Shown: positions 1 through 64,000 of the stretch, piece by piece
Layout: every line of letters begins with the position of its first letter
How positions within the stretch are numbered: the stretch's first letter is position 1
Source: Octopus sinensis
Lineage: Eukaryota
DNA length: 64,000 nucleotides
Direction of reading: 5' to 3'
Assembly: GCF_006345805.1 (NCBI RefSeq)
Contig: NC_043015.1
Location: forward strand, 4,836,001-4,900,000
Notes under the pieces: generated by a model
Told to the model about the DNA's origin: nothing
Seen by the model: only the letters and a program-made list of their open reading frames with translations
Database searches by the model: none
Translations under genes and position numbers: made by a program

Positions 1-123
1 TATATATATATATATTATATATATATATATATAATATATATATATATATAAATAAAATATTATTTATATTATATATTTATATATATATATATACATATAT
101 ATATATTTATATATATTATATAT
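1..123. repeat. (TA)n microsatellite flanking the LINE 3' end
   Basis: Almost pure TA dinucleotide run. Confidence 0.95.
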
Positions 124-2789
124 AAATCCTTAAATCCTTAAAAATGTTTTAGCCCGAAAGCCGCGGCCATGCTGGGGCACCACCGCTGAATGAGCTACAC
201 TAATTTGTGAATCCAACTCTGATACGTGGCACTTGATCAACAAGGGAGTTCGATGCTGCTGCCCGCATCCGCGTCTCCTGTTGAGAGGTAGGCTCATCTG
301 GGACTCCCATCAAGAAGAGATCCAGTTTAGTTTTAAAGAAACCCACACCCACACCATGTAAGTCTCTCAGGCATTTAGGGAGGATGTTAAAGAGCTGTGG
401 TCCTCTGAAACCCAAGCTGTTGCAGTATCTGGACCTGTATTTTGATGGTGATGTTGGAATCCTTGGCACCATGCAGTGGCGCCCCGTTCTGCGGTTGGAG
501 TAACTTTGAATGCCAAAGTTTGGGACAAGACCCTCCAGGATTTTCCAGATGTATATCACCGCATATCTCTCCCGCCTCCGCTCTAGGGAGAAGAGGTTTA
601 ATACCTTCAGTCTTTCCCAGTAGCTGATATTTTGCATTGAGACGATTTTCTTTGTGTAGCTTCTCTGAATTGCTTCGAGTTCTGCTGTTAGTTTTATATT
701 GTGTGGTGACCAAAGTTGGGAGCAGTAGTCCAAGCGGCTTAGGACGAATGTTTTCCATAGGACCATCAGTGTCTCCTTCTCTCTTGTTCTGAAAGTTCGG
801 AGAATTCATCCAACTAGCCGTCTGCATTTTATCACCAGATTAGCAATATGCATTTGGAAAGATGCATCATTGCTCATGTCAATGCTCAGGTCACGCACTG
901 ATTTTGACTCAGGGATTGCAATTCTTCCTGGGCCAGTGTATCCAGTCTTCACGTCATTTACCTTTGTGTGCCAGTAGCACAGGGCCTGGAACTTACCTGC
1001 ATTAAACTGCATGTTGTTGTCCTCAGCCCAACTGTATATTGTGTCCAGCTCATGTTGCAGATGCGCAATATTTTCAGGGTTTTGTATTGCGTGGGAGACT
1101 TTTGTGTCATCTGCATAGCTAGCAAGGGTGGTCATCGTAGCAACTGAAGGCATGTCTGAAAGGGCCACTATGAACATCAATGGCCCCAAGACAGTGCCCT
1201 GTGGGACACCGCTTGTTATTTGCGTTTCCTTGGAGGTGGCTCCATTGCTCACAACTGCCTGTTTTCTGTCTTTTAGGAAGTTGTGCAGCCACTCTCCAAG
1301 TTTCCCGCTTATGCCGAGACCACGCAGTTTGTGACAGATCATACCATGGTCGACTTTATCAAAGGCTTTTGCAAAGTAGAAATATATTACATCCACATTT
1401 GAGCCATTTAGTAGCTGTTTCAACACCCAGTCATAGTGTTGCAGGAGCTGTGTTAGGCAGCCTCTACTTGTTCGAAATCCATGCTGGGTGTCAGACAGCA
1501 AGTCATTTTCTTCAAGGAACATGATTAGTTTCTTACGGACTATTCGTTCCATGACTTTGCTGATGTGTGAGGTCAGAGAGATAGGCCTATAATTTGTAGC
1601 ATCTGCTCTGCTACCTCCCTTATGGTTAGGGCATATTACCCCCTCTTTCAATTTGACTGGGAGCTTACCACTTGCAAGAAAGCTCTGAAAAAGAAGCTGT
1701 AGCGGCTCGTTTGCACGATTTGAGAAGGATCGCTGGGAATCCATCAGGTCCAGCAGCTGAGTTTGTGTCAATCTCATCAATGGCTAGTGTGATATCATCA
1801 TCTTCGATGTTGATGTACTCAATTTTTGTCTCTTTGGCCGCAGGTAAAGTGGCAACGAATTGTTCTGGGTTGTTTACTTACCTGTGTCCTAGAGGTGTAG
1901 TGAACACACTTTGGAACTTTTCGTTCAGTATTTCACTTATCCTCGTGGGATTTCCTGTGAGAGAGCCATCTTTTTGGAAGAGAGGTCCTATTCTCTGGTG
2001 CACTGTGGCTGTCTCTTTGGCAAACTTAAAGAAAGCTTTAGGGCTTGATTTTATATTTTCTATTACCCAAGCTTCTTTATCTGCTCTCTCCTTTTCATGG
2101 GACTGATGTAGACTTTTCTCATTTTCCATTAGCATTCTTTCGAGCCGAGACTTCTCACCACTTTTGATGTGCTTGCTCAGGCGGTTTGCAACCCTTGTCC
2201 GTCGTCTCATAAGAATCCTCCTTTCTCTAGGGATCCTGTTTTTGTTCTTGTGTGTGCTGGCCCTGCACACTGGGACATATTTGTCACATATGGCTTGTAT
2301 TATGGACATGAAGTGTTTGTGTTTCATGTTTATGTCCGGTTTGGAGAGACATTCAGGTCAATCCTGCTTGAGGATCTCTTTCTCAATCAACTTCCAGATG
2401 GCTTTATGAAAGTTTAAGTTGGAGAGATGGTGGGTGATTTGTATAGGCTGTGTGTCTACGGGGGCTTTTGTTCCATACATAGTCAGCTCTATTATGTTGT
2501 GATCCGAGATCATTGTCGGCATCACGTTAACATTATGGATAATATCCATTTTGTTTGTGAAGCAGAGATCCAGCATATTATCTGCCCTTGTTGGTTGCAG
2601 AACTATTTCCTCCATGAAAGAGGCATTTGTGAGATGGAGCAGGGACTCCACCTGTGCCTGCTGATGGTGTGTCATCCCTGGGAGCATCTGCCCCCCAGGC
2701 CATTCCACATTGGGGAGATTAAAGTCACACATGAAAAATACACTGTTGTGTTGTTTCACATACTGAGTTTGAATATGACAGCAGGACCT
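124..2789 (-). mobile_element. 5'-truncated CR1/L2-group LINE (APE endonuclease end + RT + C-terminal domain + short 3' UTR with (TAAGGATT)n tail)
   Basis: Minus-strand ORF pieces carry APE motifs (CDFNLP, PTR..LDL, SDH), RT motifs (NYRPISLTS, QHGFR, FAKAFDKVDH, GVPQGTVLGP, YADD) and the CR1-type C-terminus (YWERLKVLNLFSLERRRERY). Stop at 200-202; tail repeat TAAGGATT x2 at 124-140. Confidence 0.92.
200..2759 (-). pseudogene. Disrupted LINE ORF2 (pieces 2358-2759, 1878-2327, 806-1780, 200-766)
   Basis: Four collinear ORF fragments separated by frameshifts or stops; domain order EN-RT-CTD is preserved. Confidence 0.9.
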
Positions 2790-2907
2790 ATATATATATA
2801 TATAGAATATTATATATATTATATGTATATATATTTATATAGATATATATAGAATATTATATATATTATATGTATATAATTTATATATATTGAATATGAC
2901 AGCAGGA

Positions 2908-2945
<38 letters not shown>

Positions 2946-3075
2946 ATTATATATATTATATGTATATATATTTATATATATATATAGAATATTATATATA
3001 TTATATGTATACATATTATATGTATATTTATTCATATATATATATATAGAATATTATATATATTATATGTATATA

Positions 3076-3114
<39 letters not shown>

Positions 3115-3141
3115 TATATATATATATATATTATAGAATAT

Positions 3142-3187
<46 letters not shown>

Positions 3188-3362
3188 TTATATATTTATA
3201 TATATATATATTTATATATATATTATATATATATATTATTATATATATATATATTTATATATATATATATATTTATTATATATATATATTTATATATATA
3301 TGTATATATATATATATATTTATATATATATGTATATATATATATATATGTATATATATAAT

Positions 3363-3442
<80 letters not shown>

Positions 3443-3690
3443 TGTATATATATTATATATATGTATATAATATATATATGTATATATATATATGTGTGTG
3501 TATATATATATATACACACACACAGAGTGAGATAAAGAGAGAGAGACAGACAGAGACGGTGAGACAGAGAAGGAGGGAAAAATATATATAGATAGATACA
3601 TAAATAGATAGATAGATATATAGATAGACAGACAGACAGAGGTAGAGAGAGAGAGGCGTGGGAAAGACGTACATACTTACGTACAGTCAG
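2790..3690. repeat. Compound (TA)n/(CA)n/(GA)n/(GATA)n/(GACA)n array with higher-order AGAATATTATATATATTATATG units
   Basis: Direct reading; the AGAATATT unit recurs at about 2804, 2831, 2941, 2986, 3047 and 3137. Confidence 0.9.
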
Positions 3691-4201
3691 GCAGAAAGAT
3701 TAATAGAATGATTGAGTGATTAAGTGATTGATTGGTTGATTTATCCAGCTCCTGTCCATCAGTAACATCTGTGCTCATCTTAAGTTATGTTTCATGAATA
3801 TGAGTACTCGGCCTATGCCTGCCCTCACAGGTCAATATTCAAACAGATATGTATATGGAATTATATTTTCGGTATCACACATCCTCACAATCATACATGT
3901 ACCAGTAAATAATGAAACGGATTTACTCCACGATACTGATATTTACAGACCGACTATATCCACTTTCTTTTGTTCTTGTCAATAACGTTAACATTAGTCA
4001 AGGAGAAGTTACATAACTTTGCATTGATTTGCTGTAGCATTCTGCGCTATTACACATATAGACAATTGGAATTCACGGTATTGTTTAATCTGGTTCACAA
4101 AAATTCTTGTGAAAGAAGAAACTATTGAAGGTGTTACCTATTTAATCTACCTGAGTAATATTATTGATACTGAGATATATGTCCTGTCCAGAATTAAAAT
4201 C

Positions 4202-4323
4202 CTGCTGTGCTACCATGTTGTCCATGAAAAATTTAGAAACTTAGAAAATTAGAAAATTACTGCTGTGCTACCATATTTTCCATGAGAAAACTTAGAATCT
4301 TAGAAACTTAGAAAATTACTGCT
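4202..4323. repeat. Diverged tandem repeat, about 58-bp period, just over 2 copies
   Basis: CTGCTGTGCTACCAT at 4202 and 4260, partial CTGCT at 4319; internal TTAGAAAA subrepeats. Confidence 0.8.
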
Positions 4324-6849
4324 AAGATCGCCAAAATGATGAATGCATCCCATAGCGTGTACACGGCATACTCCAAATAACATAGCGATGTAGCATCACA
4401 GAATTTAAAATGCTGGGAAGAACCAATCTAAGCAGTTTGTAGGCGATTGTTGGGGAAAAAAATTGAGCCAGGTAGGTTATATTTTCTCACTACCTATTGA
4501 ACGAATTCGCAAGTCAGCTACACAGTTGCATGAAGAAATGGAGAGAGGTTCAAGAAAATGTGGCACCCCACATTCAAATAAGATCCGAAGCAACTTTATA
4601 TTACCTGGATAGATGCATGCAGCTATGTGTAAAAACAGAACTAGTAGAGATGTATCACTGCCTGATATACAAGTAAAGGAAAATCTAAAGCGAAAACTGG
4701 GACACTTAATTTGTTACATTTAAAATGTCAATGTAATGTTAAATACGAGCTCGTGATAAGAAATAACTCTGCGTTAAATCAATTACACTATCTTCAATAT
4801 TGACTTAAAGGATAATGTGTCCAGCATTGTACTGTAAACCAACCAATGTTCACGGATAGAATGCTTTTCATATTATATTGCTCAATTAGTCATGACTAGA
4901 AACCAACGAGCAACAATATAATCTGATTAGCTTACTGTCCACACCAAATCAACAAAACACATGCTTAATCACTTGAATCGAAGTTAGTTTTTCCTATAAA
5001 GCAATATGAATGTAAGTCTTTTTTTTCTTTCGTGTAAAGCAAATTTTTGTCATAAATCGAGTCAATGACGATAGCAAACTATGACGTGCGTGTTTATTTC
5101 CTATATTTTCGTCAGATTTGAACGTAAATATGTTTGTCGCTGTTGTGCTCGTCAAGGAGACCAGCAAATTCATTCACATGACTATGTACTCATAAGTTAC
5201 TTGATTCCTTAGAACGAGTGAGGCAGAGACACTGATGCTTCGATATGTTGTGTCTCGTCAGCCAGACGTACATGGTTCAATGAATGTAGCAAATCCTTGT
5301 GACCTCGTCTATAACTTCAGAGAACGACATTTTTTACTGATCCTTGTTTATCTTCATATGCAGATGGAAAAAGAAGATTCGAAACGATAATTTACGTATT
5401 TGCTCAAAATATATATATCAACAATATTAATAAAAATCTTGAATTGCACATAACAGAATGTTCACTAATGAATAACTGATTGTCATTATGTTTTAATACA
5501 GGCTTCCGGTTTCTTTAATGTATGTGTACAAGATACCCCATATGGAACGCATTCGACAGTATTCTTCTCCATTGAAATTGCTGGCTGCTCAAGAATATTT
5601 GATTTAACAAAAACCTGAATATGAATGAGCAAATCGAAATGTCTCGCGGGCAAATAGCAAGCAAGGAAGTAGTAAAAGGAAAGAATCGCTGAGGAAAATC
5701 AAGCGAATGCCAATAGATGTAGACAAATGTGCTCATAAATTTCTTAGCTGTTCAAGAATTTGGACCTGGAGATCTCAATTTTAAGCGACTCTGAAGGCCA
5801 CTCCCAGTGGTGTCGGACGTCAAACGTAGAGCCCTCGACTACAACAAGACGACGAAATTTTTTTTTCAAATGTCTGGGGTCTGCCGCCCCTAAGCCCTAG
5901 ACCATCACCTAATCATCCTCACCCGTCTTGCTGCTTAACAACAAAAAACAACAAAACATTTCTTATGATTAAATTGTATTTTCAAGCTATGTGCCCTAAA
6001 ACATAAATAAGTACGTCAACATTTTTCTTGGGATCATGTTGAACATATCTAGGTTGAATTTACTGTAATATTTAAGGAACCATGGCAGAAATCTTCTCAA
6101 GGATAGCGGTAGCTTATGTTGATAAGAATATTGTAAACCCAAGTGTAGCAGAGGGACAAATTGTTGATGTGTAACTTAAAGACGTGTTTTAGAAAATCTA
6201 AGTTATTGAGCTTCATTATCAAGCACTGAGGCAATTTTCTCAAGAAAAAAGGCAATAACTAAATAGCTATGAATTGAATCTATTCTTAAAAGAAAACAGC
6301 GTGTTCAATGTTGCGAAAATGCATGGCATAGACTCAATACTAGGGCTGTCAATATCACTCATGGTGTTGAGGGTTACACTGACATTTTAGTGCACTAATT
6401 CTCATAGTAGGGTCCATGAGCGGAATACTGGTCTATCTTGATTTTGGAATTTACTATAAATCTGGTTTAATCCATATTTCAGGATCACGCAATATATACA
6501 ATGAACTACATTAATTGTCCATAATTGATTCATAAAATAATTCAAGAGCTTCTAAAATCTGTAGTTTCAGATTCTTCGTAAGTTTCGTTTCGCTACAGGT
6601 TCGGCTAATAAGTTGCAGTCATTCCTGCCCACTTGGTCCCAAAAAAAACAGCAGACAATATTTCTATAAATATTGTGTGGTAAATTAGAATGAGAAAGGA
6701 AAGACACCTTAAAGCATAAAGGCATAAGGTTTTTAGGTGGATGGTGTGGAAGAAATGAGTTTATTGTAGTGATACTTGGAGAGGTTTTTGAAAGTCAACA
6801 AACCCTTGGAGACTGTGGATTAACAATTTCTGGGTCCTCAAAACGAGCC

Positions 6850-7315
6850 CCGAGCGTGATAAAAATTAAACATCCATGATCACTAGTCATAGCGACATTC
6901 TGCCTCTATTCGTTTAATTACACAGCCTCACACTCATCACGGACGCATAAATGAAGTGCCTTGCAGGCAGTGGTACTGCCATGGGGAAGAGGATGGCTGC
7001 TGTAAGAGGCTATTTCTGGAAAAAGGACTCTGCACCATGCCACATAATCAAGAGACCTCATTCATGGCTGTCAGTCAATTTCTGTGACCACATCACACTT
7101 AATATCTTGCCACCTAACTCCCCAAATCAGTTGATTATTATATGTGGGGCACAGCTGATCGAAAGATCAACGAGGCTCCTTCTTGCGACAAAGATAAACT
7201 AAGCGCAGGGATTATAGCTGCACTCACAAAGTTAAATAGGGAGACCGTCCTGAAAATATGCAGGAGATTCCGGTGTCGTCTGAAGACTGAAGCCAATGGC
7301 GATTTTATTGAATAA
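6850..7315 (+). mobile_element. Tc1/mariner transposase C-terminal relic, DD37D (maT)-like
   Basis: Frameshifted translation ...VVLPW/KRMAAVRGYFWKKDSAPCH...HITLNILPPNSP.../DYYMWG...ICRRFRCRL..EANGDFIE*. Spacing between the DSAPCH Asp and the DYY Asp fits about 37 residues once a small deletion is allowed. Confidence 0.8.
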
Positions 7316-7338
7316 ATGTACTCTCTCTACACACACAC

Positions 7339-7391
<53 letters not shown>

Positions 7392-7416
7392 CCTATTTAA
7401 TTTTTTTTAGTTATCA

Positions 7417-7585
7417 ATTTACTTGCTTCGGTCATTAGAATGAGGAAATTCTAGAGCATTGCTTTGAATTAACCTCAGCAATTTGAAAATAATCTAGTAC
7501 TTATTTTGTCAGTTTATTTGCCGATCCACTAGGTTAACTAAGTTACGCGACGTGAACATATCAACACTGGTTGTCAAGGGGTTGT
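7417..7585 (-). mobile_element. Old 3' fragment of SINE family A
   Basis: Decayed matches to TTACTTGTTTCAGTCATT, TAGTACTTATT and CTGGTTGTCAAG of the younger copies. Confidence 0.55.
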
Positions 7586-7934
7586 AATGGGAAAACGCAA
7601 CACAAAAACACACGTGATAGCATTTTCACTTCTGCCTAATTTAGACAATTCACACTGTATAAATACATACATACGTATATGTACACAAACACACACACAT
7701 ACACACACACACACACACAATAGGATACTGAACATTTCCTGTCTTTATGTGTATCATGAAAGGCCTGGTTGGAGACGCACATTTTCGAGTTCTTTTTACA
7801 GCGCTTAGAAATGGTGAAGTTTTGTTGCAATAAGTCTGTCTATATGAGAGGGTAATATGTTCAATAAAATCATAATTAACTGATCCTCCTCTATTTTCTT
7901 TTACATAAAAATCAAGAACTTTTCAATGCAATCT

Positions 7935-8009
<75 letters not shown>

Positions 8010-9131
8010 TTGTAGGTGTTCGTGGTTGCATGTGTACAAGTATGTGCGTGCATGTATGAATGTATGTGCATATGGCTATATAACGGTTTAAATTGTGTCT
8101 TTATGAAGATAAGTAAATCGAAAAAATTAAAATCCCGCTTACTAAAGATCGTAAATAGACAGCATTGAACAATATAGTGCAAAGCACTCGATGCACTTAT
8201 CATGCCGTGGTCTAGATTACTGTACAACGTAAGATTGTAGTTCGCTGCTGGTGCTGATACTTAGAACTTACATATTTACTATTTAGTAGGCGGATGTGTT
8301 CGACGATATATTGCATTTCTTTCACGTGTATAACACTGAGCGACGTACATCTCCTAAATGTGACTCTTTCAAGAAATTTTCTTGTTGTATTACATATATT
8401 CAAGCACTTACATAACTTCTAAACTTACTGATTCGAAATAATTAAATGTACGTAGGAGTACTTATGTAGAACATAGTTATGATATATCGGGTGATTTAAG
8501 ATATACTATAAACTGTAAATGTTTTTTTATATGTAACTATATAAAAAAAGCACTTGTTTATAGTATAATGCATTTTTCTATTTTTTGTATTTTACTGCCT
8601 TTCGGATGAGAGATTTACTAATTAAGGTAGATTGTAAACCTGAATTCGATGCAATATCTAAAAAGTACATTAACAATGTACTGTGGAATATCATTTAGAC
8701 AATGTTAAAAAAGGAAAAAAAAAAGAAGAAATATAAAAAATATTAATTAAAAAAGAAAGTTATATCAATTTTAAAAATATATGGGCAACTCATTATTTTG
8801 ATAGATCAGCCTTCCTTTGCTGAAAGGCATTGCAGGATTTCAGTCGCAAAATTGTAGAAGAAATGAAAAGAAATAATTGGACTTCAGAATTGAAATCATT
8901 AGTTATAAAATGATACCCCAAAATAATATAAGCTGTTAAAGTAATGAAGCGACCAGACTATAAATATAGATTTGCGTAAATAAATTCATTTTCAACTATG
9001 TACCATTAATTATTATTCCAATTTCTTCTAACGACTAAAGCGCTAAATTATGTCAAATTTTGCGGAGTTAATTCCTTATCTAGTTGCTTCTATCATCAGG
9101 GTTTAACTAAAAAGTAAACAACTGATAAGTT

Positions 9132-9534
9132 AGTGGCTGTGTGGTAAGTAGCTCGCTAACCAACCACATGGTTCCGGGTTCAGTCCCACTGCGTGGCATC
9201 TTGGGCAAGTGTCTTCTGCTATAGCCCCGAGCCGACCAATGCCTTGTGAGTGGATTTGGTAGACGGAAACTGAAAGAAACCCATCGTATATATGTATATA
9301 TATATATGTGTGTGTGTATGTGTTTGTGTGTCTGTGTTTCTCCCCCTAGCATTGCTTGACAACCGATGCTGGTGTGTTTATGTCCCCGTTACTTAGCGGT
9401 TCTGCAAAAGAGACCGATAGAATAAGTACTGGGCTTACAATGAATAAGTCTCGGGGTCGATTTGCTCAACTAAAGGCGGTTCTCCAGCATGGACGCAGTC
9501 AAAAGACTGAAACAAGTAAAAGAGTAAAAGAGTA
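9132..9534 (+). mobile_element. SINE family A (tRNA-like head, CORE-like TTGGGCAAGTG block, internal TA/TG microsatellite, (GTAAAAGA)n tail)
   Basis: A-box-like TGGCTGTGTGG, B-box-like GGTTCAGTCCC, collinear with more than 8 other copies in this window. Resemblance to described octopus SINE families is from memory only. Confidence 0.9.
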
Positions 9535-10559
9535 ATATGTTCTAACCCAGGAAGGAAATTATAAGGAAAGTTAAGAGGTTAATTAAATTTACATAAAATA
9601 TTTGTACCTCGTTCAGTCGAATATTTTTTTTTAAATATCTAATTAGATATTAATGAAAGTCTTTTGTTTAAAAATATCAGCGTATTTATTTAAAATTAAG
9701 TTAAAGCTCTATAAAAACAACATATTTATTTGGCACTATATTAGAATATAAAAAAGGGACAATGTTAATACGTCACTAATTGTTTTTCGAAATGGCGGCT
9801 AAGAATAATTTATAAATGCAAATTGATTTATACGAATTAATATACAAAGTCCTCGTAGACAGAGAGAGGTATTTAGTCATTTGCTGAATAAATTAAGATG
9901 GAAACGTTCAATTGCATCCGTCCGTTTATCTTCATAGTGTGAATGTATTAAAGTACATTCGGTAATTGAATGACTTTTATAATGTAATCAGTAACGTGGG
10001 CGTCCTTCAGTATTATATAATGATAGATGCCGGGGCCGTATCTCATCGGAAAATCTGTTGTTATATCCTTAGATAATGCTTGCAAATATATAGTGCAATG
10101 CATACACACACAGACCCTCACACACACACACTATAAATGTATAAACGGATTTATATATGTGGTTGTGTGTATGTGTGTATACAGATTGTTCGGGCTAAAT
10201 TTGACGTTTGCATATAAGAAAATGAGAACAAATTATCATCTAGTATACCAAGCGCTTATTCAAAACTTAGGATACTATCAACTGGCTGGGATATAATATT
10301 TCAATGAAATTAGCTGGTTTCAGATTCCACCACCACCTCAAGACTTCTATGGAATCTGGTGTGTGCGAGTTTGTCTATTACTCTTGGAACATCTTGAAAC
10401 ACCTACTTCATCTTAGACACCACTTTGGCCTTGGTGTTGCAGGGAGAGCAGTCGGTTTCCTTTTCAGCCGCACCCTATTCTTAGTAATTCGTGTGATGAC
10501 AATTGTGTGAATTAGAAGACTAGAAATTGCGGCTGGTGAAGTAATAGAAATTCCTTGAG

Positions 10560-11290
10560 AACAACTTTTGATTATTTACCGAAGTATGGCAAGGATCCGA
10601 ATCCTACTGCTACATATAGAGCCTAACAACAGCAACCCATCCAACCAGAGATTTACCATAGTATGCAGCAGCCCCAAACAACTGTCTGAATGCAGCATAA
10701 GGCTGCGTTCAAAGATGGGGGTGGGATTCTGCTTTGCGAATTCAATTCGAAAGCTTGCTGTGTATGTCCTTGCTAGGCACCGATTCGTATTCTCCGTTGT
10801 AGCTGTCATGTGGCATCATACAGCTATTACAGTGGTCACAGATTAATGACTAGCAGTCATAATCTCGCCATTTTCATACCAGGCGCGAATCATCATGATA
10901 CAGATAAATTATTCTTTCGTTTGCGATAAAGAAAATCACTGACTTTTACCCGGGCAAAATGGTAGCAATGGCCTTGCATGTGGCTATTCCACTAACGGTT
11001 GTCTTCATCCACATTAACGACTGCAGTTTCCATGCGTAACGCGACGTCCTGCTACTCGACGAGGCAACTGAGAGGTAACTTACACTGAATTGCATGACCC
11101 AAAACAATGTTTTACCACTTCTAATATGCCAGTGATTAATTCGATTTCGTAAGCAAAACATTCATTTTGTTCTGACATGGAAAAGCATTTTCGCTGTAAA
11201 CAAATTATGCAAATACACCTAAATCGTCTGGCAACGAGAAATATTTTCTATGACAAAATGATGGCCTGTTGCTTAATTTGAACTTACCAC
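10560..11290 (+). mobile_element. Possible heavily decayed retroelement gag-RT relic (DIRS/Ngaro-like)
   Basis: GC-richer island. Broken translation gives a Cys-rich CEFNSKAC..CPC*...RCSC segment followed by SDMEK(A)FR...FYDKMM, resembling RT motif 3. Confidence 0.3.
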
Positions 11291-11419
11291 TAGCGTATTC
11301 CAATTGGTAGAAACATTACATTTATACATATCACTGCTCAACGCCCCTACCTCATAAGTTATGTGTTCATATGCTTCCAATATGTCTTCTACTTCTTGAC
11401 AAGCAACTCTGCTTTCTAT

Positions 11420-11600
11420 TAAACTGCGCCCATGCTGGAGTACTCCGTTGAAGGATCTTCAATAATTTTAAGCCCGTTACATATTTTATCGGTCTATTTT
11501 GGCTAACAGCTAAGTTACGAGGACCTCAACACAATTACACCGGCAGTCCAGTAGGAGTGGTGGAGCACAAATACTGACATACAAACACATGCATATATAT
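11420..11600 (-). mobile_element. Old 3' fragment of SINE family A
   Basis: ACTGCGCCCATGCTGGAG, ATCGGTCTATTTTGGC and CTAAGTTACGAGGAC match the family A 3' half. Confidence 0.55.
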
Positions 11601-13140
11601 TACGGTTAGCAGCCTAGAAGTACCACTCTAATTTGTAAAACTGGAAACATTACATATATTTTCGCTTCAAATTTTTGGTAAACTGGTGTTGCAAGCAGAT
11701 TTTGTACAGGAACAATTGTAAAGAATTATCAAAGAATTGTCATCGTCTTATAATTGAGATTGTTTACTCGTCGTTAAACTCTCTTTACGGTGCATTCATC
11801 GCACCTCAGCGGAATACGGACATTTCCTGGAACGCGACAGTGATGACAGCTTAGTATTCGGGTTGAGTGCTGCTCTGGAAGTACCCTAACTTTACTCCCT
11901 AACACGAACGAAGCCTATATACATATATATATGTGTGGAGGGTGCGTGTGTGTTTGCGTATGTATATATTTGTGTGTTTCTATTCTTCTCTGATTTAAAG
12001 TACACAAGGAACGTTAACGTGTTAGTTAGAAAGTTTTTCTTTGTGCTTGGCATATTTAAAATTAAAAGTGCGGAGAAAATAGTACATAAGTATCGTTCGA
12101 TGGTTTTCAATGTATGTAAATAATGAATAAATTATTTTCTAAATTAGTTTTCGTTAAACAAATATATTCCTTGAATACGAAATATTATCAGCAGAATATA
12201 CTTTTTGCATTTCAATGTATTGATTTCTAAAGACAAATAATTTAATTAGCGCTTTATATATATATATGTAAGTCCTATATGAATGGCGTGTATGGATTTA
12301 GAATGTTGCGTTGGATACTTAATATCTGTATATGCTAATTCTAGCGCAAAGTTTATACCGACGTCTGAATATATTTAGCGTTATCTTTATTAGAAAATTG
12401 TTATGTTCGTGTTACTTTGAAATATTGTTTATCATAGAAAAAAGCGAAACATTCAACAACACGTGTGCATATATTGAAATTGAATGAGACATTGACAAAA
12501 TCAATTTTTGATTTCTAGGTGTCTATATTTGCGAGATGCCAAAATGATATTGTATACTTACCGAAGTTCGAACTTCTATTGATAAAGCATCAACGATAAT
12601 TTCTCCCCCACCTCATGTATGTGCATAAGTGTGAATCTATCGCACTTCCTCTCACTGCCTCTTTCTCTCTCTCTATCTATGTATATTTCTACCTCATTTC
12701 TCTGTAATACACACACGCACACACATATATATATAATCCCCCAAAACGAAGCAAGCAAGATATGAAACGATAACGCGAGTTCGTGGTACGTGCAAAGTAT
12801 TAGCAGACAGTCAGAGAAGGAAAGAACATATATATATATATATATATACATATAACAATAATTATTTGTGGGAATATTAATCCAAACTTACAGGGAAAAA
12901 AATTTCAATATAGAAATACTAAATCAAATTTCACAAAATAATACATACATATATATATATATATATAAAATTAGAAAAAAAGAAAAAAACCCTTTATAAA
13001 TTCAAAATGAACAATTCAATTACACCATCTAGAAAATTACATATAATAGAGATATAAAAATTAAAATAACAATGAGATACCAATGATTAAGTAAATTGCA
13101 AAAATGGTAATAAAAACGTATATAATTGATAGAATAACGA

Positions 13141-13178
13141 GACGTGTTTCGTGGCTATATTTAAGAAATTATTATAGC
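13141..13178 (-). other. 3' half of a minimal hammerhead-like motif (stem II + GAAAC-AC-GUC); catalytic 5' core missing
   Basis: Minus strand reads GCTATA-loop-TATAGC-CAC-GAAACACGTC; upstream it runs into (TA)n with no CUGANGA. Confidence 0.3.
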
Positions 13179-13278
13179 AAATATATATATATATAAACAA
13201 TTGTAGCGTGGAGGGTGTTTACAAGCTATTTAACAAAAAAATAGAAAACAATAGATTCTCTTCAATATTTACATTTTA

Positions 13279-13329
13279 TTTGCCAAAATATTTTCGTCGT
13301 TTTGAGACAGCAAACTGTTCACTGACAAA
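13279..13329 (-). ncRNA. Minimal type I hammerhead ribozyme candidate with G3-C8 swapped core
   Basis: Minus strand: TTTGTCA-GTGAACA-GTTTG..CGAC-GAAA-ATAT-T-T-TGGCAAA. Stem I is 7 bp (one G-U), stem II is short and bulged, stem III is the palindrome AATATT, H17=U. Confidence 0.65.
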
Positions 13330-13354
13330 ATTCCGTCGTGTTGCATCACGGAAT

Positions 13355-13405
13355 TTTGTCCGTGAAAAGTTCGCAGTCTTAAAGTGACGAAAATATTTTG
13401 GGAAA
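13355..13405 (+). ncRNA. Decayed mirror copy of the G3-C8 hammerhead
   Basis: TTTGTCC-GTGAAAA-GTTCGC..GTGAC-GAAA-ATAT-T-T-TGGGAAA; C8 is changed to A and stem I has two mismatches. Confidence 0.45.
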
Positions 13406-13686
13406 TTAAAATCTAAGTGTTGAAGTGAATCTAACGGTCATTGTGTTTTTCTTAAATAGCTTATAAACACCTTCCACGATGCAATTGTTTTCGCTCCAGC
13501 ACACGATCTGAGATCAGGTCACTTGCTATACGAGAATTTATTATTAATCACGACAATTGTTTCGATGTATGTATTTATATGTGTGAGTGGGGGTTGCGGG
13601 TACATGCACAGATATATCACAGACGTGTTTTCATTGAAGCGCAGTTGTATTTTATGGATGTCGCTATCTGACATTTGCACTCAAAT

Positions 13687-13745
<59 letters not shown>

Positions 13746-13772
13746 TTCGTCTTCTTCTTATTATTATTACTA

Positions 13773-13813
<41 letters not shown>

Positions 13814-13815
13814 TT
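13687..13815. repeat. (ACT)n followed by (ATT)n
   Basis: Direct reading. Confidence 0.95.
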
Positions 13816-13817
13816 AT

Positions 13818-14035
13818 TCTTTTCGGTGTTTCAGTCATTTGAATGCGGCTATGCTGGAGCACTACCTTGACGGGGTTTAGTCAAATAAGTATACCGCATA
13901 CTTACCTTTTAAGACTAGTACTTTATTTACCGTCTCTTTTAGGGAACCACTAATTATCATGGACGTAACATGCCAACACCCAGTTGTCAAGCACTGCTGG
14001 GGGTACAAACAGACACAAATACACACACACACTCA
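13818..14035 (-). mobile_element. Old 3' half of SINE family A
   Basis: GTTTCAGTCATTTGAATGCGGCTATGCTGGAGCAC...GTTGTCAAGCA...GGGGGTACAAACAGACAC. Confidence 0.7.
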
Positions 14036-14316
14036 TACACGTAGTTAGTGTGATCTTAATGTGTCCACTTCTGAAGAGAACTGAATAATCATGCTGTCCA
14101 TCTTTGACTACCTTGTTATTGCTTACGTTTCAGTCAGTACACAGTTAGAGGAAATCACATATCTCCTTTCACGTTTGATGTTAAAATGGTTCCTAATATT
14201 TTAGGACGTTGATCGATAGAGTTTAGTTTATTTAAATTGACATTTATGATTGCAATATTCATAAATTCACTCATCAAACAAACACCATTATATTCTTTAG
14301 ATAGCATACTTTAGAG

Positions 14317-14552
14317 CAGTGATCCTCAAACATGTCATTGCTTGTGGTCAAGTTCGATTCCAATTATATTCCGAGAAGTATGTCCCTCATAGCCACTCGA
14401 TGTCTAAAGTCTCCTATTTTTATAACTGAATGCTATTAGGAATTGAATGCAAAAATGTTTAAATATTATTTGTAAAAATATAATCAGTTTAGTGCATATA
14501 AGAGATAATAAAATATTTTACATGGAGCAGAAAGGGCGGTATCGAAACACTG
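14317..14552. mobile_element. Old hAT/Charlie-like MITE
   Basis: Ends CAGTGATCCTCAAAC ... TCGAAACACTG, flanked by 8-bp CTTTAGAG / CTTTAAAC (6/8 identity; resembles the Charlie NTCTAGAN target). Confidence 0.45.
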
Positions 14553-16098
14553 CTTTAAACCACATTTATATTAGTGACACAGTGATATAATTACAAGCTT
14601 AAATCTATTTATTAGAATTATAAGATGAGCATCAGAATAAAAATCGATTAAAATATTTCAATGCGATTTCGTCAGAACTGATATGAAATGCCAACGGAAA
14701 AAAAGAAATATTTTTATTTTTAACATGGAAATAATTGTGCACTAGTCACGAGCCCTCTTGATTCTACGTAAATGTACTAACAGCTAGGGTAAATTAAATT
14801 GCTCCTAAAGAAATCAACATCATAAAATATAATAAAGTTAAAACAAAACCTATTTTGTCATCTCAGTTTTAATGAGTATTCGCTTTGAAAGTGCACTAAA
14901 CACACTCTCGCATTAATTGTCATTACACCCTACTCAATTATTCAGTCAATAAATTTATAGTTTTTATTGCTGTTGACATTTTTTTACTATTATAGATTTA
15001 AAATTATTACTATATTTTTTCTGTTCACCTGTCGCTGCAGTGATAACGATCAATATGAAGGTGTGCATATTGTTATGAAAATGCAGAACTAAATAGTTTG
15101 TTAATTATTAGGTTAAATATCAAATTGTATTATATTCATAAAATTTGCTGAAAATACAACACAAAACAAACAAATATATTTTCATAGAGTACATTTGCAC
15201 TTTCTACCTAACCCAGATATTCATCTACGATACCAAGTTAAATACGACAGCAACGGATCCATAATATATGTGGCTGTGTGTAAGGGTCTCTTGTTGTTAG
15301 TATGCACGTGTGCTATTTGGCAATTTATCAGATTTAAATCGTTGAAATCATAACGATTACGGCAGAGGAACGGTAAACCGTGCTTCACAATGCTTTAATA
15401 TTCATTGCACTTTGCTGTTGAGATATTTCGATCCGTAGATTATCATATCAATATTTTTTTTCGAATTCTGTCATTACTCAACAATCAATATATTTTATGG
15501 TATGTTACCTAAATCAGATGTTGAATGGCAATTATTTACCCAGTTCAAATTTTCCTATTCTATAGATTACAAAGCAAAAAGAAATGAAACAGAAAAAAAA
15601 ACAGAAAAAAACAGAGATTCTCAGGCGACAGTAATCAGATACAGAAAAAATCTCCCCTTAGTTTAAACGCAACTTGCATTATTTTTACTACACATTGTAG
15701 AATGTGTAAAAAAAGTTCTTAGTATGATATTCGTCTGAGAACTATGATACATGAAGAGGAAGTAATGAGATATAACAAAGGAATAATATATGACCAGCAG
15801 GAATATATATATATATCAAAAGGGAGAGGGAGAGGGAGGGACAGAGAGTGAGAGAGACGGACTCTACAAATTCTGTTTGACATTAATCTGTCAAAATGTG
15901 ATGCTAAAATTAATAGGATGATATAAATATGATAACGAACACAAAGAAATTATTTCAAAGCAAGACCAGTTCAATACAGATAGACAATGACGCACACAAC
16001 CATGAAGATATATATATGTGTGTGTGATGTGTGTGTGTCTATGCGTGTGGGGATGTGCATAGTTTTACACATATATGCACACACACATTTTCTCACAT

Positions 16099-16137
<39 letters not shown>

Positions 16138-17114
16138 CATTGGTATAGAAAATGCATACACGTTTGGAGACACACAGACTCTCATGTACTTCTATGCTAC
16201 ATGAATAGATGAACATGTGTACACGTCTATATGTATGTGTTATATTACATGTGTTTGCGTGTGTGTCTGCTCTGAGTATAATCTTCAGCAACTAGAGTAG
16301 TTTCACTCCTATATATTGTCAATATTTCACTTACTATACTCTTCTCACCACACATTGTCTACACGCTGTAATCTTTTGTTTCTGTCTTCTTTGTTATGGC
16401 TCTTGGTTTTATGAATGAGAATAAATTGTTTCTAGCGTCCCACAGAACCTCTCAGCAACAGAAATGTGTTCTGATTCTAATTTTCCTTACTGCTTTCATT
16501 TATATATCTTAATTAAGGTTTTTATCTTGAAGAATTTACGCTTCAATTTAAGCTTATTTTCTTTAGCCTAAGCGATAAACACCGGAAAATACCGGACGAA
16601 TAAAAGACACTTCGTATAGAATAACTTTAATATATAGAGGGATATTATGCAAGCTCAAGTGCTGAGATTATTTTAATCTTTGCTCCGAGTTCCCAAAATA
16701 TTATTTCACATAAACATGACAACCTCTGTATTTAGTCGTGTAGGCATCCCTATACAAATTGTATTATAAAAAGGGTGTTTGGGAGAATTGTTAATGTGAG
16801 AGATAAAACGTATTTTGCGCATTTTAGGTCGTAGTTCTCCACTTAGTTTCCGAGACTATGAACTTTGAGACAAGTATCATCAGCTGATAACTTGCCTATT
16901 TTGTTGAAAATCGCAAAATTCAGAAAATCTTCCGCAGGCTGGTGACACATGCTATTCATGATCAAATATAGGCTAAATGGTAATCAACAAGAATGAATGC
17001 TGTCATCATTTTACTTAAGAATTCTAAATCTGAGAATTAACGGTGATCAATGAAGAAGCATGCAGAATGCATAATTCTTTTACCAATGGTCATCAGCCAC
17101 ATGTTTCCATAAAT

Positions 17115-17445
17115 AAAGCTGAGCAATTGGTTACTCTCTTTCCGAAAACAAAGCCAATAATGTTTCATTCTTCTTTAGGAAAATCTGAAATTTCTTATTA
17201 ACATTGGCTTAATGATTCTTCCGAGGCGCAACAAAATGAAATATTATCCCAGATCATCTGGCATATGTTGAATTGTGTTTTTCACATCAACATCTTCGCA
17301 CTTCGTATATAATATACTAGACTATCCAATGTTATCATACAGAAAGCTGCGCAACACACTTATTTCTTTTCCAAAACAAATACTATAATGTTTCACTCTA
17401 CTTTAGGAAACTCTGAAATATGTTATTAATATTGTCCTAACTATG
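17115..17445. repeat. Diverged direct repeat, about 100-bp homology at 228-bp spacing
   Basis: AAAGCTGAGCAA...TAATGTTTCATTCTTCTTTAGGAAAATCTGAAAT vs AAAGCTGCGCAA...TAATGTTTCACTCTACTTTAGGAAACTCTGAAAT. Confidence 0.7.
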
Positions 17446-18373
17446 TGTGACATGGAGGAAATGTTATTCGGATATTTCTATGTCACAAAAATCGATGAAA
17501 GCCTTCTACTATTGACCAGCCATTTTCCTCAAGTTTTTCATATCCTAATGCACCATTTAGTTTGAGACTACAACAGAGACATTAGAGTAATGACGTAGGC
17601 AGAGTATTAGCTCTGTCCGATAACTATCATATATTCACTTGAAGCATTGATTATTCGAATTTCTCTTTTACTTTTTGCTTGCATATGACGGTCGACATAT
17701 TCTAAGGTACTTTTCGGTAAGATCTTTTGTGTGCATCACGTTTAAGAGATATGGCGTTTAGGGGTGTTCTGTTGGAGAGACCCAGCAAAAGTCTGTATTT
17801 ATAAGTATATAAACATTTCCTTGGCTTTTCTGTAATCAGATCAGCACTGATCAATTATACATACATCAAAAAATCCTTTCTAGCCGTTTAAACAATATTA
17901 TCGTTTGTGGTCCTTCACTATCAATGTATTAGTCATATGTTTAGAAGTGCAGAGTGTGTGGTTTAGAGAATATTTCATTGTTATATTTAGTAGGTCGAGG
18001 GATTGCTCATAAGATTGCATCGGTTTACTTACTGAAAGTGCCTATGAGTCAAAGGTTATATTTGTGTGAATCTAAGTAAAGTGTGGAAATATATACACAG
18101 GATCTAAATAGTAAGCAATGGAAATTTCAAGAACACCCCCTTTGAATATTTGACAGGAAATAGGTATCTCTTCTAATCTGTATTTCAATTCCCTCTTTAG
18201 TACATCTCATAAATATAGAGTATGCTATTAAAGTAATTCATCTGTTACCCACGAGCTACAAAGTCGCAGTCATAAGGATTAATAAGTGAATTATATGTTG
18301 CCTCCAGTAATTCATATTTATGAACTGAACATTCTCCAATACATGTGTGTTTGTGTGTGTGTGTGTGTGTGAA

Positions 18374-18410
<37 letters not shown>

Positions 18411-18421
<11 letters not shown>

Positions 18422-18761
18422 CGTGTGTATGTGTGTGTGTGTGTGTGCATGTAAGCGAGAATATATGTGTATGTGTATATTCTACGAAATAAAAATAATC
18501 CTGTCAATTTCTAGATATAAGTATAATAAAGTGCACAAAATATATTCAGGTTTACTCTCTCACTACATACATTCTATCATTCATCCACACTGATTAATTT
18601 ACACTTACACACCAACACATGCGCGCGCACAACTCACAGACAAACTCCCACGCACAAGCACATACACAAACACACCCACATATGTATATGTGCATCTATG
18701 TTTCTGTAATGACTGTGTGTGTGTGTATATATATATATATACATATACACAGAGTGAGAAT

Positions 18762-18817
<56 letters not shown>

Positions 18818-19347
18818 ATATGTATATATTTACACTCATGTGTGTATATACACACATGTGTTATTCACACACATAGACAAACTCTGGCCATTAAGTGGTG
18901 CACTTTGTCTTACAGCCGAGCAATCTTTAAAACGGCCTCCAGTTCACTCAGCCGAAATTTTTACCTGCCTTCTGCTATTACAAATCGACTTCCCTAGATA
19001 CTCCCATGACTGAACCGTATGTAGAAGCTTGCACTATGTACGAAGGATATGTTGTTTGGAACGTGTGTAACGTATGACGTTTTCGGTATTTTTACTATCA
19101 TGAAATCCTCCGGTTTAAGATACACAGAACTATGGCCGGCCAGATGAGATTAATCACGTTAAAAATTGACTTTATACGACCAAGGTGATTGCAGATATAC
19201 CCCTGATATAAAAATTGATGTTTGAAACACATCTGCATGAAATTGGTTACGTCAGTAGTCATGATGTTTGAATCTTGCAAGCATTACAAAGCAAACATAT
19301 TGATGTATACACATATATATACATAAGTGCGTGTGTGTGTGTGTATG

Positions 19348-19421
<74 letters not shown>

Positions 19422-19981
19422 GTGCGTGTGTACGTGTGTGTCTCAGTATATATATAAATTAGGGCGCCGGAATATCATTTGCTAGACATAGGAGTTAAAC
19501 ACCCCAAAGCCACAAAAATCTGACGATTAAGAAACACGAACTGTGAATCTAACGAATCTAATAAAAATAGGCATTAAATAGCATAAACCACAAAGCAAGA
19601 ACATATAACTTGCTATCAATTGATTTCCTCTTTTTCACGGTTTAATCCAATGATTATTTTGAAAAATAGATGAACAAAGTAAGCTTGGATATCGAACCTT
19701 AGAGTAATAGCGTACAATGTATCAAGTCAACTGATACCAAGATATCTGTTCTTGCTTTCTGGTTTCAACAAGGCAGCGACTGTTTTCTACTATATTCTTT
19801 CCTTTCACTCAACGTGAGTGTCTCTTAAAAACGAAGAAACCTGTGGCTTTGGAGTGTTAACTCTTTTGTCTAGCAAATGACACACCGATGGCCTAATTTA
19901 TTTATACCTGTTTACCAGTATTAGTTTAACTTGCTGTCCACTTTGATATTATTGTTACGTAAATAATGTTTATATACTATA

Positions 19982-20027
<46 letters not shown>

Positions 20028-20380
20028 ATATGTGTGTGTGTGCGTGTGTATGTGTGTGTGTGTGTGTGCATGTAAGCGAGAATATATGTGTATGTGTATA
20101 TTCTACGAAATAAAAATAATCCTGTCAATTTCTAGATATAAGTATAATAAAGTGCACAAAATATATTCAGGTTTACTCTCTCACTACATACATTCTATCA
20201 TTCATCCACACTGATTAATTTACACTTACACACCAACACATGCGCGCGCACAACTCACAGACAAACTCCCACGCACAAGCACATACACAAACACACCCAC
20301 ATATGTATATGTGCATCTATGTTTCTGTAATGACTGTGTGTGTGTGTATATATATATATACATATACACAGAGTGAGAAT

Positions 20381-20450
<70 letters not shown>

Positions 20451-20982
20451 ATATGTATATATTTACACTCATGTGTGTATATACACACATGTGTTATTCA
20501 CACACATAGACAAACTCTGGCCATTAAGTGGTGCACTTTGTCTTACAGCCGAGCAATCTTTAAAACGGCCTCCAGTTCACTCAGCCGAAATTTTTACCTG
20601 CCTTCTGCTATTACAAATCGACTTCCCTAGATACTCCCATGACTGAACCGTATGTAGAAGCTTGCACTATGTACGAAGGATATGTTGTTTGGAACGTGTG
20701 TAACGTATGACGTTTTCGGTATTTTTACTATCATGAAATCCTCCGGTTTAAGATACACAGAACTATGGCCGGCCAGATGAGATTAATCACGTTAAAAATT
20801 GACTTTATACGACCAAGGTGATTGCAGATATACCCCTGATATAAAAATTGATGTTTGAAACACATCTGCATGAAATTGGTTACGTCAGTAGTCATGATGT
20901 TTGAATCTTGCAAGCATTACAAAGCAAACATATTGATGTATACACATATATATACATAAGTACGTGTGTGTGTGTGTATGTT

Positions 20983-21046
<64 letters not shown>

Positions 21047-21615
21047 GTGCGTGTGTACGTGTGTGTCTCAGTATATATATAAATTAGGGCGCCGGAATAT
21101 CATTTGCTAGACATAGGAGTTAAACACCCCAAAGCCACAAAAATCTGACGATTAAGAAACACGAACTGTGAATCTAACGAATCTAATAAAAATAGGCATT
21201 AAATAGCATAAACCACAAAGCAAGAACATATAACTTGCTATCAATTGATTTCCTCTTTTTCACGGTTTAATCCAATGATTATTTTGAAAAATAGATGAAC
21301 AAAGTAAGCTTGGATATCGAACCTTAGAGTAATAGCGTACAATGTATCAAGTCAACTGATACCAAGATATCTGTTCTTGCTTTCTGGTTTCAACAAGGCA
21401 GCGACTGTTTTCTACTATATTCTTTCCTTTCACTCAACGTGAGTGTCTCTTAAAAACGAAGAAACCTGTGGCTTTGGAGTGTTAACTCTTTTGTCTAGCA
21501 AATGACACACCGATGGCCTAATTTATTTATACCTGTTTACCAGTATTAGTTTAACTTGCTGTCCACTTTGATATTATTGTTACGTAAATAATGTTTATAT
21601 ACTATATATATGTAT
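18411..21615. repeat. Near-identical tandem duplication, about 1.62-kb unit, bounded by (TA)n
   Basis: 18421 aligns with 20042 and 19966 with 21591; identical ORFs appear twice in the ORF track. Confidence 0.95.
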
Positions 21616-21619
21616 ATAT

Positions 21620-21702
<83 letters not shown>

Positions 21703-22461
21703 TATACATATATAAAATATGCACAAAATGTACATATGAAAAATATAGATATAGAAAAAATATATACATATCAATATACATATATAAAATAATCCTAAAA
21801 TATACATATATGAGACATGCATTTTACAAATATATATATATACGTGTGTGTGTATATATATGTATATATATACACACAAACACATACTTACAAAATATAC
21901 TTATATATGGTAAACTTACTTTGTGAGTACTTGTTTGCATATGATTGTAAATATAAGTGCTTCGTTCATTTTTCCTGGATTTACTTTGTGTGACCTCTTA
22001 TATTAAGTTGAAACGGTAAATCTGTTGTTAGCGTTTTCTGAGGAAGTTTCCAAGCCATAAATGCTTGAGTAGGGGAAAGAGCTTCCTGCACATTTATCAT
22101 GCATGCTTTTAGGAAAATATATTTTTGCTTCATTCTTTAGATTTTAACATTTTATCAGCAGTTCACTATGTTAATAGTTTACTGCATACAGAGTGCTACA
22201 TTCTATTTACTACATGAAAATATATGCAAACTTACTCTCGACACAGAATGTAGGATAAATTTATCTACACGTCTATAAGTATAGCATCTTTTATTGTATT
22301 TAAATTTATGGAAAATTCTGTAGGTATTTCTACACATTCTGCAGCATCTGAGGCAAAGGTGCATACACCGATGCTATGATAATTTAATATTAGTATGTAG
22401 ATACACACATGCATACAAACATATATACATATATACATAAATACGTGCATACATACATTAC

Positions 22462-22519
<58 letters not shown>

Positions 22520-23310
22520 ATGTATATGTACGTATATATATATTTAAGTATGCTCTTGTGATCTGGTATTTTATTAGATATAAATAGGATCTCACAAGTT
22601 CCTTTGCATTTTCAGTGAAGCTTGTTAGAGAAACTGCCACAAACTGTCTCCATTAACGTAATTAAATTGTTTCATGGAGGTCGAAACATTTTTTTCCAAA
22701 ACATTTCAATGTGAAAGCTTACTTAATATTTATAACAATAAATACAACTTCAACAGGGAACTCAAATTCAATTACGATATCGTAATATGACGTACGCTTT
22801 GCGTACATTAATATACGTACATTAAATATACTTAGGTGTACCGTACTATTCACACGTTTTAGTATCATGACATCTTCGAAATTTCGCACAAAAATATTTC
22901 AGGTGCATATTTAACAATTGCTCATTTATGTTTATTTCATGGGTTATTTTAGTATACACCTAATGATGTTCAAGAGATGGTTACCGTTAATTGTGAGAAA
23001 ACACACTTCATAGAGTACATTAGTAAGGCGTTAGGACAAAATTAGTCCTAATGCATTCAAGCAATACGCAGTAAATTCTTGGAAACATAGAAGGTAAACA
23101 GGATAATAATAATAAAAATAAGGATTGAAAATGTTTGACACAATGCCAGCAATTTTGGAGGAGAAGGCAAGGTCTTTACTTAGACCATGAAATTCAGCTG
23201 CTACTTTTTGTATCGTCTCCGAAAAAGCGAGAGACAAACTCGGATACGGCGAAATTTGAGCTCAGAACATGAAGTCGGACACGGTGCTTGAAATCTGGAG
23301 GGAGAGGACA

Positions 23311-23463
23311 ATTCGACCACATTGACCCCAGTGTCTTACCGGTACTTAATTTCTCGGTCCCTGAAAGGATTAAAGGCAAAGTCGAACTCGCCGGAATTCG
23401 AACTCACAACATGAAGACGGACGAAATGTTGGTAAGCATTCTACATGGCGTGCTAATGAATCT
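23311..23463 (-). mobile_element. Decayed SINE family B fragment
   Basis: GACCCCAGTG...GGTACTTAATTT...GAAAGGATTAAAGGCAAAGTCGA...CGAACTCACAAC matches the copy at 54870-55097. Confidence 0.75.
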
Positions 23464-24344
23464 ATGTTGACAATGACGAGGATGATGACGACGACGACGA
23501 TGTGGACGATGATGATGGTGATTATGCAGTGATAATTGTGATAATTAACTTCAGCATTTGGGCAGAAGGCTAGCGAGTTTCTTGGGGAGGGTACATTAAT
23601 AGCATGCACCTCGTTGATATACTAGTACTTACTTTATGTGGTGGAGTTAAACTCAGAACATATAAGATGCGGAACAGATGATGTTAATTATTCTGTCTGT
23701 CACGTTAATAATAATGTCTAGTCATTGTCTTAATAATTATGATGATGAATATGGTATTGATGATAATGATGATGAAGTGGATGAAGACGTGGAAGGAGAG
23801 GAAGAGGAAGGGGTAGACGAAGAGGGTGAGGATGAAGAGGATAGGAGGATGAGGAAAAGGAAGTGGCAGAGGTGGAAGAAGAAAACGAGAAAATAGAGGA
23901 AGAAGAAGAAAACGAGAAAATAGAGGAAGAAGAAGAAATGGATATCGCGAAGAGTTAAATCCCTTTGTGGAAGCGTACGTAGGAGAAACTATATTCATTA
24001 CCCTTCTCTGGGATTGTAGTGTCGAAACCGATCTATTTACGCAAAGGGACCAGATATTGTGGTAAAACTTCATATTGATTAAACGATTTTCCGCCTTAGA
24101 CTTGTTATCTCATATCATGTGTCACCTTCTCTGAAGAAAAATTTTAATTAAATAAATACAAAAATGAAGTTAAACATATAGAAAAGCTTTGAAATAAGCT
24201 CACAAACATGATGTATGCCATATAACATAGACGCAAACTGGGGTCGTCCAAGCTTTGTGGGGAATTCCAGTTGGCACCTTTGAAGCCCATTGCTCAATAT
24301 CTAGAAGCCCAAAGGTAACAGAACTGCTGACAATACTCAGGATT

Positions 24345-24446
24345 ATTGTGATAAAATCGAATAAGAAATACCCGGGTTACTATGCGTCTTCATAGGAATG
24401 AAGACGCATAGTAACCCGGGTATTTCTTATTCGATTTTATCACAAT
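24345..24446. repeat. Perfect 49-bp inverted repeat with 4-nt loop (AGGA)
   Basis: 24345-24393 is the exact reverse complement of 24398-24446. Confidence 0.97.
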
Positions 24447-24589
24447 CATAGCAGAAAAATACATCTTGGAATCTGGTCTCAGTTCACTACAAAATAACAC
24501 TGCTAATCATATTCTAAATATCACCTACAGTAAAATTTCCAACCTGCTGTTACTTGAGAGGGTGTGAATTAGAATAGATCGTATAAAAC

Positions 24590-24828
<239 letters not shown>

Positions 24829-25224
24829 GGTACAAGCATAATGGATACAGAAATTTAGTAATTTACTTGGCAGGCTTAGGTTTGCCTTAATGCCGGAATG
24901 ATACTAAATTAGATGATCGGAAGGAAGGCATTTCTCATTAAGAAAGATAAAAAATAGGGGTAATACATCTAGCAACTGAAGTCCAATCATTTGCTTACCA
25001 TTAGCGTGGAAGCGGTCAAGAGGAATGATTTGAGAAAGCATTTACGAGCATCTTGAGAAACAGAATTTACTGCCAGAAGATCAGAAATGTTGCAAGAAGG
25101 AGGCTATTGGAATGTATGATATATGATATATAGAAAGTAAGCACTTCTAAATGAAGTAAAAGCTAGATGGAAAAATCTAACAATAGCACGGATAAAATAT
25201 AGAAACGCTTATGTCATGATCCCA

Positions 25225-26050
25225 CACTCGTGGCAAAGTGAAAGCTTGAATATATTCAGTATAGTACACAGCATTAGAGAATTAACTGGCTTTAATATGA
25301 AGAAATGGAAGGTAGAGCTATACTAAGGCGACACATTCTTAGGGAAAGTTACCATCAAAACAGGAATTTTCCAGTGGTCTCGTTGTCGCATTTCATATTT
25401 GTCTTATGGTTGATCCTCCTCATCTTTATAGCCACTCGTGGCTAAGTGAAAGCTTGAATATATTCAGTATAGTACACAGCATTAGAGAATTAACTGGCTT
25501 TAATATGAAGAAATGGAAGGTAGAGCTATACTAAGGCGACACATTCTTAGGGAAAGTTACCATCAAAACAGGAATTTTCCAGTGGTCTCGTTGTCGCATT
25601 TAATATTTGTCTTATGGTTGATCCTCCTCATCTTTATAGCCACTCGTGGCTAGGTGAAAGCTTGAATATATTCAGTATAGCACACAGCATTAGAGAATTA
25701 ACTGGCTTTAATATGATTAAATGGAAGGTAGAGCTATACTAAGGCGACACATTCTTAGGGAAAGTTACCATCAAAAGAGGAATTTTCCAGTGGTCTCGTT
25801 GTCGCATTTAATATTTGTCTTATGGCTGATCCTCCTCATCTTTATAGCCACTCGTGGCTAGGTGAAAGCTTGAATATATTCAGTATAGCACACAGCATTA
25901 GAGAATTAACTGGCTTTAATATGAAGAAATGGAAGGTAGAGCTATACTAAGGCGACACATTCTTAGGGAAAGTTACCATCAAAAGAGGAATTTTCCAGTG
26001 GTCTCGTTGTCGCATTTAATATTTGTCTTATGGTTGATCCTCCTCATCTT
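25225..26050 (+). repeat. Four tandem copies of a 208-bp piece of the Dong RT gene
   Basis: CACTCGTGG starts at 25225, 25433, 25641 and 25849. Confidence 0.97.
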
Positions 26051-27135
26051 AGTATCAAAGAAAAGAAAGGCAGGGTATGAGTTCAGAAATATCAAGGAAA
26101 AAAAATAACTCTTTGCTATACATAGATGATTACAAGCTTTTGAGTAGGAATAAAAAAGAGTTAGGTTTCTTAATACAGAGTGTTAGATTCCTCAGCAATG
26201 ATGCATCATAGAATTTGGTATAGATAAATGCAGTATAATTCATAAGCAGTCAACATCGGCGTCATCAAATTCCAGATGACCATATATTAAAATCCTTGAA
26301 AGGAGGAGAGAGTTATAAGCATCTAGGAGTATTAGAATCTAACCCATTACTAAATACAGTAATGAAAACGAAATTTGAGGAGAACATCAGAAGGGTGAGG
26401 AAGCTTATGAAATCGAAGCTAAATGATCCGAAGTTAGTGAAGGCTGTAAATACTTGGTTGTAGATTAAACAAAAGCGGAATTAGCAAAGCTAGTCAGAAT
26501 TCAATATGAATAGAGAACTCCACCCAAGAGCAGGAGTAGAATACTTACCTTGAAAGGAAGGCTCAAGAGAAGATAGCTATAATAGATATAGACTCCAATT
26601 GAAGTATAGCGAAGAAAGTTTACGAGAAGCTGCTAGTATCACAGTAAGATATAGAGGAGCCAAAATCCCAAACGGATTTGGAAACCAGAAAACAAGAACA
26701 AAGGTTATCTAACTGACAGGAGAAAGCGCTACATGATAGATTCCCAAAGATATTTGCAGCACGTACTAGTAGCGAGACATGGATATAGTTACCGAAAGGA
26801 AAGCTTGAAAGGGAGACAAACAATATGTTAATGGCGTCCCAAAGTCAGGCATTAAGACCTAATTGGATAAAAGCCAAGACAGACAAAACCAAGTAGATTC
26901 CCATCATAAATTATGCAAATCAAAAGAGGAAAGTGTTACTCTTATAGGAAGTAAATGTAGTACGCTGACACAGAAATAATACAAAAAAATTCCAACCTAG
27001 GGAAAGTAATCCACTGGGAGTTACTTAGAAAACTAAGAAGTGAGCATACTGATAAATGTTTTGAACATGAACCTAGTGAAGTACTAGAAAATAAGAAATC
27101 CAAAGTGTTGTGAAACCTTAAGATTCAAACTGACA

Positions 27136-27303
27136 GGAGTGGCTGTGTGGTAAGATGTGTGTTTACCAACCACATTGTTCCGGGTTCAGTCCCACTGCGT
27201 GGCACCTTGGGCAAGTATCTTCTGCTATAGCCTCGGGCCGACCAAAGCCTTGTGAGTGGATTTGGTAGACGGAAACTGAAAGAAGCCCGTCGTATATATG
27301 TAT

Positions 27304-27359
<56 letters not shown>

Positions 27360-27837
27360 ATATATGTGTGTGCGTTATGTTTGTGTCTGTCCCCCTAGCA
27401 TTGCTTGACAACCGTTATATAAGGCGGCGAGCTGGCAGAAACGTTAACACGCCGGGCGAAATGCGTAGCCGTATTTCGTCTGTTGTTACGTTCCGAGTTC
27501 AAATTGCACCGAGGTCGACTTTGCCTTTCATCCTTTCGGGGTCGATAAATTAAGTACCAGTTGCGTACTGGGGTCGATGTAATCGACTTAATCCCTTTGC
27601 CTGTCCTTGTTTGTCCCCTCTGTGTTTAGCCCCTTGTGGGTAGTTAAGAAATCAACCGATGCTGGTGTGTTTATGTCTCCGTCACTTAGCGGTTCGGCGA
27701 AAAAGACCGATAGAATAAGTACTGGGCTTACAAAGAATAAGTCCCGGGGTCGAGTTGCTCGATTAAAAGGCGGTGCTCCAGCATGGCCGCAGTCAAATGA
27801 CTGAAACAAGTAAAAGAGAAAAGAGAAAAAGAGAAAG
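27136..27837 (+). mobile_element. SINE family A inserted in the Dong endonuclease region and split by a family B SINE
   Basis: Dong ...ATTCAAACTGAC resumes as AGAGTAATAGAGACT at about 27838; the family A head and tail lie either side of 27415-27652. Confidence 0.92.
27415..27652 (+). mobile_element. SINE family B (tRNA-like head; central GCCTTTCATCCTTTCGGGGTCGATAAATTAAGTACC, possibly Meta-domain-like) with 6-bp TSD CAACCG
   Basis: TSD at 27409-27414 and 27653-27658; homologous to 42786-43016 and 54870-55097. Confidence 0.92.
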
Positions 27838-28214
27838 AGAGTAATAGAGACTAGAAGGCCTGATTTAGTTGAAATTGATGAAGAGAATAGAAAATACCAG
27901 AGAATCGAATTTGCAATCCCAAACGAGGAAAAGATCAATATGAGAGGCGTAGAAAAAATTGTAAATTATCAAGACCTACCCATTCATTACCGAGATTATG
28001 GAAATGGCAGGTAAAATGTATTCGAGTAGTTATAGATGCATTTGGGACTATCCCTAAAGATTTGAACGGATGGATAGAGGAAATAAGCATAAACCCCAGT
28101 TTTGTACAGCTGCAGAAAACAGTGTTATTAAGGGCATGTAGGATATTTGGAGGATTCTTGACATATAAGATTATTTTTTCGAACCGACTAATCTGTTGTA
28201 TGTATGTGAAAATC

Positions 28215-28289
<75 letters not shown>

Positions 28290-28531
28290 GTAATAATGAG
28301 GATGATGATGATGACGATGATGATGATAACAACAACAACAACAATAATAATATTAATAATAATAATAATGATAATAACAACAACACAAATAATAATAATA
28401 ATAATAATAATAATGACGATGCTGCTGCTGCTGATGATGATGATAATGATAACAATAATAATAACAACAACAACAATAATAAAAGTAAAATAGTAATAAT
28501 GGTAATAAAAATAAAACACAACAACAAAAAC

Positions 28532-28604
<73 letters not shown>

Positions 28605-28620
28605 TAATAATAATATAATA
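28215..28620. repeat. Compound (AAT)n/(GAT)n/(AAC)n array
   Basis: Direct reading. Confidence 0.95.
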
Positions 28621-29177
28621 AATGCCCTGATGCCAGTACCAGGCAGTGGCTCTCATGGCTTCTGATCTTAACTGATTGGAAGTGTATCATGTACATTGTT
28701 TTGTCTTGGTATAAAAGATGGGCTACAGCAAATATTCTGCTCAATACCACAGATTTGCTTGTCAGTTGTTTGACCTTAACCAGTTGAGCATGTCCCTTAG
28801 TGGCTGACGATATGTGCATCTCTGATCACGAGCAGAAGTAGTGGGGGAGCATCATAGCCATGTGTTGAGAGGGATTCTTTGGGGTTTGAATAGTTCACCT
28901 CTGGAAACATGGGTGGTTCTTTCAACATCCTTAAACAACTCTTATTCAGGGACCGTTTGAGCGGGATGGGCTACTCAACCTGAAAAAATTCTAACTGGGC
29001 CCCACCTGCAAGGTCATGTGCTGTTTATCTTGATATGAGATCACCATGTCGCGCACATATGGTTGTGATGCATGTGCCTGGTGTACCTTTATCAGACGGG
29101 TAGTCATGATGGGTATATTGGGTTTCGTATATTTTACCCCAGCGTCACTTTGATGGCATGAACTGCTCTCTCACTCA
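28621..29177 (+). mobile_element. 557-bp ORF-less element flanked on both sides by (TAA)n; probable Dong-mobilised non-autonomous element or Dong UTR
   Basis: Sharp boundaries against (AAT)n at both ends; second partial copy at 29435-29604. Strand is inferred from the truncation pattern. Confidence 0.7.
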
Positions 29178-29178
29178 T

Positions 29179-29262
<84 letters not shown>

Positions 29263-29266
29263 TATA

Positions 29267-29434
29267 AAGTATGGACGACACAGAGCAAAAGAGGGGTATG
29301 AACATACACCCGAGGGTATAATCGAAAATGATAATGCGAAAATCATATGAGATGTCGTGATTCAGTGCGAGCATGAGATAGAGAATAGGAAACCAGACGT
29401 AGTGTAAATTGAGAAAGAAAACAAACTATGGTGG
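29267..29434 (+). mobile_element. Second R4/Dong-like fragment (start of endonuclease domain), different subfamily
   Basis: KYG..RAKE.YEHTPEGIIENDNAKII*DVVIQCEHEIENRKPDVV*IEKENKL, directly after (TAA)n. Confidence 0.8.
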
Positions 29435-29602
29435 AGCACATGGCGTTGCAGGTGGTGCCCAGTTAGAATTTTATTCTGATCGAGTAACCCATTCCACTCC
29501 AAATATCCCTGAATAAGGGTTGTTTAAGGCGGTTCAACGAACCCCCATGTTTCCAGAGGTTAACTATTCAAACCCCTCTCAACACATGGCTATGATGCTC
29601 CC

Positions 29603-29604
<2 letters not shown>
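29435..29604 (-). mobile_element. Truncated inverted copy of the 557-bp (TAA)n-resident element
   Basis: Reverse complement of about 28843-29022; abuts (ATT)n at 29604. Confidence 0.85.
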
Positions 29605-29680
<76 letters not shown>

Positions 29681-30066
29681 CGTGGTAAGTAGCTTGTTTA
29701 CCAACCACATGGTTCCGGTTTTAGTCCCAATGCGTGACACCTTGGGCAATTATCTTCTGCTATAGCCTCCGGCCGACCAGAGCCCTGTGAGTGGATTTGG
29801 TAGACGGAAACTGAAAGAAGCCCGTTGTATATATATGTATATATATATATATATGAGTGTGTGTGTGTCTGTGTTTGTCCCCCTAGCATTGCTTGACAAC
29901 CGATGCTGGTGTGTTTATGTCCCCGTTACTTAGCGGTTCGGCAAAAGAGACCGATAGAATAAGTACTGGGCTTAAAAAAGAATAAGTCCCGGGATCGAAT
30001 TGCTCGATTAAAGGCGGTGCTCCAGCATGACTGAAACAAGTAAAAGAGTAAAAGAGTAAAAGAGTA
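29681..30066 (+). mobile_element. SINE family A within an (ATT)n array; 3' stem-loop deleted
   Basis: Collinear with other copies; reads TCCAGCATGACTGAAAC instead of TCCAGCATGGCCGCAGTCAAATGACTGAAAC. Confidence 0.9.
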
Positions 30067-30078
30067 TTATTATTATTA

Positions 30079-30112
<34 letters not shown>

Positions 30113-30416
30113 AATTATTATTATTATTATCGTTATCATTATTAATATTATTATTATTATTATTATTACTATTGTTTTTATTATTGTTGTCTTTATTACT
30201 ATTATTGATCTTATTTTTGTTGTTATTATATCTGCTTCTTTGCTATCCATTGTTATTGCACACATACATGTAAATAAGTAAAGCGTCTCCTCAAAATTTG
30301 CTGCAATTAAAAGTTTAATAGGTATTTATTTCCTCTTAATATTATATATCTCATATAACACACTATATAAAATAAGTATTGGCTTCCAAACAAAACACAT
30401 TCTCCCAATGTTTCCA

Positions 30417-30829
30417 TACTCTTTACTCTTTTACTCTTTTACTCTTTTACTTGTTTCAGTCATTTGACTGCGGCCATACTGGAGCACCACCTTTGGTCGA
30501 GCAAATCGACCCCAGGACTTATTTTCTGTAAGCCCAGTACTTATTCTATCGGTCTCTTTTGCCGAACCGCTAAGTGGCGGGGACGTAAACACACCAGCAC
30601 CGCTAAGGGACAAACACAGACACACAAACATATACACACACATACAGATATATTTATACATATATACGACAGGCTTCTTTCAGTTTCCGTCTAACAAATC
30701 CACTCACAAGGCTTTGGGCGGCCCGAGGCTATAGCAGAAGACACTTGCCCATGATGCCACGCAGCGGGACTGAACCCGGAACCATGTGGTTGGTTAGCAA
30801 GCAACTTACCACACAGCCACTCCTGTGCC
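30417..30829 (-). mobile_element. SINE family A, full length
   Basis: Tail (TACTCTTT)n at 30417; head ...ACCACACAGCCACTCCTGTGCC at 30829. Confidence 0.92.
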
Positions 30830-31205
30830 TATTTTCAAATAGAAAACACTATTCTCGCAGTAAACATATTCATGTATTCACTGCAGTTTATTGGATTTAA
30901 ACATATATGAATGCTATTGCGTATTCGATGCTCAAGTGAAATATGTACCTATTTTAACCTCTACTTGACGTTTTCTTTCAATATACATCACGGATATAAC
31001 GAAGACGCTAAAGTCAGCAATTCGTCTGACAACAATGGAATATAATACATCATTAATGAGATTAAACAAATGGATTATACATTGCTTAAAGTAGAACGTA
31101 CAAGTGTATACATCTACGCGTGTGAGCGATGCAAGTGACTGCGTGCCTGCGTGTGTATTCATTTCCTCGCATCCAGCCCGTTTACATGTATGCATATATA
31201 TATGC

Positions 31206-31290
<85 letters not shown>

Positions 31291-31490
31291 CATATGATAC
31301 ATATATATATATGGATGTAAATATATACATAAACACACATATATATCAATTTATATGTATATACGTATACACACATATATATATATATACATATACATAT
31401 GTATATACATACATATGAATACGTATATGTATATATATATATATACATAAATATATACATTTATTTGAATCCGTATATGCACAAATATAT

Positions 31491-31537
<47 letters not shown>

Positions 31538-32134
31538 GCAACGAAGAGAATGCATCATTTTTCTTTGATATGCGATTCTATTTCCATTGTTTCCGAAAGA
31601 AATGACTACTATATATATGTTAGACTTAGCTTTGGATGTGACCGTCTTCAGAATTTGAAGCGAGAGAAAAAAAAACCGTTTCCTACGTCTTCATCATGCT
31701 TCCTGTAAGAAGACACTGTTTGTTTTCTTGTTTCTTGTTAACTTTCCTGTCAGATCACTATGTCAGTAGATCGCAGCATAGATAACATTATACATATTAT
31801 ATCTGTCTATGTACTTTGCTACATATGTGTTTAGGCGTATGTGGTTGTGTTTGTATGAGTGTATATCTATAAATTTATAAGACACACGGGCACACAGACT
31901 CATACACGCGTATATACATACATACAAACATTCACACACACATACACACTCACGTATTTGAATACATTGAAGAGAGAATGTTATATTAAATCTGTGAACG
32001 AGATATAAACAGTAGCAGTACGGAATTGCAACACATACTTATCAGCTAAGTGTGGCGCCCTGCAAAGACCAGCACTACTAAGTTTTATAGCCCTAGCAAG
32101 ACATCTCCTCCAGCAGGGTAACGACACATAAAAA

Positions 32135-33046
32135 CATTATGAAAGTAGAGAGTACTAGCATTGCTAGAAATGTGTCAGATGAACTGCGAAGCCATAGAAA
32201 GCTCACTGAAAACAAAGATGGTGAGAGTGGACGGAGAATAAAACTTATAACTCCTACTTTCGCGAAGGCCGCAAAAGAAATAGTGAATAACCGAATAAAG
32301 ATTTTGGGTTCTGTGCCAAAAACAAACAACAAAAAAACACTTATCTCTCTTCAGTTAAGAATCCTGCACAAAATAAGCCAAATTTAAAAACATTCACTTC
32401 AACCATGCTTGCCTCGTCGTGTGAAGTCCAAAGGTACGTTCAGAAACGACGAAAGTGAATTAATTATTAATACAGAATTCTATTATAATTAATGACAAAT
32501 AATGATATTAGTGGTAATTCAAAGCATGAATAGTCGAGATGAACCCCGAAACTTGATTTCAGAGAGTTTTCTTTCGCGTCGGAGTTCATCTAACACCTAT
32601 TTCTAGCGATGTTGCTATTTTCTATCACCATAATGTTCTGAAACTTGCATATACGGTTAATGCTTGGAATCGACAAAGATATTAATATTTATGATTAAGA
32701 ATAATATCTTTAGACATTTATAAATTATTTATTTCGTTTCCGAATGTACCTTGGCACTTCACATGAACACGCAAGCATGCTTGAGGTGTATTTTAAATTT
32801 GGCCTTCTTTTTGAGACAAGCTTACCCGAAGAGGGATAAGTGTTTTTTTTTGGGGGGGGGGTTAGCACAGAGCCCAAAATCGATACTGAGTTTTTTGCCA
32901 TTTATTTTGCAGCCTTCGCGAAAGAAGGAGCTCTAATTTTCATTCACCATCCGCTTTCAATTTTTGTTTTCAGTGAACTTTCTGTGGCTTCAGAGCCTAC
33001 CTGACTCTTATTCCTAGCAAAGGTAGTACATTCTAGTACCATAATG
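32135..33046. repeat. Old long inverted repeat with about 330-bp arms (32135-32470 / 32722-33046)
   Basis: Matching blocks include CTTTCGCGAAGGCCGCAAAA/TTTTGCAGCCTTCGCGAAAG, TCACTGAAAACAAA/TTTGTTTTCAGTGA and GATTTTGGGTTCTGTGC/GCACAGAGCCCAAAATC. Confidence 0.85.
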
Positions 33047-33639
33047 CCACACAAAGCACTAACTTCATGAGTTCACGAAAAGCGAGGGAGCAAGCAAAAA
33101 GTTAAACAGATATAACCAGAACACGTTATTTCGTAAAATTTGTATCCTTGTTTATTAATTTCTCCTTAGGTCTTAATTGCTAACGGGTCACCTATATTAT
33201 AATATATTTAATATATTATATTATTTTATTATGTATATATATTATATATAGTAAGAGGAGACGAATGGGATATATAAGGTTGCTGTCATTGTTTAATTAG
33301 ATCTTTTTATTATGATATAAAGATAATATAATAAGTTAGATTTCGAAATATGTTGCAGACTAACAAATAAAGAAGAATCGGCAGATTAACCAACAGCTCA
33401 TCAGTTACTGAAATTTCTAATCCGAATTATTAACATTTAAATAGTCAATCTACAGTGGTAGATGTTATGTTAGAATATGAACACAAATTAAAGGACAGTT
33501 AAAGGCATTACAAACCTAATGTTCACTATAGCAAGAATTATTAGTGGTTGAATTATTGGAATATAGCAGGTAGTATACGACAGTCATAACATTGCACCTA
33601 TCAAATCGTGCTCGAAGGCAGCTATATGTGTGTGTGTAT

Positions 33640-33712
<73 letters not shown>

Positions 33713-33713
<1 letters not shown>

Positions 33714-34850
33714 CGGGGTTCTTTCCTTTTCCGTCTACCAACACCAGTCATAGGCCTTCGGTCGGTCCGAGGTTACAGTAGAAGTCACTTGCCCAAGGTT
33801 CAACGAAGTCGGATTGTACCCAGAACCATATGATTGAGAAGTCAGCTTCTTAACACACAACCATTCCTGAGCCTACATATATATAATATATAATGATATA
33901 ATATAGCTTGCGTGTCTAAGCAAGTGTTTAGCTATGAAAGGATCCTGATTATGAAAATATGATCTAAAATGCAATGTAAAATATAACGGTATTTGGTTTG
34001 CTCTGTAAAACTCCTCAACACTAAGCTGACATTTTGCACTGCTTAAGGAAGAAATCAATATTGACGTCCAGCACAGCAGGTACATCATTAAGTAGTATTA
34101 TATCCCCATATTGTTAATCAGTCTTAATGTATAGTCTTAGATGCAATAATAATAGCTAACGTTAATTGCTCTCACTAACAGATGTCTTGGCAAATGTGCA
34201 AGTAAATGCATAAATAATACAAAAATTCGAATTCATATCATAGAGCCTGATTTCGCGAAAATATGCCCTGGTTGAAATTTGATTTGACAGAATTAATCTA
34301 ATTTAATAACAGTTTGTTTGTTCTTTATCACATGATAGATTTCTATAGAGTATGCTCAGTATATAACTTGTGATTAAGATCAGCTAATAAACCACGCGCT
34401 TTTTCTAAATTAAATGGAAATAAAAGCCACATATAATTTCCTATGAGTGGTAACCCACTGCATTTAAAGAGTTTTGACATGATTGCAGTACTGATACATG
34501 TAGGAAAACAAGTTTGAAAGGGACGGTACTTCATTAGGTATAACTGATTAGAGCAAAGAGGGCTAAATATCAATAACCTAAACTAGATTTAGCAATACCT
34601 CTGTAAAGGACTCAAGGATTGTATCAATGCTCCTAGGAGACAACGAAAATGCATATTTGGAAATATGTTTTTTGGTGATAACACAAAAATAAAATGAATA
34701 TAGGGAGATCTTTGTAACCAATTTTTGTTACACCAAGCGGGATTTTAGTAATGCTCTTAGGAGACAACAAAAAGTATTTTTGCATATATGTTGGTTTGTG
34801 ATAACACAAATCACATACATATTAACGTGCTTATTGATAGTTAGCCCTAA

Positions 34851-34896
<46 letters not shown>

Positions 34897-36033
34897 ACGG
34901 GGTTCTTTCCTTTTCCGTCTACCAACACCAGTCATAGGCCTTCGGTCGGTCCGAGGTTACAGTAGAAGTCACTTGCCCAAGGTTCAACGAAGTCGGATTG
35001 TACCCAGAACCATATGATTGAGAAGTCAGCTTCTTAACACACAACCATTCCTGAGCCTACATATATATAATATATAATGATATAATATAGCTTGCGTGTC
35101 TAAGCAAGTGTTTAGCTATGAAAGGATCCTGATTATGAAAATATGATCTAAAATGCAATGTAAAATATAACGGTATTTGGTTTGCTCTGTAAAACTCCTC
35201 AACACTAAGCTGACATTTTGCACTGCTTAAGGAAGAAATCAATATTGACGTCCAGCACAGCAGGTACATCATTAAGTAGTATTATATCCCCATATTGTTA
35301 ATCAGTCTTAATGTATAGTCTTAGATGCAATAATAATAGCTAACGTTAATTGCTCTCACTAACAGATGTCTTGGCAAATGTTGCAAGTAAATGCATAAAT
35401 AATAAAAAAATTCGAATTCATATCATAGAGCCTGATTTCGCGAAAATATGCCCTGGTTGAAATTTGATTTGACAGAATTAATCTAATTTAATAACAGTTT
35501 GTTTGTTCTTTATCACATGATAGATTTCTATAGAGTATGCTCAGTATATAACTTGTGATTAAGATCAGCTAATAAACCACGCGCTTTTTCTAAATTAAAT
35601 GGAAATAAAAGCCACATATAATTTCCTATGAGTGGTAACCCACTGCATTTAAAGAGTTTTTGACATGATTGCAGTACTGATACATGTAGGAAAACAAGTT
35701 TGAAAGGGACGGTACTTCATTAGGTATAACTGATTAGAGCAAAGAGGGCTAAATATCAATAACCTAAACTAGATTTAGCAATACCTCTGTAAAGGACTCA
35801 AGGATTGTATCAATGCTCCTAGGAGACAACAAAAATGCATATTTGGAAATATGTTTTTTGGTGATAACACAAAAATAAAATGAATATAGGGAGATCTTTG
35901 TAACCAATTTTTGTTACACCAAGCGGGATTTTAGTAATGCTCTTAGGAGACAACAAAAAGTATTTTTGCATATATGTTGGTTTGTGATAACACAAATCAC
36001 ATACATATTAACGTGCTTATTGATAGTTAGCCC

Positions 36034-36036
<3 letters not shown>
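33713..36036. repeat. Near-identical tandem duplication, about 1.185-kb unit, bounded by (TA)n
   Basis: 33714 aligns with 34898 and 34841 with 36027; four small differences seen. Confidence 0.95.
33714..33875 (-). mobile_element. Old 5' half of SINE family A (duplicated at 34898-35059)
   Basis: TTTCCGTCTACCAA...CACTTGCCCAAGG...CAGAACCATATG...ACACAACCATTCCTGAGCC. Confidence 0.75.
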
Positions 36037-36087
<51 letters not shown>

Positions 36088-36258
36088 ATGCCATCTCAAA
36101 ATTCTGATGGAGAGTACCTCTACCAAAGACGTCTCAACATTTATCATTCCTATTATTTTTAATGTATAGTGCTAATGTGTCTCCTGATTTTTTTGATAGA
36201 TATTGTGTGAGTTGCAGTAAAAGTGATTTCTATTTCATGTACATTGGCAATATTGCAC

Positions 36259-36310
36259 AGTCTCCAGACTTGGCGCCAAATATTTTTTCTCTTTTTTGTT
36301 TATTTGCATC
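36259..36310 (+). mobile_element. Tiny mariner-like transposase remnant (SPDLAP motif)
   Basis: QSPDLAPNIFSLF resembles the mariner YSPDLAPSDYHLF motif; no further support seen. Confidence 0.3.
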
Positions 36311-37175
36311 CGGTGATGTTATTTACATGAATAATATATATTTATCAAGAGATTGTTATCTCCTTCTTGTCACAGCCATAATTCAATGTCGACACCACGT
36401 TCTAAGCTTTCATAGGCAACAAATGTTTCAAACAATTCACTGAAAAACGTCGTATTAAAATATGAATATTACCTCAATAACGTTAGTGAAATGGCAGACT
36501 GTGTGATAGAAAAGATATGGTCATATCACTATTCTTTATAAAAATATGAAAATCAATCACCCCCTACACTTCTAAGTGAATAAACGTAATATGAGGGGAT
36601 GACATTCAAAAGAATATTTATTTTTCATATATTCTGATGCATGGAAAACAGCTAGCTTCCTATATTTTCATCAACGCTGTCAGGAGATAGTTTCTTTGTA
36701 CGCACACATATTGAAGGGAGCTATATGCATGTTTGTATATATATATATGTTTGAATGTATGTATCTATGTATGTATGCAAGTATGTATATATCTACTTGT
36801 ATATCACTTTGTCATTCTCACTTTCTATGAGTTTGATTATATGTACGTATGCATGCATGAATGTATAACGCACACACGCAGGTAAGTGAAATAGGAACTT
36901 GGTTCGAGTGAATTCTTGATTTATAAAACAATTTCATTCTACGTAGGTTCCAGTTATTGTCATTATTTCCTTTAGCACACCTGGAGGAGCAGGAAATTTT
37001 ACTGAATCAAATGCTTTCTCTGTAATTACTATATCTATTTGCATTTATATGTGCGCGTATATATATAGGTGCATACATATACACAAATATATGTAAACAC
37101 ATACATATATATATACATATATATATATATGTTTGTATATATACATATATAGGTATATATATATCTAACAATATA

Positions 37176-37213
<38 letters not shown>

Positions 37214-37230
37214 TGTATTTATATATATTC

Positions 37231-37295
<65 letters not shown>

Positions 37296-37792
37296 AATTA
37301 TGGGCGTTTAGATCACAGGTGACGTAAACGATTAGGCACGTTAGGTAAATGCTGTAACGGATTACTGGGTACTTATGGTGCCATTGCAGATTTCCAAAGC
37401 AGCGGATCTATAATTGCTAAACAGAACGTTATACTATATCAAGATTTTTACCAACATGAATATACGCAATATTGCACCTAATTACTTACGCTTTCCATCT
37501 CCATATTCTTTTGTTCCCTTCCTCTATGTCGTCATCTTATGAATATATGTCATTCTCATTTTCCCCATGTTACCCTATTTGTCATTGATGACAGAATATC
37601 CCGTATTTGAGTTGCAGAAACAACTGTAAGGTTTTGAAATTCCTCATAATATCGTATGAGGCTTGAGATGTTTTCCTTGTCTTAATATTTGCTGCCCTAT
37701 TTAACAATAATAAATATATATATATATATGTAGTGAGAGAGAGATAAATAGATATATTGAGAGACTGATAAAAATAGACAGGGAAACATATG

Positions 37793-37823
<31 letters not shown>

Positions 37824-38777
37824 CGTTAATTGATATCGTGTATTCTACACACTTAAATTTGTGTGCCACTTGCAATGTTCATAGTGTGTTTGTCTCAGCT
37901 ACAAATTTTCTGTTGGTTGGTTTTACTCGACAGCTCCATCTATTTTTTTTCCACAAATTCTTATATCGTGTCCTTTCGATCCAGATGAAGATTTAGCTTA
38001 TATCATTTCCATTGTGATACGACAATCAACCTTCTGAGAGAATTATAAGTGCGCTCGTTGCAATTTAGTTTAAAGACAAGTTAACAAAATTTTGATGCCA
38101 GTTTTGATATTCACATCGATGTTCCATATCTGATCTCCAAGATTCTGTTGTGTCTCTTCCCATGTTACACACGAGAAACATATTTGCTCCTCTATAAGGA
38201 CATATTTCGTGTATATCTTGACATTGCTGAACGAATTCTGATATTTATGCTCCATCGCTTTTTTTTTAGAAAATCTTGAAACCTTAACAATGACAGCGTA
38301 TTTCCATATTTAGAGGAATGTTAACGTGGTCGTACATACAATACTCAGAATATTTGCAATTTGTATTAATGTGGAGGTGCTTTTGCATTAAATATTAGAG
38401 TGGAGCGATAAAGCTACATTTACATAAACTTTCCTAATATGTATTTATCAATATATTTTTCATTGCGATATTAAAAAAAAAACAACGATGTGAATATCTG
38501 AACTTTTTACATTTAATTCTTTAAGTTCAGAACCAAACTTGAAATTTTGAATAAGGTGCGAAAATTCAATTTATAACACATTCCTTATTTTATTTTCACA
38601 TTCATTGTTATTAATCGATTTTACTTTGTATTTTTTAAATTTTAAACAAGAGTGTTAAAATCTCAACGTTTTTAAAAATTTGTCTCGACTGTTCGACTTT
38701 GTATTCTTTATTTTTTTATACTAGCTCAACGAATACATGTGTTTCATGAGGTCTAGATTATACTCACATTAAAATAA

Positions 38778-39328
38778 ATTAAACAAATTGTCGAGAATGT
38801 CGCAGACAAGATAATTCTTCTTTTGCAAAATGCATCCATCCCTTGTTTTACAACTGAGTCAGTTAAACCGAAGTTCTTAAACATTCTATTCATGAAGTAG
38901 GAAGGGCGACTGTAATCTGACCGATTCTTCCTAATCAACCGCTAAAGTTCTGTTTAGATACCGCTTGATCTATTACACCAAAGATCACTTTACGATTTGT
39001 CCCTTGCTCAATAAAAAAAAAATGTTTTTTTCTCTCTGTGGTATGTGTTTGTCTCTACTACAACAGCAGTTTCTTTTTTACAGGAGTTGCATTTGAAACA
39101 GGAAATGTGAAATAAATCATTTGTTGCATTATTTTTAACTGCATTACTCTTTGTTTGAAATGATGGCACATTTGTTTTCTATTTTTCACATATTTTAATA
39201 ATGCTTGGTACTTTAGATAAATGTTTAAGATTTTCGGTTCAACTGATTCATTCGTAACACAAGGGATGGATGCCTTTTGCTGAGGAGGAATGACAATTTC
39301 CTGCTATGACAATGAAAATTTGTTTAAT
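38778..39328. repeat. Diverged inverted repeat with about 108-bp arms (38778-38885 / 39220-39328)
   Basis: AATGTTTAAG..TTCGGTT.AACTGA.TCA...GTAA.ACAAGGGATGGATGC.TTTTGC is present in both orientations; outer block ATTAAACAAATT/AATTTGTTTAAT. Confidence 0.8.
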
Positions 39329-41183
39329 GGTTTTTTTCACAACTGCATTCATTTCTTTTTCTCCTTCGAATAAAACACATTTTTGAACGTCCTTGTATGT
39401 CTTTACGTGTTATTGGCTTATGAGTCATCACTAAATGTTACCAACACTAAATATAACACGATTATTAATTTTAATACAATGGCCTAAAGTCAAGGTAGAG
39501 AGCAAGTCAAAGGTACACAGCCTGAAGTCAAGGTACACAGTACGACCACATGCAACGACCATTGCAGCGGCACTGGAGAGACGTTCACACTCCAGTTTTC
39601 TTTAAGGTCAATGCGGGCCTACATATCTTTGTCAATTGTATTGAAACTTTCTCTTGGTAATGCATAATTCGAAGCATTTGGGTTAAATCCAATGTTAAGA
39701 ATTTAAACTGTAAAGGCTAGAATCTCTTCAGGGTTTGGTTTTTATAATAACGAAGGTTACTGCTTGCTTAAAAAAATTCAACTCCGCAGCTAAGGCAGTT
39801 TATCATGTTATTTCATATATATTGTGTGCATGTATTTGGTAAGGTAACAAATCGAGCATGTAAAAATAAATATTGAAAGTAAAATATAATATAATAAACT
39901 TATTTTATAATATATATATACATGAATGATATGAATAATGAAAATGCTATATTTTTATGTAAATGAAATAAAATAGATAAACAAAGGAGTTTGTTATATT
40001 AGTCGGCCCCTGGTTATAATGGAAAACACTTGGCCAATGTAACATGTGTCTGAACACGGAAACAAGTTATTTCGAGGCAAAACTCTTACCACTCGGCCAT
40101 ATCTGCACCCCAGAGGAACATCATCTAGTATATTATAAATTTGTCTGCTGTGTTTGATTCCAGACATGTTCGCCCTTCATTTACAATAGATAGCTAGCTT
40201 AAACAGAAGCAGACTCATCGGCTGGTTAATATATTCTAGATAGTTGAATTCGATCTAGTTCATTTACTATGGTTTAAATATAATAATTGTTAGCAAAAGA
40301 TATATATTTCAGATACATTTTCTGTACCAAAATAAAACTAAAGTAAATGAATCGGATATTCTATCCTTGAAACAATTTTATATAACATTTCTTTGAGAAA
40401 CCAAATATAATTAATATAATTCCTGTGTGAAAACTACTGTATAGTATATCGTACACGATCAGCTAATATCATTATCCCAGGAAAACAAAACAGCCAAATA
40501 TGGAATGTATATCAAATAGGTATAGCCAGAGGTCAAATATGATAATTTAAATAAAAGTTGATATCATGATATCCGTGCATATATTCAAATATGTGTTCAG
40601 CTATTCCTTATCAATTTAGACGTATACATGCTTATACTGTCCAACATATAAATTTATAATACACTTTTAAAGTACAAGTTGACTGAGACGGTGATAATAC
40701 AGTTTTGTTATCGACTTTTTAAACAAATAAGGTAAGCTTCGGTTTTTATTCATAACTTTCTATCCGTGCTCTCGTGAATAGTGTATACATATATATCACA
40801 TACTTATACATCGATATATCCATACATATATAGATAGAAATACACACACATATATACATATATATGAATGTATATGTATATAATATAAAACTTCATTGGA
40901 AATGGATGCATGGCGCTCGATCATACAATAATAAAAAATAATATATAAATATATGCATATATACGTACATTTATGTACATATCTACATACATATGTATAT
41001 ATACATGTACATGTAGTGAACAAAATGAGAAACGAGAACAAGCGGGAGATAGATAGAATAGAGAGAGGATGTAGAGTGCGCATCGGAATTATCGGGATAA
41101 AATGTACTGACACACACACATAGTGGTAGGGCCATAGGATGGCGACTTCTAGCATACTGGATGTCCAGTTAGTCGTCATCCCA

Positions 41184-41217
<34 letters not shown>

Positions 41218-41469
41218 TATATTCTGAATTTCACGAAAAATCCCTTGGTAACTTACAAACATATAACCCAATATTTCCGGATTCGTATGATATGGTGCAA
41301 ACCCTTCATTTCCTACCACTAGTGAATTGATGACACTTTGCGCATTATGTTTCTGTAACCACTATCGTTGAATAAAATGTTACTGTATTTTCTGTGCTAA
41401 TACGGTAATTGTTATATATACGATTATATATATACATAGATATATAAGTATGTATATTTATATATATAT

Positions 41470-41523
<54 letters not shown>

Positions 41524-42785
41524 TGAGTGTGTATGTTTGTGACGGAGTGTATGTGTGTATGTAGAGAAAGGGGGGCCGAGAAAGATAATAGGCAGACTGA
41601 TAGATAAATAGACGTACATTTATACAAATATACATATATATATATATGTATATATATATGTATGTATGGATGTATTCAAGTATGTATATATATAGACACG
41701 CACACGCACAGACACATATCCGACTATGTGTTGGTCTATGAACACATTCCATACAATTCTTCAAGATATTCAGCAGAGGAAGAACAAATACGCCTTCGTA
41801 CTAATCGATGACATTTTTCGAATTTTTACGAAAAACTATTTTACATATACATTCTACTGTATTTGCATGTGTATGTGCATCTATATGTGTGCCTGCATAT
41901 ATGTAGGCATCATTGCATTTATATTTCTATGCAGGTAGGTTTGTACATTGTGTGTTTGTGTAAATTTTCAACATTATTCTATGTATAAATCAATCTAGCT
42001 CCGCGTTTTAGTTTTTCTTCTTACGAGAATTTACTTCATATTGTATGTCAGTATTTTTGTGTTCCTTGTGGGTGTGTCTGCTCGTGTGGATTCTGTGTAT
42101 GTTTTGATATATATATATACCTAAATTTATTTCATTCGTGAATATCTAACTTAAGAAAAGCTTACTTATATAAGTCTATTAATCATATTGTCTTACTTTG
42201 GTTTTTTTGCTTTGGGCAATAAAAAAAGCTATACCAGATTATTGAATCTATAGTAAAAATGTTACATTCAACAATATTTATCAAACATAACACCATTGGA
42301 GTAATATCTTATTATGCAAAATACAATTATATGAGTTTCCATTGAAGACAGATAAGTGAATGAAAATTTAATAATAGATTGGCATCTTTGTCTAGATCTC
42401 AAGAATTATGTAAGAAATGTTTTTGTTGAATTTTTTTAAAGAAACATATATCACAAAATATATTGTTCCCAATTTCAAGCCTGATGTAGCAATTTTGGAT
42501 CGTATAATATTGTTTACACGAATGTGCTTCACTGGCATTTACGACATAAATTTATCAATTGTATTATTTGCAAGGCAAGTTTTAGATTGGAATTAACCAC
42601 CGTTAATATAGATACCATGGAGATGATTTTCAATCTTCCGATCGAACCAGAGGCTAGAATCTGCAATAGTGTCTTCATATTTCTAACAAAATATGCTAGT
42701 GGCAAGTACTGACAAAAGTGTTGTGGTTCTTCCGTGATAAGTCAGTTGCTTACTTTCAAAGACAGAGTCAATAATATATATCAAG

Positions 42786-43016
42786 GGCGGTGAGCTTGCA
42801 GAAATGTTAGCGCGCCGAGCGAAATACTTAGCGGTATTTCGTCTGCGGTTACGTTCTGAGTTCAAATTCCGCTGATGTCAACTTAGCCTTTCATCCTTTA
42901 TGTGTCGATTTAATAAGTACCAGTTACCCATTGGGGTCGATGTAATCGACTTAATCCCTCTGGCTCTCCTTGTTTGTCCCCTCTATGTTTATCTCCCTGT
43001 GGGCAATAAAGAAATA
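42786..43016 (+). mobile_element. SINE family B
   Basis: GGCGGTGAGCTTGCAGAA...GAGTTCAAATTCC...GCCTTTCATCC...GTGGGCAATAAAGAAATA. Confidence 0.9.
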
Positions 43017-43514
43017 TATAATATATATCAAAAGGATCCCGTCAGGTGCGTTAACAATTCCGACTCTTTAGCATCGGTGTAAGGAAAATGCCTGGTAGTA
43101 TTATAATATTTAGCTGATTATCAATTGCCTCAATCAGATAATATGAATCCTTTGATACGTTAGACAGTTTAGTGATAGACTTCAATCTTTAAAGTTTGGC
43201 GTCTCAGTGACAACAACCGATTTAGTAACCATGTTTGTTGTTCGAATGATGGGAAGTAACGCAGTCTGAAAGTTACATGCTGAAGTTCAGTTCCCATATT
43301 ACCCATAGCTATACAATATAATTGTAGCTAATTTTCGGTTTTACGCAATGATACCACACATAGGTGAAATTGTCTCACAATTGGAAACTAACCTATTCGT
43401 AATCTTTAAATGTTTATTGGTACATCAGGTATAGCAATTTCTTTCCTGCGATACCAGGAATCAAATTGTTCAAGTGTGTTATATGTATAAGGCCAGCAAT
43501 TTCCGAGAAGGAAA

Positions 43515-43647
43515 AAGTCAATTACATCAACAGCAGTGCTCAACTGCTACTTATTTCATCGACCTCAAAAAGCGTAATGTCGACCTCGGTAGAATTTGAA
43601 GTCAGAACACAAATACGGACGAAATGCCGGTTCGCAATTTGCCGGCC
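43515..43647 (-). mobile_element. Decayed SINE family B fragment
   Basis: AAGTCAATTACATC...ATCGACC...GTCGACCTCGG..GAATTTGAA.TCAGAAC. Confidence 0.65.
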
Positions 43648-45061
43648 TTTTTAAGGTTTCTAGCAGATTGCAGTTTTATAAGGGAATATATTAATACTCA
43701 TGGGTGGGGTATGCATATTTGGTCAACCTCCTTAGTTTGAAGCCATAAAATATCGTGTACAATTTCCTGTGCATATTTCAATGCAATAAATCCTTGTATT
43801 TGGAGGAAATTTCTTACCTGTCAATTTTAATTTGGATTTACGAGTTTCGGAATAAGTCTTTCAGAATTCATGAAATCCTACAACTACTTACTGGCATTTT
43901 GCCATACATATTAGTATTTGGTTTTTCTGAAATAAAGATTTTATTTTGTTAGGCTATATCAAATTATAAATGTGGAAGTTAGTATATATTAGATTCACCG
44001 TACTTGTGCTCTAACTGTGCTGAATCTCCTAAACATGTAAATCTGTTACGTGTAAGTTATGATTCCCTATTAAAAGGAATTATTAGTACCCTTTCTTAAG
44101 TTCTTGATCTTCTAAGACAAATTTTTGCTCCATAAGACGCTATAAAGATTTTTAATAATTGCAAGTGAACGTTTTATTGCACTGTCCGATGTTCCCAAAT
44201 CAGCCGAGAATTGTGAAGGAAAAAATATTTTAGCATATCTCCAATACTCTCACCTATTTTCACTATTGCTGATTATTTACGTAATATTTTCTATTAAAAC
44301 GCCGATTCAACTCGAAGGGTTGGAAGTTCAAATACCTCAAATTGTTTAAGTTTCGTTAAAATGGAGCCATAAAATTATTATATTGTAAACTTAAAATTTC
44401 AATATGCATATGGATATACATATAAATATGACTGTTGTACAACGACAAATATATTTTTCCCCGACATAAAAATACCTAATTCTTAAAGACTAATATAGTG
44501 AAATTATCACATTCATTAAAACAACAGAAAGCTAGGAGAATAGTCTTCTCTAAAATATGAAATGTAAAAATATGTACGACTATATGTATGTTTATATAAT
44601 AGCGAGTGGAGATTAATAGTTTTTGCATTATTCGGGTATTTGCTTCTGGGAAAATATTGGATATATGTATTCTATAAAAATGTTTTATAATAATCAAGGC
44701 TGATACTGCTTGAAAAGCCAAACACTACAAGAGAAATGATAGAATATGTATCGACATATTTCTAAAAATAAATATATAACAATTCAAAAACTGAACATAA
44801 TTTCCTTCACCGTGGTACGTTTGAGTATTGACATGGTTTGATATACCATGCTTGCATTGTAAAGAACAGAAAATGAGTGTGTCATCGACTTCGAGATTTT
44901 TATGGTATGGAGATGCTAATCATGCAATTTGCAAGAAAAAGAAACCTACATAAACAATTTTATTTGCGTAGGCTAATAGGGAATGAAATGATCTAAAGTG
45001 TCCTGCTTTGCTTTCCGAATCATCAATAAGACAACTGTGTACTTACAGTTATATGCATGGA

Positions 45062-45287
45062 TACTCTTTTACTCTTTTACATGTTTCAGTCATTTGACTG
45101 CGGCCATGCTGGAGCACCGCCTTTAGTCGAGCAAATCGACCCAGAGACTTATTCTTTGTAAGCCCAGTACTTATTCTATCGGCCTCTTTTGCCGAACCGC
45201 TAGTTGACGGGGACGTAAACGCACCAGCATCGGTTGTCAAGCAATGCTAGGGGGACAAACACATACACACAAACATATACACACACA

Positions 45288-45340
<53 letters not shown>

Positions 45341-45476
45341 CGACAGGCTTCTTTAAGTTTCCGTCTACCAAATCCACTCACAAGGCATTGGTCGGCCGGG
45401 GGCTATAGCAGAAGACACTTGGCCGGAACCATGTGGTTGGTTAGCAAGCTACTTACCACACAGCCACTCCTGCGCC
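45062..45476 (-). mobile_element. SINE family A with a deletion covering the B-box region
   Basis: GACACTT-GGCCGGAACC here vs GACACTTGCCCAAGATGCCATGCAGTTGGACTGAACCCGGAACC in the copy at about 51262. Confidence 0.9.
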
Positions 45477-46039
45477 TATGAATAAATTTTGCCAAATGAA
45501 ATACGTATACACAAATAGAGGAAGCAAGCTAAATCTAACATATAAGAATAACTGGTGGCCTAAACCCACGTCCAAATGCCAATTCATTTCGGCAATAATA
45601 CGTTACCGAGTAGAAATAAAATCGCAAAATCGACGATCGTGTGACACATTTACACTATTTCATACGTTGCCAATAGGAAATTGAACCTACGTAAACAAAT
45701 GTCATCATTTCAGACTTTCCCAATAAAGAATATTAGTTAATAACCAAACATTGATATATACGATTAGAGTCCGAAAAAAAGCTGCAATGTGATGTATTGA
45801 AAAGTAATTTACAGATAAAAATGAAAGCAGTTGCCTTCAAGAAAAGAAGAGTTGACACAAGCAACGATATTACACGTGTAAAATAGAAATACACGTAATT
45901 TTAAAGACACATGCATTTTATTATATACACATATGTCTGTGTGCGTATATATGTATATCTGTATATACATATGTGCGTGTGCGTGTGTATGTGTGTGTGC
46001 ATGTGTTTTGTGTGTGTGTTTGTGTTAATCAAGGGAAAC

Positions 46040-47770
46040 AGGCATATTGGAGAATCATTCGATGCAACAATATATCCAACACCTACCAGAATTGGCGTTG
46101 TAAAGAAAAGCCAATACTGCCCAGAAAATTTCTTATTAAAGAAATAAAAAGTGAATCACTGGAAGAGACAATATTACGTGCGGATTTAGCTTTATGCCGA
46201 CTAGAAGCAGAAATCGCTCTTCTGCAATCACGAAAAGTACAACATGAAGCGGAAGTAAAAAAACATTGACGCAGATATGTTTGCTGAAATCGCTGAGCAG
46301 AGTGACAATCAATGTGATGAAAAACTGCAAAAACTATGGAAGAAAGACACAAAGCGTTAAGAAGAAAAATTCATAAAATTGTGGGAAAAACAGCAGTGGT
46401 TAACAAACTATGAAAATGTCTATGGAGAAAACTCCTTTACGAAAACGAAGCCACAGCAACAAAAAGATACGAGGAAAACGAAAACAAGCATAGACACGAA
46501 GTCCAGAGGATCTGGACTTAGGTATCGAACCACTAATTACCTAAGAATATTCGTGGAAATTACTTCCACCTCGCCCTATGTACAGACTAGAAACCTATGT
46601 CCAGGAGCTGGCTACCCGCATGGTTCATGGTCTCAAGAACTTGTCTTATGAAGAAAGGCTGAAGACGCTCGACCTTTATTCTCTAGAAAAACGCCGCCGC
46701 CGTGGTGATCTCATTCTCGTTCACAACATCATAAGCGGAAAGTGTAACCTCTCGAAAGAGCTGTTCTTCACTCCTGCTCCAGAGCGTTGGCTGCGGGGTC
46801 ATTCCGAAAAGCGCTACCTGCGACGATTTCATCTCAATCGAAGGAGAGGAGCTTTCTCCGTCCGGATTGAGGATCCGTGGAACAAGCTGCCAGACGAGAT
46901 GGTGAAGATGCCGACGACCACTTTGTTCAAAGTCTCCTTGGCCTCAAGTGGCCTGAACTCTTTACATGAACACCACCCTGTACTTAACTCGATATCCCCC
47001 TACATGGCCTTTCTTTTTGCTTTTGAGACAAAAAATTAACTAACTAACTATGTTCCACAATACAAAACACTGCAAATATCCAACACATGAAATCTAGAAG
47101 ACAATCATCTGCCCACAATTTCAGACATCGTAGATGAATAAAAACTAAGGACAAAAGGCATGAAAGACAAATATCATACAGACAACCAGCAGCCTGTAAT
47201 AACTTGTACCCTAGATGGATGAATACATGCGAAGAAAGACAAATCAAATAGGGACAACACAGATACTATAATATGAATAATAATCATCATAATTCATGCA
47301 AAACACGATTTACGACCAAAAATCCCATATATTCTGAATGGCGAAAAAAGCGTGGAAGATGGTAAGAACATTTTTTATAACCAGCAGAATTCGTATAAAA
47401 GACATGAACCATCCTCTTGCCTACATGGGAACCAGGACGCCGAAATCAGAAAATAGAATCACGGTAACGCGGTTCCTTTTTAAGGGAGAAAATACCAAAA
47501 TCACGCACGGGACCCGATAAAACGCAAAATTTAAATGAATATACAGAACATATAAATTCGAAGATCATAAATTTGTCAAATAGAAACCCCAACAAGAATG
47601 AGATGAACTCCCTATTAAAAGGTTTCAAGTCTATCCAGATACTCACCCCTAATCTCATTGAACTGAAATCTGATACTGAACACTTCAAACGCCACCTCCG
47701 CTTTATAAAAGAACATCTGAAGTATGCGTCACAATTTAAGACTGTTAGCCGCATCAAACGCATTTCTTAA
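46040..47770 (+). mobile_element. Decayed N-terminal part of a Penelope-like element ORF, interrupted by a LINE fragment
   Basis: KIINLSNRNPNKNEMNSLLKGFKSIQILTPNLIELKSDTEHFKRHLRF resembles the PLE pre-RT motif (NLS...E..LL.KGL.F.P...D...F.R.LR); A-rich coding-like flanks on both sides of the insert. Confidence 0.55.
46540..47050 (+). mobile_element. 3' fragment of a CR1-group LINE with (AACT)n tail
   Basis: ORF 46578-47039: QELATRMVHGLKNLSYEERLKTLDLYSLEKRRRRGDLI...LRGHS..FS.RI..PWNKLP. Flanked by ACTAATTA (46532) and ACTAACTA (47043). Confidence 0.88.
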
Positions 47771-48754
47771 ATCGATGGAGGTGTAACATCCCACTTGCTC
47801 TCTCTCTCTCTCTCTCTCTCTCGCTCTCCTCTCTTTCTTTCTCCTGTCTCTCCCTCTCTCTGTGCTGTTAATGACACATTTCAAGAAGAAGAAGGGCTAC
47901 AATTATTATGTCAAAAGTACATCTTCGTGGTCGAAATCCTCATCGAGTGTTAGGCATATCCACATTGACAAATTAAAAAAGATGCTATACTTATCTAATA
48001 AATAGAAAGGTCGTTTAAGAATAATAATATATTTGTTGCCCTGTTAGTATTGTGCCCAAAGATAAAATCTTCCTTTAATCCCCTAATGTACTTGAAGACT
48101 AATGTTCTGTATTGTATATCTACAGATCTGAAACACAATGCATTTTTATTTATGGTTATACTTACATACATTTTCCTTGAGCATTATCTAGCACTTTTTA
48201 TTGTCACTCCTTACGGAGAGCGTTCCGTGCAATTTTCAATAAATAAAGTGCACTTCAATGTATTTGCAGTTTAGGGGTTAAGCGTTCCTGGTGAGTTAAT
48301 TGCATTTGGTAATAAATATTGTGTTGCTATTTTCTTACATTTCATTTTATACCTAAAGGAGATGTGAAATTTTAGTTACAACACAAGTGAATTTTAGTCG
48401 ACCCTTCTCCTGACATCCAGGAATATATACATTAAATTTAGAAACTAATTAGCAATATTGAAAGACAGGTTAACAACATGACATTCATTCGAATATATAG
48501 TATTTTATACAGGTCAGGGTTTGAAATATTCAATGAACACACTTCTGCTTCAAACCTGGTTATAAAGTCCTATAACACAATCTACAACCACATAATCGGA
48601 AGATATTCAGTGAGTCTACTTACTGATATTACCTCATAAATTCACTGGAATACCAAAAAATTTTTGAAAATAAACCATATCTTCTTTAGCCACTATAATA
48701 TTAAAAATACATACCTGAAGTTTAGAGCCTTTAAATTTTATTTTGATTGTACAT

Positions 48755-48975
48755 TGTTAATACACCATATAATACACCATATATTTTATATATAATGCAC
48801 CACATATATAATACATCATAATACACCATGTTAATACCCCATATATTTTCTATATAATACACCATATATATAATACATCATAATACGCCATGTGGATACA
48901 CCATGTATTTTAAATATAATGCACCATATATATAATACACCATAATACACCATGTTAATACACCATATATTTTAT
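48755..48975. repeat. Minisatellite, about 62-bp unit built from AATACACCAT subunits, about 3.5 copies
   Basis: CATGTTAATAC at 48827 and 48951 (2 x 62 bp). Confidence 0.85.
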
Positions 48976-50389
48976 AGTAGCATTAACACAAATACATTTC
49001 ACCATCAGCTGATTCTCCAGAGTACTGTTTCACCTTATGCGAATCGTAGGTGCGTGCGAGGTTTCATCTGTGGTATCTAAATCTACAATTATAGTAAATC
49101 TGCCGAGGGTACTTTTGATTAAAACAAATTCACCAAAGTAATTTTTAAGAACCTGTAAAATTCTTAAATGTCAAACCGTAATTTTATAGTTATATCTTTA
49201 TGTATTTATTGAAATAATTTTCCAGAAAAATTGAAAAAAGTGATAACTATGTATTTATGAAAGTAAATGTATTCTTTTGGGATCTATCTAATCCAATGTG
49301 TTTGTTGTTAATTGTTTCGTTGTTTCTTTATATTTTATATATTAGTGACACGTGTATAATTATTTCATTGGACAGAAGTTAATTGATTATATTCTACGAT
49401 ATTAGGTTGACATTTTCCCTACAAGAATTTTCCTAATTTACGCCTTAAGGTTATCTCGACGAAACGTCGTAACAAATTCCGTGTTCCTTATATTGCCAAT
49501 TGAATATCTGTACAGATAACCTTAACAAGTGATGTAATAGCACAGCGCACTGTATTGACTTATAAAAATGTTTTATAATAATTTGTAGTATATTATGATT
49601 GCATGACAAAAAACCGTATCCCTACAGTTCATTAATATTTCTTAATTTATTTCCAATCTGTATAAATTCCATTGCGGTATAATGGAGATAAAAGTGTCCC
49701 CTATCTTCAGTAACGTATTCTGTAAAGTGCTGGCATATTTCATGAATTTTAGCCTCTTTATCATAATGAAATGATTCCACATTCCGAAAACGAGTCTATA
49801 AATATAGGGCAGATGACAATTTATATTCTAATTTGATAAATGCTATTCGGGAAAAATGTTGACGCTTAAATCACTTTGAATCTAATAAGAAATATATGGT
49901 ATATATCATATGAGCTGAATTTTGTTTTCCCATTTGTACGTCAAAGTCATCTCACCGCTACTAAATTGGAGACAATGATTTACCACCAATAATAATGTTA
50001 TACTAGTAACACAGCATGACACACTACTGATATTATACATTTGTTTTCTATCCGCCCTTATCAAAAATTGTTTATCTCAGGTATATTCAAGCTGACTTCT
50101 GTGATTTTATTTTAAGATTTCTCTCCTGCTATTTTAAATTTGTGTTTGATGTTATTTTCCTTATTTGCCTTTGTGCTTTTCGTTTTACTGTTTATAAGTC
50201 CCTGCCTTTTATATGGTATTCTGATCAGGTAACCTGTACAATTAAACTGCACGCTCAGCATGTATATCGTGACTTTTATTTTTCAATATGTGTTCTGAGA
50301 AAATATAAAACTGTTGAGTATGTTTTCATAGAGAAAGTGTTCTATATATGTCTAGTGGTAGAAACATAAACATCAACAGGTTAGGGTTA

Positions 50390-50552
50390 GGCGCAGGAGT
50401 GGCTGTGTGGTAAGTATCTTTTTTACCAACCACGTGGTTCCGGGTTCAGTCCCATTGCATGACACCTTGGGGAAGTGTCTTCAACTATAAACCTTGTGAG
50501 AGGATTTTGTAGACGGAAACTGGAAGAAGCCCGTCGTATATATGTATATGTG

Positions 50553-50605
<53 letters not shown>

Positions 50606-50840
50606 TATATGCGTGTGTGTGTTTTTGTGTCTGTGTTTGTCCCCCTAGAATTGCTTGACAATTGATGCTGGTGTGTTTATGTCCCCGTTACCTAGCGGTT
50701 CGGCAAAAGACACCGATCGAATAAGTACTGGGCTTACAAAAGAATAAGTCCTTGGGCCGAGTTGCTCGATGAAAGGCGGTGCTCCAGCATGGCCGCAGTC
50801 AAATTACTGAAACAATTAAAAGAGTAAAAGAGAGTAAAGA
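50390..50840 (+). mobile_element. SINE family A, full length
   Basis: GGCGCAGGAGTGGCTGTGTGG head through GTAAAAGAG tail. Confidence 0.92.
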
Positions 50841-50890
50841 TATGTCAATATCGGTTTATAATTGACTAAACTTTATTTTATTTTTGTTGT

Positions 50891-51101
50891 TTTTTTTACT
50901 TGTTTCAGTCATTTGACTGCGGCCATGCTGGAGCACCGCTTTTAGTCGAGCAAATCGACCACAGGACATATTCTTTGTAAGCCCAGTACTTATTATATCG
51001 GTCACTTTTGCCGAACCGCTAAGTGACGGGGACGTAAACACGCCAGCATCGGTTGTCAAGCAATACAAGGGGGACAAACACAGACACACAAACACACACA
51101 C

Positions 51102-51171
<70 letters not shown>

Positions 51172-51349
51172 TATATATACATATATACGACAGGCTTCTT
51201 TCAGTTTCCGTCTACCAAATCCACTCACAAGGCTTTGGTCGGCCCGGGGCTATAGCAGAAGACACTTGCCCAAGATGCCATGCAGTTGGACTGAACCCGG
51301 AACCATGTGGTCGGTTAACAAGCTACTAACCACACAGCCACTCCTGCGC
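50891..51349 (-). mobile_element. SINE family A, full length, tail-to-tail with the previous copy
   Basis: TTACTTGTTTCAGTCATTTGACTGC ... CACACAGCCACTCCTGCGC. Confidence 0.92.
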
Positions 51350-51673
51350 ATATGTATATGCATTAACTTAATATTAGCTTCAAATTTAAGCAGAAGTACA
51401 CCTTTTTTGGGACTTCAATGCTCAACTCGTAATTATTTTATCACCACGGAATAAGGAAAGGCAAAGCCACCCTCGGCCTGTTTGAAGTCAGAAGCGAAGG
51501 AGGAGATGCCGCTAAGCATTTTGCCCGGCATGCTAACTATTCTGCCAAAGCAGTGATCTTGTTTCTGAGCTCGAATTTATCGACAGTTTTCCAATCGAAA
51601 GTAATAACATTTTCAAGAATACGCCTGATAAATATATTTATTGTAATATATACAGTTTTAGTTGTATGTATGC

Positions 51674-51751
<78 letters not shown>

Positions 51752-51822
51752 ACAATAAGAATGTTTGTCATTATTGATTAAGAATTGTGGAGCGTATCAT
51801 TTACTTTTTTTGTTGTTTTTAG

Positions 51823-52061
51823 ATATATATGTGCATCGTGATTTAAATCTAATTGTTGATATTGCTGATGTTCAAAGGAAATGGGAATTGAAACTCTTTA
51901 TTGAAATAAATTTTGTTTGTTCAACGTCAGTATCCACAGGGGATCTGAAGGAGGAAACTGTTTACGAACGAGAGGAAATGTATCATTATGTGAACAAACA
52001 CAAACAGAAATCACAGGATTCTATAGCTGAACAAATGAAAGCTAACACAGCATTTATATAA
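51823..52061 (+). other. Candidate exon of an unknown gene (unverified)
   Basis: Pyrimidine tract TTTTTTTGTTGTTTTTAG, then a 79-codon open, non-repetitive frame; no recognisable domain. Confidence 0.2.
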
Positions 52062-52980
52062 TAGGCACAGGAAGTTTCATTTTTAAGAGGTTACAGGTTG
52101 ATATTGCTACCTAAACCTAACAAGAAGGTTTTAAGTGTAACTACACTTTTAAATGCGAAATAAGAATATTATATACAACATGTGTAATCTCGGTCCTGTC
52201 ATGAGCTCTTGGTGGTTTATGTATTGTGTGTCTATAATTGAACGCATATTAAACATTCTGTACAATTGAAGACTAAAACCAGTACTGAATGTCGAAGGTT
52301 GTACAGACTACGCAGCTCAATAAAATATGCATCATTGAGTTTATTAGTTTAAGTTCAACCGTTAGTGAAATCGTAGCTCTTTTTTTGTTTTGTGTTTTTT
52401 TTTTTTTTTGACGCCTTTCAACTAAATTTCTGCAGTGTACGGAATCGCTACCAAATGAACATAACATTTCAATAAAACGAAAAATCCGCTGGTGTCTAAG
52501 TGAAAAGACATCACTGTTAAAAGTCTATATATAGCCATTAATAACCCCCAAAGTAATTCATATTATTGACAGTTTCATGAATTCTTGATAATGGATGTCC
52601 GTTGAAAATTAATTACAGAATAATTATTTCTACAAGTGACTGATTCCTTAAGATGCTTGATTAATCAATGCCTAATTAGGACAAAAAATGTGTAATGAAA
52701 ATAGAAGACGTATTTCGATACCAATTAGGACATGCACGTCAATTAGAATAACATATTTAAGAACTAATATATTTCGTTTAAAAATGTGAACTGAAACAGG
52801 ATTTTGTTGTTGTTTTTGTTTCTTTATTTTTACTGATTGTATATAATTAATATCTCACTTCTGTCTGCGAGTAATGTCTGTATTTGTAACAGAAAATGAA
52901 GTTATCAATTTAGAAATCAATAAAAAGTTACAAGCATGAAAAAAAAATGTTTCTTTTCATCGGATGCACAATTTGATATA

Positions 52981-53032
52981 TGATATGCACTTATATATTG
53001 GTGGTGTGATATGCACTTATATATTGGTGGTG
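52981..53032. repeat. Exact 26-bp tandem duplication
   Basis: TGATATGCACTTATATATTGGTGGTG x2. Confidence 0.95.
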
Positions 53033-53427
53033 TGAAATAGTGCATGCATGTTTTGTTAATACGTAGTTTCGGTGGTAACAACATCAGTGAGATATTTCGT
53101 CTGGTTTTTTAAAGTTTATTATTAGTTCAAACACAGCCAATGTGATTGCCAATGAGCCTTTTTAGATCGATGTAATAATTAACTTTTAAATTTTGATATT
53201 GATATATTCGACTTAGATCCTGCCCCCCAACGTTGCCTGCTTTGAGCAAAAAAAATTGAAACTATTCTTAATGGAGTTTTCATGTTTGATGTCTGGATGT
53301 GATTTGCTTCCCTTTAATATACTTATTTTTTATCGAACAATGGCAACGAAATTCACACACATACAAAAAGAAACTAACACACTCATAATCGCACACACAC
53401 GGAAATACACACGCATATATATATATA

Positions 53428-53481
<54 letters not shown>

Positions 53482-53501
53482 ATATAATATATATATTTAT
53501 A

Positions 53502-53723
53502 TATATTCTATTGTGTCTGGGGGGAGTCATTCTCTTTTAGTGCCTTATTATTTAACACACTCACCGGTAAAATTTCCACTTCTTATTTTTATTTTCTAAA
53601 ATTGTCGTTACGTGTTGCTACCTTTTCAATAGAAATAAGAAATATGTGGAAATATTACCGGTGAGTCTGTTAAATAATAAGGCACTAAAAGAGAATAACT
53701 CTCCCCAGACACAACAGAATATG
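53502..53723. mobile_element. Foldback element with about 75-bp arms, probably Penelope-like pLTR-derived
   Basis: 53511-53579 vs reverse complement of 53646-53714: 4 mismatches in 69 bp, extendable outward through ATATTCT. Confidence 0.85.
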
Positions 53724-53782
53724 CTTCAATACACAAACTCATATAAAGAATCTTGCAAACCAAATCCAAAAACGAAATATAT

Positions 53783-54565
53783 ATATATATATTGTATAGA
53801 GGGCATTATTACACATAAATGCCTCACACTAGGAGGGACAAAGTCATTACTACCAAAACTATACTAATCATACCCAAATGCAGTTTTTCAAAGCAAGACT
53901 TTGTCCCTCCTAGTGTGAGGCATTTATGTGTAATAATGCCCTCTATACAATATAGATATAATTAATTTGTTCAAAAGAAAAAAATTATTTTCGAATTCTT
54001 TTCTTTTATGAGGTTTTCACGCTAGCTACCCGATAATTTCTTGTTAAGATCCTTATTAAGAGATTATCCTTATTGTTAAACTTATTCCGAAATACTTTTC
54101 ATTACCCGACATGCAGTTCGTAAAAAGCCCGCCATTTACCGGATATATGATTTATAAACATTCCATGTGCTTGGCCGGAGTGAGCAGTTGTCTGTTCGTC
54201 TTCGCTACGTAAGGTTGGTAGTTTATTTATGATGTGTTCAGAATCAGTTCTGCTGAGGATCATTAGACGTAAGTTGAATGTGAAATCACGGTGATACAGA
54301 ACTAAATTCATTTTTTAAATGTCTTGCTTTGAAAAACTGCATTTGGGTATGATTAGTATAATTTTGGTAGTAATGACTTTGTCCCTCCTAGTGTGAGGCA
54401 TTTATGTGTAATAATGCCCTCTATACAATATAGATATAATTAATTTGTTCAAAAGAAAAAAATTATTTTCGAATTCTTTTCTTTTATGAGGTTTTCACGC
54501 TAGCTACCCGATAATTTCTTGTTAAGATCCCTTATTAAGAGATTATCCTTAATTGTTAAACTTAT
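53783..54565 (+). mobile_element. ORF-less hammerhead-containing element: inverted segment plus about 1.4 tandem copies of a 478-bp unit, between (TA)n runs
   Basis: Direct repeat 53897-54085 = 54375-54565 (two 1-bp indels); 53783-53899 is the reverse complement of 54321-54438; hammerhead at 54246-54303. Confidence 0.8.
54246..54303 (+). ncRNA. Type I hammerhead ribozyme with canonical CUGAGGA/GAAA core and near-palindromic stem III
   Basis: AGTTCTG (stem I)-CTGAGGA-TCATTAGAC GTAA GTTGAATGT (stem II)-GAAA-TCAC G GTGA-T-A-CAGAACT (stem I'). Predicted cleavage after A54296. Confidence 0.8.
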
Positions 54566-54869
54566 ATATATATATATATATGACCAAAGCTAAAAGGCAT
54601 ACAAATGAAACAAGTGAGTTATGAAGTAAAAAGGACACAAATATGCGAATAATATGCATACAATGCATGAAATTAAACCAAGGATTGTTCACATCATTTA
54701 TAAATAAAAGAATGAAAGTAAATTCAAGGATTTGAAAGACAAGACTATGAAACAGAATAAAAATATATGAGACCTAACAGAAAATACATATTAACTATAT
54801 TGATTTTATGACAGTTGTATTCATTAAGCTACGAAAATATACAAACGTCGTGCATTCAATGCTGCAACC

Positions 54870-55097
54870 TATTTCTTTATTACCCACAAGGGGCTAAACA
54901 CAGAGGGGACAAACAAGGACAGACATAGGTATTAAGTCGATTACATCGACCCCAGTGTGTAACTGGTACTTAATTTATCGACCCCGAAAGGATGAAAGGC
55001 AAAGTCGACCTCGGCGGAATTTGAACTCACAACGTAACGACAGACGAAATACCGCAAAGAATTTCGCCCGGCGTGCTAACGTTTCTGCCAGCTCGCC
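54870..55097 (-). mobile_element. SINE family B with 18-bp TSD
   Basis: GCATTCAATGCTGCAACC at 54852-54869 and 55098-55115. Confidence 0.95.
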
Positions 55098-58012
55098 GCA
55101 TTCAATGCTGCAACCGGTAAGAGTTCCTTTTAACGTTCTTGTATCTTCTCTACTTGCGTAAATTGCATCGTCTCAAACATTTAAACTCATACTTTACTGT
55201 CATCGAGTATATATATATATATTCAGGGTACGCATCTTCCAATTCTTTATATTTTGTTTCCTATATTATCGCTTTCGTAACATAAATGTTAGCTCTTTAT
55301 TTTCATTCGTAATATTTTCTCTTCTCCTCTCCTCATTTAACTTCCCCGTTTTATTTGTGCATTTTTTATGTATCTATTGATGCATCTATTAATGTATAAA
55401 TACAGAGGCATATATGCGCGTGCATTTGTGTGTTTGTGTGTATGTGTGCGTTTGTGTGTCAGTCTGTGTCTGTATGTATGGTTTTGTGTCTGTGTGTTTG
55501 CTTTTGTGTCGTGAACTTTACAGAGTGCAGATATATTTATATTAATAAAAAGAAAAGACGAAGCGTACAAAAGTGAAAATTTAAAATTTATAAACAATTA
55601 CAAATAGCTTGAGACTAAAACAAATGTCTCCTGTGAAGGAACAAAACTGAACTGATAATACGATGAACCATATTCAATAAAATAAGATCGTACTGAATCA
55701 CAGTTTTGTTCATTTCTCCAGCGGCAATATTTCGTATCATGATAAAAACGACATGACGCTAACTGTCTAGACAAATCTCCCTTATGGTTGATACGCTCAC
55801 ATCTATCACGCGGTGATATATTTGAACAAACAATCAAACAGATATGACAACGCACCGAATTTAGTTATTTTGCATCGGTCGATCTAACGTTCGATTTAGA
55901 AGTTTGTGGATACAGCTTCATAGCAGTGAATCATTTGTGAAAATATCTATAGGCATTGCGATAAATATGTACTCGGCTAAGTACATCACAATTCTTGATA
56001 ATTGAAGTAGTCTACAAAGAGATCCTGAATCTGCTCGAGAAGTAAATCTCTCCAAAATAATCCTACCTCTGACAGCAAATCATACTCCCATATCTGCAAC
56101 TAAGAGATAGAAGGCATTAATTTTCTAAAGAATTAACTCAGACTTGATGACACTATTCTTCGTGTTTCTCACCTACATACACTGGCACAAGCATAACATA
56201 TCCGTCTACAGGTACTAAATTCAGTTTTATATATTTAAAGTGTTTAATCGCCCAATCAAATAAACTTCAAGTACTTGCTCCCATTCTTTTTGGCTAGAAT
56301 CATCTTCATTTTTTCTTTCACGCGTTACTCTCTTTAGACTCTGCTTAAGCATGGGCATCCCCTTCAAGGAGCCAAGTTGGTAATGATTTTAAGCTTGGCA
56401 TTTATGCATTTAGTCTATTTATGCAGAACCCTTAAGTTGAGGTGACGTAAATCAACCAACACCTGTCCTCACGCGGTGGTGCAAAAAAAGATACACTCAA
56501 CTCACTCTCTCTCTCTCACACACACACACCTACACATACGTATATATATATATATATATATATAGATATATATATATATAGTTGTATACAGTAACCTTGT
56601 AATGTTGTCACTGCAGCTTCATCCATTTCGTCATTCTCGAAGTAAACTAATTGAAATTTGTTTTTGTTAGTTGTCTGCAGGAGGTGGGGGAATTTATGTG
56701 CTGCCACCCCCAGTTGCTGTCAGAATTTAACTTATTCTATACAAAGCACTAACTTTGGACATCGACTGAGGTAAATTTGTAGCCAGCGGCACACCTATAA
56801 ATACCTCCCACAGACCACTAACAAAAATTTACTTCAATCAGTTCGAAGATGACCAAATGGACTGACCTTAATGGAGATGCAACGGCAAGATTGCAAATTT
56901 GGATTTAAAGCAAAGGGGTCTTTATAATATGCTGTAAAAAACAGCGAAGTAGAGCCGGTATTATTTATTTCAAGAACGTGCGTAATGACTAAAACATTGT
57001 AGATACAGGCGTCAAATACTGATCGTTGCGGTAAGCAGTTAACTTGAAATTAACTGAGATCTAATACAGTATCCGCCTATATAATATATCCCTCCACACG
57101 CATATATAATCTCATGAGTAATACCGTATGGTAGACAATTGTCAGCTGATTCTATCTGAATCCTTCTCTTACTATACACATGTAGTTATAAACGAAATTC
57201 TTTAAGTTTTCGCCTACAAAACTAACAAATATGTGTACGGATAGTCAAGCTGGGGTTAATGGAGAAGGCACATGCCCAAGGTATCACGTAGAGGGACTGA
57301 AATCATAACCAATTAGTTGAGAAGCATCCTTTTTACCACCAATGCGCCTACTATATTCTATATATATAGTTATTTTTCTACATTTTGAGTTCGGATATGC
57401 GCAAAAGATCCCAAATATATAAAATACTACAGTGCGTCCAAAATATTAAAATACATTCTTCAAAAATCATTTTAAGAGTGCAGATCGCATTCACTAGATC
57501 TTGCTCTCTGAAAGACACATGAATTTACACTGAAAAACAGACAACAAACATCCGTGATTTCTAAAGAATCAATTCCACCAAAGAAATTTGAAAGACGAGA
57601 AAGATAAAATAAAAATAATATAAATTAATAATTAATATATAAACCCTCAGATCCCGGTGAGAAATACCCAACAATAATATCGACCACGCGGAAAAAAAAA
57701 AATATGGTGATATATTACACACGCACGCACACGCACACACACACACACACACACACATACACACAGAGTATCCGAAGCTGTCTGAAAACGCTTCAATTTT
57801 CGAAGATTCGGAAATTGGATCAAAGCAAAGAACCAGTCACTGAAATAAAATGAACCGTAAAATTCCTCAAATAAAATTGTTACGCTTCATTTGGTAACCT
57901 CAGTTGAGTTCTTTATATACTGGAAGCAAACGATAGGAAGAACTAAAATTGAAATGGTAAGCGCAAACACAGACAAACTCTACATATACTCTCATACATA
58001 TACATACATATT

Positions 58013-58062
<50 letters not shown>

Positions 58063-58944
58063 CATATATATATATATATATTTATATATATACATGTATA
58101 TATAGATAGATAGGTATATAGATAGATAGATAGATAGATAGATAGATGTACACGTAATTCTAACATACATACATATACGCAGACGAATTTTAATATACGT
58201 ACATATATATATGCATATATATTTATATACAAATGTATATGTATATATCTAATATGCCTCTGTGTGCGTGCACGTGCCTGGTTTTGTGTGTTTCTGCGTT
58301 GAACTGAAGTTATTATTCAGAATCAATTGATCAATTATAGATGAAGAGTACACTAATAGACGCTATCACACGATGGTATTTATCTGGACAGAATGGTATT
58401 TATTATAAGATTCAATTTTACGAGCAGTTCTGTTTCGCTTAACGACTTAATCAACCGATTGAACTTCTTGAAGGCGAAACTGAAATTCTCAGTTAAATCT
58501 AAATTCATTTAATGTTTCTGTCCGTTTGCTTGCGCGCCCGTGTCTGTATGTTATATCTTTCATCTTTCGAATTCTCAGAAATGAAACTGCGATCATGCTG
58601 GAGCCTTAATGAATGGATCCTGGTAACTATTTTCTAACTGTTGCGTTACGGCTACGTAAATACGCCAACAAGGGCTGACATCGATTGTAAACATACACAG
58701 ACACATATTGACACACAGAATTACATACACAAACACACACTCTCTCTCCCTCTCTCTCACAGACACACACTCACCTATATATGCATACGTATATGTACAC
58801 ATAATCATACATAGAGATATACGTCACAGGCTTCTATCATTTTCCATCTACCGAATTTTCTCCGGCCTTTGTTTGATATGCCTGAGGCTGTAGTAGGATA
58901 CGCCGCAGAAAGACACCCCGAAGTGGACTGAACACAGAAACATT

Positions 58945-59316
58945 TTGTTAACAACATAGTTCTGGGTTCAGTCCCACTGCGTGATACATTTTGCAAGTGT
59001 CTTCTACTATAACCTCAGGCAACCCAAAATCTTGTGAGTGGACTTGTTAGGCAGGAACGGAAAGAAGACTGCTGTATATATACTTATATATCTATGGCTG
59101 TGTATCTTTGTGCTGCGTATGTCCCCACATCACCACCAGCCAACCAGTGTTGGTGCCTTTACGTCCTCGTAACTTAGTGGTTCGGCAAAATAGATGAAGA
59201 GAATTAGTATTAGACTTAAGAAACAATACGTCCTGCGATCGATATATCTTGTTATAATACTTTAAGGCGGTGTACCAGCATGGCCGTTGCCAAATGACTG
59301 AAGCAAGTAAAAGAAT

Positions 59317-59318
<2 letters not shown>
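58945..59318 (+). mobile_element. Old SINE family A, preceded head-to-head by a minus-strand fragment at about 58820-58938
   Basis: GGGTTCAGTCCCACTGCGTG...AAGGCGGTGTACCAGCATGGCCG...AAATGACTGAAGCAAGTAAAAGA. Confidence 0.8.
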
Positions 59319-59355
<37 letters not shown>

Positions 59356-59603
59356 GAGAGGGAAACATACACGTATACATTCAAACATGTACATACCGAG
59401 GTACACATAGATACACGCATACTTACATCTGTACATATATGCATGCTTACTGCATATACAATGTTTTGTGTGTGTTATTTGTATACACACACATATATGT
59501 CTATATTATGAGTATAAAGAGAATAATAATGTAAATAATATAAGTATATGCATATATATATATATATGTAGATATGAATATATATATATGTTATATATAT
59601 ATT

Positions 59604-59637
<34 letters not shown>

Positions 59638-59886
59638 CATATATAGGACAAAGTAAGATGGTGCTTATGAGAGTAACCCAATATGGGATATCTGTTATCC
59701 AATATACACCTCTAAGGAGCAGCTTATTCGCATTTTTTTAATTGTATTATTAATTTGCATATTGTTTTGTTTCATTTTAATTTTCGTATTTCTGTAATTA
59801 ATAAATAATATGAAATGGTATATCTGTAAGTTGATGATCGAAATGAATTGTTTCCTCCATTTTCTTATTTGTATTATATAATATAC

Positions 59887-59934
<48 letters not shown>

Positions 59935-60187
59935 ACATATATATACACACACATATATATATATATATTATTATTAATATGGCTGAACGTCACGCATCCA
60001 ATTCCAAGTAATTCTATCTTAATCTTTTTGATATAGCTCCCTCTTTTTTCTCCCATATCGTTTTGCCTCTCATCTTTCTCTAATTCCCTTTCTTCTTCCC
60101 TTCGCCGTTTTCTATCTGTCTCTCGCTCTCACCTTCTATCTATTGTTCTCTGACAGTTGGAGACGTCTTTTGTGCAATATGCATATG

Positions 60188-60240
<53 letters not shown>

Positions 60241-60242
<2 letters not shown>

Positions 60243-60850
60243 ATAACACAATTAATAAATAAAACATATGCATATATACATACATATATGTACGTACCTA
60301 CATCTACATGTATATATACATGTATATATGGGTACAGAACACAAAAAAAACGTCGAACACAACGAAAACATAAATACAAAACCAAGGAAATGGACATTAT
60401 TGTTAAACAACGTAAAAATGTTGTTTGTATTACTGTTATTCTCCCTGCCCTGTCTTTTACTGTTTATAATTTGTACTCTCTTTACTGTCCTGTTTTTGTT
60501 TTCATTTTTACCCCTGCGCAAAAAAATCTCAAATTTTATTTAACTTGCTTTTTGCGGGAAGGAATGTTTCAGCGAAATCGTGTCTCGACTTGACCTTCGA
60601 AACGCGGAGTAGATGAAACAGAGGCGACTGAAGAAGGGGAATATTTCTTGTGTTGTACCTCCTGTATTCTATTTTTTTAATTGTTTAAAAAAATGTCAAT
60701 TTCCTTGGTTTGTGTTCATGTTTTCGTTTCTCATTGTGTTCGACATTTTTTTTTGTGTCCTGTACCCATATATGCATGTATATATACATGTAGATGTAGG
60801 TACATACATATATGTATATATGCATATGTTTTATTTATTAATGGTTATTA
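60241..60850. repeat. Inverted repeat with about 170-bp arms (60241-60410 / 60681-60850)
   Basis: TACCTACATCTACATGTATATATACATG, GGGTACAG.ACAC, GTCGAACACAA and ACCAAGGAAAT are all mirrored. Confidence 0.9.
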
Positions 60851-61072
60851 TATGACGGAACGCACGCATCCATTGTAAGTAAGTGGTGCTTAATAATATA
60901 TATATATATATATATATAATATATAAAATATATATCTTCATTTTATCGATCGCTACACATTCTTTTCAAGTTTGTATATGTTTGTAAATATATGCATATA
61001 TATACATGCAATATATATATGTGTGTGTGTGTATGTATATATATATATTATATATAGGTATATATATATATA

Positions 61073-61133
<61 letters not shown>

Positions 61134-61762
61134 GTTTACATATCTACATACATACATTTGAATGATTACCAATACGTTTGGGTGCGCAATGTAATTACTT
61201 AATATGCAAGCTGCAAAGAATGCATTTCCATGTGACTGATTCACGGTGCATTTGAACAATATAATATGATGTTCAAAACGATTCTTGATCCTCTATATTT
61301 TATCTACCAGATTCTCCATTGTTGTGTGTCCGTTACGTTGAACAGCAAACAAAACTATATTGAATATCAGTTCTTTGCACCGCTTTGAAATAAGTTCTTA
61401 AGGGAGCTTCAGAGAGAATTAACGGTACATTTATTGCAAGATTATGTCTATTACTGAGGGGCAGGAGGTACACATTCCCGACATATAATAAAATAAATTA
61501 CGAAACATACTTTCATCTGTATTAGTGCTACATCAAAGCATTTCAAAGACAATAATGAAAGGCAAAAGTATGCCGCAGCTCAATTTGATTTCGAAATGTG
61601 GAGTTAAAACAACATGATACAGGGCGTATTTAATCTCATTTGGTCTGTTGCAATCATCATTAGATCTTTCAACTTGAACACTCGTTCACGCTGAAATAAA
61701 TGTATTTATGTATGTATGAATGCATATTCCTCTGTGGTGTGTGTGTGTACATTTGCATGTGC

Positions 61763-61795
<33 letters not shown>

Positions 61796-61796
61796 C

Positions 61797-61830
<34 letters not shown>

Positions 61831-61963
61831 GTATATATATATATAATATATGTCTATATATATACATATATATATATATATATACGTATATATAGATATC
61901 TCTATATATATGTGTATATATAATATAATATACTTATAATATATCTATATATATCTATCTATC

Positions 61964-61998
<35 letters not shown>

Positions 61999-62023
61999 CT
62001 ATATCTATCTATCTATCTATATA

Positions 62024-62064
<41 letters not shown>

Positions 62065-62509
62065 TATAATATATATATACATATTCGTTCGGTACGTTAC
62101 TATTGGGGTTTATTTCAACGAATCTTAATCCAGAAAAAACAATAACAATATGTAAAAAAAAACATCTTCGAATTGTTATTCCAGACCATATACCCATCTA
62201 CTTCAATAATAATAATAATAAAATCATCATCCTCATCATCTTCCCCATTCAGACTCTGCTGCCATGGTTTAGACGATTTCACTGAAATTGTTAAGCTGGA
62301 GAGGTGCAACTGGTTCTAATCATTTTTGCCATTTTTGTATGATTGGATGCCCTCCTATCGCCAACCATTCCAAGAGTGTAATGGATGCCTTTTTATGTGC
62401 CAGTTGAGTTAAACTAGCATACACACAAACACACGCACATATTTAGATACATATATACATATATATATATGTATATATAAGATTTCTCACCGTGTTTCTT
62501 TTCTGTGTA

Positions 62510-62547
62510 TCTTTCTGTTGAACAGCGTAGTCTCGAAACGTAAAATA
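62510..62547 (+). ncRNA. Decayed minimal hammerhead-like motif (CUGUUGA core, ACGU palindromic stem III)
   Basis: TCTTT-CTGTTGA-A-CAGC GTAG TCTC-GAAA-CG-T-A-AAATA; stem II has two mismatches. Confidence 0.35.
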
Positions 62548-62640
62548 CTTGTTTTATTTCTATTCCTGAGCACCAGCCTTCGTCTTTTGTTTATTTTCGT
62601 AAAGCTTCCCGTTATATATGCATATATATATGTATATATA

Positions 62641-62951
62641 TCACGGTGAAATCAGCGTGGCCATCTAGGTCATCAGATGTTGCTACACATCGCTGGTCAA
62701 AATGCGCTTCCCATTGTTTTAGCCTTCAAACGACGCCACCCCGCTGGCTAAGCGAGCAGGCCAAAAGAAGAAAGAGTGAGAGAAAGTTGTGGCGAAAGAG
62801 TACAGCAGGTATCACCACCACCCCGTGCGGGAGCCTCGTGGAGCTTTAGGTGTTTTCGCACAGTAAACACTTACAACACCCGGTCTGGGAATCGAAACTG
62901 CGATCTAACAACTGCAAGTCCACTGTCCTAACCACTGGGCCATTGCGCCTT
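62641..62951 (-). mobile_element. SINE family C (tRNA-derived head)
   Basis: Minus strand begins AAGGCGCAATGGCCCAGTGGTTAGG (A box) ... GTTTCGATTCCCAGACC (B box), followed by a non-tRNA body. Confidence 0.75.
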
Positions 62952-63231
62952 CAGTAACCAGCTACCGGTTTCAGTTTTTGATGAGAATCTTTCCCTGCTG
63001 GAGTAAGAAGGAAAATAGAATAAAGTAAATTAGTTTTTCATACCAGCACATCTGGAAATCCACATGTTTATCTAGAAACATCACATGGCACTCTAATGTT
63101 TTCCTTCTGCTTCTTGTTATTTGGAAGAATGTTAGTCGTGAAAGTGGAGCCTTTAATCACCTTGCCTATATGTGGTATTGGCTTGGAGTAGTTGACATTC
63201 TGTAACGTAGTGGTAATAGCAGTATCATGTA

Positions 63232-63285
63232 CTACTACTTCTACTACTACTACTACTACTACTACTATCACTACTACTACCACTG

Positions 63286-63321
<36 letters not shown>

Positions 63322-63345
63322 GCAGCAGCAGCAGTAGCAGTAGTT
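63232..63345. repeat. (CTA)n followed by (GCA/GTA)n
   Basis: Direct reading. Confidence 0.95.
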
Positions 63346-63736
63346 CTTTTGATGGTGGGGAATTGTTGTTTCCTTCCTTGTATGAGAACGGTAGCATTTG
63401 CGCTCGATGGTAGTGTTCGGTGGGACAGTATTAGTAGCAACAAACGCTTCTAGCACTCTCTGCCCTGGATATTAGTAGTGAATTTATGCTCCTATAAGTG
63501 GGTCCAGGTATAACATAGGAGTTGCCGTGGTAGTGGCTCCAATGTGGCTGGCAGTAATATGGACGGTGGTTTTGCCTCCAAGAAGAATTCTCACTTGGCC
63601 GTTATTTGGTAATTAAGGCCAATCCTTCGTCTGTTCTTTGGAGTCATGGTGTATTATTACCCAACATATAAACATATAGCGTTATGCTTTCATCCCGTAG
63701 AATGAAATAGTCATCGAGGTACATTCTCCTGTTTCC

Positions 63737-63782
<46 letters not shown>

Positions 63783-63957
63783 GGTATTTCGTGTAGCATG
63801 TTCTCTAGGTAGCCGATAATTAGTTTCGCAAAGGAAAGAATTGCTTTCCTCCTCATGTATCTGCATCTATTTATTATCAGCGAGGAACTTTCTCCATGAC
63901 AGAATACAGTCAATGAACCTCTTAAAAGTTCAAGAATTTTTTAAAATCCTTAACAAC

Positions 63958-64000
63958 AGTGGTTCCCATACTTTTCGGGATGCTGCCTCCTTAATATTCA
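63958..64000 (+). mobile_element. Possible hAT-type MITE left end, running off the window
   Basis: CAGTGGTTCCCATAC resembles Charlie-type TIRs; the partner end is not visible. Confidence 0.3.

What the first reader, a model, noticed from the sequence alone, without database searches (positions are those of the whole stretch)
54246..54303. Near-intact type I hammerhead ribozyme with a dimer-type stem III
Seen: 7-bp perfect stem I (AGTTCTG/CAGAACT), core CTGAGGA (54253-59), stem II CATT/AATG plus GAC/GTT capped by a GTAA (GNRA) loop, GAAA (54282-85), stem III ATCAC-G-GTGAT and an AUA cleavage triplet ending at A54296. Established: Penelope-like elements (PLEs) and metazoan retrozymes carry minimal type I hammerheads whose palindromic stem III favours cleavage as a dimer. 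Inference: this is such a ribozyme. Caveat: the 10.1-11.1 closing pair is U-U instead of G-C, so activity may be reduced.
Basis: partly seen in the sequence, partly recalled or inferred. Interest (0 to 1): 0.88.

Follow-up and report, generated by a model that had tools for sequence, protein, structure and literature searches.

The report
Hammerhead ribozyme in an octopus-type retrozyme
The motif is a complete type I hammerhead ribozyme sequence on the RNA-sense strand of a young, roughly 900-copy, 478-bp tandem retroelement that inserts like a Penelope-like element, so it is a new example of a known kind (an animal "retrozyme"), and self-cleavage has not been tested.

Summary
All invariant hammerhead nucleotides are in the right order: CUGANGA, GAA, A15.1-U16.1 and H17. 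A 7-bp stem I, an 8-pair stem II with a GUAA loop, and a 4-bp/3-nt-loop stem III surround them. A strict descriptor finds only this site in the window and nothing in 300 shuffles.

Rfam models do not detect it, and the isolated monomer is not predicted to fold into stem III.

The motif belongs to a 478-bp, 33% GC, ORF-less unit. At least 776-903 near-identical ribozyme copies lie in a 2.7-Gb genome, probably an octopod. Insertions consist of two head-to-head arms of 0.1-4.4 tandem units, with variable 5' ends. There are only two alternative 3' ends, and both abut (TA)n. This is Penelope-like-element (PLE) architecture, and the genome's autonomous PLEs also end at (TA)n.

The U-U at 10.1/11.1 is the family consensus, not decay, and has a precedent in axolotl retrozymes. 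The only common polymorphism in the whole unit is N7, the one free core position.

No diverged relatives could be reached, so covariation is untested. Verdict: a new member of the non-LTR retrozyme kind; activity plausible but unproven.

The parts
54246..54303 (+). Complete type I hammerhead motif (58 nt). It occupies positions 350-407 of the 478-bp unit.
   Evidence: Sequence read. Only strict-descriptor hit in the window, 0 hits in 300 shuffles. 776 genomic copies within 3 mismatches, reversed-pattern control 0.
54246..54252 (+). Stem I, 5' strand (positions 2.7-2.1), AGTTCTG.
   Evidence: Pairs perfectly with 54297-54303. Formed in the MFE fold.
54253..54259 (+). Core C3 U4 G5 A6 N7 G8 A9 (CTGAGGA). 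N7 is G54257.
   Evidence: 54257 is the only common polymorphism of the whole unit. Among 21 insertions, 8 carry G, 8 carry C and 5 carry T.
54260..54281 (+). Stem II: U10.1 opposite U11.1, CATT/AATG, an A.G mismatch, GAC/GTT, and a GTAA loop at 54269-72.
   Evidence: Formed in all predicted folds. U-U is the family consensus.
54282..54285 (+). G12 A13 A14 A15.1 (GAAA).
54285..54295 (+). Stem III, ATCA(CGG)TGAT. A15.1 is 54285 and U16.1 is 54295. It is near-palindromic.
   Evidence: Weak as a monomer: -1.3 kcal/mol contribution and about 2% pair probability. It pairs between two copies in the predicted fold of a dimeric transcript.
54296..54297 (+). Predicted cleavage site, between A17 (54296) and C1.1 (54297).
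   Evidence: Follows from standard hammerhead numbering. Not tested.
54297..54303 (+). Stem I, 3' strand, CAGAACT.
54241..54244 (+). Possible extension of stem I. GAAT would pair with ATTC 54306-54309 across a C/AA internal loop.
   Evidence: Seen in the predicted fold of the dimeric transcript. Inference only.
53897..54565 (+). Plus arm of the insertion: 1.4 tandem units (unit 1-478 followed by 1-189). The 3' end is ...GTTAAACTTA.
   Evidence: Direct repeat with 478 spacing. The same ends recur in other insertions.
53782..53902 (-). Minus arm: an inverted, 5'-truncated copy (unit 421-478 plus 1-64). Its 3' end points left into (TA)n.
   Evidence: Inverted repeat I1, 95% complementary to 54318-54449. 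Head-to-head arms in 17 of 21 insertions.
53777..53792 (.). Left (TA)n flank.
54566..54581 (.). Right (TA)n flank.
53503..53776 (.). Neighbouring two-armed insertion of a PLE 3' end, in the same (TA)n tract. Context only, not part of the ribozyme element.
   Evidence: Inverted repeat I2. 79-85% identity to L078 536-750, which lies downstream of a GIY-YIG hit.

Best explanation
The motif is the hammerhead ribozyme of a non-autonomous retroelement of the animal 'non-LTR retrozyme' kind, which depends on a Penelope-like element.

Shown:
- The unit is 478 bp, AT-rich and without an ORF.
- It occurs in arrays of up to 8 units.
- Each insertion has two head-to-head arms with variable 5' ends.
- There are only two alternative 3' ends, each joined to a (TA)n microsatellite.
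- The ribozyme lies on the strand that this polarity identifies as the RNA-sense strand.

Inferred mechanism:
1. Arrays are transcribed.
2. Hammerheads in successive units cut after A17. They act alone or, because helix III is weak, by pairing two copies into a double hammerhead.
3. This releases 478-nt RNAs with 5'-OH and 2',3'-cyclic phosphate ends.
4. A tRNA ligase can circularise these RNAs.
5. A PLE reverse transcriptase/GIY-YIG endonuclease nicks a (TA)n tract.
6. DNA synthesis is primed by annealing TA ends to one of two UAUA-like sites of the RNA.
7. The enzyme copies round a circular or multimeric template, which gives more than one unit per arm.
8. It does so from both sides of the break, which gives the inverted arms.

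The window copy is one such insertion with a single ribozyme. It is a product of the cycle, not a source of unit-length RNA.
For: Motif and significance.

Family:
- 44 of 44 scored genomic matches to 54200-54340 are 96-100% identical.
- 201 exact 34-mers, 776 58-mers within 3 mismatches, and 903 35-mers within 3 (controls 0).
- Arrays with 478-481 spacing reach 8 units.

Architecture (21 independent insertions):
- Inner ends are scattered over the unit.
- Outer ends fall only at unit ~58-64 or 189.
- (TA)n lies on both sides.

Same template for a whole insertion: all units and both arms of an insertion share the N7 allele.

The single common polymorphism in 478 positions is N7, with three alleles. 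The other 57 ribozyme positions have a minor-allele fraction of 0.45%, against 0.85% for the rest of the unit.

PLE link:
- At least 4846 first-look GIY-YIG candidates, with ORFs up to 883 aa encoding RT plus C-terminal EN.
- Their 3' ends also abut (TA)n, at two alternative termini.
- A two-armed PLE 3'-end insertion sits in the same (TA)n tract in the window.

The unit RNA is predicted to be highly self-paired: -126.7 kcal/mol as a circle, against -95.9 +/- 5.8 for shuffles.

Literature:
- Animal type I hammerheads lie in 150-450-bp low-GC tandem repeats expressed as circRNAs.
- The U-U variant is active, and more so as a dimer (PMC7229834).
- PLE insertions are tandem/inverted with microsatellite bias (PMC8557442).
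- Retrozymes derive from PLE pLTRs (10.64898/2026.07.22.740005).
Against: - No Rfam hammerhead model matches.
- Monomer thermodynamics does not favour stem III, and the fold is no better than shuffles.
- The dimer advantage is not distinctive.
- There is no covariation evidence. All reachable copies are nearly identical, and a search for same-architecture relatives with a different first stem II pair found only one non-complementary hit.
- G10.1-C11.1, nearly universal in hammerheads, is replaced by U-U.
- Neither the 3' termini (unit 64, unit 189) nor the recurrent 5' terminus (unit 1, 79 nt downstream of the cut site) coincides with the predicted cleavage site. The DNA copies therefore carry no direct trace of ribozyme processing.
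- There is no sequence similarity between the unit and 30 sampled PLE loci, so the partner is unidentified.
- No transcript data are available.
Confidence: 0.7

Rival explanations
1. The motif descends from a hammerhead but is now a passenger. The element spreads through PLE machinery from unprocessed transcripts, and the ribozyme is weak or dead because of U-U at 10.1/11.1 and a marginal helix III. It plays no part in the cycle.
For: - The termini of DNA copies do not coincide with the cut site, and the common full-length form (unit 1-478 plus 1-189) spans an uncut ribozyme.
- The monomer fold lacks stem III.
- No Rfam match.
- PLE clades without canonical hammerheads proliferate well (PMC8557442).
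Against: - All 11 invariant core positions plus the A15.1-U16.1 pair and H17 are intact in the consensus of a family with at least three active lineages.
- Those lineages differ only at the free N7 position.
- A U-U hammerhead of the same kind cleaves in axolotl.
- Multi-unit arms fit a circular or multimeric template.
Confidence: 0.2
2. The resemblance is chance. A repeat unit happens to contain CTGANGA and GAAA with complementary flanks, and multiplication of the repeat made it look significant.
For: - All copies go back to one recent ancestor, so copy number adds no independent support.
- No covariation.
- Folding energy is ordinary.
- A 2.7-Gb genome offers many chances.
Against: - 0 strict-descriptor hits in 300 shuffles of 64 kb on both strands.
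- The motif lies on the RNA-sense strand of a repeat class already known to carry type I hammerheads.
- The one polymorphic site of the unit is the one unconstrained core nucleotide.
Confidence: 0.07
3. The element is a DNA-level structure: a foldback or MITE-like transposon with a TA target, or a dispersed satellite. It would not be a retroelement, and the hammerhead would be irrelevant to its spread.
For: Inverted arms made of tandem subrepeats, and TA-rich flanks on both sides.
Against: - Arms are asymmetric, with random inner truncation points and fixed outer ends.
- Single-arm insertions exist (L007, L012, L022, L026).
- Outer ends fall at internal UAUA-like sites of the unit.
- Autonomous RT+EN elements of the genome show the same (TA)n-abutting ends.
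- There are no terminal inverted repeats distinct from the unit itself.
Confidence: 0.03

Closest known systems
Metazoan non-LTR retrozymes (Cervera & de la Pena 2020, PMC7229834), especially axolotl HHR_Amex2 in the Rtz_353 repeat
   Same: - Type I hammerhead inside an AT-rich, ORF-less tandem repeat, from dimers to multimers.
- Co-exists with PLEs.
- U-U mismatch at the base of helix II, as in HHR_Amex2.
- The unit RNA is predicted to be highly self-paired.
   Different: - The unit is 478 bp, against 170-400 bp.
- Helices are longer: 7-bp stem I, 8-pair stem II, 4-5-bp stem III.
- No Rfam match.
- The host is probably a cephalopod.
- Here the head-to-head arms, the two fixed 3' ends and the (TA)n target are explicit.
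- circRNA and cleavage are not shown here.
Minimal type I hammerheads of Penelope-like elements (Cervera & de la Pena 2014, cited in PMC7229834 and PMC8557442)
   Same: Type I topology. Association with PLE-style tandem/inverted insertions. Possible action as a dimer through helix III.
   Different: PLE minimal ribozymes have a 1-2-bp helix III with a palindromic loop and short helices I and II. The genome's own examples score up to 48 bits with RF00163. This motif has long helices and no ORF next to it.
pDo500 satellite hammerhead of Dolichopoda cave crickets (PMC2837043)
   Same: - A repeat unit of about 463-505 bp with one type I hammerhead.
- Single and double-hammerhead cleavage were both proposed.
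- Non-canonical pairs are tolerated in the stems.
   Different: pDo500 is conserved across 12 species with compensatory changes, including at 10.1/11.1. It is arranged as a satellite. Here the copies are dispersed, PLE-type insertions, and no cross-species data exist.
PLE insertion architecture with microsatellite bias (Craig et al. 2021, PMC8557442)
   Same: 5' truncation, partial tandems, an adjacent inverted 5'-truncated copy, and insertion into (TA)n.
   Different: No RT/EN ORF in the element. In that paper (TA)n bias is reported for Naiads, which have an N-terminal EN. The intact PLEs sampled here have a C-terminal EN.

Membership tests
Hammerhead ribozyme, type I | Invariant core C3 U4 G5 A6 N7 G8 A9 and G12 A13 A14, in the order stem I - core - stem II - GAA - stem III - H17 - stem I. 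| tested here: met
   Also true of the family consensus.
Hammerhead ribozyme, type I | A15.1-U16.1 pair, and a non-G at position 17. | tested here: met
   A54285-T54295 and A54296.
Hammerhead ribozyme, type I | Three helices able to form around the core. | tested here: inconclusive
   Complementarity is present for all three. Stems I and II are predicted. Stem III is only about 2% populated in the monomer. It does form between copies in a dimeric transcript, but that gain is not unusual against shuffles.
Hammerhead ribozyme, type I | G10.1-C11.1 closing pair of helix II. This is near-universal, not absolute. | tested here: not met
   U54260 opposite U54281, fixed in the family. Precedent: axolotl HHR_Amex2.
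Hammerhead ribozyme, type I | Match to the curated covariance models (Rfam RF00163 and relatives). | tested here: not met
   No hit at gathering score or at E<=10. The same model finds 52 other sites in this genome.
Hammerhead ribozyme, type I | Covariation of the stems among relatives. | tested here: inconclusive
   Copies are 96-100% identical. No diverged relatives were found in held loci, in the genome by pattern or in metagenomes. A custom model cannot be run on this genome.
Hammerhead ribozyme, type I | Site-specific self-cleavage giving 2',3'-cyclic phosphate and 5'-OH ends. | not testable with these tools
   Needs in vitro transcription.
Metazoan non-LTR retrozyme | Short (150-450 bp), low-GC tandem repeats, each with a type I hammerhead, and no LTR/PBS/PPT or ORF. 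| tested here: met
   Unit of 478 bp, slightly above the published range, with 33.5% GC. Arrays of 2-8 units. The longest ORF is 69 aa with no homologue.
Metazoan non-LTR retrozyme | Co-occurrence with autonomous PLEs. | tested here: met
Metazoan non-LTR retrozyme | Expression as unit-length linear and circular RNA. | not testable with these tools
   No transcript data are reachable.
Penelope-like element (autonomous) | An ORF with reverse transcriptase and GIY-YIG endonuclease. | tested here: not met
   No ORF in the element. No similarity to 30 PLE loci.
Penelope-like element (insertion style) | 5' truncation, partial tandem (pseudo-LTR), an adjacent inverted truncated copy, and microsatellite target. 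| tested here: met
   (21 insertions), and for the genome's own PLEs.
Minimal PLE-type hammerhead | Helix III of 1-2 bp closed by a palindromic loop, with short helices I and II. | tested here: not met
   Stem III is 4-5 bp, stem I 7 bp and stem II 8 pairs. Contrast.

The most novel reading that the evidence does not exclude
This family may be a clean natural record of how retrozymes are copied. A circular, ribozyme-processed 478-nt RNA would be reverse-transcribed rolling-circle fashion from both ends of a break in a (TA)n tract. Priming would occur at two internal UAUA-like sites.

The ribozyme would be a previously uncatalogued hammerhead architecture that works only as a double hammerhead. 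Its features are a U-U at 10.1/11.1, long helices, an extended near-palindromic helix III, and invisibility to Rfam.

The three-allele polymorphism confined to N7 would then reflect tuning of the cleavage rate among competing lineages.
Probability: 0.25. Interest if true: 0.55.

Novelty: new member of a known kind. Interest (0 to 1): 0.4.

Why it matters
It adds a probably cephalopod family to the animal retrozymes, with a hammerhead that the standard covariance models miss. Surveys based on those models therefore undercount such ribozymes.

The family is very young, and its insertions are unusually legible. They show two arms, two fixed 3' ends, a (TA)n target, and one template per insertion. 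That makes it a convenient system for testing two open points about PLE-dependent retrotransposition: whether the template is circular, and what the hammerhead contributes.

It does not change the current picture of what such elements are.

Tried and rejected
- Rfam scan of the window, and a relaxed scan of the locus: nothing.
- Own covariance model R1. It found only the window site among 253 kb of held sequence and cannot be run on this genome.
- BLAST of the unit against 30 GIY-YIG loci and 30 RF00163 loci: no similarity.
- Descriptor scan of the PLE loci: no convincing sense-strand hammerhead.
- Pattern search for same-architecture relatives with a different first stem II pair: one hit without complementarity, taken as chance.
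- Pattern search for copies with a paired 10.1/11.1: one mutated copy, C opposite U.
- Metagenome scan for the architecture: 0.
- Look-ups with the 69-aa antisense ORF, to reach other assemblies: nothing.
- Thermodynamic argument for a 'dimer type': rejected as evidence, because shuffles dimerise nearly as well.
- CpG decay as the explanation of the N7 polymorphism: rejected. By my count in the sequence, about 18 other CpGs in the unit show no such variation, and C-to-G is not deamination.
- Position 59 'polymorphism': it is only the junction with (TA)n.
- MITE/foldback reading: rejected on arm asymmetry and single-arm insertions.

Full report
**The observation**

- Stem I is AGTTCTG, pairing with CAGAACT at 54297-54303.
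- The core is CTGAGGA.
- T54260 lies opposite T54281 (positions 10.1 and 11.1).
- Stem II is CATT-A-GAC, a GTAA loop, then GTT-G-AATG.
- GAAA follows, and then stem III, ATCAC-G-GTGAT.
- A54296 is position 17.

In hammerhead numbering every invariant position is met: C3 U4 G5 A6 N7 G8 A9, G12 A13 A14, the A15.1-U16.1 pair, and a non-G at position 17. The topology is type I, open at stem I. The only correction concerns stem III. A monomer hairpin can close only 4 pairs (ATCA/TGAT) around a CGG loop.

**Is it more than chance?**

I wrote a descriptor requiring the following:
- both core strings
- the 15.1-16.1 pair
- H17
- stem I of at least 5 bp
- stem II of at least 4 bp, with a mismatch at its base allowed
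- stem III of at least 4 bp

It hits only this site on either strand of the 64-kb window. It hit nothing in 300 dinucleotide-preserving shuffles.

Against this, no Rfam family matches at gathering score over the window, or at E<=10 on 54150-54400. The monomer's minimum-energy fold keeps stems I and II but replaces stem III with a competing pairing. The hammerhead fold scores -9.1 kcal/mol, against an MFE of -11.5. Stem III pair probability is about 2%. The energy is ordinary compared with shuffles.

**What the window is**

There are no long ORFs around the site, and GC is about 33%. The window is contig C19:4836001-4900000 of a 2.72-Gb, 13,516-contig assembly. A LINE-type RT ORF at 806-1780 (-) has Octopus and Argonauta as its best named relatives. 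The host is therefore probably an octopod cephalopod. This rests only on those names.

**The repeat family**

The motif belongs to a repeat. A 141-nt probe found 44 scored places, and the full-length matches were 99-100% identical. Forty-seven distinct ribozyme copies in the fetched loci are 96-100% identical. Genome-wide counts are as follows.

| Probe | Copies | Reversed-pattern control |
|---|---|---|
| Exact 34-mer across the 5' half, N7 free | 201 | 0 |
| Full 58-mer, up to 3 mismatches | 776 | 0 |
| 35-mer, up to 3 mismatches | 903 | 0 |

The unit is 478 bp with 33.5% GC. Its longest ORF is 69 aa and has no homologue. Arrays with 478-481-bp spacing reach at least 8 units.

**Anatomy of the insertions**

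Mapping the unit onto 21 independent insertions shows one plan.
- Two arms lie head to head in 17 insertions. Four insertions have a single arm.
- Each arm holds 0.1 to 4.4 tandem units.
- The inner (5') ends are scattered over the unit. Five arms start exactly at unit position 1.
- The outer (3') ends fall at only two places: about unit 58-64 (...TACAATATA) or unit 189 (...GTTAAACTTA).
- Both outer ends are joined to (TA)n.

The window copy follows this plan. It has a minus arm at 53782-53902 (unit 421-478 plus 1-64), a plus arm at 53897-54565 (unit 1-478 plus 1-189), and (TA)n at 53777-53792 and 54566-54581.

The polarity of truncation defines the RNA-sense strand, and the hammerhead lies on that strand. 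All units and both arms of an insertion carry the same N7 allele. One template species therefore made each insertion.

This is the insertion style described for Penelope-like elements: 5' truncation, partial tandems, an adjacent inverted truncated copy, and microsatellite bias (PMC8557442).

**Link to PLEs in this genome**

A GIY-YIG search gave at least 4846 first-look candidates, with open frames up to 883 aa. L068 encodes RT followed by a C-terminal GIY-YIG domain.

In most of the 30 sampled loci the element ends at (TA)n. Again there are two alternative termini...TTTTTTACAAA and ...ATTATAAA.

In the window itself, 53503-53776 is a two-armed insertion flanked by (TA)n. It is 79-85% identical to the region downstream of the endonuclease in L078. 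A PLE 3' end and the ribozyme element therefore sit side by side in one (TA)n tract.

I found no sequence similarity between the unit and the sampled PLE loci. The partner is therefore not identified. Further genome sequence could not be fetched.

**Is the ribozyme constrained?**

The copies are too alike for covariation. One informative signal exists. Across 478 positions and about 46-61 copies per position, the only real common polymorphism is 54257, which is N7, the single unconstrained core nucleotide.
- It has three alleles among the 21 insertions: G in 8, C in 8 and T in 5.
- In the first 100 genome-wide rows the split is about C 68, T 22, G 10 and A 0.
- The apparent polymorphism at unit 59 is only the junction with (TA)n.
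- The other 57 ribozyme positions have a minor-allele fraction of 0.45%, against 0.85% for the rest of the unit.
- CpG decay does not explain it. By my count in the sequence, about 18 other CpGs in the unit are not polymorphic, and C-to-G is not deamination.

I take this as modest support. At least three propagating lineages exist, and they differ only where a hammerhead can differ freely.

**The U-U pair**

The U-U at 10.1/11.1 is not damage to this copy. Only one otherwise exact copy in the genome has a non-U at 10.1, and that copy has C opposite U. The axolotl retrozyme ribozyme HHR_Amex2 also has a U-U at the base of helix II. It cleaves 22% in an hour as a monomer and much better as a dimer (PMC7229834).

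**Dimer question**

In a predicted fold of a two-unit transcript the two helix III segments pair with each other, giving 10 bp with a G.G mismatch. Both stem IIs form. Two 58-mers cofold at -32.3 kcal/mol, against twice -11.5 for the monomers.

However, 71 of 300 shuffles gain as much on dimerising. Any hairpin with a tiny loop is near-palindromic. Dimer action is therefore plausible, because the monomer helix III is marginal, but it is not shown.

**Comparison with known ribozymes in the same genome**

RF00163 finds 52 sites, 8 of them over the cut-off. These are the minimal PLE type: GTAC-CTGAAGA-GACCC..GGGTC-GAAAC-ATGT-GTC. The motif studied here is a different design, with long helices.

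**Mechanism**

The shown facts are the motif, the family, the architecture, the (TA)n target, the single template per insertion and the co-resident PLEs.

The rest of the cycle is inferred, by analogy with animal retrozymes and from PLE biology:
1. Arrays are transcribed.
2. The hammerhead cuts after A17.
3. The released RNA is circularised by a tRNA ligase.
4. Reverse transcription is (TA)n-primed at two UAUA-like sites of a circular or multimeric RNA.
5. Priming occurs from both sides of the break.

Neither DNA terminus coincides with the predicted cut site. The recurrent 5' end is 79 nt downstream of it. The copies therefore give no direct trace of processing, and a passenger role for the ribozyme cannot be excluded.

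The window copy has one ribozyme and could not release a unit-length RNA by itself.

**Verdict**

This is a genuine hammerhead-format motif in a PLE-dependent, retrozyme-type repeat. It is a new member of a known kind. Its atypical details are of moderate interest: it is missed by Rfam, it has a fixed U-U pair, its unit is 478 bp, and its insertion anatomy is unusually clear. Catalysis, circular RNA and stem covariation remain to be tested.

Noticed in passing
window 53503-53776: Two inverted arms (53503-53601 and 53624-53722) flanked by (TA)n on both sides. They are 79-85% identical to the region downstream of a GIY-YIG endonuclease in L078. This is a twin-arm insertion of a PLE 3' end, sharing the (TA)n tract with the ribozyme element.
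   Followed up: partly
L068 2355-2400 (also L067, L077): An intact RT+EN PLE family carries a minimal-hammerhead-like motif just before its (TA)n-abutting 3' end: TTGATAA-GGTTC..GAACC-GAAAC-ATGT. Positions 3 and 8 read U and A instead of C and G, which could still pair. There are at least 500 genomic copies within 2 mismatches. Position 8 is A in 98 of the first 100 and G in 2. Position 3 could not be read genome-wide.
   Followed up: partly
window 53897 (equivalent to 54375/6): Five of about 38 arms in 21 insertions start exactly at this unit position, 79 nt 3' of the predicted cleavage site. A TATAAT lies at 54357-54362. This may be a transcript 5' end, but it is unexplained.
   Followed up: no
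window 14642-14679 (-): The loose hammerhead descriptor also hits CAGTT-CTGACGA-AATCGCATT-GAAA here, with very short stems. It shares the 8-mer CAGTTCTG with the main motif. Probably chance.
   Followed up: partly
window 806-1780 (-): A 324-aa ORF with an RVT_1 domain, of LINE/jockey type. Its best named relatives are from Octopus and Argonauta. This is the only clue to the host.
   Followed up: partly
L036/L037 (G000:C16:25146363-25146839): Two canonical minimal RF00163 hammerheads lie 431 bp apart on one strand. This is another tandem hammerhead repeat in the genome.
   Followed up: no
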